This document shows positions 1-64,000 of a stretch of DNA of 64,000 nucleotides, piece after piece. The notes under the pieces are model-generated. The model had not been told where the DNA came from. It saw nothing but the letters and a program-made list of their open reading frames with translations, and did not search any database. Origin of the DNA: Betaproteobacteria bacterium. Lineage in GTDB: Bacteria; Pseudomonadota; Gammaproteobacteria; Burkholderiales; Ferrovaceae. Where the stretch lies: NCBI GenBank assembly GCA_028868905.1, contig JAGWTQ010000001.1, positions 684 to 64,683 of the forward strand, read 5' to 3'. Every line of letters begins with the position of its first letter. Positions within the stretch are counted from its first letter, which is position 1. The position numbers were made by a program, and so were the translations under genes.

Positions 1-552
1 GTCATCCGTTCGGAAGCGGACCGCCTGCAAACCCTCATGGACCGGATGTTGAGCCCCAACCGGTTGCAACAGACCGCACCCGTCAACATCCACGAAGTAC
101 TGGAGCGGGTGCGCAGCGTCATCCTGGCCGAATACCCCAGCGGCATCGTCATCCGGCGCGATTACGACACGAGCCTGCCCGAAATCATGGGCGATCGTGA
201 ACAGCTCATCCAGGCGCTCCTGAACATTGTGCGCAACGCGGCCCAGGCCATGCAGGGGCAGGGAGAAATCCTGCTCCAAAGCCGGGCACTGCGCCAGATC
301 ACCCTGGCCCGGCGCCGCTTCCGCCTGGGCCTGCAGATCCGCATCGTGGATAACGGGCCTGGCATTCCCGAAGAACTGCAGGGGCGCATTTTTCAGCCTC
401 TGGTTTCCGGACGGGAGGGAGGAACCGGGTTGGGCCTGATGTTGGCACAAAACTTGATTAGCCAGCACCATGGGATGGTGGAATTCGAAAGCAAACCTGG
501 ACGAACCTGCTTCAGTCTGATTCTGCCGATGCCCGAAACCGAATACACCTGA
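1..552 (+). CDS. ntrB: Nitrogen-regulation sensor histidine kinase NtrB/GlnL, C-terminal part (5' end lies outside the window)
   Basis: Frame 1 is open from base 1. The translated tail carries HATPase_c boxes (LLNIVRNAAQAM, DNGPGIP, GGTGLGLMLA). It ends 15 nt upstream of ntrC. Confidence 0.85.
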   Translation, partial: VIRSEADRLQTLMDRMLSPNRLQQTAPVNIHEVLERVRSVILAEYPSGIVIRRDYDTSLPEIMGDREQLIQALLNIVRNAAQAMQGQGEILLQSRALRQITLARRRFRLGLQIRIVDNGPGIPEELQGRIFQPLVSGREGGTGLGLMLAQNLISQHHGMVEFESKPGRTCFSLILPMPETEYT

Positions 553-567
553 CGTTACCGAGGGGCC

Positions 568-1989
568 ATGAGCGCAATGAATTCTGTATGGATTGTTGAT
601 GACGACCGTTCCATCCGCTGGGTATTCGAGAAAGCGCTCACACGGGAGAACATTCCCTTCCGCACGTTTTCCTCGGCCCAGGACGCACTGGCGCTGCTGG
701 ACAGCGAAACGCCCCGGGTGGTGGTGAGCGACATCCGGATGCCCGGGGGTTCCGGCTTCGATCTCCTGGACCGGCTCAAGGTGCGCCACCCGGATCTTCC
801 GGTCATCATCATGACGGCTTACTCGGACCTCGAGAGCGCCGTTTCGGCGTTTCAGGGCGGCGCCTACGAATACCTGCCGAAGCCGTTCGACGTGGATCAT
901 GCCATCGAACTGGTGCGGCGTGCCCTGGAAGAGGGCATGCGCACCGAAGAAGCCCTGGACGAAAACCAGGAGACCCCGGAAATTCTGGGACAGGCCCCTT
1001 CAATGCAGGAAGTTTTCCGGGCCATCGGCAGGCTGTCCCAGTCCAACGCCACCGTGCTCATCAACGGTGAATCCGGCACCGGCAAGGAACTGGTGGCGCG
1101 GGCCCTGCACCGCCACAGCAGCCGTTCCGGAAAACCGTTCATTGCCATCAATACGGCCGCCATCCCCAAGGAGTTGCTGGAATCGGAGCTGTTTGGGCAC
1201 GAGCGCGGGGCTTTCACCGGCGCCAACACCTTGCGCCGTGGCCGCTTCGAGCAGGCGGAAGGGGGTACGCTGTTTCTGGACGAAATCGGCGACATGCCGG
1301 CCGACCTGCAAACACGCCTTCTGCGAGTCCTGTCCGACGGCCAGTTCTACCGGGTCGGCGGCCATTCCCCCGTAGCTTCCAAAGTGCGCATCATTGCCGC
1401 CACCCACCAGGACCTGGAAGCCCGGGTCAGGGATGGCCTGTTTCGGGAAGACCTCTTCCACCGCCTCAACGTGATCCGCATCCGGCTTCCGTCCCTGCGG
1501 GAGCGGCGCCAGGACATCCCGTTGCTGGCGCGTCATTTCCTGCAAAAAAGCGCGCGGGAGCTTCAGGTGGAACCCAAGCGCCTGTCCGAGGCGGCCGTGC
1601 GCACCCTGGAAAGCCTGGAATGGCGCGGCAATGTGAGGCAACTGGAAAACGTGTGCCACTGGCTCACCGTCATGGCCCCGGGCGTGAACATCGACGTGGG
1701 CGACCTGCCTGCGGAACTGAAGGGCCTGGCCGAAACCACGCTGCCGGTGCACTGGAAAACCGCCCTGGAAACGGAAGTGGCCCAGGCGCTTGGGCGCGGC
1801 GAGCACGGCATCCTGGATCGTCTGCTCCGGGACTTCGAACGCACGCTCATCGCGCAGGCACTCGCCTTCACCCACGGACGCCGCATTGAAGCCGCCCATT
1901 TGCTGGGCTGGGGCCGCAACACGCTGACGCGGAAGATTCAGGAACTGGGGCTGGACGAAGCGGAGAATTCCGCCAACACCGGCGCATGA
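568..1989 (+). CDS. ntrC: Sigma54-dependent nitrogen response regulator NtrC
   Basis: Receiver domain (VWIVDDDRSIR...SDIRMPG), AAA+ sigma54-interaction domain (GESGTGKE, GAFTGA, Walker B FLDEIGD) and C-terminal HTH (AAHLLGWGRNTLTRKIQELG). It directly follows ntrB. Confidence 0.93.
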   Translation: MSAMNSVWIVDDDRSIRWVFEKALTRENIPFRTFSSAQDALALLDSETPRVVVSDIRMPGGSGFDLLDRLKVRHPDLPVIIMTAYSDLESAVSAFQGGAYEYLPKPFDVDHAIELVRRALEEGMRTEEALDENQETPEILGQAPSMQEVFRAIGRLSQSNATVLINGESGTGKELVARALHRHSSRSGKPFIAINTAAIPKELLESELFGHERGAFTGANTLRRGRFEQAEGGTLFLDEIGDMPADLQTRLLRVLSDGQFYRVGGHSPVASKVRIIAATHQDLEARVRDGLFREDLFHRLNVIRIRLPSLRERRQDIPLLARHFLQKSARELQVEPKRLSEAAVRTLESLEWRGNVRQLENVCHWLTVMAPGVNIDVGDLPAELKGLAETTLPVHWKTALETEVAQALGRGEHGILDRLLRDFERTLIAQALAFTHGRRIEAAHLLGWGRNTLTRKIQELGLDEAENSANTGA

Positions 1990-2729
1990 TCGGAGGGACG
2001 TTCGGCAGCACGCGGTGTTTTGTCGATGATGCAGGCCGCACACCGGGGACGCAGCGCTTCGCTCACCAGGATGTGGTCGATGCGCAACCCCATGTCCCGT
2101 TTGAAGGCATTCACGCGATAATGCCACCAGCTGTAGGAGCGTTCGGCCTGATCAAACAGGCGAAAGCTGTCGCGCAGCCCGACGGACAGCAGGGCACCAA
2201 AAGCCGCGCGCTCCAGGTCGCTGCACAGTACCTCCCCCTTCCAGGCCACCGGATCGTAAACATCCCTGTCTTCGGGAGCCACGTTGAAATCCCCGGCCAC
2301 CACCAACCGGGGATACTGCCGAAGAGCCGCGGCAAGGTATTCGCGCAACGCTTCGAACCAGCGTAATTTGTAGGCATATTTTTCGGAAGTCAGGGATTCC
2401 CCGTTGGGACAGTAAACGGAAATCACCCGGGTGTCGCCGTAAGTGCCGGCAATCACCCGCTGCTGCACGTCCTCGAACCCCGGCATGCCCACCAGTGGAT
2501 CCGATCCCGGAGCCCGGCTGAGCAGCGCCACCCCGTTATAGGTTTTCTGCCCCGCCACCAGCGCGTGGTAGCCCGCCTCTTCAACGGCGGCCAGAGGGAA
2601 ACTGCCAGTTTCGCATTTGAGTTCCTGCAGGCACAGCACATCGGGTTGATGCGCCTGCAGCCAGGACAGGACCTGGTCCAGGCGCACCTTGATGGAGTTC
2701 ACGTTCCAGGTGGCGATTTTCATGTTCAT
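1938..2729 (-). CDS. xthA: Exodeoxyribonuclease III
   Basis: MKIATWNVNSIKVRL...CLQELK...GDFNVAP...SDHAPV are the endonuclease/exonuclease/phosphatase family hallmarks. Start is ambiguous between ATG at 2729 and 2723; the track ORF start at 2738 is TTG. Confidence 0.9.
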   Translation of the reverse strand: MNMKIATWNVNSIKVRLDQVLSWLQAHQPDVLCLQELKCETGSFPLAAVEEAGYHALVAGQKTYNGVALLSRAPGSDPLVGMPGFEDVQQRVIAGTYGDTRVISVYCPNGESLTSEKYAYKLRWFEALREYLAAALRQYPRLVVAGDFNVAPEDRDVYDPVAWKGEVLCSDLERAAFGALLSVGLRDSFRLFDQAERSYSWWHYRVNAFKRDMGLRIDHILVSEALRPRCAACIIDKTPRAAERPSDHAPVLAEFSASSSPSS

Positions 2730-2734
2730 CGGTT

Positions 2735-4165
2735 TCAACGTTGGTAGCGCTTGAGTGTTTTTTCCCGGGCCAGCGCGTGATCCACGATGGGCGCCGGGTA
2801 ATCCCGCCCAATGATACAGCCTGCAGCCTGCTGTTCCAGGGGTGAAAGCTTCCAGGGCGCATGGATGAACGGGGCAGGGACCCGGAGCAGTTCCGGCAGA
2901 TAGCGACGCACGAACTGCCCGTCCGGATCAAAACGCTCACCCTGGGCCACCGGATTAAAAATCCGGAACCAGGGCTGGGCATCGCAACCCGTGGAAGCCG
3001 ACCACTGCCACCCACCATTGTTGGCCGCGAGATCGTAGTCGTTCAGGTGCTCCGCAAAATGCCGCTCGCCCCAGCGCCAGTCCACGCCCAGGTCCTTCAC
3101 AAGAAACGACGCCGTGATCATGCGCAGGCGATTGTGCATGTACCCGGTCGACCGCAGTTGCCGCATGCCGGCATCGACAATCGGATAACCGGTGCGCCCT
3201 TCCTGCCAGGCCCGGAAATGATCCGGGTCGTTGTCAAAAACCAGCCGGTCGTATTCCGCGCGGAATGCCCGCGTGGCCACCCGCGGAAAATTGGCCAGGA
3301 TGGCAAAGTAGAATTCACGCCACACCAGCTCGTTCAGCCAGGCCTGCGCACCCGGGCTGCCATCGGCCACGGCATGGCGCACGAGCTCCCGAATGGAAAC
3401 CGTGCCAAAGCGCAAATGCACCGACAGGTAGGACACCCCACGCTTTCCGGGGTAATCGCGCATCTGGTGATATTGCGCCATGCGCGGCAGGAAATCGGCC
3501 AGCAACTCCCGGACGCCCTCCATGCCGGGGCGAATGCCCAGTTCCAGCAAATTGGTGGCTTGAAATCCCAGCGTCCCGAGCGCAGGCAACGGAACCTCCC
3601 CGCCACTCCGGGCAAGCGATTCAAAGCGCATGGGCCAGGGAGCCGCCAGGCCATCGGAAAAAGCGCGCAACCAGGCGTTGCGGTAGGGCGTGAACACCCC
3701 GTAAGGCTTGCCCCCCTGTGTCAGCAATTCCCGCCGTTCAAAAATCACCTGATCCTTGTGGGTCTGGAACGCGATGCCCAGCGCCTCAAGGGCGGCAGCC
3801 ACCGCCCCGTCACGCGCCAGGGCTTCAGGCTCGTAATCCCGGTTGGCATGGACGGCTGCCACGCCGAGGCGGGATGCCAGTTCAGGAATGCACTGTCGCG
3901 CATCGCCGTGCCGCACGATCAGCCCGCCGCCACGGCGTTCCAGCGATGCACGGAGCGCTTCCGCGCTGCGCCAGATGAATTCGACCCGGCGGTCCGTACG
4001 GCTGGACAAACCATCAAGAATCGCCGTATCGAATACAAAAACACAGTGGACCGGCGCATGGGCCTCCAATGCCCGTGCAAGCCCTGCGTTGTCCTCATCG
4101 CGCAGGTCGCGCCGAAACCAGAACAGGGCCGGGCCGGCCGTGCTGCCGGAAACATTTTTTGCCAT
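2735..4165 (-). CDS. phrB: Deoxyribodipyrimidine photolyase (class I CPD type)
   Basis: ALFWFRRDLRDEDN N-terminus, WREFY, TGYPIVDAGMRQL and GYMHNRLRMITASFLVKDL FAD-binding motifs. Start taken at internal ATG (MAKNVSG...) rather than the 4240 ORF start. Confidence 0.9.
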   Translation of the reverse strand: MAKNVSGSTAGPALFWFRRDLRDEDNAGLARALEAHAPVHCVFVFDTAILDGLSSRTDRRVEFIWRSAEALRASLERRGGGLIVRHGDARQCIPELASRLGVAAVHANRDYEPEALARDGAVAAALEALGIAFQTHKDQVIFERRELLTQGGKPYGVFTPYRNAWLRAFSDGLAAPWPMRFESLARSGGEVPLPALGTLGFQATNLLELGIRPGMEGVRELLADFLPRMAQYHQMRDYPGKRGVSYLSVHLRFGTVSIRELVRHAVADGSPGAQAWLNELVWREFYFAILANFPRVATRAFRAEYDRLVFDNDPDHFRAWQEGRTGYPIVDAGMRQLRSTGYMHNRLRMITASFLVKDLGVDWRWGERHFAEHLNDYDLAANNGGWQWSASTGCDAQPWFRIFNPVAQGERFDPDGQFVRRYLPELLRVPAPFIHAPWKLSPLEQQAAGCIIGRDYPAPIVDHALAREKTLKRYQR

Positions 4166-4220
4166 GGCACATAGTATGCCATCCGGTCGTCCGCAGCCCG
4201 GAATATGCGATAATCCGCGC

Positions 4221-4781
4221 ATGGGTTCCGTCAACCTCACGAATCATTTTCTGATCGCCATGCCGGCGCTCCAGGACTCGAATTTTTCCGGAACGATCGC
4301 CTACATCTGCCGCCACGACGAGAATGGCGCCCTGGGCCTGGTCGTCAACCGCCCCATGAACATGACGCTGGGGACCCTTTTCCAGCAGATCGAAATTCCG
4401 CTGGAAAGCGAAATCCTGTCCGCACGGCCGGTGTATCTGGGCGGCCCGGTGCAAACCGACCGCGGATTCATCCTGCATTCACCCGTGGGCAACTGGCGCT
4501 CCACCTTGCGCGTGAACGAGGCTATCGGCCTGACCACGTCACGCGACATCCTGGAAGAAATGGGTCGCGGACAGGCACCTGAAAGCCTGTTCGTATCCCT
4601 CGGTTATGCTGGCTGGGGTGCCGGACAACTCGAAGAGGAGATCAAACTCAACAGCTGGCTGACGGTGGAAGCCCGCATGGACGTGGTGTTTGAAATGCCT
4701 GCCGAAGCCCGGCTGCCCGCCGCACTGCACATCCTGGGCATCGATCCCGCCTTTCTTTCCGACGAAGCAGGACATGCCTGA
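4221..4781 (+). CDS. yqgE: YqgE/AlgH family (UPF0301) protein
   Basis: LTNHFLIAMPALQDSNFSGTIAYICRHDENGALGLVVNRP is the typical family N-terminus. The upstream part of the track ORF (3843-4220) is antisense to phrB and is discarded. Confidence 0.85.
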   Translation: MGSVNLTNHFLIAMPALQDSNFSGTIAYICRHDENGALGLVVNRPMNMTLGTLFQQIEIPLESEILSARPVYLGGPVQTDRGFILHSPVGNWRSTLRVNEAIGLTTSRDILEEMGRGQAPESLFVSLGYAGWGAGQLEEEIKLNSWLTVEARMDVVFEMPAEARLPAALHILGIDPAFLSDEAGHA

Positions 4782-5199
4782 GGCCGGAACGGTGCTGGCG
4801 TTCGACTATGGCCTCAAACACACCGGCGTGGCCCTGGGTGAGCTGGCAAGCGGCCTGTGCCGCCCCCTGGAAACCATACATGCCGCGACTCGCGCGGCCC
4901 GCTGGAAGGCCATCGACCGCCTGATGCAGGAATGGGATCCGGTGCGACTGGTGGTCGGACTCCCCCTTGACGCAGACGGCAACGAACAGGAAACCACGCG
5001 GCAGTGCAGGAACTTCGCTGCCGAGCTGGAGTCCAGGACAGGGCGGCAGACGGCCCTGGTTGATGAACGCTACACCTCCCTGGAAGCCGATGCCGCCCTG
5101 CGGGAGCAGGGCTATACCCAACAACAGCGCGCCGAAGCAGAACATGCGGCAGCGGCGGCGCTGATTCTTCAAAGCTATCTGGAGTCCAGAACCCCATGA
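4774..5199 (+). CDS. ruvX: Holliday junction resolvase-like / pre-16S rRNA nuclease RuvX (YqgF)
   Basis: [17 protein letters not shown] RNase H-like N-terminus. The ATG overlaps the yqgE stop by 8 nt, and yqgE-yqgF pairing is conserved. Confidence 0.88.
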
Positions 5200-6164
5200 A
5201 CGGCAACCCTCAACTGAGCCCCGAAGGCAGACTGCAGCACCTGCTCACCATCGAAGGGCTGCCACCGTCGATCCTGTTCCACATCCTGGACACGGCAGCC
5301 AATTTCGAACATGTCGCCCAGCAGGAAATCAAGAAGGTCCCCCACCTGCAGGGCAAATCGGTGTTCAACCTGTTTTTCGAGGCGTCCACACGGACTCGCA
5401 CCACTTTTGAAATCGCCGCCAAACGGCTGTCGGCTGACGTGATCAACCTCAACGTCAATGCGTCCAGCCAAAGCAAGGGCGAAACCCTGCTCGACACGGT
5501 GGACAACCTTTCGGCCATGCAAGCCGACATGTTCGTGGTCCGGCATGCGGAAAGCGGAGCCGCACACCTGATCGCCAACCATGTGGCGCCCGGCATTCAC
5601 GTGATCAATGCCGGTGACGGTCGCCATGCCCACCCCACCCAGGCGCTCCTGGACATGTACACCATCCGTCACTTCAAGCACCGCTTCGAAAACCTGCGGG
5701 TGGCCATTGTCGGCGACGTGCTGCATTCGCGCGTGGCGCGTTCCCAGATTCATGCCCTCACCACGTTGCGGGTTCCCGAAGTGCGCGTGATTGGTCCCAA
5801 GACCCTGATCCCGAGGGATGTGGAACAGCTTGGCGTGCGGGTGTACCACGACATGGTCCAGGGTCTCAAGGACGTGGACGTGGTGATCATGTTGCGTCTG
5901 CAAAACGAACGCATGAACGGTGCCCTGCTGCCCACCCGTGACGAGTACTTCAAATACTATGGGCTGACACCGGCCAAGCTGGCCCGCGCAAAACCGGATG
6001 CCATCGTGATGCATCCTGGCCCCATGAACCGGGGCGTGGAAATCGCCTCGGAAGTGGCTGATGGCGTCCAGTCCGTGATTTTGAAGCAAGTCACTTTCGG
6101 CATTGCAGTACGCATGGCCGTCATGTCCATTCTGGCCGGAGAACGAGGCGGAAACTTTTCATGA
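5196..6164 (+). CDS. pyrB: Aspartate carbamoyltransferase catalytic subunit
   Basis: STRTRTTFE carbamoyl-phosphate motif, HPTQALLD and HPGP motifs. 4-nt overlap with ruvX. Confidence 0.95.
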
Positions 6165-7444
6165 AAATCCAGATCAGCAACGGACGCGTCATCAACCCTG
6201 CGAGCGGCCTGGACGAAATCCAGGATGTCTTCATCGCCGCAGGAAAAATCGTGGGGCTGGGCCAGGGCCCGGCCGGATTCGCCCCCAACCGGGTGATCGA
6301 TGCCCGCAACAAGATCGTGATGCCGGGCCTGGTGGACCTCGCGGCACGCTTGCGTGAACCGGGATTCGAATACCTGGCCACGCTTGAAAGCGAAATGTTC
6401 GCTGCCACGGTGGGTGGCATCACCAGCCTGGCCTGCCCGCCGGACACGGATCCTCCCCTGGACGAACCGGGCCTGGTGGAAATGCTCAAACACCGCGCCA
6501 AGGGGCGAAACCAGACCAACGTCCATCCCCTTGGCGCGCTCACTCAGCAATTGCAAGGCACACGCCTCACCGAAATGGGTGAATTGAGGGATGCCGGCTG
6601 CGTGGCCTTCTCGCAGGCCAATACCCCCCTCATGGACACCCAGGTTCTGGGGCGCGCCCTGGACTACGCATCAACCTTCGGTTTCACCGTCTGGCTGCAA
6701 CCCCAGGATGGGTATCTGGCCCGAGGCGGCGTGGCTCACGATGGCGAAGTTGCGTCGCGCCTGGGCTTGCCGGCCATTCCGACCTGCGCCGAAACCATCG
6801 CCATCTCCACCATCCTGCACCTGGTGCGGCATACCCGCGCACGTGTCCACCTGTGTCGCCTGTCAAGCGCGGCAGGGCTCGACCTGGTGCGGGCGGCCAA
6901 GGCTGAAGGACTCCCCGTCACCTGCGACATCTCCATCAATCACCTCCATCTGTCCGAGCACGACATCGGGTTTTTCAATCCCCATTGCCGCCTGGTGCCT
7001 CCCTTGCGCAGTCTGCGCGACCGGGATGCATTGCGCGCCGGACTGGCTGACGGCACAGTGGATGCCCTGGTTTCGGATCATTCGCCGGTGGATGCGGAGT
7101 CCAAGCAGGTCCCGTTCGAAGCCGCAGAACCTGGCGCCACAGGCGTGGAGCTGCTGCTGCCACTGGCCCTGCAATGGGCCCGGCAGGACAACATCCCGCT
7201 GGTGCGTGCCTTGTCGCGCATCACGGCCGACCCTTCCCGCATCCTGGGCGTACCGGCTGGGCAGATCGCCCCGGGCAGCACCGCCGATCTCTGCATTTTC
7301 AACCCCGACCAGGAATGGGTCGTCACGCCCCAGGCCCTCAAAAGCCAGGGCAAGAATACGCCTTTCCTCAACCTGCCCTTGCTGGGCCGGGCGTCACACA
7401 CCGTCGTGGGCGGCTTCCTGATTTACGAAGACGCACGCGCCTGA
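6161..7444 (+). CDS. Dihydroorotase-like protein, probably the non-catalytic PyrC' partner of PyrB
   Basis: Amidohydrolase fold follows pyrB with a 4-nt overlap. The canonical D-x-H-x-H metal motif reads [14 protein letters not shown], so both His are absent. Confidence 0.85.
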
Positions 7445-7455
7445 GGACCAAGATC

Positions 7456-9498
7456 ATGAATCCCCTGCTCGATTTCTCGGGCCTTCCCCGTTTTGCGGAT
7501 ATCCGCCCCGAACACGTGGGCCCTGCCGTTGATGCCCTGATCGAAGAAAACAGCCGCACCCTGGAAGCGGTCATGGCCCAGGCCGAAACCCCGTCCTGGG
7601 CTCGTTTCGTGGCCCCCCTGGAAGATGCCAACGAACGCCTGTCACGCGCCTGGGGCCAGGTGGCGCACCTCAATGCCGTGGTCAACACGCCGGCCCTGCG
7701 CGATGCCTACAACGCCAACCTGCCGAAAATCACCCAGTACTGGGCAGGGCTGGCGCAAAACGAACGCCTGCACTCCGGCTACAAGACCTTGCGTGCCAGC
7801 GCCGAGTTCAGCGCGTTGTCAGCTGCGCGGCAGCGCATCGTGGAAAACGAGTTGCGCGATTTCCGGCTGGGCGGTGCCGAACTTCCGCCCGAACAAAAAT
7901 CGCGTTTCCTGGAAATCCAGGAGGCGATGGCCGCAATCGGGGCACGTTTCGAGCAGAACCTGCTCGATGCCACCAATGGCTTTGGGCACAGGGTGCAAGA
8001 CCCCGCCGAACTGGCCGGCCTGCCGGAAGAGGTGATGGAAGCTGCCCGTGAAGCGGCTGCCAAGGACGGGCACCCGGGCTGGAAGCTGACCTTGCATGCC
8101 CCGTGCTACCTGCCCGTCATGCAATATGCCGAATCACGCGCCTTGCGCGAACTCATGTATCGCGCCTATGCCACCCGTGCTTCCGAATTCGGGCCTGCCG
8201 AATGGGACAACACAACCCTGATCCGGGAACTGCTGGCCCTGCGGTCCGAAGAAGCGGCCCTGCTGGGCTTCGGAAATTTTGCCGAACTGTCGCTCGAAGC
8301 CAAAATGGCCGATTCGCCCGAGGCCGTGTTGTGCTTCCTGCGGGATCTGGCCACCCGTGCCAAACCCTATGCCGAGCGCGACCGGGATGCCCTGGTCGCT
8401 TTTGCCCGCGAGGAGCTTGGCCTGTCCCACCTGGCTCCGTGGGATGTGGCGTTCGTTTCCGAAAAATTGCGTGTCCAGCGCTACGCCTTTTCCGACCTGG
8501 AAGTGAAGCAGTATTTTCCCGAAGAACGTGTGCTGGAAGGGTTGTTCGATGTCATCCGGCGGCTCTACGGACTTTCCGTGCAACCGGCCCAGGCCCCCAC
8601 CTGGCACAAGGACGCCCGCTTCTACGAGCTGCGCGACAGCCGCAACACAGCGGTCGGACAGTTTTACCTGGACCTGTATGCGCGCTCCGGAAAACGCGGA
8701 GGCGCCTGGATGGACGACGCCATCACCCGGCGCCGGGTGGGCGAGCGAATCCAGCCCCCGGTGGCCTACCTCACCTGCAACTTTTCCGCTCCGGTGGGAG
8801 GAAAGCCGGCCACCTTCACCCATGATGAAGTCATCACGCTGTTTCACGAGTTCGGCCACGGCCTGCACCATCTGCTCACGCAGATGGAGGACCTGCCCAT
8901 TTCAGGCATCAACGGCGTGGAATGGGATGCCGTGGAACTGCCCAGCCAGTTCATGGAAAATTTCTGCTGGGAATGGGATGTCCTGTCCCGGATGACCCGC
9001 CACGTGGACAGCGGAGAACCGCTGCCGCGCGCACTGTATGAACGCATGACGGCGGCCCGTCATTTCCAGAGCGGCATGCAGACCGTGCGCCAGATCGAGT
9101 TCGCCCTGTTCGACATGGAATTGCATGCCGGGCCTGATTCCGGCGAAGACCCGCTCTCACTGCTTGAACGCATCCGCGATGAAGTGGCCGTGGTCCGTCC
9201 GCCCGCCTGGCACCGGTTCCCCAACAGCTTCTCGCACATCTTTGCCGGAGGGTACGCTGCGGGCTATTACAGCTACAAATGGGCGGAAGTCCTCTCCGCC
9301 GACGCCTACAGCCTGTTCGAGGAAAACGGCATTTTCGACGCACAAACCGGCGAACGTTTCCTGCGCGAAATACTGGCTCGCGGCGGCAGTCGTCCCGCGC
9401 TGGATTCTTTCATGGCCTTCAGGGGAAGGGCGCCCGCCATCGATGCGTTGCTGCGTCACCACGGCATGGCGACGACGGACACCGCCCCGGCTCACTGA
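7456..9498 (+). CDS. prlC: Oligopeptidase A (M3 family zinc metallopeptidase)
   Basis: MNPLLDFSGLPRFADIRPEHV N-terminus and the HEFGH zinc motif (LFHEFGHGLHH). The upstream 7174-7455 part of the track ORF overlaps pyrC' and is discarded. Confidence 0.92.
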   Translation: MNPLLDFSGLPRFADIRPEHVGPAVDALIEENSRTLEAVMAQAETPSWARFVAPLEDANERLSRAWGQVAHLNAVVNTPALRDAYNANLPKITQYWAGLAQNERLHSGYKTLRASAEFSALSAARQRIVENELRDFRLGGAELPPEQKSRFLEIQEAMAAIGARFEQNLLDATNGFGHRVQDPAELAGLPEEVMEAAREAAAKDGHPGWKLTLHAPCYLPVMQYAESRALRELMYRAYATRASEFGPAEWDNTTLIRELLALRSEEAALLGFGNFAELSLEAKMADSPEAVLCFLRDLATRAKPYAERDRDALVAFAREELGLSHLAPWDVAFVSEKLRVQRYAFSDLEVKQYFPEERVLEGLFDVIRRLYGLSVQPAQAPTWHKDARFYELRDSRNTAVGQFYLDLYARSGKRGGAWMDDAITRRRVGERIQPPVAYLTCNFSAPVGGKPATFTHDEVITLFHEFGHGLHHLLTQMEDLPISGINGVEWDAVELPSQFMENFCWEWDVLSRMTRHVDSGEPLPRALYERMTAARHFQSGMQTVRQIEFALFDMELHAGPDSGEDPLSLLERIRDEVAVVRPPAWHRFPNSFSHIFAGGYAAGYYSYKWAEVLSADAYSLFEENGIFDAQTGERFLREILARGGSRPALDSFMAFRGRAPAIDALLRHHGMATTDTAPAH

Positions 9499-10220
9499 CT
9501 CTGTACGGCCTCCCCGGCCCGGATGAAATTAAACGAGCGGGTAATGCTGACGAGGTCGGCCCGGGCCCGCATGGCCGGCGTGAAGGGCTGGAAAGGAGCA
9601 GCCATCTGGACAATGCGGCGCGCCGCGTCATCCAGGTCCGGACTTCCTGAAGACTGCATGATTTCCACCAGCGCCAGGCTGCCGTCCTGGTGGATCGTGG
9701 CCGTCAGGCGCACCACGCCATAAAGCCGCCGGCCGGCGACGGGGGGCGGATAATTCACGCTGCCCACCTGCTCCACTTTCTGACGGTAGGCCTCTTCGTA
9801 CGGCCCGAAAACCTCATCCCGGGTCTGCGCCGAAAGCCGGCGAACCCGCTGGCCCGCAAATGGGTCCACCACTTCTTTTCGGATCATCTGCAGGCTGCGC
9901 AACCGCAAATCCTCCTGCGGCTTGGCCGTAGCCTCCGATGCAGGCACAGCCGGCACAGACAACGGAGTGCTTTCGGCCGCGGCCGGCGCCCTGGGTTTAG
10001 CCCGCACGGGCGCCGGGACCCGACCCTGGTCCGGGGCTGCCGGTGGCACCGTGAGAGGAGCCGGTGAAGGCGCGGCCTGCTCGAGTTCGATGTTGAGCAC
10101 GGTGTCCGGCACCCTGACCCTCTTTCCCCGCTGCAAGGGAAAGATGCTCAGCAGGATGCCGTGCAGCAGGATGGAAAGCCCCAGGGCAAGTCCAAGCCGC
10201 CGGCCGTGACTTGCGCTCAA
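9492..10220 (-). CDS. TonB C-terminal-domain protein (single TM, Pro/Ala-rich spacer)
   Basis: TM segment LGLALGLSILLHGILLSIF, Pro/Ala-rich linker, TonB_C-like end (VNYPPPVAGRRLYGVVRLTATIHQDGSL...SSGSPDLDDAARRIV). Start is uncertain: the ORF is open to 10451 but would overlap the upstream gene by 235 nt. An in-frame TTG at 10220 overlaps that gene's TGA. Confidence 0.6.
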   Translation of the reverse strand: MSASHGRRLGLALGLSILLHGILLSIFPLQRGKRVRVPDTVLNIELEQAAPSPAPLTVPPAAPDQGRVPAPVRAKPRAPAAAESTPLSVPAVPASEATAKPQEDLRLRSLQMIRKEVVDPFAGQRVRRLSAQTRDEVFGPYEEAYRQKVEQVGSVNYPPPVAGRRLYGVVRLTATIHQDGSLALVEIMQSSGSPDLDDAARRIVQMAAPFQPFTPAMRARADLVSITRSFNFIRAGEAVQSQ

Positions 10221-12079
10221 GGAGAGGCCACCTCGGCCAGCGGTTCCAGGACCTGCTCCAGCTGGCAGACCAAAGTCAGTTCCCACAGGTCCAGGCGTTC
10301 CACTGCCAGCCGTACCAGGGTTCCGGCGGGCAGATGGCCGGCTCCATGCACTTTCACCACGAGCGGCAGCCCGGCCAGCCGCGCCGATCCTTCCCGCAGC
10401 ATCATGGCATCGGTTGTCCGCACCTGCTCCTGCTGCAGCCATCTCAGACACCAGTAGCGTTCCATGCTGCGCTGGAACTCGGCGTAAGCCTCATAGGCCA
10501 TCTCGAAAGTCCTCGCAATCGAGAAAAGCTCACTCCCTTCCGCCGTAAAACAGGGAGGAGCCCCTTCCACGAAGCGGATCAATTGCCACTGGTTGACCAG
10601 GTCCACGTACCGGCGCAAGGGCGAACTGGACCAGGCATACTGCGCCACGCCCAGTCCCTGGTGCGGAGCCGGCTCGGACGAAAGCCCCGTCTTGCCATTG
10701 ACCTGGGTCCGGTACAGGGCGGGAATTCCTGCTGCGGCCAGCGTTCCTCCCCAGGACGAATTGACTTCGATCATGAGTTCGGACACCAGTGTGTCCAAAG
10801 GCGAACCGCGCGGCCGCTCCGTGATGGTCACGCGCTCCCCTTCCACTACGAAATTGAAATCGTAGTAGCGCTGGGGCGGACGATCCTTCACCCCCCGCCG
10901 GTTGGCGAGCTGATCGGCCAGTCGCCATAACAGGCGCAGCCGCTCATGAAAGGGGTGAGGGCCTTCTTCCTGCAGGGGATCGAACACCGGTTCCACTTCA
11001 TGCAGGCGCAGATTCTTTTCCACAAAAACCCGTTCGATGCGCGTGATGCGATCCACGACCTCGAAATCGTCCTTGCGAACCGTCAACACCAGGGACAGTG
11101 CGGGGGTGGCCCGGCCTTCCAGGAGCGTATGCGCCTGGATGGCCTGCTCCGGCAACATGGAGATCTTGTCGCCCGGCATGTAAACGGTGGACAGACGTTC
11201 CCGGGCCAGCGCATCCAGCGGAGAGCCTGGCTCGAAGCCAAGACCCGGCGCCGCGATGTGAATACCCACTTGCCAGCAACCCTCCGGCCCTTCTGCAATG
11301 CTGAAGGCGTCATCGATTTCCGTGGTGAATGCGTCGTCGATGCTGAATGCCGGCGCATCGGCCAGCGGCCAGCGGGAAAAATCCTGCGCCAGGGGATACT
11401 GTGCGTCGGCGGGCAACGGGCCGAAGTATTCGAACTGGAAGCGGCCTTCGTGCCAGGCCCGGCTGTCGCGCAGGGTCCCGCAGCGAGCCAGCAACTGGGG
11501 AATCGGAAGATGCAGCGCGGCGCTCGCAGCTTCCAGCGTCTTGTAAGCCCAGGTATTTTTGTCCGGCCGGTAGAGCAGGGCAGGCAGCCCTTCCGCGAGC
11601 CAGGCTGGCAATACCCCGGCGCGAATCGCCTCGATGGCCTCCTGTTTCTGGATCTCCTGCTGCCGCTTGCGTTCGAGGCCAGCCAGGGCCGCGCGCAGGT
11701 TGGCTTCCGGCGCCGGACGAAAACGGCCGTGCCCCTTGCGGTAGAAATACATGGGTGCCGCGTACAGGCAGATCAGGACAGCGGCCTGTTCGACCGGATC
11801 CGGCTTGTGGCCCATATAGTCCTCAGCCAGCAGGTCAAATCCTACTTCTGCATCAGGCGTGCACGCCGACCAGAGCAGCTCCACATCGATGTCTGCGGCC
11901 AACGCCTGGGCCGCTTGCAGGAGTTCGCCTGCCGCAGGGTGCTCGAAGCGCAACAGCACGGCACTGGCCTTGATTTTGCTGCGCTTGCCGTGAGGGGCTT
12001 CCACCTGCAGACTCTGGGCGTTGTCCGCGAGCACGGAAGCCACCTTCAGTTCGCCGCTTTCTTCGTAAAACACGTTCAT
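10217..12079 (-). CDS. RNB-domain 3'-5' exoribonuclease (RNase II/R family)
   Basis: 620 aa. The central region has the RNB catalytic stretch (IDDAFTTEIDDAFS) and the conserved C-terminal RNB motif SSPLRRYVDLVNQ. Confidence 0.85.
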   Translation of the reverse strand: MNVFYEESGELKVASVLADNAQSLQVEAPHGKRSKIKASAVLLRFEHPAAGELLQAAQALAADIDVELLWSACTPDAEVGFDLLAEDYMGHKPDPVEQAAVLICLYAAPMYFYRKGHGRFRPAPEANLRAALAGLERKRQQEIQKQEAIEAIRAGVLPAWLAEGLPALLYRPDKNTWAYKTLEAASAALHLPIPQLLARCGTLRDSRAWHEGRFQFEYFGPLPADAQYPLAQDFSRWPLADAPAFSIDDAFTTEIDDAFSIAEGPEGCWQVGIHIAAPGLGFEPGSPLDALARERLSTVYMPGDKISMLPEQAIQAHTLLEGRATPALSLVLTVRKDDFEVVDRITRIERVFVEKNLRLHEVEPVFDPLQEEGPHPFHERLRLLWRLADQLANRRGVKDRPPQRYYDFNFVVEGERVTITERPRGSPLDTLVSELMIEVNSSWGGTLAAAGIPALYRTQVNGKTGLSSEPAPHQGLGVAQYAWSSSPLRRYVDLVNQWQLIRFVEGAPPCFTAEGSELFSIARTFEMAYEAYAEFQRSMERYWCLRWLQQEQVRTTDAMMLREGSARLAGLPLVVKVHGAGHLPAGTLVRLAVERLDLWELTLVCQLEQVLEPLAEVASP

Positions 12080-13473
12080 GACGTCGCCCGCTCTCCTGCC
12101 AGGCGTTTCAGGATCCTGTCGTGGATGCCTCCGAAACTGCCGTTACTCATCACCAGCACCTGATCGCCAGGACGTGCCTCATTGGCAACGGCCTCAACAA
12201 GGGAATCAAGATCATCGATAGCAAGCGCTCGCTTTCCAAGTACTTTCAAGGCGGTCGCCGCATCCCAGCCCAGTTGTGCCGAATAGCAGAACACCCGGTC
12301 TGCCCCTTCCAGGCTCTGACCCAGGGCATCGGCCCAGACCCCCAGCTTCATGGTGTTCGAACGGGGTTCGATGACGGCCAAAATGCGCGACCCGGAACCC
12401 ACCTTGCGGCGCAGGCCTTCCACGGTGGTCCGGATGGCGGTTGGATGGTGGGCAAAATCATCGTACAGGGTAATTCCCTGTACCGTGCCGCGCACTTCCA
12501 TGCGGCGTTTCACACCCCGGAAACGGGCCAGCGATTCCAGACCCTGGTTGAGCGGAATGCCGGCGAAGCCGGCTGCGAGCAATGCCGCCAGGGCATTCTG
12601 CCGGTTGTGTTCCCCCAGCAGCGGCCAGGAACCGAGCACTCCAAGCGGCACGCCGCGGTGCAGCACCGTCAGCGTTCCGGGGAGGTCGTCGTCGGCAACG
12701 TCCCAGTCTTGCGACCGCCCAAACCATTCCAGCGGCGTCCAGCAGCCCCGGTCCAGCACCCGCTGCAGGGCTTCGTCCCGCCCGTTGACCACGAGCAGGC
12801 CATTGCGGGGAACCGTCCGCACCAAGTGGTGGAACTGGGTTTCGATGGCGGCAAGATCCGGAAAAATGTCTGCATGGTCGTACTCCAGGTTGTTGAGAAT
12901 GGCCACCTGGGGTCGGTAATGCACAAATTTGGAGCGCTTGTCGAAAAAAGCCGTGTCGTACTCGTCCGCCTCGATGACGAACCAGGGGCGGGCGGCCGCC
13001 TGAGCCGTCTTCCCCCAGGCGCCAGGCAACCGTGCCGAGGCCGTGAAGTTTCCCGGAACGCCGCCGATGAGAAAACCGGGCTGCAGCCCGGCTGCCTCGA
13101 AAAGCCAGGCCGCGAGGGACGCCGTGGTGGTTTTTCCGTGGGTTCCTGCCACGGCCAACACGCGACAATGATTGAGAATGTGGTCCGCCAGCCATTGTGG
13201 TCCGGACACATAGGGCAGCCCCCGTTCCAGAATCGCTTCCATGAGCGGATTGCCGCGCGAAACCACATTGCCGATCACAAACAGGTCCGGTGCCAGGTCC
13301 AGCTGCCCTTCATCGAACCCTTCAATGAGGGCGATGCCCTGCTGCTCGAGCTGGGTGCTCATGGGCGGATAAACCTGCGCATCGCATCCGGTGACCCGGT
13401 AGCCTGCCGCCTGGGCAAGCACCGCCACGCCCCCCATGAAAGTTCCGCATATCCCCAGAATGTGGATGTGCAC
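12076..13473 (-). CDS. mpl: UDP-N-acetylmuramate:L-alanyl-gamma-D-glutamyl-meso-diaminopimelate ligase
   Basis: GTG start giving (M)HIHILGICGTFMGG, Mur-ligase P-loop GTHGKTTT, and EADEYDTAFFDKRSKF typical of Mpl. The longer track ORF (to 13671) overlaps metH. Confidence 0.9.
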   Translation of the reverse strand: MHIHILGICGTFMGGVAVLAQAAGYRVTGCDAQVYPPMSTQLEQQGIALIEGFDEGQLDLAPDLFVIGNVVSRGNPLMEAILERGLPYVSGPQWLADHILNHCRVLAVAGTHGKTTTASLAAWLFEAAGLQPGFLIGGVPGNFTASARLPGAWGKTAQAAARPWFVIEADEYDTAFFDKRSKFVHYRPQVAILNNLEYDHADIFPDLAAIETQFHHLVRTVPRNGLLVVNGRDEALQRVLDRGCWTPLEWFGRSQDWDVADDDLPGTLTVLHRGVPLGVLGSWPLLGEHNRQNALAALLAAGFAGIPLNQGLESLARFRGVKRRMEVRGTVQGITLYDDFAHHPTAIRTTVEGLRRKVGSGSRILAVIEPRSNTMKLGVWADALGQSLEGADRVFCYSAQLGWDAATALKVLGKRALAIDDLDSLVEAVANEARPGDQVLVMSNGSFGGIHDRILKRLAGERATS

Positions 13474-13490
13474 GGCTTTTTCCGGAATGT

Positions 13491-16400
13491 TCACGACCGC
13501 GCGCCGGGTTCGTAACCCAGGTTCGGAGCCAGCCAGCGTTCGGCCACATCGACCGCCATGCCTTTGCGGCGCGCGTAATCTTCCACCTGGTCGCGACCCA
13601 CCTTGCCCACGGCGAAATAGGTGCTGTCCGGATGGGAGAAATAAAATCCGCTGACTGCCGCGGTAGGCCACATGGCATAGCTTTCCGTCAGGGTGATGCC
13701 GGCCTGTCGCTCTGCCTCGAGCAGGTCGAACAACGTCCGCTTTTCCGTATGATCCGGGCAGGCCGGATAGCCGGGCGCCGGACGGATGCCACGGTAGCGC
13801 TCGGCAATCAGGGCTTCATTGTCCAGTCGCTCTTCCGGTGCGTAGCCCCAGAATTCGCGGCGCACGCGGGTATGCAGCCATTCCGCAAAAGCTTCCGCCA
13901 GGCGGTCGGCCAGGGCCTTGAGCATGATGGCATTGTAGTCGTCATGACGGGCCTCGAATTCGGCCAGCTTGACTTCGATGCCCAGGCCGGCCGTCACCGC
14001 AAAAGCCCCGATATGGTCCTGAATCCCCGTGCTTTCGGGCGCCACAAAATCAGCCAGGCAGAGGTTGTGCCGGTCGGCCGGTTTCTCGTTCTGCTGCCTC
14101 AGGAAATGCAGCACAGCCACGGTCTGGCGGCGGGTTTCATCCGCGTAGAGCGCCACGTCGTCGCCCGCCCCCACCGTGGCGGCAGGGAAAAAAGCGACCA
14201 CGCCGCTGGCCTTGAGCCAGCGTTCGGCGATCAGCTGCCTGAGCATGGCCTGCGCATCGGCAAACAGGTTGCGGGCCGCTTCACCCACGGTTTCATCCTG
14301 CAGGATGGCGGGATAGCGTCCGGTCAGTTCCCAGGTCTGGAAAAAAGGCGTCCAGTCGATGAAGGGGACCAGCTCCTCCAGGGGCACGTCGGGCAGCGGC
14401 CTGACCCCCAGGAATGCCGGCACTGGCGGATGATAGACGGCCCAGTCCGTTTTCAGGCCGCGCTGGCGAACGGTCGCCAGCTCCAGCAGGGTTCCCTGGC
14501 CCTTTTTTCCTTCGTGCAGGGTCCTGACTTTTTTCATGTCCGCTTTCAGGTCACGGATGTAGTTCTCGCGCAGTTCCGTGCTCAACAACTGGGTGCAAAC
14601 ACCCACCGCGCGTGATGCGTCCGGCACGTAGACCGTGGGACCGTGGTAACAGGGTTCGATCTTGACCGCCGTGTGGACGCGGGACGTAGTGGCGCCTCCG
14701 ATCAGCAGCGGGAGGTCGAACCCTTCGCGCTGCATTTCCCGGGCCACATGGGACATTTCTTCGAGAGACGGGGTAATGAGCCCGGAAAGACCGATGATGT
14801 CAGCCCGCTCATCGCGGGCCACCTGCAAGATTTTCTCGCACGGCACCATCACGCCCAGGTTCACCACATCGAAGTTGTTGCATTGGAGCACGACCGCCAC
14901 GATGTTTTTTCCGATGTCATGCACATCGCCCTTGACCGTGGCCAGCACGATTTTGCCTTTGGAACGGGATTGGCTGGATTGCTGCTTTTCCGCTTCAATG
15001 AACGGCACCAGGTGCGCCACGGCCTGCTTCATGACACGCGCCGACTTGACCACCTGGGGCAGGAACATTTTCCCGGCACCGAACAGGTCGCCCACCACGT
15101 TCATGCCATCCATGAGCGGGCCTTCGATGACCTGGATGGGCCGTTCGCTCTGAAGCCGCGCTTCCTCGGCATCCTCGACGATGTAGGTGTCGATGCCCTT
15201 GACCAGGGCATGGGCCAGCCGTTCGCGAACCGGCGCCGCACGCCAGGACAAATCCTCTCCCTGGCTGCGGGAGGCGCCGCCCTTGACCTGGCTGGCAAAA
15301 GCCACCATGCGCTCGGCGGCATCAGGACGGCGGTTGAGGATGATGTCTTCCACGTGCTCCAGCAGGTCCTGGGGAATATCCGCATACACCCCAAGCTGCC
15401 CGGCGTTGACGATGCCCATCGTCATGCCGGCCCGGATGGCATGGTAGAGGAAGGCCGTGTGGATGGCCTCGCGCACCCGGTCGTTGCCCCGGAACGAGAA
15501 GCTCACGTTGGAAACGCCACCGCTCACCTTGGCATGGGGCAAGGTCTGTCGGATGATGCGCGTGGCCTCGATGAAATCGAGGGCGTAGCGGTTGTGTTCT
15601 TCGATGCCGGTGGCAATGGCAAAAATGTTGGGATCAAAAATGATGTCTTCGGGTTTGAATCCGACGCGTTCCGTCAACAGCCTGTAGGACCGGGTGCAGA
15701 TTTCCACCTTGCGCTGGAGCGTGTCTGCCTGCCCTTGTTCGTCGAACGCCATGACGATGACCGCCGCGCCATATCGCCGCACCAGCTTGGCACGGTGCAA
15801 AAACTCGGCTTCACCTTCCTTGAGACTGATGGAGTTGACGACAGGTTTGCCTTGAATGCATTTCAGGCCGGCTTCCAGCACATCCCAGTCCGATGAATCG
15901 ATCATGACGGGCACGCGGGAAATGTCCGGTTCGGAAGCCACCAGATTCAGGAAGCGCTTCATGGCCGCCCTGGAATCCAGCATGGCCTCATCCATGTTGA
16001 TGTCGATGATCTGGGCGCCGTTTTCCACCTGGCTGCGCGCCACAGTCAGGGCTTCACTGTAGTTACCGGCCAGGATCATGCGCGCAAACGCCTTGGAACC
16101 GGTGACGTTGGTGCGCTCGCCCACATTGACGAACAGGGAGTCTTCCCCGATGTTGAGGGGCTCCAGGCCGGACAGCCGGGTCATGGGGGGAATGGCGGGA
16201 ACCTGGCGCGGCGGGATGTCGCGCACGGCCTCGGCGATGGCGCGGATATGGGCCGGCGTGGTGCCGCAGCAGCCACCCACGATGTTCAGGAAACCGGATT
16301 GAGCGAATTCCTTCAGCAGTGCCGCCGTTTCCGCCGGCCCTTCGTCATAGCCGGATTCAGCCAGGGGGTTGGGCAACCCTGCGTTGGGGTGGGCGCTGAC

Positions 16401-17204
16401 ATGGGTGTCCGCAATGCGCGCCAGCTCTTCGATGTACGGCCGCATCAGGGCAGCGCCCAAGGCACAGTTGAGGCCGATGGAGAGCGGCCGGATGTGGCGC
16501 AGGGAATTCCAGAACGCTTCCGTGGTCTGGCCGGTGAGGGTGCGCCCGCTCTGATCCGTGATCGTTCCGGAAATCATCACGGGCATGCGCAGCCCCTGCG
16601 TTTCGAAATAATCGTCGATGGCAAACAGCGCCGCCTTGGCGTTAAGCGTATCAAACACCGTTTCCACCAGCAGGATCTGGGCTCCGCCCGCCACCAGCCC
16701 TTCAATGGCTTCGCGATAGACCCCGACCAGGGTGTCGAAATCGACGTTCCTGAAACCCGGATCGTTGACATCGGGCGAAATGGACGCGGTGCGCGTGGTG
16801 GGTCCCAGCACGCCAGCCACGAAGCGCGGTTTTTGCGGGGTCCTGCGGGTGGCTTCGTCCGCCACTTCCCGTGCCAGTGCCGCCGCCGTGCGGTTGATTT
16901 CTCCCACCAGATGCGCCATGCGGTAATCTTCCATGGACACCGCATTGGCATTGAAGGTATTGGTTTCGATGATGTCCGCGCCCGCATCCAGGTAGGCCTG
17001 GTGGATGCCGCGGATGATTGCGGGCTGGGTCAGCACCAGCAGGTCGTTGTTTCCCCTGAGATCGTGGGGAAAGTCCCGGAACCGTTCTCCACGGTAATCC
17101 GCTTCGCTGAGTTTGTGTCCCTGGATCATGGTGCCCATGGCACCGTCCAGCATCAGGATGCGTTCCTGCAACAGGGAATGTAAAAGGGGCGTGATATCGG
17201 ACAT
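13491..17204 (-). CDS. metH: Cobalamin-dependent methionine synthase
   Basis: 1237 aa with Hcy-binding, pterin-binding, B12-binding ([11 protein letters not shown]) and AdoMet-activation modules in the canonical order. Confidence 0.97.
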
Positions 17205-17262
17205 AGGCCCGATATGCTACCACGAGGGCCGGTCATCCTTCCTGTCCGGCAGGCCTGCCGGC

Positions 17263-17291
17263 ATAAAAAAGGGGCGCCCCATGGACGCCCC
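17263..17291 (-). terminator. Rho-independent terminator downstream of amtB
   Basis: Minus strand reads GGGGCGTCC-ATG-GGGCGCCCC followed by TTTTTTAT, 26 nt after the amtB stop. A second GC palindrome (CCGGCAGG/CCTGCCGG, 17246-17261) follows. Confidence 0.6.
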
Positions 17292-17316
17292 AAGCCCTTG
17301 ACGGTGGAGGACAAAT

Positions 17317-18729
17317 TTACTCGACACGTTCTCCGTGCAACGCGAGGTCGAGGCCTTCGCGCTCTTCTTCTTCGGTCACGCGCAGACCGATGACCATGTC
17401 GATGACTTTGAGGATGATGAAGGACATCACGAAGCCGTACACCAGGGTGACGGAAACGCCCAGCGCCTGCGTCATCAGGCTGCCGTCCGCCCCGCTGATT
17501 TCCTTCACGTTGAACACGCCGGTCAGCAAGGCCCCCACAATGCCGCCGACACAATGCACGCCGAAGGCATCCAGGGAGTCGTCGTAGCCCAGCAGATGCT
17601 TGAGGCTGGTCGCTGCCCAGAAGCAGATGACGCCGGCGGCAATGCCGATGGCCAGCGCACCGCCCGTGGCCACGAAACCGGAAGCCGGGGTGATGGCGAC
17701 GAGACCTGCCACGGCACCGGACGCGATGCCCAGAACGCTCGGCTTTCCTTTGGTCATCCATTCGGCAAACATCCAGGACAGCGCGGCTGCAGCGGTTGCC
17801 ACCTGGGTCACGGTCATGGCCATTCCGGCACGACCGTCAGCCGCCACGGCAGAGCCGGCGTTGAAGCCGAACCAGCCCACCCACAGCAGCGAGGCGCCAA
17901 TCACGGTCAGTGCCAGGTTGTGGGGTGCCATGGGTTCCTTGCCGTAGCCCACGCGTTTGCCCATGACCAGTGCTGCCGCAAGACCCGCGACCCCGGCATT
18001 GATGTGCACCACGGTACCGCCCGCAAAGTCCAGCACCCCTTTGCCGGCCAGCCAGCCGCCCGGCTCCCAGACCCAGTGTGCGATGGGGGAATACACCACC
18101 AGGGACCAGATGCCCATGAACCAGAGCATGGCGGAGAATTTCATGCGTTCGGCAAAGGCACCCGCGATCAGGGCCGGCGTGATGATGGCAAACGTCATCT
18201 GGAACATCATGTAAACCGACTCGGGAATGGTGGTCGCCGCGTGGTGCACCATGACCTTCTTCGCTTCGTTCTGGTAGAGCATGCCGTTGAGCATGAACCG
18301 GCTCAAGCCGCCCAGCCATTCGGAACCCGGCATGAAGGCCAGGCTGTACCCCACTACCACCCACAGGACGGTCACCAGGGAACAGATCGCGAAGCTTTGC
18401 ATGAGTGTCGCCAGAACGTTTTTCTTGCGCACCATGCCACCATAGAAAAGAGCCAACCCCGGGATCGTCATGAGCAGCACGAGCGCCGTGGAACTCAGCA
18501 TCCAGGCCGTATCGCCGGAATTGATCTTGTCGGTGCCCACCAGGAACGGCTTGGTGGGGGCAGCATCGGCGGCCGGCGCCGCAGCGGGAGCCGCAGGCGC
18601 AGCCGTGGCAGCCGCGGCGGCCGGTGCTGCAGCCGGAGCGGGCGCGTCGTCGGCCAGGGCATGACCCGACCCGATGGACAAGGCCGTGACCAGCAGCAGG
18701 GCCTTGAGCGTGTTCAACAATGTTTTCAT
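17317..18729 (-). CDS. amtB: Ammonium transporter AmtB
   Basis: Signal peptide followed by the Amt/MEP core (TAWMLSSTALVLLMTIPGLALFYGG, DFAGGTVVHINAG, GVHCVGGIVGALLTG). It lies 12 nt downstream of glnK. Confidence 0.95.
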   Translation of the reverse strand: MKTLLNTLKALLLVTALSIGSGHALADDAPAPAAAPAAAAATAAPAAPAAAPAADAAPTKPFLVGTDKINSGDTAWMLSSTALVLLMTIPGLALFYGGMVRKKNVLATLMQSFAICSLVTVLWVVVGYSLAFMPGSEWLGGLSRFMLNGMLYQNEAKKVMVHHAATTIPESVYMMFQMTFAIITPALIAGAFAERMKFSAMLWFMGIWSLVVYSPIAHWVWEPGGWLAGKGVLDFAGGTVVHINAGVAGLAAALVMGKRVGYGKEPMAPHNLALTVIGASLLWVGWFGFNAGSAVAADGRAGMAMTVTQVATAAAALSWMFAEWMTKGKPSVLGIASGAVAGLVAITPASGFVATGGALAIGIAAGVICFWAATSLKHLLGYDDSLDAFGVHCVGGIVGALLTGVFNVKEISGADGSLMTQALGVSVTLVYGFVMSFIILKVIDMVIGLRVTEEEEREGLDLALHGERVE

Positions 18730-18741
18730 GGTGTCATCCCC

Positions 18742-20308
<1,567 letters not shown>

Positions 20309-20388
20309 TTGCTATTCTCCCTTGCTTGGTTGTTTACAATGTTTCGACTCAAGGACTCTTGGATCAAAACTGCACTCACCGAACCATA

Positions 20389-20404
20389 AGCAGGAGTTGT
20401 GCCA
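20389..20404 (-). promoter_or_regulatory. Candidate sigma54 (-24/-12) promoter for porin-glnK-amtB
   Basis: Minus strand reads TGGCAC-AACTC-CTGCT. GG and GC have the exact consensus spacing of TGGCAC-N5-TTGC. It lies about 80 nt upstream of the porin ATG. Confidence 0.55.
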
Positions 20405-20477
20405 ACTCGGAAATCAGGCTCAGGACGGCTGTAACATCGTGTTAAACGACCTGAATTCGCCGGGCGGCGCCACAATA

Positions 20478-20494
20478 TGCACCATTGCGGGGCA
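20478..20494. promoter_or_regulatory. Candidate NtrC enhancer site
   Basis: TGCACC-ATTGC-GGGGCA matches 11 of 12 positions of TGCACC-N5-GGTGCA. Its centre lies roughly 110 nt upstream of the predicted sigma54 start site. Confidence 0.45.
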
Positions 20495-20556
20495 TTTATG
20501 CGGTGAAATGGTTGATGTTAGTGCGGTGACGAAACAACTTCACAGGAAAATCGGTC

Positions 20557-20790
20557 ATGAACAGCGCTTTTATCGATGACATTGCCCGCCGGCTGAGCGA
20601 CCTGGTGGCACATACCCCGGTGGCGGATTTCGAGAAGAATGCCCGCGCCCTGCTCACCAGCTTGTTTTCCAAGGCCAATCTGGTCACGCGAGAAGAGTTC
20701 GACGCCCAGGTGAACGTGCTGGCCCGGACCCGGGAAAAACTGGCCAAACTGGAATCGAAACTGGCCGACCTGGAATCCCGCAAGGGCTAG
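20557..20790 (+). CDS. ubiK: Ubiquinone biosynthesis accessory factor UbiK (BMFP/YqiC family)
   Basis: 77-aa coiled-coil protein. LVTREEFDAQVNVLARTREKLAKLESKLADLE is the family signature. Confidence 0.8.
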   Translation: MNSAFIDDIARRLSDLVAHTPVADFEKNARALLTSLFSKANLVTREEFDAQVNVLARTREKLAKLESKLADLESRKG

Positions 20791-20794
20791 CCGG

Positions 20795-22153
20795 CTATAT
20801 TTTGAAATAGACGCTGACCTTCAGGCCGTGCCCTGCAGCACTCCGGCCAAACGCGAGCTCGGCTTCGTGCAGCCGGGCGATTTCCCGGACAATGGCAAGC
20901 CCCAGGCCGCAACCCTCCGGAAAATCGGACGCCAGCCGGTGAAACGGGGTGCCCAGGTTGGGCCATTCCGCTTCCGCCACCCCGGGACCATCGTCTTCCA
21001 CCGTCAATGCCACCCCGTCCTGTCCTTTTTTCAGGCCCACCTTCACCTGCCCGCCCGGGGGGGTGTAACGGATGGCGTTGTCGAGCAGGTTGGCGAGAAG
21101 CTCCCGCAGCATGAGGGGGCTGCCGCGGACCTGGCAGGGCTCCAGGACGAACTCCAGATCCACTCCTTTGCGTGCCGCCTGCGTCACAAAATCGGCGGAA
21201 GCTTCGCGACACACGCGTTCGAGCGATACGGCCGCCACTTCCAGCATGCTGCTTTCCGTGTGCTCCAGCCGTGCAAGCGACAGCAGCTGGTTGGCCAGGT
21301 GCGTGGTCCGGTGCGTGGTCGCCAGCAATTCGCGCAACAGCGCGCGCACGTCGGATGGCGGTTTTTCCAGCGCCACCTCGATCTGGCTGCTGAGCGATGC
21401 CAGGGGCGTGCGCAACTGGTGCGCCGCATCGGCAATGAAGCGGCGATGGCTCGCAAAAGAATCCGCCAGGTTGGCCAGCAATTCGTTGATGCCATGAACC
21501 ACCGGAAAAAGCTCTGCCGGCGCGCCGGCTTCCCCGATCGGGCGCAAATCGGCTGAAGACCGGCTCACGATCTCGTTGCGAAGCAGCTTGACCGGCGCCA
21601 GCGCGAAACGGACGCCAAACAGGATCACGGCAACGGAAACCAGGGCCAGCAGCGCTTCCGGCAAAAGAATGCTGGCAAATATTCCATCACGCAGCCGGTC
21701 GCGCCCATGCAAAGTCTGGGCAACGGCAATGAAAAAGGCGCTGCGGCCCACCTTGCCCTTCATGACTATGGCGCGATTTTCCTCGCCGTTGAGGGTCAGG
21801 TCGCGAAACTGGTGCCCGTCTTCGGCAGGCAACCCTTCGGCAGCAAACAGCCGGGGATTGCCGGAAAACACATGGCCCCGGTCGTCCCAGGCGGCATAGG
21901 TGACCCGGTCGTCGTTGTTTTCCTGCAGCATCTGCAGGGCGGCGGGAGGCAGTGCCAATTGCATTTCACCATCGCGCACCACCACCTGCTTGGACAGGTC
22001 GAGCGCATCGTCGAGCAGGCCCAGATCGTAAACATTCATGGCAGCCCGCAGGGAGAACAGATAGGCCAGCACCGAACCAGCCAGCAAAATGACGATCAGC
22101 GGGCCCAGAAGCCAGCGCAGCAGCAGCTGGTAGAGGCTAGTGCGCCGGCTCAT
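20795..22153 (-). CDS. Two-component sensor histidine kinase (TctE/QseC-like, periplasmic N-terminal sensor domain)
   Basis: Two TM segments flank a periplasmic domain. H-box FIADAAHQLRTPL and HATPase boxes (NLLDNAIRYTP, DDGPGV, GCGLGLAIV). ATG at 22153 has GGAG 8 nt upstream and overlaps the regulator's end; the track start at 22177 is TTG. Confidence 0.85.
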   Translation of the reverse strand: MSRRTSLYQLLLRWLLGPLIVILLAGSVLAYLFSLRAAMNVYDLGLLDDALDLSKQVVVRDGEMQLALPPAALQMLQENNDDRVTYAAWDDRGHVFSGNPRLFAAEGLPAEDGHQFRDLTLNGEENRAIVMKGKVGRSAFFIAVAQTLHGRDRLRDGIFASILLPEALLALVSVAVILFGVRFALAPVKLLRNEIVSRSSADLRPIGEAGAPAELFPVVHGINELLANLADSFASHRRFIADAAHQLRTPLASLSSQIEVALEKPPSDVRALLRELLATTHRTTHLANQLLSLARLEHTESSMLEVAAVSLERVCREASADFVTQAARKGVDLEFVLEPCQVRGSPLMLRELLANLLDNAIRYTPPGGQVKVGLKKGQDGVALTVEDDGPGVAEAEWPNLGTPFHRLASDFPEGCGLGLAIVREIARLHEAELAFGRSAAGHGLKVSVYFKI

Positions 22154-22817
22154 CGGTCTGCTCCAGCATGTAGCCAAGCCCGCGCACGGTCCTGATGACG
22201 GTTCCCGACCCTTCGATTTTTCCGCGCAGGCGGTGCACGTAAGCTTCGATGGCGTTTTCGCTGAGATCCTGCCCCAGGCTTGTCAGGGCCTGGATCAGCT
22301 GTTCCTTGGACACGATGCGGCGGGCATGGGTGGCCAGGTATTCGAGTACACCCCATTCGCGCCCTGACAAATCCAGAGGCTGTTCCTGCAGGAATGCACG
22401 CCGCCCCGCGGTATCGAGCGTGAGCGCGCCTATGCTGAAGCGGGCGCTGCCGGTTCCCGCGCTACGACGAATGAGCGCCCGCAAGCGGGCCTGCAATTCC
22501 GCCATGGCCACAGGTTTTATGATGTAATCGTCGGCGCCCAGGTCCAGCCCCTGCACGCGGTCTTCCACGGCATCCCGGGCCGTCAGGATGAGCACCGGCA
22601 ACGTCGCCCCCTTCGACCGCAAGGCGCGGACCACAGCATAGCCATCGCCGTCAGGCAGGCCCAGATCCAGCACAATGGCATCAAAATGTTCGCTGCCCAG
22701 CATGTGCTGCGCATCGGCAATTCCGCCCACCCAGTCCACGGCAAACCCGGAATGTTCCAGCGAAGCCGACATGGCCTTGCCGAGCGTTCTGTCATCTTCG
22801 ACCACCAGTATGCGCAC
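22137..22817 (-). CDS. OmpR/PhoB-family response regulator (TctD-like)
   Basis: GTG start, (M)RILVVEDD receiver with DLGLPDGDG, and a winged-helix C-terminus (IEAYVHRLRGKIE...IRTVRGLGY). Confidence 0.9.
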   Translation of the reverse strand: MRILVVEDDRTLGKAMSASLEHSGFAVDWVGGIADAQHMLGSEHFDAIVLDLGLPDGDGYAVVRALRSKGATLPVLILTARDAVEDRVQGLDLGADDYIIKPVAMAELQARLRALIRRSAGTGSARFSIGALTLDTAGRRAFLQEQPLDLSGREWGVLEYLATHARRIVSKEQLIQALTSLGQDLSENAIEAYVHRLRGKIEGSGTVIRTVRGLGYMLEQTDEPAH

Positions 22818-22818
22818 G

Positions 22819-22836
22819 CTGTCAGTTCCCTGTCAG
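22819..22836 (+). promoter_or_regulatory. Pho-box-like direct repeat (candidate OmpR/PhoB-family regulator site) in the divergent regulator/efflux control region
   Basis: CTGTCAG-TTCC-CTGTCAG: two 7-mers with 11-bp periodicity. They are followed after 10 nt by CAAAAT (22847-22852). Confidence 0.35.
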
Positions 22837-22934
22837 CAAAAGCGTGCAAAATGCGCCGCTCCTGCCCTGAGCGGGATTTTATCCCGTAGGCGGAGACCTC
22901 AGGCAACTTTACCGGCCGTTATGGACACCACCCC

Positions 22935-24503
22935 GTGAACCGCTTGATCAAAATTCGCCTTTTCACCGCAGCCGCCTGCTGTTCCCTGCTGGCCGGGTGC
23001 GCGCTCGGGCCTGATTTTGCACGCCCCGCGGCGCCTGCGGCAGAGGGCTACGCGCCGGGGCAAAGCGTGGCCCAACTCGAGCAAGCTTCCCGGGCTGCCT
23101 CCGGTTCGCCGCATTTCAACGCCGGCAAAGACATCCCCTTCGACTGGTGGACCCTGTTCCAGTCTCCGCAACTCAATGCCCTGATCGAACGCGCCTTCAA
23201 GGCCAGCCCCTCGATCGAAGCCGCCCAGGCCGCCTTGCGCCAGGCCCAGCAAAACACCCTGGCCCAGCAGGGGTTCTTCTACCCCACTTTGGGGCTAGAA
23301 TACCTGCCCACGCGCAACAAGCTGGCCGGCAACATGGGGGGCAACTCACCCGGGGTGCAGGGCAACGGCACCATCATCCAGACCTATTCCAACCCCTCCG
23401 GCCCGGCACCTTACAACGGGCCGGTCTACTACAACTTCCACACGGCCCAGGTCACCCTGAATTACGCACCGGACGTATTCGGCGGCAACCGCCGTCAGGT
23501 GGAATCGCTGGAAGCACAGGCCGAGTCCCAGAAATTCCAGCTGGAAGCCGCCTACATCACGCTGGCCTCCAACGTGGTGGCTGCCGCCCTGCAGGAAGCT
23601 TCGGTGCGCGCGCAGATTGCAGCCATGGAAAGCATTGTTGAAGACAACCGCAAGCTGCTCCAGATCTCGCACAAGCAATTCAAATACGGCTACATCAACG
23701 GCATCGACCTGTCAGCCCAGGAACTGGCGCTGGCGCAAACCGAACAAGCCCTGGTGCCGCTGCGCCAGCAGCTCGCCCAGACCCGCGACCTGATTCGCGT
23801 GCTGGCGGGCCAATTGCCGAATGAAGAGGTTCCGGAAACATTCGAGCTGTCGTCCATTCACCTGCCGCAGGAACTGCCCGTGAGCCTGCCTTCCCGTCTG
23901 GTGGAGCAGCGACCCGACGTGCGCGCCGCCGAAGCCCAGCTCCATGCTGCCAACGCCCAGATCGGCGTCGCCATCGCCAACCGTTTCCCGCAGTTTTCCA
24001 TCACCGGTCTGCTGGGCGGGGAGGCGTCGGTTCCCAGCCAGATGTTCCAGACCGGCGGCGGTTTCTTCAACCTGATCGGCGACATTTCGCTCCCCGTCTT
24101 TGACGGCGGCACGCTGAGCGCGCGCGAACAGGGGGCGCGCGAAGCCCTGCAACAAGCCGCAGCCCAATACAAGAGCACCGTGCTGGCCGCCTTCCAGAAC
24201 GTGGCGGACACGCTACATGCCATCCAGTCGGATGCAAATGCCTACCGTGCCGCCACCCGGTCCCGCGAGGCCGCACAAAAAGCGCTCACCATCACGCGCA
24301 AGCAGTATGAACTGGGTCAGGTGAGTTACCCCGTACTGCTGGTCGCTGACCAGTCTTACCAGCAATCCGCCATCACATCCATCCAGGTTGAAACCAATCG
24401 CCTGGGCGATGCTGCAGCCTTGTACCAGGCGCTGGGCGGAGGCTGGTGGCACCGCCCGGATGAAGTCCGGGCCCATTCGTCGCAGGGAGACGCCACGCCA
24501 TGA
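22935..24503 (+). CDS. RND efflux outer-membrane factor lipoprotein (NodT family)
   Basis: GTG start, lipobox LLAGC, and two OEP repeats with the typical coiled-coil regions. Confidence 0.88.
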   Translation: MNRLIKIRLFTAAACCSLLAGCALGPDFARPAAPAAEGYAPGQSVAQLEQASRAASGSPHFNAGKDIPFDWWTLFQSPQLNALIERAFKASPSIEAAQAALRQAQQNTLAQQGFFYPTLGLEYLPTRNKLAGNMGGNSPGVQGNGTIIQTYSNPSGPAPYNGPVYYNFHTAQVTLNYAPDVFGGNRRQVESLEAQAESQKFQLEAAYITLASNVVAAALQEASVRAQIAAMESIVEDNRKLLQISHKQFKYGYINGIDLSAQELALAQTEQALVPLRQQLAQTRDLIRVLAGQLPNEEVPETFELSSIHLPQELPVSLPSRLVEQRPDVRAAEAQLHAANAQIGVAIANRFPQFSITGLLGGEASVPSQMFQTGGGFFNLIGDISLPVFDGGTLSAREQGAREALQQAAAQYKSTVLAAFQNVADTLHAIQSDANAYRAATRSREAAQKALTITRKQYELGQVSYPVLLVADQSYQQSAITSIQVETNRLGDAAALYQALGGGWWHRPDEVRAHSSQGDATP

Positions 24504-25690
24504 CCGTTTCGAAAAGAAAGACCGCCGCTCTGGGCGTCGCAGCGGTGCTGCTGGCCTGCGGGCTGTACTGGAGCACGCCCCTGCTCGCCCTGCAGGACGC
24601 ACAGCCGACAATGACGAAGCCGTCGCCCCATGGGGCGGCAAATGCGTTCATCGAACTGACGGACGCCCAGGCCCAACAGATTCAGGTGCGGCCAGTGGAA
24701 ACCGGCACGTTTGCCGCCACACGGGATGCCGTGGGCAACATCGCTTTCAACGACGACCGGACCGTTCCCGTTTTTCCTGCCTACCAGGGAAAGATCAGCG
24801 CCATCTTTACGGATGTCGGCCAGGACGTACAAAAAGGAGCTCCGTTGTATGCCGTTGAGAGTCCCGACCTGTTGCAAGCCGAATCCACGCTGATCAGTAC
24901 CGCCGGGGTGCGCGACCTTACCCAGCGTGCTCTGGAACGAGCCCAGCAGTTGTATGGCGTGCAGGGCATTTCGGAAAAGGATCTGCAGCAGGCCATATCC
25001 GACCAGCAAAGTGCCGAAGGCGCCTACAAGGCCGCCAGGGATGCCGTGCGCATTTTCGGAAAGACCGATGTGCAAATGAACCAGATCGTGCTGGCGCGGC
25101 GCGTGGATGCCACCTTGCTGGTCACAAGCCCGGTCAGTGGCCGGGTCGTGAGCCGGAGTGCCGCGCCGGGCATCCTGGCCCAGCCGGGAACCCCCCCGGC
25201 GCCCTTCACCGTGGCCGATATCTCCACCCTCTGGATGATCGCCAACGTCAGCGAAAGCGATGCCCCGGCCCTGCGGTTGGGACAGCCGGTCGAAGTCACC
25301 CTGATGGCTTATCCGGGCCGGACGTTCCAGGGGAAAATCACCAACATCGGGGCAGCCGTGGATCCTGGCACCCACCGTCTGGCCGTGCGGGCGGAAATCC
25401 GGGACCCGCAACATGAACTCCGTCCCGGCATGCTGGCCAACTTCGCCATACAAACCGGTGTCACGGCCCATTCCCCTGCCGTGCCCGCGGACAGCGTGGT
25501 GCGTGAAAACGATGGCACGATGAGCGTCTGGGTAACCACGGATCGGCACCGATTTTACAAGCGCACGGTCACGCTGGGACTGCAACAGGGTGGGCAATAC
25601 CAGATCCTGAACGGCATCCAGACCGGAGAAAACGTGGCCACCGAAGGTGCCATCTTCCTCAGCCACGCCTACGAAGCCGGGACGCACTGA
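24500..25690 (+). CDS. RND efflux periplasmic adaptor (membrane fusion protein, CzcB-like)
   Basis: N-terminal anchor, HlyD/biotinyl-lipoyl-like hairpin (KGAPLYAVESPDLLQAE) and a beta-barrel C-terminus. ATGA overlap with the OMF gene. Confidence 0.88.
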   Translation: MTVSKRKTAALGVAAVLLACGLYWSTPLLALQDAQPTMTKPSPHGAANAFIELTDAQAQQIQVRPVETGTFAATRDAVGNIAFNDDRTVPVFPAYQGKISAIFTDVGQDVQKGAPLYAVESPDLLQAESTLISTAGVRDLTQRALERAQQLYGVQGISEKDLQQAISDQQSAEGAYKAARDAVRIFGKTDVQMNQIVLARRVDATLLVTSPVSGRVVSRSAAPGILAQPGTPPAPFTVADISTLWMIANVSESDAPALRLGQPVEVTLMAYPGRTFQGKITNIGAAVDPGTHRLAVRAEIRDPQHELRPGMLANFAIQTGVTAHSPAVPADSVVRENDGTMSVWVTTDRHRFYKRTVTLGLQQGGQYQILNGIQTGENVATEGAIFLSHAYEAGTH

Positions 25691-25693
25691 CCC

Positions 25694-28600
25694 ATGCTGA
25701 AAAACCTCCTGGCCTTCTCCCTGAGCCGCAGGCCCATCATCCTGATCCTGCTGGCGGCATTCCTGGCGGCGGGCCTGATGGCTTACAACAAGCTCAATGT
25801 GGAAGCCTATCCCAACCCGGCCCCGGTCATTCTGGAAATCACTGCCCAGTCGCCGGGACTTTCTGCCGAGGAAATGGAACGCTATTACACAGTGCCCATG
25901 GAAGTGGGTCTGGCCGCCACGCCCGGCGTGGATGTCATCCGTTCCACATCATTCACGGGACTTTCATTCCTGCGCGTCACCTTTCACTACGGCATCGACT
26001 ACTACTTCGCCTACACCCAGGCTGCGCTGAGCCTGCAGCAAAACGTCAGCCTCCCCAACAACGTGTCACCCCAGATCCAGGCCTCCAGCCTGGTGGGCGA
26101 AGTCTACCGCTACCAGCTGACCGGCCCGCCCGACTTCGGCCTGACCAACCTGCGCACGGTCCAGGACTGGGTCGTGCAACGCCGGCTGCTGACAGTGCCC
26201 GGTGTCGTTCAGGTCAACACCTGGGGGGGAACCACCAAGGAATTCGAGGTGGAAGCGGACCTGCACAAGCTGGAGGCCTACAGCGTCACGGTGCCGCAAT
26301 TGCTGTCTGCCATCGCCAACGCCAACATCAACGTGGGCGGTCGCACCATCCATTTCGGCCAGCAGTCGATCAACATCCGCGGCATCGGGCTGATTGACAG
26401 CGGCGGCGCACTGGACCTGACCAAAGGCAACAACGTCGGCGACATCGAGAACATCGTGCTCAGCCAGAAGGGTGGAGTCCCCGTGCGCGTGGCCGACATC
26501 GCCAAGGTTTCCGTGGGCTATGTGCCGCGCCTGGGAAGGGCAGGGCGGGACAAGGAGGACGATGTCGTGGCCGCCATCGTGGTGATGAACCGGACCATGC
26601 AAACCAATGACGTGGTGGCGCGCATCCAAGCCGAAGTGAAGAAGATCAACAGCGATGGGTCGTTGCCGGCCGGCGTCAAGCTGGTGCCGTTTTATGACCG
26701 GACCTCGCTCGTCTCCGTCACCACCCACACGGTGGTCCATAACCTGATTTTCGGATGCCTGCTGGTATTTTTCATCCAGTGGATTTTTCTGGGCGATCTG
26801 CGCAGTGCCATCATCGTTAGCGCCAACATCCCCTTCGCCTTGTTTTTCAGCATCATCATCCTGGTGCTGACCGGCGAATCGGCCAACCTGCTGTCGCTGG
26901 GCGCCGTCGACTTCGGCATCATCGTCGACTCGGCCGTCATCCTGGTGGAAAACGTGTTCAGAAATTTCCAGAAAAAGGCCGACGCCCGCACCGAGCTGCT
27001 GCACGACCAGGCGCAAAGCGGCTATCGGCAGCTGCTTTCCAGCCACGGCTGGACCAATCGCCTGCGCCTCATTTTTGTCAGCGCCATCCAGGTGGACCGC
27101 GCCATCCTCTTTTCCACCGCCATCACCGTGGCGGCTTTCATTCCCCTGTTCACCATGCAAGGCGTGGAAGGACAGATTTTCGGCCCCATGGCCCGCACCT
27201 ACGGCTACGCCCTGGCCGGCGCGCTGCTGGCCACATTCACCGTCACCCCGGTGCTGGCTTCCCTGCTGTTGCCCAAACAGGTGAAGGAGAAGGAAACGCT
27301 GCTGGTGGAAAAGCTGCGTGCCGTTTATCGTCCGGTGCTGCGCTGGGCCTTGACCCACGTGCGCCAGACCGTGCTTCTGGGCGTGTTGTTTCTGGTCCTG
27401 TCGTTTGTCCTGTTCACACGCATCGGCTCCGAATTTCTCCCCACGCTGGAAGAAGGCAACCTGTGGATCCGCGTGACCATGCCGCCCACCATTTCCCTGG
27501 AAGCCGGGATGCCCGTGGTGGACCGGATGCGCCGCATCCTGATCAGCCACCCGGAAGTCATCACCGCCGTTTCACAGCATGGACGACCGGACAACGGCAG
27601 CGATGCGGCCGGTTTCTACAATGCCGAGTTTTTCGTGCCGCTCAAGCCTTTTGACGAATGGCCGAGCGGCATGACCAAGAAAAAACTGATTGACCTGATC
27701 CAGAAAGAATTCAACAGCGAATTTACCGGGGTCGAACTCAATTTTTCCCAGTACATCCAGGACAATGTGGAAGAAGGCCTGTCCGGCATCAAGGGGGCCA
27801 ACTCCGTCAAAATCCTGGGCCCGGATCTGGCCGTCCTGGAAAAACTGGCTGACCAGGTCCAGGCGGAGATGTCCAAAATACGGGGAGTGACCGACCTCGG
27901 CGTGTTCCGCGTGCTGGGGCAGCCCAACCTCAACGTCGCCGTGGATCGAGCCAAAGCCGCGCGCTACGGCCTCAATACCGGAGACGTCAACGCCGTGGTG
28001 CAGGCGGCCCTGGGCGGCACGCAGGCCACCACGGTGTATGAAGGCGACCGCCAGTTTGGCCTGACGGTGCGGCTGTCGCCGGAATACCGCAAGGACATCG
28101 AAGCGGTCGGACGCATCAAGGTCGGCTACCAGACCCCGTCGGGTGCGACAGCTTACATTCCCCTGAGCGAACTGGCCCGCATCAGCCTGGACACCGGGGC
28201 ATCCTATATCTACCACGAACGAAACCAGCGCTTCATTCCGGTTAAATTCAGTGTCCGTGGGCGCGATCTGGGCAGCACGGTGGCCGAAGCCCAGCGCCGG
28301 GTGGCGGAAAAAGTCGCCCTGCCGGAAGGGTATCGCCTGGCCTGGTCCGGTGAGTTCGAGGAATTGCAGCTGGCCAAAAAACGCCTGGCATTCGTCTTGC
28401 CCGTAGCCCTGGCCATCATCGTGATCCTGCTCTACACCCTGTTCAGTTCCGTTCGCGACAGTCTGCTGGCCCTGGCAGCAATTCCCTTTTCCATTGCCGG
28501 AGGCATTTTCGCCCTGTACGTGACCGGCCTGCATTTCAGCGTCTCTGCCGCCATCGGTTTTGTATCTCTGTTCGGCGTGTCGGTGATGAACGGCATCCTG

Positions 28601-28900
28601 GTCATCACCTACTACAACCATCTGGTCGACGTGGAAGGCCTGCCACCGATCGAAGCCATGTTCAATGCGGCCGAGCAGCGCATGCGGCCCATGCTGATGA
28701 CCGCGTTGTCCGCCTGCATCGGCCTGCTGCCGGCCGCCGTTTCCACCGGCATCGGCAGCCAGGTGCAGAAACCACTGGCCACGGTGGTGGTGGGCGGCAT
28801 GCTGCTGGGACCGATCATGCTGCTGGTGGTGGCGCCCGCACTCCAGATCTTCTTCCTGGGCCAGGGCAAACCAACCGTCACGCCGTCAGAAAACGAGTGA
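25694..28900 (+). CDS. Heavy-metal-efflux RND inner-membrane pump (CzcA/CusA family)
   Basis: 1068 aa with 12-TM RND architecture. TM4 reads SLGAVDFGIIVDSAVILVEN, the DFG-D-EN pattern of CzcA-type HME-RND pumps. Confidence 0.93.
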   Translation: MLKNLLAFSLSRRPIILILLAAFLAAGLMAYNKLNVEAYPNPAPVILEITAQSPGLSAEEMERYYTVPMEVGLAATPGVDVIRSTSFTGLSFLRVTFHYGIDYYFAYTQAALSLQQNVSLPNNVSPQIQASSLVGEVYRYQLTGPPDFGLTNLRTVQDWVVQRRLLTVPGVVQVNTWGGTTKEFEVEADLHKLEAYSVTVPQLLSAIANANINVGGRTIHFGQQSINIRGIGLIDSGGALDLTKGNNVGDIENIVLSQKGGVPVRVADIAKVSVGYVPRLGRAGRDKEDDVVAAIVVMNRTMQTNDVVARIQAEVKKINSDGSLPAGVKLVPFYDRTSLVSVTTHTVVHNLIFGCLLVFFIQWIFLGDLRSAIIVSANIPFALFFSIIILVLTGESANLLSLGAVDFGIIVDSAVILVENVFRNFQKKADARTELLHDQAQSGYRQLLSSHGWTNRLRLIFVSAIQVDRAILFSTAITVAAFIPLFTMQGVEGQIFGPMARTYGYALAGALLATFTVTPVLASLLLPKQVKEKETLLVEKLRAVYRPVLRWALTHVRQTVLLGVLFLVLSFVLFTRIGSEFLPTLEEGNLWIRVTMPPTISLEAGMPVVDRMRRILISHPEVITAVSQHGRPDNGSDAAGFYNAEFFVPLKPFDEWPSGMTKKKLIDLIQKEFNSEFTGVELNFSQYIQDNVEEGLSGIKGANSVKILGPDLAVLEKLADQVQAEMSKIRGVTDLGVFRVLGQPNLNVAVDRAKAARYGLNTGDVNAVVQAALGGTQATTVYEGDRQFGLTVRLSPEYRKDIEAVGRIKVGYQTPSGATAYIPLSELARISLDTGASYIYHERNQRFIPVKFSVRGRDLGSTVAEAQRRVAEKVALPEGYRLAWSGEFEELQLAKKRLAFVLPVALAIIVILLYTLFSSVRDSLLALAAIPFSIAGGIFALYVTGLHFSVSAAIGFVSLFGVSVMNGILVITYYNHLVDVEGLPPIEAMFNAAEQRMRPMLMTALSACIGLLPAAVSTGIGSQVQKPLATVVVGGMLLGPIMLLVVAPALQIFFLGQGKPTVTPSENE

Positions 28901-30412
28901 ACCCGGCTGCGCTTCGCGGCAGCTCCAGCCGCGGTAGCTGATCGCTTCGGCCAGGTCGGCCACGCTCACGCGTGCATCGCCGCGGAGGTCTGCCACCGTG
29001 CGCGCCACCCGCAGGATGCGATGCACGGCCCGTGCCGACAAACTGAAGCGGGTTGCGGCACGGAACAGCATGTCCTGGCCGGGTCCGTCGAGCACCACAT
29101 GGCGCGACAGCGCGTCCACTGGCAGGCGGGCATTGGATTGTTGCTGGCGTTCCTTTTGACGCTGCATGGCCTGCCCGACCCGCTTGCGGATCACCGCACT
29201 CGCTTCACCTTCCCGGTTCTGCCGTATTTCCCATGCAGACAGGGACGGCACGTCCAAGATCAGATCGATGCGGTCCATCAGCGGACCTGAAATGCGCCTG
29301 CGATAACGATCCACCTGCTGTTGCGAACACTTGCAGCTGCCCGACGGCTGGCCATAAAAACCACAGGGACAGGGATTCATGGTTCCCACCAGCTGGAAAC
29401 GGGCTGGATACGTGATTTTTCGGGCCGCCCGCGAGACCGTGATCACGCCGCTTTCCAGGGGTTCGCGCAGCGCTTCCAGCGCGTTGCGCGAAAATTCCGC
29501 CATTTCGTCCAGGTGCAAAATGCCGCCGTGGGCCAGGGACGCTTCACCGGGCGCCGAGCGGGGGCCTCCTCCAGCCAGCGCCGCCACGGTTGCCGCATGA
29601 TGCGGCTGGCGAAAAGGCCTGCGCTGCCACTGTGCCGTGGAAAAGCTTTCTTCGCCGGCTGAACGGATGGCCGCCACCTCCAGGGCTTCCTGCGGGTCCA
29701 GGGGAGGACATATGCCGGGGAAGCGCGCAGCCAGCATGGATTTTCCCGTACCCGGAGGCCCCGCCATCAGGATATGGTGCCCGCCGGCTGCCGCAATTTC
29801 CAGGGCGCGTCTGGCCTGGAGCTGCCCGCGCACTTCGGCCATGTCGGGGTAGTCAGCCTCCTCCTGCGTTTTCAACTCCACATGGAGGGGGCTCAGAAGC
29901 CGTTCCCCGGACAGGTGCCGACAAACCTCCATCAAATGGCCTGCTGCGAATATTTCGGCACTTCGGGCCAGCGCGCCCTGTTCCGCGCAGTCGGAAGGCA
30001 AAACGAATTTCCGGCCGTCTTTGCCCACCGCCACAGCCATGGGCAATGCCCCGCGCACGGTACGCAAGGCTCCGCTCAGGGCCAGCTCGCCGGCAAACTC
30101 GTAAAGATGCAACGCGCTGTCGGTCAGCTGGCCGGAAGCCGCCAGTATCCCGAGCGCGATCGGCAGGTCAAAGCGGCTGGATTGCTTGGGCAGGTCGGCC
30201 GGTGCGAGATTGACGGTGACGCGCCGCGCAGGAAACTGGAAACCGCAGTTGACCAGGGCAGCCCGCACCCGCTCCCGGCTTTCGCGCACTTCCGTGTCGG
30301 GCAGGCCCACCAGATTGAATTGGGGCAGGCCGTTGGCGAGATGCACTTCCACCTGCACCAACGGTGCCGCAACCCCCACCAGGGCACGGCTGCAAACCAC
30401 AGCAAAAGCCAT
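28886..30412 (-). CDS. comM: YifB/ComM family Mg-chelatase-like AAA+ ATPase
   Basis: ChlI N-domain, Walker A GPPGTGKS, C4 zinc-ribbon-like CPCGFYG...CKCS and Mg_chelatase_C. ATG at 30412 is preferred over the GTG at 30424 because GGGAGG lies upstream. Confidence 0.9.
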   Translation of the reverse strand: MAFAVVCSRALVGVAAPLVQVEVHLANGLPQFNLVGLPDTEVRESRERVRAALVNCGFQFPARRVTVNLAPADLPKQSSRFDLPIALGILAASGQLTDSALHLYEFAGELALSGALRTVRGALPMAVAVGKDGRKFVLPSDCAEQGALARSAEIFAAGHLMEVCRHLSGERLLSPLHVELKTQEEADYPDMAEVRGQLQARRALEIAAAGGHHILMAGPPGTGKSMLAARFPGICPPLDPQEALEVAAIRSAGEESFSTAQWQRRPFRQPHHAATVAALAGGGPRSAPGEASLAHGGILHLDEMAEFSRNALEALREPLESGVITVSRAARKITYPARFQLVGTMNPCPCGFYGQPSGSCKCSQQQVDRYRRRISGPLMDRIDLILDVPSLSAWEIRQNREGEASAVIRKRVGQAMQRQKERQQQSNARLPVDALSRHVVLDGPGQDMLFRAATRFSLSARAVHRILRVARTVADLRGDARVSVADLAEAISYRGWSCREAQPGSLVF

Positions 30413-30492
30413 AGGGGAAAACACCTCCCAAATGGCTCATTCTCAGGGAATGGATCGAGGCTGCCAGCAAGAAAAGAAAAACGGATTGGAGC

Positions 30493-30870
30493 TCAGAGCA
30501 TGCCCAGGGTGAGCATCGCCGCTTCGCTCATGCGGTCACGGGTCCAGGGGGGTTCCCAGACCAGTTCCACTTTGGCGCTCTGAACGCCCGGCACTTCCAT
30601 GACCCGCCGCTCCACTTCGCCGGGAAACGTCTGGGCCACCGGACAGCCAGGCGCCGTCAGGGTCATCTGGATATCCACGTGGGCAGATTCGGGATCGATG
30701 GCGAGCCCGTAGATCAACCCGAGATCATAGATGTTGACCGGAATCTCGGGATCGTAAACTGTCTTGAGCGCTTCGATGACCGACAGCTCCAGCGCTTCGC
30801 GGGCGCTGGGAGCTTCCGGCTCCGAAGCGGCCGGCCCCTCCGATTTTCCCAGCCATTCATATACGGACAT
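30493..30870 (-). CDS. sufT: SUF-associated DUF59/MIP18-family Fe-S assembly protein (SufT-like)
   Basis: VIEALKTVYDPEIPVNIYDLGLIY and TLTAPGCP motifs. Last gene of the suf operon. Confidence 0.8.
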   Translation of the reverse strand: MSVYEWLGKSEGPAASEPEAPSAREALELSVIEALKTVYDPEIPVNIYDLGLIYGLAIDPESAHVDIQMTLTAPGCPVAQTFPGEVERRVMEVPGVQSAKVELVWEPPWTRDRMSEAAMLTLGML

Positions 30871-30872
30871 GA

Positions 30873-31313
30873 TTACTCCGTCGAGACAGGGTTGGACTCA
30901 TTCTTGAGAGCCGCATTGAGGGTATGCCAGGCCAGCGTGGCACATTTCACGCGCGCCGGAAATTCGCTGACTCCGGCCAGGACGGCCAGCTTGCCCAGGT
31001 CCACGCTCACAGGCTCCCCCATCACCATGTGATGAAACCCTTCGAACAGGATGGCTGCTTCCGCTTCCGTTTTTCCTTTGAGCGCTTCGGTCATGAGCGA
31101 CGCAGACGCCGTGGAAATGGCACAGCCGGCCCCTTCGAACCGGGCTTCCTGGATCACGCCCCCTTCCACGCGCAGGTGAAGGGTGAGGCGATCGCCGCAC
31201 AGGGGGTTGAAGCCGTCGGCATGACGATTGGCCTCCGGCAGGGCGCCGAAATTTCTCGGATGCCGGTTATGGTCGAAAATCACTTCCTGGTACAGGTCGC
31301 GCAGATCGCTCAT
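30873..31313 (-). CDS. sufU: SufU-type (NifU/IscU-like, zinc-dependent) sulfur transfer protein
   Basis: [36 protein letters not shown], and a C-terminal Cys in VKCATLAW. Confidence 0.85.
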
Positions 31314-32536
31314 TTCAGGAACAGCTCCTCCACCCGTCGCAGGGCGCGAAACAGGGCGTCCACTTCGTCGGGCGTGTTGTACAGGGCAAAGGAGGCTCGC
31401 GCCGTGGCGGGCAGGTGGTAGTGGTCCATGACCGGCATGGCGCAGTGGTGGCCCGTGCGGATGGCAACCCCTTCGCTGTCCAGAATGGTGCCGATGTCGT
31501 GGGGATGCACCCCTTTCATCACGAAGGACAGGATGCTGGCCTTGCCAGGCGCCGTGCCGATCACCTGCAGCCCTTCAAAAGCGGAGGCCAGACGGGTGGC
31601 TTGCGCCAGCAACGTGTCCTCGTGGGCTGCAATGGTTTCAAGCCCCACCGACAGGATAAAATCAATGGCGGCACCCAGCCCGACAACGCCGGCAATATGG
31701 GGCGTGCCGGCTTCAAACTTGTAAGGCAGTTCGTTGTAGGTGGTTTTCTTGAACGTGACCTGGGCGATCATGTCGCCGCCACCCTGGTAGGGCGGCATTT
31801 TTTCCAGGTGCTCGCGCTTGCCATACAAAACACCGATTCCGGTGGGGCCGTACAGCTTGTGGCCGGAGAACACATAAAAATCGCAATCCAGCGCCTTCAC
31901 ATCCACGGACAGGTGGGCCACCGCCTGGGCTCCGTCCACCAGCACCAGCGCGCCTGCCTGGTGGGCTTTGCGGATGATGTCGGCTACCGGGTTGACCGTG
32001 CCCAGGGCATTCGAGACCTGGGTGATGCCCACCAGTTTCGTGCGCGGGCCCAGCAGGGATTCGAACGCGCCAGGAACCAGCGCGCCACGCTCATCGATGG
32101 GGATGACTTTCAGGACAGCCCCGGTGGCTTCGCACAACAGCTGCCACGGCACAATGTTGGCATGGTGTTCCATCTCGCTCACCAGGATCTCGTCACCCGC
32201 CTTCAGGTTGGTGCGTCCCCAGCTGTGCGCCACCAGGTTGATGGCTTCGGTGGCGCCCCGGGTGAAAATGATTTCTTCCCGATGCGGCGCCTTGAGGAAA
32301 TTTTTCACCTTGTCGCGCGCCGCCTCGAAGGCGTCGGTCGCTTCCTGGCTCAGGGCGTGCACGCCCCGGTGAATGTTGGCGTTCTGGAATTCGTAATAGT
32401 GCCGTTCCGCGTCGATCACGGCGCGCGGTTTCTGGGTCGTGGCCGCATTGTCCAGATAGACCAGGGGCCGCCCATGCACTTCACGCGCGAGAATGGGGAA
32501 TTGCGCACGCATGCGCTGCACGTCAAACATGAGCAT
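31310..32536 (-). CDS. sufS: Cysteine desulfurase SufS (group II)
   Basis: [28 protein letters not shown]-lysine [10 protein letters not shown], and the active-site loop RTGHHCAMP. Confidence 0.93.
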
Positions 32537-33823
32537 GCCCCCGCATCAGATGGTCCATCGCGGCACGCAACTCGGCGTGCCCTATGCTCGAGAGCAAATC
32601 CAGCGCGAACGCTTCGATCAGCAGGGTGCGCGCATGATCGGGGTCCAGCCCGCGCGAGCGCAGGTAGAACAACTGGGCTTCGTCCAGCTGGCCCACGGTT
32701 GCCCCGTGGCTGCACTTGACGTCGTCGGCAAAAATTTCCAGTTGCGGTTTGGTATCCACTTCAGCCTGGTCCGACAGCAGCAGATTGTGGTTCGACTGCC
32801 GGGAAGCCGTGTGCTGGGCGTCCTGCGCCACCACGATCTTGCCGTTGAAAACGGCGCGACCTGACCCGTCGAGTACGCCCTTGAAATATTCGTCGCTCGT
32901 GCAGTCGGGGCTTTCGTGGCGAATGCAGGTGTGAAAATCCTGGAATTCGCGGCTGGCCACCCGGTACAGGCCATTCATCACCACGGAGGCCCCCGGTTCC
33001 AGCAGGGCTGTTTCCATGTCGTTGCGGCCGAAAGCGCCGGAGAGCGCAAAGCTGTGGCTTTCAAACCGGCTGCCGCCTTGCTGGGAAGCCTGCAGCGCCC
33101 CGATGTGATAGGCACGCCCGCCTTCCTGCTGCAATTTCACGTGGCTGAGCTGGGCTCCCGTCTCAAGCCGCACGCCGGCCACCTGATTGACGAAATAGGC
33201 CTCATCGGTCAAACCCAGATACTGTTCGGCCACGGCCACGCGGGATCCGGCCGCAAGATGATAGGCATTGACCACATGCTGGGCCTGCCCGCCGCGGGTG
33301 GTGACGTAGAGAATCAGCAAGGGATCGTCCAGCGACGCTTCCGCCGCCGCGGTAATCCAGGCCCCTTCCGCCATGAACGCCGCATTGAGTCCCGCAAAGG
33401 GGGTGCGTGCGCGCACGGCCTGTAGAGGAACCTGCAGCCCGAGGCTGTCCCGGACCGACAATGCAGACAGGGGACGCACGGCAATTCCGGCTGGCAACCC
33501 GTCCAGTTGAGACAGTTGCGGGGAAAACCGGCCATCGACAAAAACAGCCCGATAGCGTGCTTGCGGCAGCACAGCACGCGCTTTCAGGGAATCCCACGTC
33601 GGCTGAGGCGCTTCGGGCGCTGCCGGCGCGCAGGACAGGGCCAGTTTTTCCAGGGCAGCCAGGCTGGTGTATTTCCACTCTTCATGGCGCGTGGTGGGAA
33701 AGCCCAGGGAAGCGAAATGGGCCCAGCCCGACCGGCGCCACTCCTGCCACTGGGGCGAGTCCTGCCAGGGCAACAGGGAACCCAGCCGTTCGAATTCCGA
33801 CTGGTAATGGGCGATGGCCGTGC

Positions 33824-33827
<4 letters not shown>
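32523..33827 (-). CDS. sufD: Fe-S cluster assembly protein SufD
   Basis: Beta-helix SufBD core with the C-terminal [26 protein letters not shown] motif. Positioned between sufC and sufS. Confidence 0.88.
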
Positions 33828-34597
<770 letters not shown>

Positions 34598-34618
34598 GTT
34601 GATTCCTGAATGTTGTCT

Positions 34619-36067
34619 TTAGCCGACGCTGCCTTCGAGGCTGACGCCCAGCAACTTCTGTGCTTCCACGGCAAATTCCATGGGCAGCTCCTTGAACACT
34701 TCCTTGCAGAAGCCGTTCACGATCATTGAAACAGCATCTTCCATGGTCAGGCCGCGCTGGCGGCAGAAGAACAGCTGGTCTTCGCCAATGCGGGAGGTGG
34801 ACGCCTCGTGTTCCACTTTTGCCGAGGCATTTTTCACTTCGATGTAGGGGAACGTGTGGGCCGCGCAGCGGTCCCCCAGCAGCAGCGAATCGCACTGGGT
34901 GTAGTTGCGCGCGTTTTGCGCGGCGCGGGCGATGCGCACCAGACCACGGTAGGCCTGATGACCGTAGCCTGCCGAAATCCCCTTGGAAATGATGGTGCTG
35001 CGGGTGTTTTTGCCCATGTGGATCATCTTCGTTCCGGTGTCGGCCTGCTGCCGGTGGTTGGTCAGCGCCACCGAGTAGAACTCGCCTACCGAATGATCAC
35101 CGCGCAGGATCACGCTGGGATACTTCCAGGTGATGGCCGACCCCGTTTCCACCTGGGTCCACGAAATCTTGGAATGGGCACCGCGGCAGTCGCCGCGCTT
35201 GGTCACGAAATTGTAAATTCCGCCGCGCCCTTCCTTGTCGCCGGGATACCAGTTCTGCACGGTCGAATACTTGATCTGGGCGTTTTCCAGGGCCACCAGT
35301 TCCACCACGGCCGCATGCAGCTGGTTTTCGTCGCGCATGGGCGCCGTGCAGCCTTCCAGGTAGCTCACGTAGGAATCGCGATCGGCAATAATGAGCGTGC
35401 GCTCGAACTGGCCGGTGTTCTTGGCGTTGATGCGGAAATAGGTGGACAGTTCCATGGGGCAGCGCACACCCGGTGGGATGTAGACGAAGGAGCCGTCGCT
35501 GAACACGGCGGAATTGAGCGCCGCATAGAAATTGTCCTGCACCGGGACCACCGAACCGAGGTATTGCCGGACCAGCTCGGGGTGTTCCTGAACCGCTTCG
35601 GAGAAGGAACAGAAAATGATGCCTTTTTCCGCCAGCTTGTCCTTGAACGTGGTGGCCACGGACACGCTATCGAACACGGCATCCACCGCAACACCCGCCA
35701 GGATGGCCCGCTCGTGCAGGGGAATGCCCAGCTTTTCGTAAGTTTTAAGCAGCTCCGGATCCACCTCCTCCAGGCTTTTCGGCCCGTCCTTCTGGGACTT
35801 GGGCGCCGAATAGTAGATGATGTCCTGGTAGTCGATGGGCGGATGATGCACGCTGGCCCATTCCGGCGGCTTCATGTCGAGCCAGCGGCGGAAAGCCGCA
35901 AGCCGCCATTCCAGCAGGAATTCAGGTTCGTTCTTCTTGGCAGAAATCATTCGCACGGTTTCTTCGGAAAGGCCGCGCGGCAGGGTATCGGCCTCCACGG
36001 AGGTTTCGAAGCCGTGCTGGTATTCCTGGCTGATGATTGCTTCAAGTGTAGAGGCGGAATCGCTCAT
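34619..36067 (-). CDS. sufB: Fe-S cluster assembly scaffold SufB
   Basis: 482 aa with highly conserved SufB blocks ([41 protein letters not shown]). Confidence 0.95.
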
Positions 36068-36070
36068 GGT

Positions 36071-36526
36071 TCATGTCACCGGTTGCGCCGAGGGGCGCGC
36101 AAAAATTCGAATGGGCTGGGACGGCACGGTCATTTCAGCCAGCGTCACCCCGGCCAGGGCATCATTGACGGCCTGGCTGATGCGTTGCCAGTTGGCCTTG
36201 ACGGAACACGAGCGCTCGCGCTGGCAGTTGCCGGGCTGTTTGGCCGTTCCACAATCCGTCAGCCCGACCGGGCCTTCCAGGGCGCCGATGATGTCCACCA
36301 TCGTGATGGCTTCCGGCTGCCGCGAAAGGGCGTAACCCCCTTTGGTGCCGCGCTGGGAATCCAGCAAGCCGCCCCGGGCCAGCATCTTGAGCAGCTTGTT
36401 CGCGGTCGGCAGGGCAATGCCCACGGCCTGGGCAATTTCCTGGGCAGCATGCAGCCGCTCCGGATCACGGGCCAGATAGGTCATGATGAGGATGCCGTAA
36501 TCCGTCAATTTGCCTATCCGGATCAT
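36071..36526 (-). CDS. Rrf2-family transcriptional regulator (SUF/IscR-type)
   Basis: MIRIGKLTDYGILIMTYLA winged-helix N-terminus and a C-terminal Cys cluster (TDCGTAKQPGNCQRERSC) suited to Fe-S ligation. ATG at 36526 is preferred over the TTG at 36535. Confidence 0.85.
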   Translation of the reverse strand: MIRIGKLTDYGILIMTYLARDPERLHAAQEIAQAVGIALPTANKLLKMLARGGLLDSQRGTKGGYALSRQPEAITMVDIIGALEGPVGLTDCGTAKQPGNCQRERSCSVKANWQRISQAVNDALAGVTLAEMTVPSQPIRIFARPSAQPVT

Positions 36527-36580
36527 ATGACCCAATTTCCTTCAAAAAATAATTTAATATTTAACAAGTTAGCCAATACA

Positions 36581-36595
36581 GTACTATTATAGTAC
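36581..36595. promoter_or_regulatory. Perfect 15-bp palindrome overlapping the -10 hexamers of both divergent promoters (candidate Rrf2 operator)
   Basis: GTACTAT-T-ATAGTAC. Minus strand gives TTGCTA-18 nt-TATAAT and plus strand gives TTAACA-18 nt-TATTAT, with both -10 elements inside the palindrome. Confidence 0.45.
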
Positions 36596-36665
36596 CATTT
36601 TTAACCCTTTAGCAACGTCACAGCCGGCAGCTAGAATCCCAAAAACCCGGTCCACTAGGAAAATC

Positions 36666-37949
36666 ATGGTTCCCCACTTGACGACTGCCCTGACGGGCCC
36701 CCTGCAAGCCCTGGAACGAGAAATACTGGGCGCCCTGCCAACCATCGAGCACTGGTTTCGCCAGCAGTGGCAAAACCATTCCGCGCCGTTTTACACATCG
36801 GTGGACCTGCGCAACTCGGGATTCAAGCTGGCCCCCGTGGACACCAACCTGTTTCCGGCGGGCTTCAACAACCTGCGCCCCGAATTTGAACCGCTGTGCG
36901 TGCAGGCCGTCATGTCAGCCGTGGAAAAAATTTGCCCGGATACGCGCCAGTTCCTGCTGATTCCAGAAAACCACACGCGCAACCTGTTCTACCTGCAGAA
37001 CGTGGCCGCCCTCAAATCCATCCTGCAGCGCGCCGGATTTGCGGTGCGCATCGGCAGCCTGCTGCCCGAGATCACGGCGCCCACGCCCCTGGCGCTGCCC
37101 GATGGCCAGACGCTGGTGCTGGAGCCGGTGCGCCGCGCAGGCAACCGGCTTTCGCTCGACGGGTTCGATCCGTGCGCCGTACTGCTCAACAACGATCTTT
37201 CGGGAGGCATTCCGGACGTGCTGAAAGGCTTGTCACAACCGGTGGTCCCCCCCCTGTTTGCCGGTTGGAGCACGCGCCGGAAATCGCGGCACTTTGCAGC
37301 CTACGACCGGGTTGCAACTGAATTCGCCGCGCTGGTGGGCATTGATCCCTGGGTCATCAATCCCTATTTCTCGCACTGCGGCCATGTGGACTTTGCCGAC
37401 CGGCAAGGGCTGGACTGCCTGTCCAGCCAGGTGGAAATGCTGCTCGCCAAAATCCGCGACAAATACCGCGAACTCGACATCCGCGACGACCCCTTTCTCA
37501 TCATCAAGGCCGATGCCGGAACCTACGGCATGGGCATCATGACCGTCAAAAGCCCGGACGACCTGCAGTCGCTCAACCGCAAGCAACGCAACAAGATGGC
37601 CGTCATCAAGGAAGGCCAGGCGGTGCGCGAAGTGCTGATCCAGGAAGGGGTGTACACCTACGAGTCGGTGGAAGGTGCCGTGGCGGAACCCGTCATCTAC
37701 ATGATCGACCATTTCGTGGTCGGCGGCTTTTACCGGGTTCACACGGAACGCGGCATCAACGAAAACCTCAATGCCCCCGGCGCCCGTTTTGTTCCGCTGG
37801 CCTTTGAAACCAACGCCATCGCGCCCGACCAGAGCCAGGATCCGGACGCCATGCCCAACCGCTTCTATACTTATGGCGTCGTGGCGCGGCTCGCCATGCT
37901 GGCAGCCGCCCTGGAACTGGAAGACATGGCTGCAACGCAGGAGGAGTGA
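36666..37949 (+). CDS. gshA: Glutamate-cysteine ligase (beta-proteobacterial / Acidithiobacillus-type GshA family)
   Basis: 427 aa. The sequence is recognised as the short GshA family found in beta-proteobacteria and Acidithiobacillus, and it is immediately followed by gshB. Confidence 0.8.
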   Translation: MVPHLTTALTGPLQALEREILGALPTIEHWFRQQWQNHSAPFYTSVDLRNSGFKLAPVDTNLFPAGFNNLRPEFEPLCVQAVMSAVEKICPDTRQFLLIPENHTRNLFYLQNVAALKSILQRAGFAVRIGSLLPEITAPTPLALPDGQTLVLEPVRRAGNRLSLDGFDPCAVLLNNDLSGGIPDVLKGLSQPVVPPLFAGWSTRRKSRHFAAYDRVATEFAALVGIDPWVINPYFSHCGHVDFADRQGLDCLSSQVEMLLAKIRDKYRELDIRDDPFLIIKADAGTYGMGIMTVKSPDDLQSLNRKQRNKMAVIKEGQAVREVLIQEGVYTYESVEGAVAEPVIYMIDHFVVGGFYRVHTERGINENLNAPGARFVPLAFETNAIAPDQSQDPDAMPNRFYTYGVVARLAMLAAALELEDMAATQEE

Positions 37950-37957
37950 GCCCCCCA

Positions 37958-38898
37958 TGAAACTGGCCTTCATCGTGGACCCGCTGGAGTCCCTGCAACC
38001 GAAAAAGGATTCCAGCATCGAAATGATGCGTGCGGCCGTGCGGCGAGGCCACACGCTGCACGGCATCGAACCCGGGGGACTGCATCTGGCGCAAGGGCAG
38101 GTTCTGGCCCGCGCCATCCCCATCACGCTCACGGGCGAAACCTCGCCCTGGTTTTCCGCCCAGGCTCCCGCCCTCCTGCCGCTCACTCACTTCGACGCCG
38201 TGCTGATGCGCAAGGATCCGCCGGTGGATTCGGAATACCTTTATGCCACCCATCTGCTGGAACTCGCCGAAAGTGCAGGGGTCCGCGTCTTCAACCGGCC
38301 CCGGGCGCTGCGCGATTTCAACGAAAAGCTGGCCGCGGCCCGCTTTCCGGAGCTTTCCCCTCCGCTGCTGGTCTCCTGCCGCGAAGACGTACTGCGCGAC
38401 TTCGTGCGAACCCAGGGCGACGTCATCTTCAAGCCGCTGGACAGCATGGGAGGCAACGAGATCTTCCGCGTCTCGGAACAGGACCCCAACTTCGGCGTGA
38501 TCCTGGAAACCATGACGCGCCGGGGGCAGCGCACCATCATGGCCCAGCGCTACCTGCCCGCCATCGTCGACGGCGACAAGCGAATTCTGGTGGTGGACGG
38601 GGAAGTCATGCCCTACTGCCTGGCGCGTATTCCCGCCAGCGGGGAAACCCGCGGCAACCTGGCGGCGGGCGGCAGCGGTCGCGCCCAGCCCCTGTCGCCG
38701 CGCGACCGGTTCATTGCCGAAGCCGTGGCCCCCACGCTGAAAGAAGCGGGCTTGCTGCTGGCGGGACTCGACGTGATCGGCGACTGCCTCACGGAAATCA
38801 ACGTGACCAGCCCCACCTGCATGCGGGAAATCCGCGACCAGACTGGCGTGGATACCGGCCAGGCCGTCATCGAAGCCCTGGAGCGCGCCGTTCGCTGA
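37958..38898 (+). CDS. gshB: Glutathione synthetase (ATP-grasp)
   Basis: MKLAFIVDPLESLQPKKDSSIEMM N-terminal domain and ATP-grasp core (GDKRILVVDGE, NLAAGG, GLDVIGDCLTEINVTSPT). Confidence 0.93.
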
Positions 38899-39909
<1,011 letters not shown>

Positions 39910-42669
39910 TTACCCGCTGTTTCGCAAGCCGGCGGCCACACCGTTGATGGTCAGGTAAATCGCACGCTTGACCGCTTCTTCCGAACGGCCCGCACGGAAA
40001 TTGCGCAGCAGGTCCACCTGCAGATGGTTGAGCGGATCAAGATACGGGCTGCGTTCCCGTATGCTGCGCGACAGGGTCGGGTTGGACTCGAGAAAAACCT
40101 TCTGGCCCGTGATGGCGAACAGCGCCTGGGCCGTGAGCTCGAACTCACGTTCGATTTCCGAAAACACCTGCTGGCGGAGGTCCGGATCGGACACCAGCGC
40201 TGCATACCGTCCCGCGATGCTCAAATCGGTTTTGGCCAGCACCATGTCCATGTTGGACAACAGCGCCTGCAGGAAAGGCCAGGTCTGGACCATCTGCTGC
40301 AGCTTCGCCAGGCCATCAGGATGCCGGGCACGGAATTTTTCCACGGCCGTGCCAAACCCGTACCAGCCCGGGATGATCATGCGCGATTGGCCCCAGCTGA
40401 AAACCCACGGAATGGCCCGCAAATCCTCGATACGCTCGGATTTCTTGCGCGACGCAGGCCGGCTGCCGATATTGAGCTCCGAAATTTCCCGAACCGGTGT
40501 CGCTTCACGGAAAAAGCGGTCAAAACCGGGCGTTTCGTAGACCAGTTCGCGATAACGCCTGAAGGAATATTCCGCCAGCTCTTCCATGACCTCGTAAAAC
40601 GCTTCTCGCCCTTCCAGGTCCTTGTCGCGGTCGAGCAGGGTGGCTTCGATCGTGGCGGCCACCAGGGTTTCCAGGTTGCGCCGGCCGATGCCGGGATCGG
40701 AATATTTGCTGGCGATCACTTCGCCCTGTTCCGTGAGCCGGATCTGGGCATTCACGCTGCCGGCAGGCTGGGCCAGGATGCCGTAGTAGCTGGGTCCGCC
40801 CCCGCGCCCGATAGAGCCGCCGCGCCCATGGAACAGGCGCATTTCGATGCCGTACTCGGCGAACACCTGAACCAGGGTTTTTTCCGCCTTGTAGAGCTCC
40901 CAGTTGGCCGTCAGGAAGCCGCCATCCTTGTTGCTGTCGGAATAGCCCAGCATGACTTCCTGGGTGTTGTGGCGGCTGGCCAGCAGCGTGCGGTACAACT
41001 TGAGGGAAAACAGGCGCGACATGATGCCGCCGCAACCGCGCAGGTCCCCGATGGTTTCAAACAGGGGGATGATGTTCATGGAGAGCTGCGGCGTGTCGCC
41101 CGGCCGCATGAGTCCCACTTCCTTCATGATCAGTGCCACTTCCAGGATGTCACTGACGCTGTCCGTCTTGGAAATGATGTAGTTTGGCAACGCCTCCGGG
41201 CCCAGGCGTTGCTGCAGCAGGGCCGCCATTTCAAACGTAGCCAGTTCGCTTTGCACCACATCGCTGTATTGGGCAAATGGGAAGCGCAGCAACCGAGGGC
41301 TGCCCAGCTCACGCACCAGGATCTCGATGCGCTGGTCTTCATCCAGGGCCTGGTAATGGATGCCGGTGCCCGCGTGGTGCAGCAGTTCGGCCACGGTTTT
41401 TTCGTGAAACTCCGAATGCTGGCGCAAGTCGAGCGGCGCCAGGTGGAACCCGAAGGAGGACACCGCGCGCTGCAGGAGGCGCAGGCGCCCTCCGGCCAGA
41501 AGTCCCGAACCGTGGCTTTGCAGGGAACGCCTCAGGATTTCAAGGTCTGCCGCAAACTCGGATGGCGAGCGGTAGGGTTCGGGTTGCAGCACTGCCCCGT
41601 CGTCCACGCCTTGTATCAGACGCTTCGCGGTGTGGTTTAGTCGCGCATGAATATGGGTGATGGCGCGGCGGTAGGGCTCCTCCATCCGGCTGTCCGCCAT
41701 TTCCGGCGACTGCTCCGCCAGGCGGATCAGGTCTTCGGAGAGCGAAACCAGGCGCGACGACAGGGACAATTCGCCGCGCAGCGACAGCAGCTGCTGCAAA
41801 TAGAACTCCAGCACCACGGCGCTGTGCCGGCGCAAGGCATGTTCCGTCACGTCGGCCGTCACGAACGGATTGCCGTCACGATCTCCGCCGATCCAGCTGC
41901 CCATGCGCAGGAAGGAGGGCAGATCCCGGGCAACTTCCGAATAATCCGGATCCGACGCCAGGGCATCCTCGATTTGGGAGCACAGGCGCGGGACTTCCCG
42001 CAGGAATGTGTACCGGTAGTAGGACAGGCCGTTTTCGATTTCGTCGTGAACGCGCAGCTTGAAGGTGCGCAATTCATTGGTCTGCCACAGGGTCAGAATG
42101 GCGCGGCGCAGGGACGCCTCGTTTTCAACGCGTTCTTCCGGCGTCATGGCCACGCGCGTGCGTTCGCCCAACCGGTTGGCAATCATGAGGTGACAGTCGA
42201 GCACGCTCTTGCGCTGGACTTCCGTGGGATGCGCGGTCAGCACGGGGGATACCAGCGCCTTTGAAAAGAAGTCTTTCAGGTCGCCCGCTTTGACGCCTGC
42301 CTCCTTGATGCGATGCAAGGCCAGGGCCACGCTGCCTTCGCGCGGCGGGGCACCCGCCTGGGAATAGGCGATGCGGCGCCGGTTGTGGTGCAGGTCTTCG
42401 GCAATATTGGCCAGGTGGGAAAAATAACTGAATGCCCGCACCACCGCGATCGTGTGCTCCGGGCTCAGGCCGTCCAGGCTGTGGTCCAGCAGGGACCGGG
42501 CCTGCGGGTCTTCGCTGCGGCGGTAACGGATGGCTGTCTGGCGGATGCCTTCGATCAGCTGAAAAATATCCTCGCCTTCCTGCTCGCGCAGGGTATCACC
42601 CAGGATCCTGCCCAGAAAACGGATGTCTTCGCGTAGCGGGTGGTCCTTGTCTGCCGACGATGCGTTCAT
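39910..42669 (-). CDS. ppc: Phosphoenolpyruvate carboxylase
   Basis: 919 aa with [22 protein letters not shown] and the C-terminal [12 protein letters not shown] signature. Confidence 0.96.
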
Positions 42670-42747
42670 GCCAACCCCCGGACAGCCGCAGGCTTCGTGC
42701 TACACTCCGTGCCCATAGACGATCCCCGCCCATTCCGCTCACACACC

Positions 42748-43683
42748 ATGTCATCCGCTCCAAAAATCACGATTGCCACCCGCGAAAGCCGCCTTGCCTT
42801 ATGGCAGGCCGAACATGTCCGGGATCGATTGCTGGGATTATATCCGCATGCCGAGGTGCGGTTGCTGGGAATGACAACCACCGGCGACCAGATCCTGGAC
42901 CGCACCCTGGCCGCGGTGGGCGGAAAAGGGCTGTTCGTGAAGGAACTGGAGCTTGCCATGCTTGAGCGGCGCGCCGAAATGGCCGTCCATTCCATGAAGG
43001 ACGTGCCGATGGAGCTGCCCCCCGAATTCACGCTGTGCGTGGCGGGAGAGCGCGAAGACCCGAGGGACGCCTTTGTCTCCGGACAGTATGCCCGCCTGGA
43101 GGAACTGCCTGCCGGCGCGGTGGTGGGCACTTCCAGCCTGCGCCGCGAATGCCAGCTGCGCGCCCGTCACCCCCACCTTTCCATCCGGCCGTTGCGAGGC
43201 AATCTGGACACGCGCCTGCGCAAGCTGGATGCCGGGGAGTACCAGGCCATCATTCTTGCCGCAGCCGGTTTGAAGCGCCTGGGGCTTGCCGACCGCATCC
43301 GCTCCCTGTTGCCCATTGAAGCCAGCCTTCCGGCTGTCGGCCAGGGTGCCCTGGGGCTCGAATTCCGCACCGACCATCCGCACCTGGCGGACTGGCTTGC
43401 GCCGCTGCGCAACGCCGCCAACGAAGCCTGCGTGTGGGCAGAACGCACGGTCTCTCGCCGCCTCGCCGGCAGTTGCGACGTGCCGCTCGGCGCCCATGCC
43501 ACGATCGAGAACGGCATCCTGAGCCTGCAAGCGTTCGTCGGCAGCCCTGATGGCAGCCGCATCGTGCGCGCAGCGGGTCGCGGGGACGCCACAGCTCCCG
43601 TGGAATTGGGAGAAACTGTGGCGGAACAGTTGCTTGTCCAGGGGGCGGCGGATATCCTGAACTCATGTCGGAGTGCGGGATAG
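42748..43683 (+). CDS. hemC: Hydroxymethylbilane synthase (porphobilinogen deaminase)
   Basis: [29 protein letters not shown], and the cofactor Cys region ([12 protein letters not shown]). Confidence 0.94.
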
Positions 43684-43693
43684 GGCGGAGTCC

Positions 43694-44461
43694 ATGGTGT
43701 CGCGCGAACCACTTGCCCGGCGCCCAGGCCTTCTGATCACACGGCCGCAGGCGCTGGGAGCCGAGCTCGCAGCCCGCGTTGTCCAGGAGGGCGGCCGGGC
43801 CTGGCTGTTTCCAACGCTGGAGATCAGGCCGCTGCCGTTCAATGCCGAGCAGGCGAAAGCCCTGCTTGCGCCTGCTGACTGGATCGTTTTCATCAGCGCC
43901 AATGCGGTCTCGTTCGGCTGGCCCTGGGTGATCCGGGGTGCCCCGGTGCGCGCGCAACTGGCCGCCGTCGGTCGCGCCACGGCAGAGCGCCTGGAACAAC
44001 AGAGCCGGCTGCCCGTGCTGCACCCCACCCACGGCGCCGACAGCGAAGCGTTGCTGGCCTTGCCGGAATTCTCGGCCCCTGCCGGAAAAACGGTGGTGAT
44101 CGTGCGTGGCCGGGGAGGGCGGGAATGGCTTAAATCGACGCTCGAATCGCGCGGAGCGCATGTGAACTACCTGGAATGTTATGAGCGCTGTCTGCCACAC
44201 CCCGACCTTGGGGATCTGGACGACGCCCTCGCCCAGGGCGCCGTCATCAGCGTCCAGAGCGCGGAAGCCCTGAAAAATTTGTGGACCCTTGCCGGGGAAA
44301 CCCGTCATGACGTCCTGCAACGCTGCGATTTTCTGGTGTCTCACCCAAAAATCGCCGCCGCAGCCCAAAGCCTGGGCATCCGGCACATTCATGTGACGGA
44401 ACCCGGCGAAGCGGCGCTGGTTGCGTATTGGAAAACCCTAACCACATTGTTGCCATCATGA
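43694..44461 (+). CDS. hemD: Uroporphyrinogen-III synthase
   Basis: HEM4 fold (LLITRPQ...) between hemC and hemX. Start is ambiguous: ATG 43694 or GTG 43673. Confidence 0.8.
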   Translation: MVSREPLARRPGLLITRPQALGAELAARVVQEGGRAWLFPTLEIRPLPFNAEQAKALLAPADWIVFISANAVSFGWPWVIRGAPVRAQLAAVGRATAERLEQQSRLPVLHPTHGADSEALLALPEFSAPAGKTVVIVRGRGGREWLKSTLESRGAHVNYLECYERCLPHPDLGDLDDALAQGAVISVQSAEALKNLWTLAGETRHDVLQRCDFLVSHPKIAAAAQSLGIRHIHVTEPGEAALVAYWKTLTTLLPS

Positions 44462-45498
44462 CTGACCTGCCTGCCCCTCCGGCCCCGACGCGCCGCCGGC
44501 CTGTGTTCCTGGATCACCTCAACGCCCGCAACGGGCTGTTGTGGGCCCTGCTGGCCCTGGTCCTGGTCGGGGTCCAATGGCTGGAGTCCCATGCGGAGAT
44601 CGCCCGCCTGCAGCGGGAACTGGCCCAGCGGCTGGGCGAAGCCAACACCCTGGTCAGGCAAAACCAGGCCACGTCCCAACAGGCGGCCGAAAGTACGCGC
44701 GAAGCCGATGCGCGGCTGGCGGCCCTCGAAAGCCGTGTTGCGGAATCCCAGAACCAGCAGGTGGAACTCGAAGCCCTGTACCAGGAGCTTTCCAGGAACC
44801 GGGATGACTGGATCCTGGCTGAAGTGGAACAGCTGGTGGTGATTGCCAATCAGCAGTTGCAGCTGACCGGAAATGTCCAGTCGGCGCTGTCTGCCCTCCA
44901 GGCAGCCGACCTGCGCCTGCAAAAAATCAGCAAACCGGCCTTCATTGCCGTGCGCCAGGTCCTGAACCAGGATATTGACCGCCTGCGCGCCCTCCCGTAC
45001 GTGGATACGACCGGCATCAGCATCCGTCTGGATGATGTGGCATCCGCGGTGGATTCCCTGCCCCTGGCTTCCGAAACCCGGCCGGCATCTGCGCTCCCGG
45101 CCCAGCCGGCCGCTGCGGAAGGGGTTTTTACCCGCATGGCTCACGAACTGTCCCTGGAACTTGCCAAAGCCGTTCAAATTCGCCGCATGGACACGCCCGA
45201 ATTGCCGCTGCTGAGCCCTGACCAGGCTTTTTTCCTGAGGGAAAACCTGAAACTTCGCCTCATGTCTGCCCGCCTGGGTGCCCTTTCACGCAATGAAACC
45301 AGCTACCGGGCCGACCTGAAAGCCGCGCTGGTCTGGATGAACCGTTATTTCGACCGTAGCGCAAAACCGGTGCGCGCCGCGCTCGACACGTTGCACCAGC
45401 TGAGCGACACCCCGGTCAACATCGCGCTGCCTGACGTCAATGCCACGCTCAATGCCGTGCGCAAGGCACGGGCGCCACGGGAAGGAACCCATCGATGA
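44458..45498 (+). CDS. hemX: HemX family membrane protein
   Basis: N-terminal TM followed by a long coiled coil. ATGA overlap with hemD and conserved hemCDXY order. Confidence 0.75.
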   Translation: MTDLPAPPAPTRRRPVFLDHLNARNGLLWALLALVLVGVQWLESHAEIARLQRELAQRLGEANTLVRQNQATSQQAAESTREADARLAALESRVAESQNQQVELEALYQELSRNRDDWILAEVEQLVVIANQQLQLTGNVQSALSALQAADLRLQKISKPAFIAVRQVLNQDIDRLRALPYVDTTGISIRLDDVASAVDSLPLASETRPASALPAQPAAAEGVFTRMAHELSLELAKAVQIRRMDTPELPLLSPDQAFFLRENLKLRLMSARLGALSRNETSYRADLKAALVWMNRYFDRSAKPVRAALDTLHQLSDTPVNIALPDVNATLNAVRKARAPREGTHR

Positions 45499-46673
45499 GG
45501 ACCCTGTTCTGGTTCCTCACGCTGTTCGCCCTGGCCACGGCCGTGGCCCTGGCTGTCGGGCTGAACACGGGCTACGTGCTCATCGTCGTGGCTCCCTGGC
45601 GCATCGAAGTCTCGCTGGCCGTTTTCGTCATCGGCCTGGTGCTGGGATGCCTGGGGCTTTATGCGTTGTCGCGACTGGTCATCACCACGCTGAGCCTGCC
45701 CAGCCGGGTCCAGGCGTACCGGCTGCGCCGCTCCCGCAACCGGGCACGAAGCGCCCTCTACCAAAGTCTCACAGCCTACTTTGAAGGCAATTTCAGAAAA
45801 GCCGAGCGCCAGGCTGAAGTGGCCCTGGAAAGCGAAGAATCATCGGCACTGAGCGCCGTCATCGCCGCCCGGGCCGCCCACGAACAACGCCGCTTTGAAG
45901 CACGCGACCGCTACCTCGACAAGGCCGCCACCCTCGGCCCGGAAACCCGGTTGCTTCACCTGACCACGCGGGCTGACCTGCTGCTGGACGAACGTCGCTA
46001 CACGGAAGCACTCGAACTGCTGCGTGAAGCGCACCGCGTCGCCCCCAAGCAGGTGCGCGCACACCAGCTGCTGCTCAAGGCGCAGGTCGCGACGGGCGCC
46101 TGGAAACCGGCTCTGGAAACGGTGGATTTGCTGGAACATCTTTCGGGCATTGATACCGTGCAGGCCCACCGGGTCCGCCGCAACGCCTGGCAGCAGCTGC
46201 TGAGACACAGCGCCCATCACAAGGAAGAGCTGCTGGCCGTGTGGCGCAGCATTCCCTCGGCCACCCGTTCAGACAACGTCCTGGCTCACAGTGCCGCGGG
46301 ATACCTGATCGACCTGGGACTGCACAAGGAAGCCCAGGCCATCATCGAGCGCAACCTGGAAAAGGAATGGGACGCCTCTCTCGTGGCGCTTTACGGGGAA
46401 TGCGAAGGGGATTCCACCCTGACCCAGATCGAAAAAGCCGAAAGGTGGCTGCGCGATCATCCGGACAATGCCGTTCTGCTCCTGACCCTGGCCAAGCTGT
46501 GCATGCGTCAATCGCTCTGGGGCAAAGCACAAAGCTACCTCGACGCCAGCCTGTTCATTGAACATTCAAGGGAAGGACAGCACCTGAAAACCCAGCTCTC
46601 GGAAAAAATTGGCGAAGCCCGGGTCAGCCCGCGCCAGCACCCCGATCTGGGTCCGGAGTACGGCGCCGTCTGA
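45495..46673 (+). CDS. hemY: HemY N-terminal-domain / TPR membrane protein
   Basis: Two N-terminal TM helices and TPR-like repeats. 4-nt overlap with hemX. Confidence 0.8.
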   Translation: MRTLFWFLTLFALATAVALAVGLNTGYVLIVVAPWRIEVSLAVFVIGLVLGCLGLYALSRLVITTLSLPSRVQAYRLRRSRNRARSALYQSLTAYFEGNFRKAERQAEVALESEESSALSAVIAARAAHEQRRFEARDRYLDKAATLGPETRLLHLTTRADLLLDERRYTEALELLREAHRVAPKQVRAHQLLLKAQVATGAWKPALETVDLLEHLSGIDTVQAHRVRRNAWQQLLRHSAHHKEELLAVWRSIPSATRSDNVLAHSAAGYLIDLGLHKEAQAIIERNLEKEWDASLVALYGECEGDSTLTQIEKAERWLRDHPDNAVLLLTLAKLCMRQSLWGKAQSYLDASLFIEHSREGQHLKTQLSEKIGEARVSPRQHPDLGPEYGAV

Positions 46674-46685
46674 TGCCTCTTCCGC

Positions 46686-47723
46686 TCAGGAAGCGGACTG
46701 CTGGCTCTTGTCTACGGAAGGGGTAAAGGGGTCGGAATAGAATTCGGACTCAGGCAGTCCGCGCGTCTGGGTAAACGCCTTGAACCCGGCCTCCACCATG
46801 CGCGGCGCTCCGCAGGCATAAACCTGGTAGCCCGAAAGATCCTTGAAATCATCCAGAATCGCCTGGTGCACCAGCCCGGTGCGGCCGGTCCAGCCGTCTT
46901 CCGGCGCGGGGTCCGACAGGACCGGAATGAATGTGAACTGCCCGTCCCCCGATTGCCAGCCGGCCGCCAGATCGCCCATGTACAGGTCTGCGCGGCTGCG
47001 AACGCCCCAGTACAACACCATGGGGCGGATGATTCCGCGCTGGCGGGCGCATTCGATCATGCCTTTGATGGGGGCAAAACCTGTGGCGCCGGCCATGAAG
47101 ATGATCGGCTTGTCCGAATCCTCGCGCAGAAAAAAGGTGCCCAGCGGCCCTTCAAAACGCAAAATGGCCCGTTCCTTCAATTCGTTGAACACGAACTCCG
47201 AAAAACTGCCGCCCGGGTAGTGGCGTATGTGCAGTTCCAGGAACCCTTTGTCCTGGGGCGCATTGGCCAGGGAAAAGCTGCGTCGCTTGCCCTCCTTGAG
47301 CAGGAAGTCGATGTACTGTCCGGCCAGAAACTCGAATTTTTCATTGGCCGGCAGCTTGAGCTTGAGCACGACCACATCGTGATTGGGACGCTCGATGGAC
47401 TCCACCCGGCAGGGCAGCTTCCTGATCTGGATGTCCTTCATGCCGGCCACTTCGCGCGCTTCGATCACGAGATCCTCGAGCGGCTTGGCACAGCAAAAAA
47501 GCGCCTTGCCTTCGGCGATTTCTCCGGGGCTGAGGGCAGAAGGCTGGTAGTCTCCATAATCCACGGTGCCGCTGACCACTCGCCCTTTGCAGCTGCCGCA
47601 AGCACCGCTGCGGCAGCCAAACGGCAGGCCATAGCCTTCGCGTTGGGCCGCTTGAAGAATGGTTTCCCCGGGTTCGACCTGGAACTGGTGCCCGCTGGGC
47701 TGAATTGTCACGCGTACTGACAT
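46686..47723 (-). CDS. 2Fe-2S ferredoxin fused to FAD/NAD(P)-binding reductase (CDP-6-deoxy-delta-3,4-glucoseen reductase-like, FNR family)
   Basis: Plant-type ferredoxin motif CRSGACGSCKGRV...C, the FNR RSFSLAN flavin motif, and GATGFAP NAD(P) motif. Confidence 0.85.
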   Translation of the reverse strand: MSVRVTIQPSGHQFQVEPGETILQAAQREGYGLPFGCRSGACGSCKGRVVSGTVDYGDYQPSALSPGEIAEGKALFCCAKPLEDLVIEAREVAGMKDIQIRKLPCRVESIERPNHDVVVLKLKLPANEKFEFLAGQYIDFLLKEGKRRSFSLANAPQDKGFLELHIRHYPGGSFSEFVFNELKERAILRFEGPLGTFFLREDSDKPIIFMAGATGFAPIKGMIECARQRGIIRPMVLYWGVRSRADLYMGDLAAGWQSGDGQFTFIPVLSDPAPEDGWTGRTGLVHQAILDDFKDLSGYQVYACGAPRMVEAGFKAFTQTRGLPESEFYSDPFTPSVDKSQQSAS

Positions 47724-47755
47724 GGAGTTTCCTGAATGGCTGCTAGAATCAAACG

Positions 47756-48655
47756 ATGCAACGCTGGTTAATCATCGGTTCGGGCGACGTCGCCAGGCGC
47801 ATGGTGCCCCTGATGCGGGTTGCACCAAAGCTGTTCGCCTTGTGTCGGGACCATGCCAGCGCTGCGCGCTGGCGATCGCTGGGGGCCACCCCCCTGATGG
47901 GTGACCTGGACCAACCGGGCACCCTCGGACGTCTGTCCGGGCTGGCCCACGTGGTTTTCCATTTCGCCCCTCCAGCCCCGGACCGTGCGGGGGACCCCCG
48001 GACAAAACACCTGATCGCGGCACTGGAGCGGGGTGCAAGTCTACCACACACGCTGGTCTACATCAGTACCACCGGGGTTTACGGGGACTGCCGGGGCGCT
48101 CTGGTGGACGAATGCAGTCCGGTCCGACCCGGTACCGCCCGGGCAACCCGTCGGGTGGAAGCCGAAACCCTGTTGCGGGCATTTGCCGTACGCTCGGGTT
48201 GCCACGTCAGCATTCTCCGGGCTCCCGGCATTTATGCCGAAGACCGGCTCCCCCTGGAGCGGTTGAAACGCCAGGACCCCCTGCCCGAACTTCTGTCGGA
48301 TCCCTGGACCAACCACATCCACGCCCAAGACCTGGCCCAGGCCGCGCTGGACGCCGCCCATCGGACCCGCCCCAGCCGGGTCTACAACGTGGTGGACGAC
48401 TCCCGGCTGCGCATGGGCGAGTTTTACGAAAGCCTGGCCCGGCATTTCCGCCTGCCACTCCCCTCCCGCTTGCCTCTGGACGAAGTTCGGCGAAAAATAA
48501 GCGAAATTAGCTGGAGTTTTATGGCCGAATCCCGTCAAGTTTCCAATGCCAGAATCAAGCGTGAATTTGGAAGAGCGTGGTACTATCCGTCGGTGGATCA
48601 TTTTCTGAAGGGATTTTCCTTCGAAAAGGCAATGGATTCTGGCAGCAATCGGTAG
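47756..48655 (+). CDS. NAD(P)-binding Rossmann-fold protein (SDR/epimerase-like)
   Basis: N-terminal LIIGSGDVA dinucleotide-binding turn, extended-SDR length, and a YIS[TS]TGVYG block. Confidence 0.7.
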   Translation: MQRWLIIGSGDVARRMVPLMRVAPKLFALCRDHASAARWRSLGATPLMGDLDQPGTLGRLSGLAHVVFHFAPPAPDRAGDPRTKHLIAALERGASLPHTLVYISTTGVYGDCRGALVDECSPVRPGTARATRRVEAETLLRAFAVRSGCHVSILRAPGIYAEDRLPLERLKRQDPLPELLSDPWTNHIHAQDLAQAALDAAHRTRPSRVYNVVDDSRLRMGEFYESLARHFRLPLPSRLPLDEVRRKISEISWSFMAESRQVSNARIKREFGRAWYYPSVDHFLKGFSFEKAMDSGSNR

Positions 48656-48710
48656 CGATCTTCGTTAAAAAGCTGGACAACTCCTTCGAATGTGAGTGAA
48701 AATCCCGTCC

Positions 48711-49145
48711 ATGCAAACTATCCTGGTCCTGCACGGACCCAACCTGAATCTCCTTGGCATGCGCGAGCCCGGCATCTACGGGGCGACGACGCTCGACGAG
48801 ATCGACCAGCGTCTGCGTGAATGCGGTTCAGGGCGGGGCGCTTCGGTCACCTCGTTCCAGAGCAACTGGGAAGGCGCCCTGATCGACCGCATCCATGCAG
48901 CACGCCAGGATGGCACCGAAGGCCTGATCGTCAATCCAGGTGGGCTGACCCATACCAGCGTGTCCCTGCGGGACGCCCTGGCTGCGGCTGCCCTGCCTTT
49001 TATCGAAGTACATCTGTCGAATGTCTATGCCCGCGAACCGTTCCGCCAGGTTTCGTACCTTTCCCCGATCGCGCTCGGCGTGATCAGCGGCCTGGGTGCG
49101 CGCGGCTATGAATTGGCACTCGACTACCTGCTTGACAAGGGTTAA
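48711..49145 (+). CDS. aroQ: Type II 3-dehydroquinate dehydratase
   Basis: [48 protein letters not shown]. Confidence 0.93.
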
Positions 49146-49148
49146 GTC

Positions 49149-49610
49149 ATGGATTTGAGAAAACTTAAAAAACTCATCGACCTGGTGGAAGAGTCCGGCA
49201 TTGCCGAACTGGAAATCACCGAGGGCGAGGAAAAGGTCCGGATTGCCAAGGCGGGAAGCGGTCATGCCTATGTGACGGCCCATCCTGGCCATTACGCATT
49301 GCCGCCTCAGGCCGCGGCTGCTCCCGTGGCACCCGTGGTCAGCGCGGAAGCCCCGCCCGCCGAAGAAGAGGGGCATGTGGTGAAGTCGCCCATGGTCGGC
49401 ACGTTCTACCGTTCCCCCTCTCCCGGCTCCCCGCCGTTCGTGGAACTGGGACAAAGCATCACCGAAGGGCAGACGCTGTGCATCATTGAAGCCATGAAGC
49501 TGCTCAACGAAATCGAGTCCGACGTGTCCGGCACCGTCAAACGGATTCTGGTGGAAAACGGCCAACCCATCGAGTACGGCCAGCCCCTTTTCATCATCGC
49601 TTCCGCTTAA
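49149..49610 (+). CDS. accB: Acetyl-CoA carboxylase biotin carboxyl carrier protein
   Basis: Ala/Pro linker and the biotinylation motif [12 protein letters not shown]. Confidence 0.95.
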
Positions 49611-49625
49611 GCGAACGATTCCGCC

Positions 49626-50984
49626 ATGTTTGAAAAAATCCTGATCGCCAACCGCGGCGAAATCGCCCTGCGGGTCCTGCGTGCCTGCCGCGAACTGGGC
49701 ATCAAAACGGTGGCTGTGCATTCCGAAGCCGATGCCGATGCCAAGTACGTGGTTCTGGCCGATGAATCGGTCTGTATCGGCCCCCCGGCATCCCAGAACA
49801 GCTATCTCAACATTCCGGCCATCATTTCCGCCGCCGAAGTGACTGGCGCCGAAGCCATCCACCCCGGTTACGGATTCCTGTCCGAAAACGCAGACTTTGC
49901 CGAACGGGTTGAAAACAGCGGATTCGTATTCATCGGCCCGCGCGCTGAAACCATCCGCCTCATGGGCGACAAAATCAGCGCCAAATCGACCATGAAAGCG
50001 GCCGGCGTTCCGGTGGTGCCCGGCTCCGAAGGCCAACTGCCACAAGACCCCAAGGACCTCAAGAAACTCGCGGAAAGCATCGGCTACCCGGTGCTGATCA
50101 AAGCGGCAGCCGGCGGCGGCGGACGCGGCATGCGCGTGGTCGAACGCGAGGAAGACCTGCTGGGCTTCCTGGACCTGACCCGCAGCGAAGCCCGCAACGC
50201 CTTTGGCAACGACACCGTGTACATGGAAAAGTACCTGGGGCAGCCGCGCCACATCGAGATCCAGGTCCTTTCCGACGAACACGGCAATGCGGTCTATCTG
50301 GGCGAGCGGGACTGCTCCATGCAGCGCCGTCATCAGAAAATCATCGAAGAAGCACCGGCCCCCGGCATTTCCGACAAGCTCCGGCAGAAAATCGGGGAAA
50401 GCTGCGTGGCGGCCTGCAAGCGCATCAAATACCGGGGAGCCGGCACTTTCGAATTCCTGTACGAAAACGGGGAGTTCTACTTCATTGAAATGAACACCCG
50501 CGTGCAGGTGGAACACCCGGTCACGGAACTCATTACCGGCATCGACATCGTCCAGGAGCAGATCCGCATTGCAGCTGGCGAAAAGCTGTCCTTCCGCCAG
50601 AAGGACATCGTCCTGCGCGGGCATGCGTTGGAATGCCGGATCAATGCGGAAGACCCGTTCACTTTTGCCCCTTCCCCCGGTCGCATCACGCAGTACCATG
50701 CGCCTGGCGGCCCCGGAACGCGCGTCGATTCCCACATTTACCACAATTACTTCGTGCCCCCTTACTACGACTCGCTGATTGCCAAGGTGCTCACCCATGG
50801 CGCCACGCGCGACCAGGCGATTGCCCGCATGCGCATCGCACTGTCGGAAATGGTGGTGGAAGGCATCAAGACCAACATTCCCCTGCACCAGCAGTTGCTT
50901 CAGGACAAGGCTTTCGTGGCGGGTGCAACCAGCATTCACTACCTTGAAGAAAAGCTCGCACGGGACAAGGCCAAGTCGTCCTGA
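49626..50984 (+). CDS. accC: Acetyl-CoA carboxylase biotin carboxylase subunit
   Basis: [41 protein letters not shown]. Confidence 0.97.
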
Positions 50985-51878
50985 ATGTCCTGGGTGCGCC
51001 TGATTGCCGAAGTCAGCGACTACCAGGCCGAAGCCCTGTCGGACGCGCTGCTGGGCTGCGGCGCCTTGTCGGCCAGCATCGAGCAGAACCTGGGGTCCGG
51101 ACGTTCCGAAACGGAAGTGTTCGGGGAGCCGGGGGAACCTCCGCCGGCGCTCTGGCCGGAATGCCTGGTGGATGCCCTGCTTCCTGCCGGGTCAGACCCC
51201 CACGCCGTCATGCAAGCAGCCTGCCTCCACGCCGGCTTCACCGAAATTCCAGCCTACCAAAGCGATACCGTGGCCGACCAGGACTGGGTCAGTCTCACCC
51301 AGCGCCAGTTTGACCCCATCCCTGCGGCGCCAGGACTTTGGATTGTTCCCACCTGGCACGAACCTCCCGACCCTTCGGCACTCAACATCCGCCTGGATCC
51401 GGGACAGGCTTTCGGGACAGGCAGCCACCCCACCACCCGCCTTTGCCTGCAACAGCTGGTCAGGGAAGCGCCTCGCGGCCAGCATATCCTGGACTATGGC
51501 TGCGGTTCCGGCATCCTGGCCATCGCAGCCCGCCTGCTGGGTGCCCGGCAGGTTGCAGGAGTGGACATCGACCCTGCCGCCATCGCCACTGCGCGTGCCA
51601 ATGCACAGCGCAACGGCGTCGAAGCGGAATTCTTCCTGCCCGATGTGCTGGCGCCTTGCGCGCAGTTCGATGGCGTGGTGGCCAATATCCTGGCATCCCC
51701 GCTTGTGGTTCTGGCCCCCTTGCTGCTGGCCTACCTCAAGCCCGGCGGCTGGATTGCCCTCTCGGGCATCCTTGAAAGACAGGCCGACCAGGTCATCGCC
51801 GCCTATCAGCCCGGCTGCCGCCTGGCAGTCACGGCCCAGGCGGAAGGCTGGGTCTGCCTTTCCGGCCAAAAAGGATAA
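50985..51878 (+). CDS. prmA: Ribosomal protein L11 methyltransferase
   Basis: FGTGSHPTTRLCL and the SAM motif LDYGCGSGILAI. Conserved accBC-prmA order. Confidence 0.9.
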   Translation: MSWVRLIAEVSDYQAEALSDALLGCGALSASIEQNLGSGRSETEVFGEPGEPPPALWPECLVDALLPAGSDPHAVMQAACLHAGFTEIPAYQSDTVADQDWVSLTQRQFDPIPAAPGLWIVPTWHEPPDPSALNIRLDPGQAFGTGSHPTTRLCLQQLVREAPRGQHILDYGCGSGILAIAARLLGARQVAGVDIDPAAIATARANAQRNGVEAEFFLPDVLAPCAQFDGVVANILASPLVVLAPLLLAYLKPGGWIALSGILERQADQVIAAYQPGCRLAVTAQAEGWVCLSGQKG

Positions 51879-51910
51879 GCTATACTGCTGCAAGAAATAA
51901 GGATGGCCCC

Positions 51911-52297
51911 ATGTCCGAACCCGAAGATCGACGCTATTCCCCAACGCACCAATGGGCGCGCCCCAACCCTGACGGAACGATTGCCGTTGGCATCACCGAT
52001 TTCGCGCAATCCCAGCTGGGCGACGTCATGTTCATCCAGCTGCCCGAAGTCGGGCGCGAGGTGACGGCGGGCGAAGCCTGCGCCCTGGTGGAATCCGTCA
52101 AATCGGCCTCGGACGTGCATGCCCCGGTTTCCGGCACCATTGCCGCAATCAACGAAACGCTTCCCGACAGCGCCGAATCGCTCAACGCGGATCCGTACGG
52201 CAGCTGGCTTTTCACACTGCACCCAAAAACAACACACGACTACGAAGCGCTCATGTCTGCAGCGCAATACCACTCGTTCATCGATCAGGAGACTTGA
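51911..52297 (+). CDS. Glycine-cleavage H-protein family lipoyl carrier (no gcvT or gcvP in the window)
   Basis: YSPTHQWAR..., and the lipoyl-lysine motif LVESVKSASDVHAPVSG. Confidence 0.85.
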   Translation: MSEPEDRRYSPTHQWARPNPDGTIAVGITDFAQSQLGDVMFIQLPEVGREVTAGEACALVESVKSASDVHAPVSGTIAAINETLPDSAESLNADPYGSWLFTLHPKTTHDYEALMSAAQYHSFIDQET

Positions 52298-52798
52298 ATG
52301 TCCAACGTCACGCTCGCAGGAAAACCCATTGCCGTTGCCGGCAGCTTCCCCAAACCCGGCGCCACTGCCCCTGACTTTTCCCTGACCGGCAAGGATCTTG
52401 CCGACTGCACCCTGGCCACTTACGCCGGCAAGCGCAAGATCCTCAATATCGTGCCGAGCCTGGACACCCCCACCTGTGCCACTTCGACGCGCAAATTCAA
52501 CGAAAAGGCCGGCAACATTGCCAACACCGTGGTGCTTGTCGTTTCCGCCGACCTGCCGTTTGCCATGTCCCGCTTCTGCTCCGCCGAAGGCCTGAATCAC
52601 GTGGTTTCCCTGTCCACTTTTCGCGACCACGCCTTCCACGAGCGCTACGGGGTGGACATCACCGACGGCCCCCTGCGCGGCCTGACGGCCCGTGCCGTGG
52701 TGGTGCTGGACGAGAACAACCGCGTGCTCCATTCCCAGCTGGTCCCTGAAATCAAGCAGGAGCCGGATTACGAAGCAGCTCTTTCTGCGCTCGGCTGA
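52298..52798 (+). CDS. tpx: Thiol peroxidase (atypical 2-Cys peroxiredoxin Tpx)
   Basis: [16 protein letters not shown] peroxidatic Cys motif and the resolving Cys in [12 protein letters not shown]. Confidence 0.92.
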
Positions 52799-53733
52799 TG
52801 AAAACCCTGATTTGCGGCTCCCTGGCCTACGACACCATCATGGTGTTCGGGGACCGGTTTCAGAACCACATCCTTCCCGAAAAAATCCATATTCTGAGCG
52901 TCGCGTTCCTGGTTCCTGAAATGCGGCGCGAATATGGAGGGACTGCCGGCAACATCGCCTACAACCTGAAGTTGCTGGGCGGAGACCCTTTGATCATGGC
53001 CACGGTCGGACACGACTTTTCCGATTACCGGCAACGTCTGGACCAGCTCGACATTCCCCAGGCCCATATTCGGGAAGTGGAAGGAACCTACACGGCCCAG
53101 GCGTTCATCACCACCGACCTGGACGACAACCAGATCACGGCATTCCATCCGGGAGCCATGAACCATGCCCACCTGAATCAGGTGTCCGATGCCCCAGCCA
53201 TCCAGTTTGGCATCGTGTCTCCCGATGGCCGGGAAGGCATGCTGCAGCATGCCCGTCAGTTCCAGCAGGCCGGCATTCCTTTCCTGTTCGACCCCGGGCA
53301 GGGGCTGCCCATGTTCACGGGAGCCGAACTGCTCGAATTTCTGGACCTGGCCACCTACCTGGCCGTCAACGACTATGAAGCACAGCTTTTGGCGGAAAAG
53401 ACGGGGCTGGATTTCGATGCGTTGGCCGCCCGGGTGGATGCCGCGGTCGTCACGAAGGGAGGGGAGGGGTCCATCATCCACACTGGCGACGATTTGATCC
53501 ACATCCCCGCCGTGCGCCCCGAAGCCGTGGAAGACCCCACCGGTTGCGGCGATGCCTACCGGGCCGGCCTGATCTACGGCATCTCCAAAGGATGGCCCTG
53601 GGCCCAAACCGGCCGCCTGGCTTCGCTCATGGGCGCCATCAAGATCGCCCACCGCGGGGCGCAAAACCATCGCCCCTCGCGGGACGAAATCGCCACCCGC
53701 TTTGAACAGGCCTTCGGAATACCACTGGACTGA
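52798..53733 (+). CDS. PfkB-family carbohydrate/nucleoside kinase
   Basis: GGTAGNIAYNLKLLG N-terminal motif and the C-terminal DPTGCGDAYRAG anion-hole motif. TGATG 1-nt overlap with tpx. Confidence 0.8.
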   Translation: MKTLICGSLAYDTIMVFGDRFQNHILPEKIHILSVAFLVPEMRREYGGTAGNIAYNLKLLGGDPLIMATVGHDFSDYRQRLDQLDIPQAHIREVEGTYTAQAFITTDLDDNQITAFHPGAMNHAHLNQVSDAPAIQFGIVSPDGREGMLQHARQFQQAGIPFLFDPGQGLPMFTGAELLEFLDLATYLAVNDYEAQLLAEKTGLDFDALAARVDAAVVTKGGEGSIIHTGDDLIHIPAVRPEAVEDPTGCGDAYRAGLIYGISKGWPWAQTGRLASLMGAIKIAHRGAQNHRPSRDEIATRFEQAFGIPLD

Positions 53734-54554
53734 TGAAGCAACGCATCGTCCTGACGATCCGGAGCGTGCGTCTGCTGTTGCATGTGGTTCGGGGGGTCGC
53801 CACGACGGCGGTCATTCTGCCCTGGAGCGGCCGCAAGCTTCGTGACCGGCTGATACAAAACTGGGCGACGGACCTGATGCGCCTGCTGCGCGTTACGGTA
53901 CGTCTTCAGGGCGAGCTTCCCGAAGCCGAGCGCTTCCCGGTGGTGCTGACGGCGAACCACATTTCCTGGGTGGATATTTTTGCCATCCACTCGGTTTATC
54001 CCGTGCGTTTTGTGTCCAAGGCCGAAGTACGCCGCTGGCCCGTTTTCGGATGGCTTGCCGCCAAAACGGGAACGTTGTTCCTGATGCGCAGTTCGCGCAA
54101 GCAAACGGCGGCCATCGGCCAGGAAATGGAAGATGTGCTCACAACTGGCGACAGCCTGGGGCTGTTTCCGGAATCAACCACCTCGGACGGCACGAGCATC
54201 CTGCCTTTCCGCACCTCCCTGCTGCAGGCCGCCGTCAACCGGGAAACGGCCTTTCTGCCTGTGGCCTTGCAATACCGCCTGGAAGGCGGGGAATACAATC
54301 CCCATGTCCCGTTCATTGGCGACATGTCTTTTGCGCATTCGCTCGCCCGCGTACTGGCTGCACCGCCTTCCTTCGTGCAAATACGCATCGGCACACTTGT
54401 CATGCCGGCAGGGCGACATCGCAGGGACCTCGCACTGCATCTGGAGCAGATCACTGCATCGCTGCTCAGCGCCGAGCTGTCCCGCCTCCATGATGCGAGC
54501 GCGTTTCGCACGGAACCTGAAACAGGGCACGATCTTCCAGCCGCACCGCAGTGA
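53733..54554 (+). CDS. Lysophospholipid (1-acyl-sn-glycerol-3-phosphate-type) acyltransferase
   Basis: HX4D motif (ANHISWVDIF) and FPESTTSDG block III. TGATG overlap with the preceding kinase gene. Confidence 0.8.
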   Translation: MKQRIVLTIRSVRLLLHVVRGVATTAVILPWSGRKLRDRLIQNWATDLMRLLRVTVRLQGELPEAERFPVVLTANHISWVDIFAIHSVYPVRFVSKAEVRRWPVFGWLAAKTGTLFLMRSSRKQTAAIGQEMEDVLTTGDSLGLFPESTTSDGTSILPFRTSLLQAAVNRETAFLPVALQYRLEGGEYNPHVPFIGDMSFAHSLARVLAAPPSFVQIRIGTLVMPAGRHRRDLALHLEQITASLLSAELSRLHDASAFRTEPETGHDLPAAPQ

Positions 54555-55302
54555 GCTTTCCGCCCCAGAGACATCCGGTATCCAAAGCCAGCACGTCGGA
54601 TTCAAGATGCAGCCCCAGGGCTGACCAATGTCCGAAAACAATGGATTCTCCGGCAGAACGACGACCAGGCACTTCAAACCAGGGCATGTAGCCCGCAGGA
54701 ATGTCCCCCGGTTCGCCTTTGTGCGTAAACTCCATGGCACCATCCAGCGTGCAGATGCGCAGCCGGGTGAGCGCATTGGTAATGAGTCGCAGCCGGTCCA
54801 TGCCGGTCAGCGATTCAGACCACTGAAACGGCCGGTTGCCATACATGCTCCTGAGAAAGTTCCGGTAATCCGGAGAACGCAACGCCGACTCCACTTCGCC
54901 AGCCAGCGCCAGTGCCCGGGATACGTCCCACTGGGGGAGCAACCCGGCATGCACCAGTGCAACCCCTTGTTCCACGTGCATCATCGGACGGTGGCGCAAC
55001 CAGGCGAGGAGTTCTCCGCAATCCGGCGCTTGCAGGATGGCATCCAGGGTGTCTCCCTCGTAATTGCGCGCATAGCCTTCAGCCACGCACAGGAGATGCA
55101 GGTCGTGATTTCCCAGCACGGTCAGGGCACGCGGACCCAGTTGCTTCACGAAACGCAGCGTTTCCAGGGATTGCGGGCCACGGTTGACGAGATCTCCCAC
55201 AAACCACAGCCGGTCTCGTTGCCAGTCGATGGGAAGACGGTTGATGAGCGCTTCCAGGGGAGCCAGACATCCCTGAAGGTCACCTATGGCATAGATGCTC
55301 AT
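54466..55302 (-). CDS. apaH: Symmetrical bis(5'-nucleosyl)-tetraphosphatase
   Basis: MSIYAIGDLQGC, GDLVNRGP, GNHD and GHW metallophosphoesterase motifs. Length and tail are comparable to enterobacterial ApaH. Confidence 0.92.
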   Translation of the reverse strand: MSIYAIGDLQGCLAPLEALINRLPIDWQRDRLWFVGDLVNRGPQSLETLRFVKQLGPRALTVLGNHDLHLLCVAEGYARNYEGDTLDAILQAPDCGELLAWLRHRPMMHVEQGVALVHAGLLPQWDVSRALALAGEVESALRSPDYRNFLRSMYGNRPFQWSESLTGMDRLRLITNALTRLRICTLDGAMEFTHKGEPGDIPAGYMPWFEVPGRRSAGESIVFGHWSALGLHLESDVLALDTGCLWGGKLTAVRLEDRALFQVPCETRSHHGGGTARR

Positions 55303-55322
55303 TTAAAAACGGGGCGGCGCTC

Positions 55323-55937
55323 CTACTTGGCGGCAGCCACCATGTAATCCACCGCTGCCTTGACATCCGCATCGGACAAGGAGGGATTGCCTCCCTTGGC
55401 CGGCATGGCATTTTTTCCATGCAAGGCGCTGCGGTAGAGGGCATCCATGCCTTGGGCAATCCGGGGGGCCCAGGCCGCCTTGTCGCCAAAACGCGGGGCT
55501 CCCATGGCGCCGATGCTGTGGCAGCCGGTGCACAGCGAATGGTAGGTGCTTTCGCCAGCCTTTGAAGCTGCCGGCGCAGCCGCCGCCACCGTTGCAGGCG
55601 CTGCCGGCCGGGCTGCCTCAGAAACGGGCGATGCCGGGGCTGCCGCGCCGGATTGTGCCGGCACTGCTGCCGCCACCGTCGGCACCGGGGCCGTGCGGGG
55701 AGGGGCTGCGGCTATCGACACTTCGCCCACAGGCTTGATGCGATCTTCCACCGCCCGGGCCGTTGCCGCATCCTGTGGCGCTGCTGCCGCCTCGTGCTTC
55801 GTGGCCAGCATGCTGCGCAAGCCCGCAATCACAGCAATCGTTGCGACCAGAAACAGCAGCCATTTGCTGACCGATGCCTTGTTACCCGTGTTATTGGTTG
55901 TCATGGACGGTTCTCTACCAGAATTTGGATGGGACAT
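55323..55937 (-). CDS. Membrane-anchored monohaem cytochrome c5-type protein with long Ala/Pro linker
   Basis: TM helix (WLLFLVATIAVIAGL), a roughly 100-aa Ala/Pro-rich spacer, and CTGCHSIGAMGAPRFGD...AMPAKGG (CXXCH plus Met ligand). Start is either ATG 55937 (possible leaderless start, TATAAT 7 nt upstream) or ATG 55904. Confidence 0.8.
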   Translation of the reverse strand: MSHPNSGREPSMTTNNTGNKASVSKWLLFLVATIAVIAGLRSMLATKHEAAAAPQDAATARAVEDRIKPVGEVSIAAAPPRTAPVPTVAAAVPAQSGAAAPASPVSEAARPAAPATVAAAAPAASKAGESTYHSLCTGCHSIGAMGAPRFGDKAAWAPRIAQGMDALYRSALHGKNAMPAKGGNPSLSDADVKAAVDYMVAAAK

Positions 55938-56025
55938 TGCCGAAATTATACCTCGGCCGCCGTTCTGGCTGTGTTCAGGTAAACTGGACGCAACCCCCCA
56001 ATTTTGCTAGAGTTTCAGGTCCCGT

Positions 56026-56102
56026 GCGCCCGTAGCTCAGTTGGATAGAGTGTTGGTTTCCGAAGCCAAAGGTCACAGGTTCGATTCCTGTCGGGCGCGC
56101 CA
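56026..56102 (+). tRNA. tRNA-Arg (anticodon CCG)
   Basis: Hand-folded cloverleaf: acceptor GCGCCCG/CGGGCGC, D arm GCTC-AGTTGGATA-GAGT, anticodon arm TTGGT-TTCCGAA-GCCAA, T arm ACAGG-TTCGATT-CCTGT, discriminator G, encoded CCA. Confidence 0.9.
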
Positions 56103-56144
56103 CTTTCCTCAGGGTATCTTCCGAAAGCTTCCGCAACGCCGGAG

Positions 56145-57179
56145 TCAGTTCGTGTTCAGCACCGCGCCAACGGGCTGGCGCCCCCTGACACGGTAGAAGT
56201 AATAACCGGTTGCCAGAAAAGACGCGAACACCATCGCAGCAAACACCAGGCTGCTGAGAGCCAGTTGCATCCCGCCTGAAATGATGTGCCCTGACGTACA
56301 GCCACCGGCCGTGCGCGCACCGAACAACAGAAAAAACCCTCCGACGAACGCCCAGAAAAAACGCTTTCCGGATGAACTGCCGTGGTAGCGGACCCACAAA
56401 TCGGGCACGCTGGAAAGCTGGAAACGGCGTCCGGCAAGGGCAAAGGCAAACCCGGCCAGCAAGGCGCCGAAAAGGAACAACAGTTCCCAGGAACCTGCCG
56501 ACTCAATTTTCTGCCAGTAGGCTGCCCCTTCCATGCCAGTCAACACCATGGCTGCGAACGGAAATGCGGACGAAGCACCGATGGGGCGCCCCGTTGCCCA
56601 CGAGGTCGTAAGCAGGGCATTGAGCAGCGCCAAACCAACCGCCGCGTAGAGCCAGCGCCAACCCTGTCGCTGCAGTCGCTGCAAAAAGAGCGCAATGCCC
56701 ATGAACAGCAGGGCAAGCGCGGTGCTGATCACGCCATAAAGATCCGGGTTGTGAACCAGATGACGCACGGAAATTTTTCCCAGATCGGGCCCGAGCAGCG
56801 GCGCGAGCCAAGGATAAACCCCTGCGAAAACGAGCGACCCGCAGAGTCCGCCTATCACGCCGACAAAGGCGTCCAGACGCCCCTGACCGAGGGAAATCAC
56901 CACGGTTCCGGGACAGTAGCCCAAGAGGGCCATGCCCACACCAAAAATAAGCCCCCCGGCAATCACGCCCGTCAGCAGAAAGGGCTTGACGTGGTAGTCC
57001 ACCCAGCCCAGCTGCATTTCCGCCTGGAACAGGAGAATGCCCAGACCGATGGTGAAGGCGATGGTCTTGGCGATGCTGAAATCCTTCAGCACCGCCATGC
57101 CTGCAATCGTGTCAAAGCAGTTCAGGCGCGCGAACTGAAGGATGGCCCCGAACAGGAATCCCCACAAGACCAGCTCCAT
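56145..57179 (-). CDS. YeeE/YedE-family inner-membrane sulfur-compound (thiosulfate-type) transporter, two-domain form
   Basis: 344 aa, polytopic, with internal duplication and conserved Cys motifs (LLGYCPGT, RTAGGCTSGH). GGGAGG SD upstream. Confidence 0.85.
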   Translation of the reverse strand: MELVLWGFLFGAILQFARLNCFDTIAGMAVLKDFSIAKTIAFTIGLGILLFQAEMQLGWVDYHVKPFLLTGVIAGGLIFGVGMALLGYCPGTVVISLGQGRLDAFVGVIGGLCGSLVFAGVYPWLAPLLGPDLGKISVRHLVHNPDLYGVISTALALLFMGIALFLQRLQRQGWRWLYAAVGLALLNALLTTSWATGRPIGASSAFPFAAMVLTGMEGAAYWQKIESAGSWELLFLFGALLAGFAFALAGRRFQLSSVPDLWVRYHGSSSGKRFFWAFVGGFFLLFGARTAGGCTSGHIISGGMQLALSSLVFAAMVFASFLATGYYFYRVRGRQPVGAVLNTN

Positions 57180-57194
57180 GTTGCACCTCCCGAA

Positions 57195-57707
57195 TCAGTT
57201 CGTGGGATCGGCCACGAAATGCTTGTGAGCCTGGAGATAAGCCACTTCGGCAAACCCTGAGGGCACGATATCGGCTTCGGAAACGTTGTACAGCTTGTGG
57301 AAATCAAGGCCCTGTTCACGCAGCGTGTTGTCACAAACGGCGAACTTGACTCCTTTCGCGCGCAACGCATCCAGCTGCTTCTGAACCTTTTCTTCAGGGT
57401 TCTTGAGCAATGTGATGCCTTTGGCATAGATCACCACAACCACATGCATGTCGCCCTTCCAGGTTTCCACAGCCTTCAGGCCGTTGGCGATGTTGCGCAG
57501 TTTCTTGCCCTGAACGCCTTTGTCATCGGTGGTCAAGGGCACCACGATGTTCATCTGTCCGAATGACTCATGATGAATCTTTGGCTGGACATATTCGCTT
57601 TTTGCTTCGGCAGCCGTCGGAGCGTCCGCCGCAAAAATGCTGTGGGACATCATCACGGCGATTGCCGCGGCAGAAGTCATCAATGCCAGTTTTTGTCGAA
57701 GTGCCAT
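57195..57707 (-). CDS. Exported DsrE/DsrF-like (COG1416-type) protein
   Basis: Sec signal (AAAIAVMMSHSIFA-AD), then MNIVVPL...HVVVVIYAKGITLL...GVKFAVCDNTL, resembling the DsrE-like fold with its conserved Cys. GAGGAGAA SD upstream of ATG 57707. Confidence 0.6.
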   Translation of the reverse strand: MALRQKLALMTSAAAIAVMMSHSIFAADAPTAAEAKSEYVQPKIHHESFGQMNIVVPLTTDDKGVQGKKLRNIANGLKAVETWKGDMHVVVVIYAKGITLLKNPEEKVQKQLDALRAKGVKFAVCDNTLREQGLDFHKLYNVSEADIVPSGFAEVAYLQAHKHFVADPTN

Positions 57708-57756
57708 GGTGATTTTCTCCTCGTGGGTGTCTTTTGAATGAATGTGCACAGTGCTT

Positions 57757-58791
57757 CTACTTGGCCTTGCTTCCGGAATAAGACTTGAATCCGTAGCGTT
57801 TGAAAATGTCCTGGGCCTCCGGCGAAGTCAGGAACTCGACCCACTGCTTAGCCGCTTCGGGATGCGGAGCCCCCTTGACCACTGCGGCCCCATAGGTGCC
57901 CGTGGCATTCTGCTCGTCAGGAATGGCAACATGGCTGATCGGATTTCCGATCATCTCCTGAAACGCCGCTTCCGACTGCCAAGTCACGCCGGCCTGCGCC
58001 TTTCCCTGCATCAGGTACATGGGCGACTGGCGATGATGGATGTGGGTGAGGATGGTTTCCCCGTTCTTTACCTTGGTTTCGTACACCGCACGCACCAAGG
58101 CTTCGCCGCCCGCCTTGGCCAGACTCTCCTTGATTTGTCGGCCCACGCCCTCAAAGGCTGGATTGGGCATGACGAGTCGAACACCCGGCTTGCCCAGATC
58201 GTTCAGGCTGGTGATGCGGGCTGGATTGCCTTTGGGAACCATGATGGTGAGGGTATTGGTGGCATAGGGCACGGCCGTCCCCGTGGCCAGCCCCTCCTTG
58301 ATGGTGCTTTCCACCCGTCGCAACCCGCCTGCATACACATCGGCATGGACGGTCCAGGTCATATTGCCGACCGTGATCGTGCCGCCGTTGCGCAACTGCT
58401 CAACCAGCAGGCCGGGCGGCAGCGTTTCGTAGTAGATCTTTCCCTTCAGTGCGGGATGTGCTTGCTCAAACGCATGCACCAGCGGCGCCATCACGAAAAA
58501 GTAATTGCCTCCGACAAAGATGGACAATTCCGAGTTGACGGGATTTCCATGCAAATCCGGCAGGTTATCCACTTCCGGCACCGTAAATTCCAGCCCCCTC
58601 GATTGAACGGGGTTATTTGCACCGTTGCTCCAGGGCGGGTAAACACCCGGGGGCTGACTGGCTGAGCCCGAAGTCCCGGCTGCCGCGGTTCCTGCCAGGC
58701 ATTGAGCCATCAGGCCCACCAGCAAACCAGTCTTGAGGGCCATCCGCCGGGTGCCGGGCGCCGCCTTGATCCAACGTGAAATTGAAACCAT
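57757..58791 (-). CDS. Orphan periplasmic solute-binding protein (ModA/sulfate-binding-like PBP2 fold) with twin-arginine-type signal
   Basis: T-R-R-M-A-L-K followed by a mildly hydrophobic h-region and AAA. The mature part resembles SBP_bac_11/ModA-like proteins. No permease or ATPase genes are adjacent. Start is ATG 58791 (GGAG 6 nt upstream) or 58803. Confidence 0.7.
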   Translation of the reverse strand: MVSISRWIKAAPGTRRMALKTGLLVGLMAQCLAGTAAAGTSGSASQPPGVYPPWSNGANNPVQSRGLEFTVPEVDNLPDLHGNPVNSELSIFVGGNYFFVMAPLVHAFEQAHPALKGKIYYETLPPGLLVEQLRNGGTITVGNMTWTVHADVYAGGLRRVESTIKEGLATGTAVPYATNTLTIMVPKGNPARITSLNDLGKPGVRLVMPNPAFEGVGRQIKESLAKAGGEALVRAVYETKVKNGETILTHIHHRQSPMYLMQGKAQAGVTWQSEAAFQEMIGNPISHVAIPDEQNATGTYGAAVVKGAPHPEAAKQWVEFLTSPEAQDIFKRYGFKSYSGSKAK

Positions 58792-58818
58792 GCGTGACTC
58801 CATTTCCTAAAAGATTAA

Positions 58819-60852
58819 TCAGTACCGGGCATCAGCCGGCTTGCCGCCTTTGGGCCAGTCTTTCTTCTTGTCCACAAAATCCGGGCGAGGCTTGTGCGTG
58901 AAGTACTGCGCCACATCCACTGCTTCCTGGTCTGTCAGGCCACCCTGGCCCAGCGGGAATGCCGGGCTGGCCGATATGGGCATGTTGTGCTTGACGAACG
59001 CGGCCGCCGTGTAAGTGCGTGCCATGCCGGCGCCGATGTTGAAAGACTGCTTGCCCCACAAGGGCGGAAACACGAAGCTGCCATCCTTGCGCTGCAGCCC
59101 TTCGCCATTGTCGCCGTGGCACAAGGCACACTGTCCCTCATACACCTTCTTGCCATTGGCTGCGTCGGGAACGATGTTGTGATCCATTTTCCCGACCCCG
59201 CGCCCCGGTATCGGCTGGCCTGCCTTGACGTCCACTTTCATGGTGTCCATGAAAGCCACCATGGCCAGCATTTCCCTGGAACCCTTGTCCAGCACCTTCC
59301 CGTTCATGGAACGCCGCATGCAGCCGTTCAGGCGATCCGTGATGTCGATGATTCTTCCCGAACGGGGACGGTAAGTGGGAAACAGCGCTGCCACGCCAGG
59401 GTAGGGGGCTGCATGCCCCACCGTTCCGCCATTCAGGTGACAGCTCGTGCATTCGAGAACGTCGCCCACGTGTTGCGGCATCAGCTCCTTGCTGTCCATC
59501 ATCAGCCGCATGCCGTAAACCAGTTGTTCCGCGTTCGGCATGGCCAGAAAGTCTGCAAAGCGGGGCAGTGCCGATTTCGACATTTCCTCAGGCCTGACAC
59601 CGACCGCTTCGCGTACCTTCCTGACGTCTGCTGCAGTCACGGGCAGACCGTGATTCCCCCATTGGGCACGTACGAACGAAATGATCTCGGCCAATTCCTG
59701 GTCGTTCAGGCGGCCGTAGCCCGGCATGTAAAACCCGTGCCGGGCGCCTGCCGTTTCAGGCGATTTCCAGCCGCTCAGGACCACATGGATGACTGAAGTG
59801 GGATCTTTCGATTGCACGGACGAATTGTTGGCAAGGGGCGGAAAAAATTTCTCCACGCCGCGCCCGTCGTACTGGTGACAGGTCGAACAGAACTGCACGT
59901 ATCCAAGTCCGCCGCGGGTTTTGTACAAATCGCTTTCATGCACCCTGGCCACTTCGTGGGGCATGACGGCACGGGTTTCTTCATTGGAGGACAAGGAACT
60001 CAGGTATTCCCCGATGGCTGCCAGGTCGCTGTCAGTAAAATGCTGGGAACTGTGATTGACGACTTCCGTCATGCTTCCATAGGCCGTGGCATAGCCGTTG
60101 TGGCCGGTTTTCAGGAACTGGGCGAAGGCCTCGGCCGGCCACCCGTTGTGCAAACTGACGGCATGCCAGTTGTCCACGGTGGATCCGGTCAGAAAACTCA
60201 CCCCGCTTTCGCCCTGGTCGCTTTGCGCCTTCTCCTGCATGCCGATGCCGCGGGGCGAATGACAGGCACCGCAGTGTCCCAGGCTCTGAACGATGTAGGC
60301 GCCACGATTCCATTGTGGTGATTTGCCGGCGTCGGGCATGAAGGGAGTGTCTTTCAGGAAGGCGATATTCCAGAACTTGAGGCCAAATCGCATGCTGAAG
60401 GGCCACTGCATGTGATTTTCCTTGTTGGCCTGCACCACCGGCTGCACCCCTTTCATCAGGTAGGCGTAAAGGGCGCGCATGTCCTGCGGGCTGATTTTGG
60501 CAAAGGAGGGATAGGGCATGACGGGATACAGGTTTTCCCCGTCGGCTGCCACGCCCTGGCGCATGACGCGGTCGAATGCTTCAAACGAATAACCACCAAT
60601 GCCGGTACGGGCATCGGGCGTGATGTTGGTGGAATGGATCGTTCCGAACGGCGTGTCCATTTCCAACCCGCCAGCCAATGGCTTCCCGCCTTTGGCGGTA
60701 TGGCAGGCCGCACAGTCGCCCAGATGCGCAAGATATTCTCCACGCTTGACCTGGTCATCACCCGGTTCGCTGGCGGCAGCATGAAGTGCTGGCGCAAAAG
60801 CAGACAGAAGCAGTGCAGCCGTTGCGGCCGCTGCCGTATATTCCCCCCTCAC
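58819..60852 (-). CDS. Periplasmic pentahaem c-type cytochrome: N-terminal trihaem (alcohol/gluconate-dehydrogenase cytochrome subunit-like) module fused to a C-terminal TsdA-like dihaem module
   Basis: GTG start with GGGGGAGA SD and a signal peptide. Five CXXCH motifs at C47, C194, C322, C468 and C575. The C-terminal 240 aa carry TsdA-like blocks (FPTYRPRSGR, RLNGCMRRSMNG, FPPLWGKQSFNIGAGM, AAAFVKHNMP, LTDQEAVDVAQYF). Confidence 0.85.
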   Translation of the reverse strand: MRGEYTAAAATAALLLSAFAPALHAAASEPGDDQVKRGEYLAHLGDCAACHTAKGGKPLAGGLEMDTPFGTIHSTNITPDARTGIGGYSFEAFDRVMRQGVAADGENLYPVMPYPSFAKISPQDMRALYAYLMKGVQPVVQANKENHMQWPFSMRFGLKFWNIAFLKDTPFMPDAGKSPQWNRGAYIVQSLGHCGACHSPRGIGMQEKAQSDQGESGVSFLTGSTVDNWHAVSLHNGWPAEAFAQFLKTGHNGYATAYGSMTEVVNHSSQHFTDSDLAAIGEYLSSLSSNEETRAVMPHEVARVHESDLYKTRGGLGYVQFCSTCHQYDGRGVEKFFPPLANNSSVQSKDPTSVIHVVLSGWKSPETAGARHGFYMPGYGRLNDQELAEIISFVRAQWGNHGLPVTAADVRKVREAVGVRPEEMSKSALPRFADFLAMPNAEQLVYGMRLMMDSKELMPQHVGDVLECTSCHLNGGTVGHAAPYPGVAALFPTYRPRSGRIIDITDRLNGCMRRSMNGKVLDKGSREMLAMVAFMDTMKVDVKAGQPIPGRGVGKMDHNIVPDAANGKKVYEGQCALCHGDNGEGLQRKDGSFVFPPLWGKQSFNIGAGMARTYTAAAFVKHNMPISASPAFPLGQGGLTDQEAVDVAQYFTHKPRPDFVDKKKDWPKGGKPADARY

Positions 60853-60880
60853 GATCTCCCCCTGCGGTATATAACTTTAT

Positions 60881-60896
60881 AGAATAAGCATATTCT
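60881..60896. promoter_or_regulatory. Inverted repeat in the AT-rich region upstream of the cytochrome operon (candidate operator)
   Basis: AGAATA-AGCA-TATTCT. It sits about 15 nt upstream of a TATATA/TTATAT -10-like element on the minus strand. Confidence 0.3.
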
Positions 60897-61032
60897 TTAA
60901 ATAAATATCACATTTTGCCGAAGGATACATCACTAAATGTAAGTACCCCTCAGAACGTGCCACAGCGCGCCGGATTGCGGCACACTACCGGGACATGACC
61001 CCAGCCCCTGCAGCCGCCGACGTTCAACGCAC

Positions 61033-62565
61033 ATGAAACGACTGATCTTTTCCCTGCTGCTGGTTTGCGGCAGTGCTTTCTGCAGCCCCCTTCCGCCTTC
61101 CACGTCCCTGTCTGCCAGTGATCTCAGGACGCACTGGCTCAGGCAGCTTCCAGAAGACCAGCAGGCCCTGATCGGCCCCCCCCGGTGCGGCGTCCGGGTT
61201 GCCAAATTTGAGTACGATACGGTGGGCGGAGAAAACGAACCCACCAATGCCTCGGGAGCCCTCATGATTCCCGACGGACCTCAAGCACGTTGCCACGGCC
61301 TCCGACCCATCGTGCTTTACGCGCACGGAACGGCCATCGACCGGGCAGCCGACCTATCGGCCATCCAGGATCCGAAGAATTCGGCTTACCCTCTCGCCCA
61401 ACGCCTGGCCCTGCTGTTTGCAGCCCAGGGATTCATCGTCATCGCACCCAATTACGCGGGTTACGATGTTTCCAGCCTGCCCTATGCCCCGTACCTGAAC
61501 GAAAAGCAGCAAGCGCAGGACATGCTCGATGGCCTCGCTGCGGGACGCAGGCTGCTGGCGCAGATCACCCGCCGGGTAGGCGACAACGGAAAATTGTTTG
61601 TCACCGGCTATTCCCAGGGCGGTTATGTAGCCATGGCCACGCTCAAGGCACTCGATGCGCAGGGAAGGCCGGCCACGGCAGGAGCTCCGCTGTCCGGCCC
61701 GTATGCACTGGCGGCCGCGGGCGATGAAGTGTTTCTGGGGCACCCCAACTTTGGCGCTTCGGTCTATCTGTCCATGATCGCCAATTCCTACGCCCATTTG
61801 CCGCATGGTTCCATCCGGCTGGAAGACATTTTCAACCCCAGTTATGCCGATGCCCCCCGGCTATTTCCTGGCAACGTCAACAAGGACACGTTCAAAACGC
61901 TGGTTCAGGACGGGAAAATCCCCCTTGCAGCCATTTTCCAGTCACCACCCACAGGCTATGCCAATCTCGACGCACTGCATGAAGGGCTTCTCAACGCCGC
62001 CTGGCTTGACCCGTCGAACTATCTCATCACCAGCGCCTATCGCTCCGCCTATGTGGAGGACATCACGGCCCACCCCGACGGCGCAGCCCCCAAGGACGGC
62101 TCCCAGCCGGACTTTTCGAAAAACCTGCCCAACCTGCCGGCCCATCCCGGCAACCTGCTGCGACTTGCCCTGAAGAACAACGACCTGCGCGATTATGAGC
62201 CCTCCATGCCCTTGTTCCTGTGCGGTGCGCATCGCGACCCTGAAGTGTTCTGGAGCCAAGGTGCAGCCGCCATGAAAGCCATGCTGGAAAGCAAGGTCAA
62301 AACCCTTCCTTCAATGCGCTTTGCCGTCCTTGATCTCGACACCCAAGGACATTCCGCGCTGTTTTCTGATCATGGCCTTTCCTCGCGCCAGCGCAGCATC
62401 CTGAGCAAAACGGCCAGCGCCGTGCAAAAAAACTTCGTCGCACATCAGTACCGCAACGCATTGGACCAGGTATTTACGCTGCTCAGCCTGGATGGATACC
62501 ATGCGGCGGAAGAGCCTTATTGCGCCGTGGCTGCACGGACATTCTTCGGTTTGTTTTCGCGATAG
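61033..62565 (+). CDS. Secreted alpha/beta-fold hydrolase (secretory-lipase-like)
   Basis: Signal peptide MKRLIFSLLLVCGSAFC and the nucleophile elbow GYSQGG. The size and layout resemble LIP-type lipases. Confidence 0.6.
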   Translation: MKRLIFSLLLVCGSAFCSPLPPSTSLSASDLRTHWLRQLPEDQQALIGPPRCGVRVAKFEYDTVGGENEPTNASGALMIPDGPQARCHGLRPIVLYAHGTAIDRAADLSAIQDPKNSAYPLAQRLALLFAAQGFIVIAPNYAGYDVSSLPYAPYLNEKQQAQDMLDGLAAGRRLLAQITRRVGDNGKLFVTGYSQGGYVAMATLKALDAQGRPATAGAPLSGPYALAAAGDEVFLGHPNFGASVYLSMIANSYAHLPHGSIRLEDIFNPSYADAPRLFPGNVNKDTFKTLVQDGKIPLAAIFQSPPTGYANLDALHEGLLNAAWLDPSNYLITSAYRSAYVEDITAHPDGAAPKDGSQPDFSKNLPNLPAHPGNLLRLALKNNDLRDYEPSMPLFLCGAHRDPEVFWSQGAAAMKAMLESKVKTLPSMRFAVLDLDTQGHSALFSDHGLSSRQRSILSKTASAVQKNFVAHQYRNALDQVFTLLSLDGYHAAEEPYCAVAARTFFGLFSR

Positions 62566-62581
62566 CCGTACCTGATCATGC

Positions 62582-62599
62582 ATTTCATCACCCTGTCAT
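62582..62599 (+). promoter_or_regulatory. Candidate Pho box upstream of the phosphoesterase gene
   Basis: ATTTCAT-CACC-CTGTCAT compared with the consensus CTGTCAT-AWAW-CTGTCAY. It is followed after 10 nt by CATAGT (62610-62615) and lies about 90 nt before the ATG at 62687. Confidence 0.45.
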
Positions 62600-62686
62600 C
62601 GACGACCTCCATAGTCGCGTCCGCAAGCAGGGCAATGCCCTGGGACTTGCAACCGACTCTTTCTCCAGACATCCGGAGGTCCAGGA

Positions 62687-64000
62687 ATGTTTCGCCAAAA
62701 AAACATGGCCCTGACAACAGCAGCCGCTAGCGTGGTTCTTGCGCTGTCTGCCTGCGGAGGGAGCTCTTCCAGCACCCCTTCGCTGATCACGGCCAATGCA
62801 CTGCAAACTGCAACCCCCATCAAGCACCTGGTGGTGATCTACAACGAAAACGTTTCCTTCGATCACTACTTTGGCACCTATCCCAACGCAACCAACCCCG
62901 CCGGCTCTCCGTCTTTCACGGCCACCGGCGGAACGCCCGCCGTCAACGGGCTGACGACAGCGCTCCTGACCAGCAACCCGACGGCACAAAACTCCAAAAA
63001 CGGAACCGGGGCCGTCAACCCCTTCCGCCTGGACCGCTCCCAAGCCGCCACGGCCGACCAGGGGCATGCCTATACCGCGGAACAGCAGGCCTATGACAAT
63101 GGTGCTGTGGACCTGTTCCCGTACTACACGGGCAAAGGCACCGGCGGCAGCACAGGCTCGTCGGCAACGACCGGTCAGGTCATGGGCTACTACGATGGCA
63201 ATACGGTGACGGCGCTGTGGAACTATGCCCAGCATTTCGCCATGAACGACAATGCGTTCACAGACACCTACGGCCCTTCCACGCCGGGCGCACTGGAAGC
63301 CATTTCCGGACAGACCAACGGCGTGCAGCTGGTGGCCACCACCAAGCAGCCGTTTACGCTGGCCGCCTATTCCTACTACATCAATGACGGGCAAGGTGGA
63401 TACAGCCTGATCAACGATGTGGACCCCGGCTACGATGTCTGCTCCAGCACCACGGACCAGGTCATGATGTCCGGAAAAAACATCGGCGACCTGCTCAATG
63501 CCGCAAACGTGACCTGGGGTGGATTCATGGGGGGCTTCAACCTGGGCACCGCCAACGCCAACGGAACGACCGGTTGCAAGCTCAGCACCTACTCGCCGGT
63601 CGTCAACGGCACGGTGACGGACTACATTCCGCACCACAACTGGTTCCAGTACTACAAAACCACGGCCAACCCCACCCACGCCCGCCCCAGTTCACTGCAA
63701 TCCGTGGGATACACGTACCAGGCCGACGGCAAAACCCTGGATCCGGCCAATCATCAGTATGACCTGCAGGATTTCTACTCCGCGGTGAAGTCAGGCAATT
63801 TCCCTGCCGTTAGCTTCCTCAAGGCCCCGGCTTACCAGGATGCCCATGCCGGCTATTCTGACCCGCTGGATGAGCAGGCCTTCGTCACCCAGGTGATCAA
63901 CTTCCTGCAACAGCAACCGGACTGGAAAAATACCGTGGTGGTCGTCACCTATGACGATTCGGATGGCTGGTACGACCATGCCTACGTCAGCCCGACCAGC
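62687..64000 (+). CDS. Phosphoesterase-family lipoprotein (AcpA acid phosphatase / non-haemolytic phospholipase C family), 3' end outside the window
   Basis: GGAGG SD and lipobox LALSAC. IKHLVVIYNENVSFDHYFGTYP and VVVTYDDSDGWYDH are phosphoesterase-family hallmarks. The frame stays open to base 64000. It is not in the supplied ORF track because it has no stop. Confidence 0.85.
   Translation, partial: MFRQKNMALTTAAASVVLALSACGGSSSSTPSLITANALQTATPIKHLVVIYNENVSFDHYFGTYPNATNPAGSPSFTATGGTPAVNGLTTALLTSNPTAQNSKNGTGAVNPFRLDRSQAATADQGHAYTAEQQAYDNGAVDLFPYYTGKGTGGSTGSSATTGQVMGYYDGNTVTALWNYAQHFAMNDNAFTDTYGPSTPGALEAISGQTNGVQLVATTKQPFTLAAYSYYINDGQGGYSLINDVDPGYDVCSSTTDQVMMSGKNIGDLLNAANVTWGGFMGGFNLGTANANGTTGCKLSTYSPVVNGTVTDYIPHHNWFQYYKTTANPTHARPSSLQSVGYTYQADGKTLDPANHQYDLQDFYSAVKSGNFPAVSFLKAPAYQDAHAGYSDPLDEQAFVTQVINFLQQQPDWKNTVVVVTYDDSDGWYDHAYVSPTS

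Follow-up and report, generated by a model that had tools for sequence, protein, structure and literature searches.

What is the function of the four-gene unit at positions 56145–60852 of the window (the whole 64,000 nt stretch of DNA analysed)? The open reading frame list and the sequence place four genes there, all on the minus strand, which encode a pentahaem cytochrome, a periplasmic binding protein (SBP), a DsrE-like protein and a YeeE-family membrane protein (Table 1). The intergenic gaps are 15 (or 27), 49 and 15 nt. Each gene has its own Shine-Dalgarno sequence, read in order from cytochrome to YeeE as GGGGGAG, GGAG, GAGGAG and GGGAGGTG. The ORFs and sequence thus confirm the layout described in the first-pass annotation, i.e., four same-strand genes with gaps of 15–49 nt and their own Shine-Dalgarno sequences behind an AT-rich upstream region. 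The upstream region has a GC content of 49%, and its AT-rich core (positions 60853–60960) has 36%, compared with 59% for the operon and 62% for the window. No sigma-70 consensus site was found in the upstream region; AAAATGTGnTATT, which lies within it, is common to the closest relatives (L001 and L087) only. Beyond the tRNA gene at the 3' boundary are a cytochrome c gene and then housekeeping genes. There is no ABC permease or ATPase gene and no TusA/YeeD gene among the neighbouring genes, as the first-pass annotation had also stated.

Table 1. Positions of the operon genes, cytochrome domains and flanking features in the window
Feature	Positions	Strand	Description
tRNA-Arg(CCG)	56026–56102	+	ARAGORN; convergent, 3' boundary of operon
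YeeE/YedE-family membrane protein	56145–57179	-	344 aa
DsrE-like protein	57195–57707	-	170 aa from ATG behind GAGGAG
SBP	57757–58791	-	344 aa; alternative earlier ATG at 58803
Pentahaem c-type cytochrome	58819–60852	-	GTG start, 677 aa, Sec-type leader (…APALHA|AAS)
TsdA domain	58864–59532	-	residues 441–663; haems at C468, C575
Trihaem domain	59608–60753	-	residues ~34–415; haems at C47, C194, C322
Upstream intergenic/leader region	60853–61032	-	between cytochrome gene and divergent alpha/beta-hydrolase gene

The four-gene unit is genuine: it is an operon conserved in Betaproteobacteria that oxidise iron/sulfur. The order cyt-sbp-dsrE-yeeE is found in at least 12 independent loci, the window and 11 others (L001, L085–L088, L090, L092, L093, L095, L108 and L124), with protein identities of 60–97% and different flanks. 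Since the order recurs in 11 further loci with unrelated flanks, the arrangement is not due to chance, and the conservation in relatives on which the first-pass proposal leaned is present. Sideroxyarcus emersonii and Sideroxydans sp. CL21 are among the hosts, and the operon copy in CL21 adjoins aprBA-sat-sulP-tusA-dsrE. This context backs the proposed sulfur-compound theme, as does Acidithiobacillus ferrooxidans, in which a homologous SBP is sulfur-induced and the genes of the tsd-sbp-doxDA cluster are induced on sulfur (PMC2754497).

Five CXXCH motifs lie in the cytochrome (residues 47, 194, 322, 468 and 575), which matches Pfam Cytochrom_C and SoxA-TsdA_cyt-c and has more than 100 full-length homologues with identities of 57–91%. 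As judged from sequence comparison, it is an AdhB-type trihaem unit fused to a complete TsdA. The TsdA fusion and the five haems had been recognized in the first-pass annotation, but the three N-terminal haems are not generic; they form an electron-transfer unit of the AdhB/GDH-beta/FdhC type. In phmmer searches the trihaem domain matches the ADH cytochrome subunit 8GY2_B (E = 3e-100), GDH beta 8HDD_B (E = 2e-98) and FDH subunit C 7W2J_C (E = 4e-72), with three haem c sites in common and ~45% identity over ~400 residues. The matches stop at chain residues 435/478, 427/482 and 451/486, respectively; thus the C-terminal tails of these chains have no counterpart in the cytochrome, where TsdA takes their place. 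The three proteins are subunits of membrane-bound quinone-reducing dehydrogenases and carry electrons out of a periplasmic catalytic unit, a role also predicted here. However, the genes near the operon include none for a PQQ, FAD or Mo catalytic subunit. There is no hydrophobic segment of transmembrane strength across the cytochrome sequence, and with no predicted anchor, quinone reduction is uncertain.

The TsdA domain matches Allochromatium vinosum TsdA (4WQ7, E = 7e-48) and its K208N variant (4WQC, E = 1e-48) by phmmer. As in the TsdA/TsdB system, it has the residues of a catalytic dihaem TsdA, in which the active-site haem has Cys/His ligation and the second haem a Met ligand: Cys511 (positions 59320–59322) aligns with the haem ligand Cys96, and Asn623-Met624 align with Lys208-Met209. 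C511, N623 and M624 are invariant across 12 diverse homologues. The TsdBA fusion of Marichromatium purpuratum (5LO9) also joins TsdA and an electron-accepting cytochrome in a single polypeptide, but the partner there is the dihaem TsdB, whereas here it is a trihaem unit of the AdhB/GDH-beta/FdhC type, ~400 aa, giving a total of five haems. No description of a trihaem-TsdA fusion was found in the searchable literature. The complete TsdA domain, with its catalytic Cys and Met ligand invariant across homologues, is counted for thiosulfate oxidation, as is the homology of the trihaem domain to electron-output subunits of periplasmic dehydrogenases.

The operon may represent a periplasmic thiosulfate/tetrathionate module in which thiosulfate is converted to tetrathionate and sulfur is captured by carrier proteins and imported, a proposal for which confidence and doubt are about equal. 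The TsdA domain, a member of the family by homology, would couple two thiosulfates to tetrathionate on the Cys-ligated haem. Two electrons would then pass to the His/Met haem and on to the fused AdhB-type trihaem domain, a putative built-in electron acceptor and counterpart of TsdB elsewhere. The trihaem domain would feed the aerobic respiratory chain, most likely via an oxidase or a c-type cytochrome. Quinone is a less likely acceptor, because the protein lacks a membrane anchor and ubiquinone has a lower potential than the thiosulfate/tetrathionate couple (+198 mV).

The same parts could also operate in reverse, as a respiratory tetrathionate reductase, although this is unlikely. Electrons from quinol or a low-potential cytochrome would enter the trihaem domain, the TsdA domain would split tetrathionate into two thiosulfates, the SBP would capture tetrathionate, and YeeE, whose known substrate is thiosulfate (PMC11073785), would import the product. 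TsdA enzymes work in both directions, and at haem 2 the cytochrome has the Asn-Met site of Campylobacter jejuni TsdA, a working tetrathionate reductase (PMC5146829); both points are counted against the oxidation direction. However, the N254K exchange in the C. jejuni enzyme did not produce a simple change in directionality, so that Asn is not diagnostic. Quinol (about +100 mV, established) could pass electrons downhill to tetrathionate (+198 mV, quoted in PMC9562282). Stand-alone pentahaem homologues adjoin TtrS/TtrR-like two-component sensor genes in facultative anaerobes (L005, L006, L025, L026, L039 and L051), which points to tetrathionate reduction in those hosts. Yet the TtrS match is 360 bits against a cut-off of 750 bits, and TtrSR genes adjoin none of the SBP-containing module versions examined. 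Elsewhere SBP and Tsd accompany the thiosulfate-oxidising DoxDA in aerobic acidophiles (PMC6335251), and the hosts form a clade of microaerophilic lithotrophs for which thiosulfate oxidation is reported (PMC8788666). Two of them, S. emersonii and S. lithotrophicus, oxidise thiosulfate, and tetrathionate is the sole product from thiosulfate in S. lithotrophicus ES-1 (PMC8788666 and a reference listed in PMC10734462).

The SBP belongs to the class-II periplasmic binding proteins, within the ModA/Sbp/PEB3 group; it is exported and has no transporter partner. It matches Pfam SBP_bac_11 (6.6e-56), and a Foldseek search with the AF2 model (pLDDT 81) returns ModA, PEB3, AcfC and SubI with TMt up to 0.85. 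The ATG at 58791 (MVSIS...) is more likely the start than that at 58803, because homologues are 344 aa and begin likewise. The Tat signal assigned in the first-pass annotation is based on the leader motif TRRMALK; it is doubtful, as most orthologues lack the twin-arginine motif and have ordinary Sec-type leaders instead. The specificity of the SBP is not readable from its sequence, which scores below all NCBIfam ModA, CysP and Sbp cut-offs, a point against the thiosulfate-oxidation reading. A module that handles an oxyanion without sulfur, such as molybdate, tungstate or selenite, is very improbable. SBP homologues are annotated publicly as 'molybdate-binding protein' (JGI), the top NCBIfam match of the SBP is ModA (48 bits), and YeeE, whose family includes a selenium-linked YedE branch, has a weak YedE/FdhT match (21 bits). 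However, both scores are far under the cut-offs, the partners (TsdA domain, DoxDA, Tsd, and SoxB in L121) are all thiosulfate enzymes, and molybdoenzyme or selenoprotein genes are not associated with the module.

The third protein is exported and has a DsrE fold of the MTH1491/COG1416 type; its mechanical ORF begins at GTG 57749. It scores 34.2 bits with Pfam DsrE (cut-off 22.7) and matches 1L1S (E = 2.7e-6). Foldseek with the AF2 model (pLDDT 86) returns 1L1S (TMt 0.88), 2PD2 and DsrEFH 2HY5. HMM and PDB matches, with the two AlphaFold models (SBP and DsrE-like protein), thus uphold the original TsdA, SBP, DsrE and YeeE assignments. An alignment of 24 sequences shows a single invariant cysteine, Cys125 (positions 57333–57335), in the motif GVxFxVC(D/N)N. 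Members of this subfamily are rare: 1.84 billion proteins yielded 12 representatives at E<=1e-30. The protein has no match to NF052225 (NCBIfam thiosulfate dehydrogenase); hhalign gives homology to Tsd a probability of 12.5%, and no Pfam or PDB link between the two was found, which leaves this homology unproven and weighs against the thiosulfate-oxidation reading. The DsrE fold and conserved Cys are shared with DsrEFH and with DsrE3A, which reacts with tetrathionate to form Cys-S-thiosulfonate (PMC4175335). The sox operon of Methylovirgula thiovorans encodes a periplasmic DsrE-like protein proposed for sulfur hand-off or a route to import (PMC9371685). Unlike these, the protein described here is of the uncharacterised MTH1491/COG1416 branch, monomer-sized and exported.

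Gene neighbourhoods define what is constant in the module. The sbp gene adjoins the DsrE-like gene in 25 of the 31 cases with enough upstream sequence, but the gene after the DsrE-like gene is YeeE in only 13 of 37 loci, and a cytochrome or DoxDA gene in 9. A DsrE-to-YeeE hand-off, as first suggested, is therefore not the core logic. The conserved core is the SBP, a small exported Cys protein (Tsd, a thiosulfate dehydrogenase of the AFE_0042 type, or the DsrE-like protein) and a redox partner that oxidises thiosulfate (DoxDA or the pentahaem cytochrome). YeeE is an add-on confined to one clade; many module versions lack it, which is counted against the thiosulfate-oxidation/import reading. Variants include sbp-dsrE-cyt (L038, L099, L102, L117 and L119), dsrE-doxDA with a divergent sbp (L100), a DsrE-like homologue after soxB (L121), and tsd-sbp-doxDA in Acidithiobacillus. 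A parallel trio, Tsd-sbp-cyt (L002, L003, L024, L030, L034 and L037), begins with a gene that scores 386 bits with NF052225 'thiosulfate dehydrogenase' (cut-off 300). In the SBP tree, DsrE-associated SBPs fall into a single clade that branches from within the Tsd-associated SBPs.

These arrangements bear on assimilatory thiosulfate uptake, an improbable alternative in which the SBP would be a high-affinity receptor that passes thiosulfate to YeeE, the two making up a binding-protein-dependent secondary transporter, and the cytochrome and DsrE-like protein would be incidental neighbours or protective enzymes. The SBP is in the Sbp/CysP/ModA oxyanion group, YeeE-family proteins are thiosulfate importers (PMC11073785), and sbp and yeeE share one operon that lacks ABC components. 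But most SBP arrangements are without YeeE (tsd-sbp-doxDA, tsd-sbp-cyt, sbp-dsrE-cyt), the constant SBP neighbours are a Cys protein and a redox enzyme, and sbp and yeeE are never directly adjacent, a dsrE-like gene always intervening.

The Acidithiobacillus tsd-sbp-doxDA thiosulfate cluster is the known system of which this operon is an uncharacterised variant, although the first-pass annotation did not recognise the gene combination as a described one. The SBP is orthologous, with 64–67% identity over the full length, to that of A. ferrooxidans AFE_0041–0050 (tsd-sbp-doxDA-rhd, duplicated; PMC6335251). Both systems have an SBP without an ABC partner, a small exported protein with a GVxFxxCxN cysteine motif, and a tetrathionate-forming redox enzyme (predicted here), and all proteins are periplasmic (PMC6335251, PMC2754497). 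Purified Tsd was found to form tetrathionate (review, PMC6335251). The two systems also differ. In place of the membrane-bound DoxDA, the operon described here encodes a soluble pentahaem TsdA fusion as its redox enzyme; in place of the 260–270-aa Tat-exported Tsd, it encodes a DsrE-fold protein of 170 aa that is Sec-exported. It has an extra YeeE gene but no rhodanese or ResA genes. By this comparison the associated SBP and single-Cys DsrE-fold protein would be an accessory pair in thiosulfate oxidation; the equivalent pair in Acidithiobacillus would serve DoxDA, with Tsd replacing the DsrE-like protein. We infer the reaction direction and the roles of both proteins: the SBP may capture an oxyanion, thiosulfate or tetrathionate, and the Cys of the DsrE-like protein may accept a sulfane or thiosulfonate group, in the way that DsrE3A reacts with tetrathionate.

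YeeE, in this clade only, would import thiosulfate or carrier-derived sulfur for oxidation or assimilation. It matches Pfam Sulf_transp (1.8e-31) and the Spirochaeta thermophila YeeE 6LEO (E = 2.4e-16), and C21, C89 and C294 align with C22, C91 and C293 of 6LEO, so that the three functional (essential) cysteines are kept. YeeD is essential for YeeE in Escherichia coli (PMC11073785), and the absence of an adjacent YeeD/TusA partner here counts against the thiosulfate-oxidation/import reading. The nine-helix architecture and three conserved cysteines are shared with YeeE/YeeD (TsuA/TsuB) thiosulfate uptake and SoxT1A sulfur import, and the setting, a sulfur oxidiser, is likewise shared (PMC11582611). 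In contrast to these systems, the protein has no adjacent YeeD/TusA and scores below the TsuA equivalog cut-offs, and its gene shares an operon with genes for periplasmic binding and redox proteins, not with sox or regulator genes.

The four genes, for a pentahaem cytochrome (cyt), a binding protein (SBP, gene sbp), a DsrE-like protein (dsrE) and a YeeE-family protein (yeeE), are tightly linked, with intergenic gaps of 15 or 27, 49 and 15 nt. The ORF tool places the SBP start at ATG 58803; ATG 58791 is favoured because the form beginning MVSIS is common to the homologues. A 180-nt intergenic region is upstream of the operon. Its core has a GC content of 36% compared with 59% for the operon, and the AT-rich region noted in the first-pass annotation is thus confirmed. 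Searches of the operon region found neither a convincing terminator within it nor a promoter with the sigma-70 consensus. An upstream element, AAAATGTG(A/T)TATT (AAAATGTGnTATT), is common to the window and its closest relatives, loci L001 and L087, only. A regulatory motif common to the regions upstream of the cytochrome genes was rejected, as the 13 loci are too divergent.

Features of the operon and its surroundings in the window
Feature	Position	Strand	Description
Upstream element	60890-60905		
Cytochrome gene	58819-60852	-	GTG start behind GGGGGAG; 677 aa
SBP gene	57757-58791	-	ATG 58791 behind GGAG; 344 aa (MVSIS… form)
SBP N-terminal extension	58546-58638		residues 52-82
DsrE-like gene	57195-57707	-	ATG behind GAGGAG; 170 aa
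YeeE-family gene	56145-57179	-	start behind GGGAGGTG; 344 aa
tRNA-Arg(CCG) gene			downstream of yeeE; convergent to operon
Monohaem cytochrome c gene	55323-55937	-	204 aa; just beyond tRNA, same strand as operon

The flanking genes include the housekeeping loci gcvH, tpx, a pfkB-family kinase, an acyltransferase and apaH, and also encode a membrane-anchored cytochrome c and an exported alpha/beta hydrolase. In the monohaem cytochrome c, a transmembrane helix at the N-terminus is accompanied by an Ala/Pro-rich linker about 90 residues long. L001 contains this protein and L087 does not, which places it outside the conserved module. Gene calls and domain searches reveal neither ABC transporter components nor a TusA/YeeD gene around the operon in the window, as had been read from the DNA without database searches.

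Conservation of the order cyt-sbp-dsrE-yeeE in relatives, a check proposed in the first-pass annotation, is found in 11 loci beyond the window (L001, L085, L086, L087, L088, L090, L092, L093, L095, L108 and L124). L001 is from a metagenome-assembled genome with 91-97% identity and L087 is a metagenome contig syntenic with the window; L085 is from Sideroxyarcus emersonii and L086 from Sideroxydans sp. CL21. The genes that flank the four vary from locus to locus. The operon in L086 is in a sulfur-related context, between sat-aprBA and sulP-tusA-dsrE, with a TusA gene two genes downstream of yeeE. Other arrangements are sbp-dsrE-cyt (L038, L099, L102, L117 and L119) and cyt-sbp-dsrE without yeeE (L089, L091 and L098). 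The sbp gene adjoins the DsrE-like gene in 25 of the 31 loci with enough upstream sequence. Downstream of the DsrE-like gene, where 37 loci have enough sequence, yeeE is present in 13, a cytochrome gene in eight and doxDA in one.

A related organization is found in Acidithiobacillus, where the gene order (L081) is SLAC1-Tsd-SBP-DoxDA-rhodanese-rhodanese-ResA-DoxDA-SBP-Tsd. This is the AFE_0041-0050 thiosulfate-metabolic cluster; its genes are sulfur-induced, and AFE_0042 (Tsd, distinct from the dihaem cytochrome TsdA) has, on purification, proved to be a thiosulfate dehydrogenase that forms tetrathionate (PMC2754497, PMC6335251). The window has no match to tsd or doxDA, and the DsrE-like and pentahaem cytochrome genes hold their positions. 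Locus L100 (L100:1181-2938) has dsrE-doxDA with a divergent sbp. Its DoxDA is 53% identical to that of Acidithiobacillus, and its DsrE-like protein stands where Tsd stands in A. ferrooxidans. A Tsd-sbp-cyt trio is present in six loci (L002, L003, L034, L024, L030 and L037), three of which have a divergent LysR gene ahead of it. In a neighbour-joining tree the DsrE-associated SBPs form one clade that is nested among the Tsd-associated ones; the linked genes have co-evolved. Taken together, the locus arrangements and the SBP tree define a recurring unit of three parts: an SBP, an exported Cys protein of small size and a redox enzyme that oxidises thiosulfate. Its conserved core appears to be the pair of SBP and Cys protein, which the Acidithiobacillus tsd-sbp-doxDA cluster also has, and YeeE is a clade-specific addition to the unit.

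The cytochrome carries five CXXCH motifs. Residues 12-415 are similar to the trihaem subunits of the membrane-bound dehydrogenases for alcohol, glucose and fructose (E 3e-100 to 4e-72), the best match being 8GY2_B (E 3e-100), and the three haem c sites are present. These matches end 35-55 residues short of the C-termini of the reference chains. AdhB-type subunits are membrane-associated via a C-terminal tail, but this tail has no counterpart in the window cytochrome, which also has no segment of transmembrane strength (no 19-residue window reaches a Kyte-Doolittle value of 1.6). Neither the window nor any SBP-type locus has a gene for a catalytic subunit with PQQ, FAD or Mo. Reduction of quinone by the trihaem domain is unlikely, given that there is no predicted anchor, the reference C-terminal tails are missing and the potentials are unfavourable.

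Residues 441-663 match residues 22-241 of the 252 in 4WQ7, the TsdA of Allochromatium vinosum (E 7e-48), and the Pfam SoxA-TsdA_cyt-c score is 39.8 bits with a cut-off of 27 bits. Cys511, within RLNGCMRRSMNG, aligns with RIGDCFERSLNG, i.e., with Cys96, the active-site haem ligand of A. vinosum TsdA; the ligand in C. jejuni TsdA is Cys138. Met624 in KHNMP aligns with KHKMP, which puts Asn623-Met624 opposite Lys208-Met209 of the A. vinosum protein. In C. jejuni TsdA the haem-2 ligand is also a strictly conserved Met (Met255; Met209 in A. vinosum) and is preceded by Asn (PMC5146829), so that the Asn before the haem-2 Met matches C. jejuni TsdA and the K208N variant. None of Cys511, Asn623 and Met624 varies among 12 homologues drawn from Alpha-, Beta- and Gammaproteobacteria. 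The Pfam and 4WQ7 matches, with the catalytic Cys and Met kept, uphold the original TsdA assignment. Known TsdA proteins are stand-alone dihaem cytochromes or fusions with TsdB, whereas the window protein joins TsdA to an AdhB-type unit with three haems. The Asn-Met haem-2 site was also considered as a marker of reaction direction and was rejected on published mutant data.

The SBP is a member of Pfam family SBP_bac_11 (6.6e-56) and shows a class II periplasmic binding-protein fold by Pfam and Foldseek. The closest structures to its AlphaFold model (pLDDT 81) are ModA, PEB3, AcfC and SubI, with TMt values of 0.66-0.85. It has the fold of ModA, Sbp and CysP, but it is under every curated cut-off (ModA, 48 vs 62.5; Sbp, 37 vs 155.5; CysP, 34 vs 308) and has no cognate transporter; permease and ATPase genes are absent beside sbp both in the window and in L081-L087, the examined loci for which genes had been called. 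Family, fold and the lack of an ABC partner agree with the orphan binding protein of the first-pass annotation, but the Tat signal proposed with it is not conserved. The twin-arginine motif is confined to the window and its nearest relative, and most orthologues carry Sec-type leaders; Tat export was thus rejected as a family trait. The mature protein is devoid of cysteine, and its N-terminal extension, PPW.xG.NNP…FTVPEVDNLPDFHG, stays invariant whatever the partner type. This extension is modeled with a pLDDT below 50, and ModA and Sbp are without such an extension. This invariant segment could serve in docking. Over its full length the SBP is 64-67% identical to the Acidithiobacillus homologues P0238 and P0221 and to the genes of L081, with the extension included.

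The DsrE-like protein scores 34.2 bits with Pfam DsrE (PF02635; threshold 22.7) and matches MTH1491 (1L1S) by sequence. Its AF2 model (pLDDT 86) resembles 1L1S with a TMt of 0.88, and also 2PD2 and DsrEFH (2HY5_B, E 5.6e-4). An N-terminal hydrophobic leader that ends in FAADA is present, and all homologues have a leader; this putative export signal, as with those of the other operon proteins, was read by eye. Score, structural matches and leader agree with an exported DsrE-like protein, as first assigned. DsrEFH, TusBCD and DsrE3 are cytoplasmic, and the predicted export sets this protein apart from them. The sole cysteine, Cys125, is part of the motif GVxFxVC(D/N)N, does not vary among 24 sequences and could be the sulfur-carrying residue. 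The subfamily is small, with 12 representatives at E<=1e-30 and 119 at E<=1e-10 in a profile search of 1.84 billion proteins. The GC content of the gene is 0.53, below that of its three neighbours (0.60).

By gene position, the DsrE-like protein takes the place of Tsd. The two are colinear in GVxF(x)xC(x)N, an RN motif and a C-terminal (V/T)PxG…LQ. In an hhalign comparison for a possible homology, the Cys motif alone is aligned, with a probability of 12.5% and an E value of 0.0023. The DsrE-like protein has no NCBIfam match at E<=0.01, including NF052225, the thiosulfate dehydrogenase model on which the Tsd of L002 scores 386 bits. No protein of Tsd length is among the best 150 matches of the DsrE-like profile search, and no Pfam or PDB relative of Tsd was found. 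In L121 (L121:20-2285), a 162-aa DsrE-like homologue is directly behind a SoxB-like gene, which also connects this exported subfamily with the Sox pathway. In L089 (8477-10552) and L091 (7577-9595), cyt-sbp-dsrE is followed by additional exported COG1416-type paralogues (188-192 aa, motif YECGVAM); a porin-like gene of about 455 aa is also present after the trio.

YeeE matches Pfam Sulf_transp (1.8e-31), and its Cys21, Cys89 and Cys294 align with the essential C22, C91 and C293 of Spirochaeta thermophila YeeE, which bears out the YeeE/YedE family assignment. It is far under the TsuA equivalog cut-offs (79.9 vs 400 and 17.6 vs 645). In the window yeeE is followed by a tRNA gene and not by YeeD/TusA.

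These properties point to a periplasmic route in which the TsdA domain would oxidise thiosulfate to tetrathionate and the trihaem unit, analogous to TsdB, would be a built-in acceptor that passes electrons to the respiratory chain. The SBP would bind a sulfur oxyanion. By analogy with DsrE3A, in which tetrathionate gives rise to Cys-S-thiosulfonate (PMC4175335), Cys125 may accept thiosulfonate or sulfane sulfur, and YeeE would import thiosulfate or carrier-derived sulfur. A serious rival is the reductive direction, with the module reducing tetrathionate: TsdA is reversible, electron flow from quinol to tetrathionate is downhill, and stand-alone pentahaem homologues are found beside TtrS/TtrR-like sensor genes in six facultative anaerobes. 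The oxidative direction is nevertheless preferred because this accessory pair is also found with DoxDA in thiosulfate oxidisers that live aerobically, and because the hosts are thiosulfate-oxidising microaerophiles and Sideroxydans lithotrophicus ES-1 makes tetrathionate as its only product (PMC8788666). A broader and rather improbable proposal is that the SBP and the exported Cys protein (DsrE-fold here, Tsd elsewhere) are a portable pair that docks either of two unrelated enzymes, DoxDA or the pentahaem fusion, and with YeeE completes a route in Gallionellaceae that dispenses with tetrathionate hydrolase. Thiosulfate would be converted to tetrathionate, the carrier Cys would take the thiosulfonate and YeeE would import it. 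Under this proposal the operon, if present in ES-1, could also explain tetrathionate formation there without tsdAB induction.

Thiosulfate and tetrathionate hold a central place among sulfur-cycle intermediates, and "sulfate/molybdate-binding proteins" are abundant and sulfur-induced in acidophiles. The operon touches on how electrons exit from TsdA-type enzymes, on the role of such SBPs and on how periplasmic sulfur reaches the cytoplasm, and it supplies candidates for all three in one transcription unit that occurs in the culturable hosts Sideroxyarcus emersonii and Sideroxydans sp. CL21. All four parts are known families, and the logic of SBP, Cys protein and redox enzyme has a precedent in A. 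ferrooxidans. What appears to be new is the AdhB-TsdA pentahaem fusion as redox partner, the DsrE-fold protein in place of Tsd and the addition of YeeE. A literature search found no published description of the fusion or of the four-gene cluster.

The fusion is widespread and is annotated merely as "c-type cytochrome". Full-length homologues form more than 100 clusters (57-91% identity), with copies in about 45 genomes that include Pseudomonas, Cupriavidus, Massilia, Rhodoferax, Xanthobacter and Rhodopseudomonas. In five Pseudomonas loci (L010, L014, L015, L017 and L018) the pentahaem gene is downstream of a gene for an 813-aa penicillin-amidase-family protein, with no SBP, DsrE or YeeE nearby. 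These accessories are evidently dispensable for the fusion enzyme in many bacteria. In L005 (10062-12555), L006, L025, L026, L039 and L051, from Rhodoferax, Acidovorax, Phaeovulum, Thauera and Rhodocyclaceae, the stand-alone gene adjoins one for a histidine kinase with a periplasmic Phosphonate-bd domain. The best NCBIfam match of this kinase is TtrS (360 bits vs a 750-bit cut-off), and a FixJ/TtrR-like response regulator is alongside. The arrangement suggests tetrathionate-responsive control in these hosts.

Follow-up and report, generated by a model that had tools for sequence, protein, structure and literature searches.

The window (the whole 64,000-nucleotide stretch of DNA that was analysed) encodes a pentahaem cytochrome c in which an AdhB-type trihaem module is fused to a TsdA module, and our analysis confirmed that this fusion is real. 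On balance we favour, by a small degree, the view that the protein is a single-polypeptide, bidirectional TsdA enzyme wired to a quinone-reactive trihaem module. The open reading frame was intact and encoded 677 amino acids, with a GTG start codon and a Shine-Dalgarno sequence, GGGGGAG, 5 nt upstream. Five CXXCH motifs begin at residues 47, 194, 322, 468 and 575, exactly the positions given in the first-pass annotation, while the chance expectation from the protein's own Cys and His content was 0.0066. The annotation's assignment of two domains, a trihaem alcohol-dehydrogenase type and a TsdA type, was also upheld. Residues 12-415 matched the trihaem subunit of membrane-bound ADH (8gy2_B, E = 3.4e-100), and residues 441-663 matched Allochromatium vinosum TsdA (4wq7, E = 5e-47). 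The features of the gene are as follows.

58819..60852, minus strand: whole fusion gene, 677-aa pentahaem cytochrome c (AdhB-type trihaem module plus TsdA module)
60772..60852, minus strand: Sec-type signal peptide, about residues 1-27, ending ...APALHA/AA, read from the sequence and without a lipobox Cys
59599..60762, minus strand: trihaem module, residues 31-418, a homologue of the cytochrome subunits found in membrane-bound ADH, GDH, FDH, ALDH and GADH
60700..60714, minus strand: haem 1 motif CAACH, C47-H51, with C47 and C50 invariant
60355..60405, minus strand: conserved aromatic/hydrophobic segment WPFSMRFGLKFWNIAFL, W150-L166, with a counterpart in AdhB
60259..60273, minus strand: haem 2 motif CGACH, C194-H198, invariant
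59875..59889, minus strand: haem 3 motif CSTCH, C322-H326, in the domain that adjoins the TsdA module
59533..59598, minus strand: inter-module linker, residues 419-440, VRPEEMSKSALPRFADFLAMPN, conserved at some positions
58822..59532, minus strand: TsdA module, residues 441-677, from the 4wq7 match, PF21342 and Foldseek
59437..59451, minus strand: haem 4 motif CTSCH, C468-H472, counterpart of the catalytic haem 1 of TsdA
59320..59322, minus strand: C511, aligned with the haem-ligating/catalytic Cys of TsdA
59116..59130, minus strand: haem 5 motif CALCH, C575-H579, counterpart of the electron-transfer haem 2 of TsdA
58981..58992, minus strand: K621-H-N623-M624, haem-2 distal site by alignment to TsdA

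Conservation was examined in 121 full-length homologues with 57-91% identity. The Cys residues of all five CXXCH motifs were invariant, as were four of the five motif His residues; the remaining one, H51, was at least 90% conserved. The protein contains 11 Cys residues in total, of which ten lie within the CXXCH motifs and the other is C511. This residue was also invariant across the homologues, together with R497, R507, S515, M624 and the presumed Met ligands of the trihaem module (M112, M261 and M376). The AlphaFold2 model of the 677 residues, which was built on the 121 homologues and contains no haems, had a pLDDT of 83.1 and a pTM of 0.83. The pLDDT was about 65 at linker residues 421-430 and then rose to 95. 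Within the linker, L436 was invariant, and F427, P430 and R431 were at least 90% conserved. The pTM value and the conserved linker residues suggested that the two modules are held in a fixed assembly. The signal peptide was the sole stretch with a Kyte-Doolittle mean above 1.4, and pLDDT was low there. The protein is predicted to be exported to the periplasm.

The fusion had been described as unusual, but the database survey showed that it is not rare. Counted as full-length homologues, the architecture comprised more than 120 clusters at 90% identity. At least 44 species-representative genomes from the Alpha-, Beta- and Gammaproteobacteria carried it, as did one Nitrospirae MAG, with carriers including Pseudomonas, Azospira, Thauera, Cupriavidus, Xanthobacter and Gallionella-like bacteria. 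The first-pass annotation had stated that its idea would fail if the architecture proved common and already characterised; the first half of this applies, since the architecture is common, but the second does not, as we found no published characterisation of the five-haem fusion in the literature searched. Shorter relatives (P0123 and P0124) carried one or two cytochrome c domains ahead of TsdA. In a Rhodocyclaceae MAG (L051), a trihaem gene and a tsdA gene were adjacent and unfused, the trihaem reading frame ending in its own stop codon and the tsdA reading frame having its own signal peptide. The TsdA of this MAG was 59% identical to the TsdA module of the window and carried the same C-terminal signature. 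The adjacency of the two separate genes points to a functional partnership of the two modules. The family offers a clean natural example of a catalytic cytochrome that swaps its electron-transfer modules, its partner being either TsdB or between one and three domains of the AdhB type.

The TsdA module

Alignments and structural comparison strongly indicated that the C-terminal module is a genuine TsdA. Its identity to A. vinosum TsdA was about 36-38%, and the AlphaFold2 model superimposed on TsdA 4v2k in Foldseek with a TM-score of 0.84. Residues 441-663 also matched the TsdA half of Marichromatium purpuratum TsdBA (5lo9, E = 2e-32), and the SoxA/TsdA cytochrome c domain PF21342 exceeded its cut-off of 27 bits with a score of 39.8. 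As had been proposed, C511 occupied the place of the haem-1 Cys ligand: it paired with the Cys of RIGDCFERS in A. vinosum TsdA (Cys123 of the precursor, Cys96 of the mature protein), the sixth ligand of the catalytic haem, which is Cys138 in Campylobacter jejuni. The residues R497, R507 and S515 aligned with Arg109, Arg119 and Ser127 of TsdA. Among the substrate-binding residues of TsdA, Arg119 is invariant and Arg109 is either Arg or Lys, while Ser127 is invariant in TsdA and absent from SoxA (PMC4423706).

The alignment also placed K621-H-N623-M624 at the haem-2 distal site, in agreement with the first-pass annotation. M624 aligned with Met209 of A. vinosum and Met255 of C. jejuni, and N623 fell at the position of Lys208 and Asn254, respectively. 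K621 aligned with C. jejuni Lys252; both it and N623 were at least 90% conserved. The segment paired with K-H-K208-M209 of the A. vinosum enzyme. Its K-x-N-M motif is of the C. jejuni type. The annotation had stated correctly that Asn stands before the Met ligand in C. jejuni TsdA, where Asn254 precedes Met255 (PMC5146829). The best-scoring PDB sequence for the module was the K208N variant, 4wqc. The fusion protein shares with the A. vinosum and C. jejuni enzymes the dihaem fold, an aligned Cys for the His/Cys haem 1 and a Met-ligated haem 2. It differs from A. vinosum TsdA in having Asn in place of the ligand-switching Lys208, and from TsdA in general by a 420-residue trihaem module ahead on the same polypeptide and by a clade-specific C-terminal tail, DWPKGGKPxDARY.

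In M. purpuratum TsdBA, as in the fusion protein, TsdA lies C-terminal to a c-type cytochrome unit. However, the partner in TsdBA is the dihaem TsdB, which passes electrons to soluble acceptors, whereas the partner here is of the trihaem AdhB type. The TsdB half of 5lo9 gave no significant alignment with the N-terminal module, only a marginal match to its second domain, and the structural match of 5lo9 to the model was partial (TM-score 0.52-0.55 relative to the target). We rejected a TsdBA-type fusion in view of the three haems of the N-terminal module and its match to subunits of the AdhB type.

The trihaem module

The match of residues 12-415 extended to the trihaem subunits of FAD-GDH (8hdd_B, E = 1.9e-98), FDH (7w2j_C, E = 3.7e-72) and ALDH (8gy3_A, E = 1.2e-54). 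The AlphaFold2 model superimposed on 8gy2_B in Foldseek with a TM-score of 0.80 relative to the target, at 39% identity. Like subunit II of ADH, GADH, FDH, FAD-GDH and ALDH, the module consists of three cytochrome c domains of class I, and its haems are His/Met-ligated. The haem-3 domain was similar to c552 and to the cytochrome domain of haem-Cu nitrite reductase. Unlike in these dehydrogenases, the catalytic partner is in cis and is itself a cytochrome. Neither in the window nor in the other fusion loci did we find a gene for a PQQ, FAD or Mo catalytic subunit, or for a small subunit, beside the fusion gene. As no such separate catalytic gene accompanies it, the N-terminal module is a homologue of subunit II rather than a subunit II proper. 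The closest stand-alone relatives, identified with tblastn, were 45-51% identical and sat behind genes for gluconate 2-dehydrogenase (Gluconate_2-dh3 plus GMC) or for Mo/2Fe-2S dehydrogenases. In such membrane-bound dehydrogenases, ubiquinone is reduced by the trihaem subunit II (PMC9171043).

Hydropathy analysis revealed no transmembrane helix or hydrophobic C-terminal tail in the fusion protein, and the nearest stand-alone relatives likewise had neither. In contrast, the Gluconobacter FDH and ADH subunits carry a C-terminal hydrophobic tail. The W150-L166 segment is a possible membrane-contact element. Among the 121 sequences, P151, R155 and G157 were invariant, and F152, W161, N162 and F165 were at least 90% conserved. 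Its helical hydrophobic moment was 0.25, so the segment is weakly amphipathic. In the alignment, the equivalent AdhB segment, WPLSMRWPLGMWRAMFV, was missing from the shorter AdhB chain 9x0q_B (PDB 9x0q).

Operon and gene contexts

The fusion gene is the first of a four-gene operon, which was conserved in two other genomes (L001 and L084). The features around the fusion gene are as follows.

60853..61032, no strand assigned: divergent intergenic region, AT-rich, with the palindrome AGAATA-N4-TATTCT followed by GGGGGAG before the GTG
57757..58803, minus strand: operon gene 2, orphan periplasmic oxyanion-binding protein (SBP_bac_11)
57195..57707, minus strand: operon gene 3, periplasmic DsrE-like protein (DsrE fold, signal peptide; Pfam DsrE, E = 3e-8; 1l1s match)
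56145..57179, minus strand: operon gene 4, YeeE/YedE-type (Sulf_transp) membrane protein (PF04143, E = 1.8e-31)

The divergent intergenic region is presumably the promoter/operator, and no sigma-70 consensus was found in it. Gene 2 follows the fusion gene after 15 bp. Its product was distant to sulfate-, thiosulfate- and molybdate-binding proteins, and it is an orthologue (64-67% identity) of sbp in the tsd-sbp-doxDA cluster of Acidithiobacillus. The start of gene 3 was set at the ATG at 57707, and alignment of its product with three homologues revealed an invariant Cys in GV(K/R)F..C.N. The gene 4 protein was related to the thiosulfate transporter TsuA, with an NCBIfam TsuA score of 79.9 bits, below the cut-off. 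The window comes from an uncultured betaproteobacterium close to acid-tolerant Gallionella/Sulfuriferula relatives, and we read its operon as a thiosulfate-handling module, most likely working in the oxidative direction. A gene for a membrane-anchored monohaem cytochrome c lies near the operon at 55323..55937. An oppositely oriented tRNA-Arg stands between the two, and the syntenic locus L084 had no counterpart of this cytochrome gene.

In six genomes (L002, L003, L034, L024, L030 and L037), the gene order was tsd, sbp and fusion. The tsd of these loci is of the AFE_0042 type (384 bits with NCBIfam NF052225, whose cut-off is 300). In Acidithiobacillus, tsd-sbp is followed by doxDA, which encodes a thiosulfate:quinone oxidoreductase (PMC6335251, PMC2754497). 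Between the fusion loci and the Acidithiobacillus orthologues, tsd was 58% and sbp 64% identical, and tblastn with Acidithiobacillus DoxDA found no doxDA in the fusion loci or the window. In these six genomes, the fusion occupies the place after tsd-sbp that DoxDA (Acidianus, Acidithiobacillus AFE_0044) holds, and the two may share the net reaction from thiosulfate to tetrathionate with a quinone acceptor. However, DoxDA, an integral membrane protein, carries no haem c, and the fusion protein is an exported pentahaem cytochrome with no kinship to it in sequence or fold. We rejected the fusion protein as a DoxDA homologue, as it had no DoxD or DoxA Pfam match; the relation proposed is only one of working alike. 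No tsd gene was present in the operons of the window, L001 or L084, or anywhere in the 64-kb window, and in most carriers (Pseudomonas and others) tsd was not near the fusion.

A TtrS-like histidine kinase and a FixJ/TtrR-like regulator adjoined the fusion in six loci (L005, L006, L009, L025, L028 and L039), and such a pair lay about 6 kb upstream in L086. The kinase was full length and scored 327 bits with NF040750, below the TtrS equivalog cut-off of 750. A role in tetrathionate respiration may be common to the fusion and to the Ttr (TtrABC) and octahaem tetrathionate reductases, although TtrABC is a molybdoenzyme and Otr an octahaem protein, both unrelated to the fusion enzyme. A canonical tsdB-tsdA pair, a second tsdA or a gene of TsdBA length (558 aa) lay directly downstream in L086, L009 and L023, in loci of Azospira type, Zoogloea and Paenirhodobacter. 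The earlier proposal that the protein does not use TsdB was therefore only partly right, these loci being the exception. The retention of tsdB-tsdA next to the fusion in Azospira-type loci suggested that the two systems are not redundant. A SoxB-like gene followed the fusion in L037. In most genomes, the fusion gene stood alone among unrelated neighbours, and a sulfur context was limited to a minority of loci.

Proposed electron transfer to quinone and its alternatives

From these features we infer catalysis, membrane docking, quinone reactivity and direction of the fusion enzyme as follows. The pentahaem enzyme would be exported to the periplasm by the Sec pathway. R497, R507 and S515 would hold thiosulfate for conjugation to C511 at haem 4, which has His/Cys ligation, and two thiosulfates would yield tetrathionate, or the reverse. 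Electrons may pass via the His/Met haem 5, with M624 preceded by the C. jejuni-type Asn, to the N-terminal module with its three His/Met haems. This module would sit against the inner membrane on its periplasmic side and pass electrons to and from the quinone pool, giving a thiosulfate:quinone or quinol:tetrathionate oxidoreductase overall. The fused TsdA would then fill the role that the PQQ, FAD or Mo subunit has in ADH, GADH or ALDH. In denitrifying relatives with adjacent TtrS/TtrR-like sensors, tetrathionate reduction is the more likely direction.

The link to quinone, put forward in the first-pass annotation as a self-contained wire, is suggested indirectly by the unfused trihaem and tsdA genes of L051, by the nearest stand-alone trihaem relatives, which belong to ubiquinone-reducing dehydrogenases, and, by analogy, by the DoxDA position of the fusion in the tsd-sbp cassettes. 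Ubiquinone has a potential of about +100 mV. For the tetrathionate/thiosulfate couple, a value of +198 mV is given (PMC9562282). Electron flow from quinol to tetrathionate would thus be downhill. Under standard conditions, thiosulfate oxidation with ubiquinone would run against a difference of about 100 mV. It would depend on a substrate/product ratio that favours it and on a pool in the oxidised state. Features that speak against quinone wiring are the missing transmembrane helix or tail, the weak amphipathicity of W150-L166, and the one- and two-domain variants, which fit a simple relay.

Alternatively, the trihaem module may be a soluble relay, functionally a longer TsdB, that makes no contact with quinone. 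Its partners would be soluble or membrane-anchored c-type cytochromes, HiPIP or cbb3/aa3 oxidases, and in the reverse direction the bc1 complex. We consider this rather unlikely, although the known TsdBA fusion works in this manner and 5lo9 partially matches the model. The hydropathy profile and the shorter variants agree with such a relay, and the haem-3 domain is similar to soluble c552 and to the domain through which electrons enter haem-Cu nitrite reductase. Cytochrome c acceptors would also be thermodynamically easier for thiosulfate oxidation at the +198 mV couple, and the membrane-anchored cytochrome encoded at 55323..55937 is close by. However, that gene is split off by the tRNA-Arg and absent from L084, and Azospira-type loci retain a separate tsdB-tsdA beside the fusion. 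The membrane-bound dehydrogenases that possess such a trihaem subunit act as ubiquinone oxidoreductases (PMC9171043), the similarity of the module to them spans its full length, and the DoxDA position favours quinones.

The conserved tsd-sbp-fusion order in six genomes could also mean that the pentahaem protein is mainly an electron acceptor for another periplasmic sulfur enzyme, the candidate being the cofactor-less AFE_0042-type thiosulfate dehydrogenase, with the TsdA module as a docking or entry domain. This is very unlikely, since the window and most carriers have no tsd nearby, nor do the operons of L001 and L084, and the invariance of every TsdA catalytic residue speaks for a catalytic role of the module itself. 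We give still less credence to a SoxA-like C-terminal module that places thiosulfate onto a carrier-protein Cys or has an unrelated haem-thiolate function. PF21342 spans SoxA and TsdA, weak SoxA matches were obtained (NCBIfam TIGR04484, 47 bits; 1h31_A, E = 7e-5), and the SoxB-like gene of L037 would fit. However, 47 bits is far from the TIGR04484 cut-off of 110, the TsdA match is better than the SoxA match by 40 orders of magnitude, S515 corresponds to the TsdA-specific Ser127 (PMC4423706), and the operon of the window contains no soxYZ or soxX.

Under the preferred reading of a quinone-wired TsdA, we tentatively suggest a more specific scenario. TsdA may have captured the quinone-reactive subunit of sugar/alcohol dehydrogenases, and the product might replace DoxDA as a haem-only thiosulfate:quinone oxidoreductase in the tsd-sbp cassettes of acid-tolerant Betaproteobacteria, where it would be a second, non-homologous answer to the same reaction. 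In reverse, under TtrS/TtrR-like control, it might serve as a bc1-independent quinol:tetrathionate reductase in denitrifiers (Azospira, Thauera, Zoogloea and Rhodoferax).

TsdA enzymes pass their electrons to soluble partners, namely TsdB, HiPIP or cytochrome c. To our knowledge, thiosulfate has no established path to the quinone pool other than DoxDA, an unrelated membrane protein. If its trihaem module is quinone-reactive, as in ADH- and GADH-type enzymes, the widespread fusion would be a new class of thiosulfate:quinone or quinol:tetrathionate oxidoreductase. It would suggest a stand-in for DoxDA in the tsd-sbp cassettes and possibly an electron acceptor of the cofactor-less AFE_0042-type enzyme. 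The scoring of thiosulfate oxidation and tetrathionate respiration in genomes and metagenomes would change, with Pseudomonas, Cupriavidus, Azospira, Thauera, Xanthobacter and acid-mine Betaproteobacteria among the groups affected. The size and solubility of the protein should allow its expression with a ccm system and hence a direct test. Some members are labelled "thiosulfate dehydrogenase" by JGI; otherwise the fusion protein is annotated only as "c-type cytochrome".

Architecture and active site of the pentahaem protein

The gene at 58819..60852 (-) is an uninterrupted open reading frame encoding 677 aa from a GTG start, which is preceded by GGGGGAG and, further upstream, by an AT-rich stretch. 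The protein opens with a Sec-type signal, MRGEYTAAAATAALLLSAFAPALHA/AA, which has no lipobox and forms its sole strongly hydrophobic stretch. CXXCH motifs start at residues 47, 194, 322, 468 and 575, exactly the positions (C47, C194, C322, C468 and C575) in the first-pass annotation; the protein's own Cys and His content would give 0.0066 such motifs by chance, and five were observed. Ten of the 11 Cys residues lie within these motifs, and the 11th is C511. By sequence, the product is a periplasmic pentahaem protein.

A phmmer search of the PDB divided the protein cleanly at residues 12-415 and 441-663. The first segment matched the trihaem subunits of alcohol dehydrogenase (8gy2_B, E 3.4e-100), FAD-glucose dehydrogenase (8hdd_B, E 1.9e-98), fructose dehydrogenase (7w2j_C, E 3.7e-72) and aldehyde dehydrogenase (8gy3_A, E 1.2e-54). 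Judged by sequence, the N-terminal half is homologous over the full length to trihaem subunit II, the AdhB-type cytochrome c of membrane-bound dehydrogenases. No separate catalytic subunit is encoded beside it in the window or the fusion loci, and it is a module rather than a strict subunit II. The second segment gave E values of about 5e-47 with the A. vinosum TsdA structures 4wq7 and 4v2k and of 2e-32 with the TsdA portion of 5lo9, the TsdBA fusion from M. purpuratum.

The Pfam SoxA/TsdA domain (PF21342) scored 39.8 bits, above its gathering score of 27, whereas the NCBIfam SoxA model reached 47 bits, far under its cut-off of 110; the C-terminal module is therefore TsdA-like rather than SoxA-like. 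Residue-level alignment, read with the TsdA residue roles described by Grabarczyk et al. (PMC4423706) and Kurth et al. (PMC5146829), placed C511 opposite the haem-ligating, catalytic Cys123 (Cys96 in mature numbering) of A. vinosum TsdA, as had been proposed from the sequence for the haem-1 ligand. R497 and R507 paired with Arg109 and the invariant Arg119, S515 with the TsdA-specific Ser127, and G609 and R612 with Gly221 and Arg224. The haem-2 site, earlier read as K621-H-N-M624, also aligned: M624 paired with the strictly conserved haem-2 Met, N623 stood where A. vinosum has Lys208 and C. jejuni has Asn254, and K621 paired with C. jejuni Lys252. The top-scoring PDB sequence was the K208N variant 4wqc, in agreement with N623. 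By every sequence criterion tested, the protein belongs to the TsdA family. A SoxA-like function for the C-terminal module is very unlikely, given the score of the SoxA model and the retention of Ser127 as S515.

An AlphaFold2 model built from a 14-sequence alignment (pLDDT 50.6, pTM 0.37) was discarded. The model built from 121 homologues had a pLDDT of 83.1 and a pTM of 0.83; its N-terminal half superposed on 8gy2_B (TM 0.80 relative to target) and its C-terminal half on TsdA 4v2k (TM 0.84). TsdBA 5lo9 gave only a partial match (TM 0.52-0.55 relative to target, rmsd about 9.5 Å); the pentahaem protein does not qualify as a TsdBA fusion. In the inter-module linker, L436 was invariant and F427, P430 and R431 were at least 90% conserved among the 121 sequences. 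Together, the high pTM value and the conservation within the linker suggest that the two modules form a fixed assembly, and not two beads on a string. Motifs, PDB and Pfam matches, residue alignment and AlphaFold2 superpositions thus bore out in every particular the architecture that the first-pass annotation had described.

Distribution of the fusion and its relatives

Full-length homologues formed at least 120 clusters at 90% identity in a protein search over 5.8 billion sequences (661-704 aa, 57-91% identity, 95-100% coverage of the window protein), all with PF21342 and cytochrome c domains. The sources included Azospira oryzae PS, Rhodoferax, Sulfuriferula, Fluviibacter, Denitratisoma and mine-drainage metagenomes, and several homologues bear the JGI name 'thiosulfate dehydrogenase'. 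We also scanned one genome per GTDB species and kept 80 loci among the matches listed, at least about 44 of which held the complete fusion. The carriers included Pseudomonas fragi, P. putida, P. rubra, Zoogloea, Pandoraea, Paraburkholderia, Cupriavidus basilensis, Ralstonia, Massilia, Burkholderia, Thauera, Xanthobacter, Rhodopseudomonas, Roseiarcus, Ca. Gallionella acididurans and one Nitrospirae MAG. The closest genome among the matches listed was a MAG (locus L001) with 94% identity. The fusion, which had been called unusual, is common instead. Our literature search for a TsdA-trihaem or pentahaem fusion found no description (a prior mention is possible), and the fusion appears to be uncharacterised. 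The interpretation in the first-pass annotation is partly supported.

Both halves were conserved as a unit across three proteobacterial classes. Invariant in the 121 sequences were the Cys residues of all five CXXCH motifs, C511, R497, R507, S515, M624 and the presumed Met ligands M112, M261 and M376. The CXXCH His was invariant in four of the five motifs, the remaining one (H51) being at least 90% conserved, as were N623 and K621.

A second census drew on a protein library clustered at 50% identity and counted 195 clusters of the TsdA family (E <=1e-30). Only one or two of these, such as that represented by P0122, contained the pentahaem form, which therefore constitutes one coherent clade; its nearest stand-alone TsdA relatives showed 48-55% identity. 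The TsdA module clearly joins many different fusion partners. Besides the three AdhB-like cytochrome c domains in P0122, it is fused to one in P0123 and to two in P0124, and further partners were TsdB, a di-haem peroxidase (CCP/MauG), a TauE sulfite-exporter, a sulfatase and a SoxB-like phosphoesterase. Clusters P0137, P0144, P0148, P0174, P0217 and P0233 stand for the other partners, and some of all these fusions may be gene-calling artefacts. P0121, which looks like TsdA joined to a protoglobin-MCP protein, is placed outside the pentahaem clade and is probably such an artefact or an unrelated fusion.

The two modules also occurred unfused. In a Rhodocyclaceae MAG (L051:7953-10194), an AdhB-type trihaem cytochrome of 439 aa with its own stop codon is followed by tsdA as a separate adjacent gene, which overlaps it by 35 nt and has its own signal peptide. 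This TsdA shares 59% identity with the TsdA module of the window protein and ends in the C-terminal DWPKGGKPKDARY tail of the fusion clade. As Rosetta-stone evidence, the unfused pair supports a functional partnership between the two modules like that of TsdB and TsdA.

Gene neighbourhoods

In the window, the fusion gene is the first of four tightly spaced genes on the minus strand, with gaps of 15, 7 and 15 bp.

Operon of the fusion gene and adjoining features in the window
58819..60852 (-), fusion gene, operon gene 1
57757..58803 (-), orphan SBP_bac_11 oxyanion-binding protein (SBP), distantly akin to sulfate-, thiosulfate- and molybdate-binding proteins
57195..57707 (-), DsrE-fold protein; signal peptide present, Cys of GV(K/R)F..C.N invariant
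56145..57179 (-), YeeE/Sulf_transp membrane protein, operon gene 4
56026..56102 (+), tRNA-Arg(CCG), marking the end of the four-gene unit
55323..55937 (-), monohaem cytochrome c of 204 aa, cytochrome cy/c552-like, with an N-terminal membrane anchor and a long Ala/Pro-rich linker

The same four genes were found in L001 and in L084 (72% identity), and the flanking order apaH-acyltransferase-pfkB-tpx-gcvH-prmA is common to all three. No ABC permease is encoded with the SBP_bac_11 protein in the window. The DsrE-fold protein is presumably periplasmic, judging from its signal peptide; to our knowledge, the characterised DsrE/TusD proteins are cytoplasmic. Its Cys motif resembles the ACHN Cys motif of the AFE_0042-type thiosulfate dehydrogenase (TSD), a cofactor-less enzyme. 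A diverged TSD was not established as its identity: BLASTP aligned only 41 residues surrounding the conserved Cys (E 0.004), and the hhalign probability against the TSD profile was a weak 15%. The monohaem cytochrome gene, which sits between the tRNA and apaH, was rejected as an operon member because the opposite-strand tRNA-Arg separates it and because it is missing from the syntenic L084, being present in L001.

The promoter scan found no sigma-70 consensus upstream of the fusion gene. A palindrome, AGAATA-TGCT-TATTCT, lies at 60880-60915 in the AT-rich region just 5' of the ribosome-binding site and is a possible candidate operator; no regulator gene adjoins it or the fusion gene in the window. 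The G+C content was 0.575-0.594 over 56-64 kb vs about 0.60-0.66 elsewhere in the window. From this drop and the abutting tRNA-Arg(CCG), the sulfur operon region may have been gained horizontally. L084 has no tRNA at the operon end. The remainder of the window holds housekeeping genes (MetH, AcrB, Ppc, SufB and others). A 703-aa frame at 48828-50939 (-), with no Pfam match, overlaps a 452-aa frame at 49626..50984 (+) and is probably a spurious high-GC antisense ORF.

Outside loci of the window type, the fusion gene was usually solitary among unrelated genes. Six loci had the order tsd - sbp - fusion, where tsd encodes an AFE_0042-type, Tat-exported, cofactor-less TSD (NCBIfam NF052225, 384 bits vs a cut-off of 300) and sbp is the orthologue of the window's SBP gene.

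Loci with the tsd-sbp-fusion cassette
L002:5915-10016, Ca. Gallionella acididurans, divergent lysR upstream
L003:5896-10022, divergent lysR upstream
L034:6006-9947, divergent lysR upstream
L024:5643-9959
L030:3443-7335
L037:6103-10040, SoxB-like gene after the fusion
For comparison with these six: L081:4164-7146

The Acidithiobacillus orthologues (58% identity for tsd, 64% for sbp) are followed by doxDA, for the thiosulfate:quinone oxidoreductase, in the cluster described in PMC6335251 and PMC2754497. There was no doxDA in any fusion locus or in the window. Since doxDA follows the orthologous tsd-sbp in Acidithiobacillus, the pentahaem gene holds the place of the quinone-reducing enzyme in the reference cassette. 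The pentahaem protein is unrelated to DoxDA but may work like it.

A TtrS-like histidine kinase adjoins the fusion in Rhodoferax (L005, L006), Zoogloea (L009), Acidovorax (L025), Pelomonas (L028) and Thauera (L039:11292-13178), accompanied by a FixJ/TtrR-like regulator. The kinase has a periplasmic Phosphonate-bd domain together with HisKA and HATPase domains, and its best family was TtrS (NF040750, 327 bits over the full length, under the 750-bit equivalog cut-off). In the Azospira-type L086, a TtrS/TtrR-like pair lies about 6 kb from the fusion (L086:1-1086). These pairs, in several denitrifying Betaproteobacteria, hint at control by tetrathionate or thiosulfate. Directly downstream of the fusion are a canonical dihaem cytochrome and a stand-alone tsdA in L086 (9294-11018), a second tsdA in Zoogloea (L009:10645-11709) and a TsdBA-length 558-aa gene in Paenirhodobacter (L023:10209-11885), so these hosts keep two TsdA systems side by side. 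The replacement at the DoxDA position and the TtrS/TtrR association are of interest to sulfur metabolism and do not overturn its current understanding.

Proposed electron path and expected direction of the reaction

We propose that the His/Cys-ligated haem 4 would be the site of thiosulfate oxidation or tetrathionate reduction, via an S-thiosulfonate intermediate on C511, and that electrons would pass through haem 5 and then haems 3, 2 and 1 to the membrane quinone pool. Such a quinone-linked wire without TsdB had been suggested in the first-pass annotation; gene context has strengthened this proposal. According to a review (PMC9171043), membrane-bound dehydrogenases bearing trihaem subunits are ubiquinone oxidoreductases, and in ADH subunit II is assigned ubiquinone reduction. 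Genes for gluconate-2-dehydrogenase or a Mo/2Fe-2S dehydrogenase precede those of the nearest stand-alone trihaem homologues (45-51% identity). Both points argue for a quinone step, as does the DoxDA position after tsd-sbp. The aromatic segment W150-L166 is conserved but only weakly amphipathic, and alignment showed the matching segment to be missing from the shorter AdhB chain in PDB 9x0q; it could hypothetically be a membrane-contact element.

The main alternative is that the trihaem module is a soluble, TsdB-like relay to c-type cytochromes or oxidases, with the same enzymology. Thermodynamics favour such a relay, variants with one or two fused cytochrome c domains exist, and the fusion is without any membrane anchor. 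The nearest stand-alone trihaem subunits likewise have no hydrophobic C-terminal anchor that a fused TsdA might have displaced. We consider a soluble relay possible but rather unlikely. The cassette loci also make the pentahaem protein a candidate electron acceptor for the AFE_0042-type TSD, an enzyme that in vitro reduced neither ubiquinone nor cytochrome c. Against this, tsd is absent from the window and the catalytic residues of the TsdA module do not vary among the homologues; such a role, which we hold to be improbable, would at most be an additional one.

The textbook potential of ubiquinone is near +100 mV. The tetrathionate/thiosulfate couple is put at +198 mV in PMC9562282. On these values, electron transfer from quinol to tetrathionate is downhill and the oxidative direction needs help from mass action. 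The Asn ahead of the haem-2 Met is the C. jejuni-type arrangement; C. jejuni TsdA is biased to tetrathionate reduction, and mutagenesis showed that the relation between this residue and the bias is not simple (PMC5146829). We expect a bidirectional enzyme whose physiological direction is set by the host. In the window's organism, oxidation is more likely, considering the sulfur-oxidiser-type cassettes of its relatives and the YeeE, DsrE and SBP partners. In the denitrifiers with TtrS/TtrR-like regulators, reduction is more likely.
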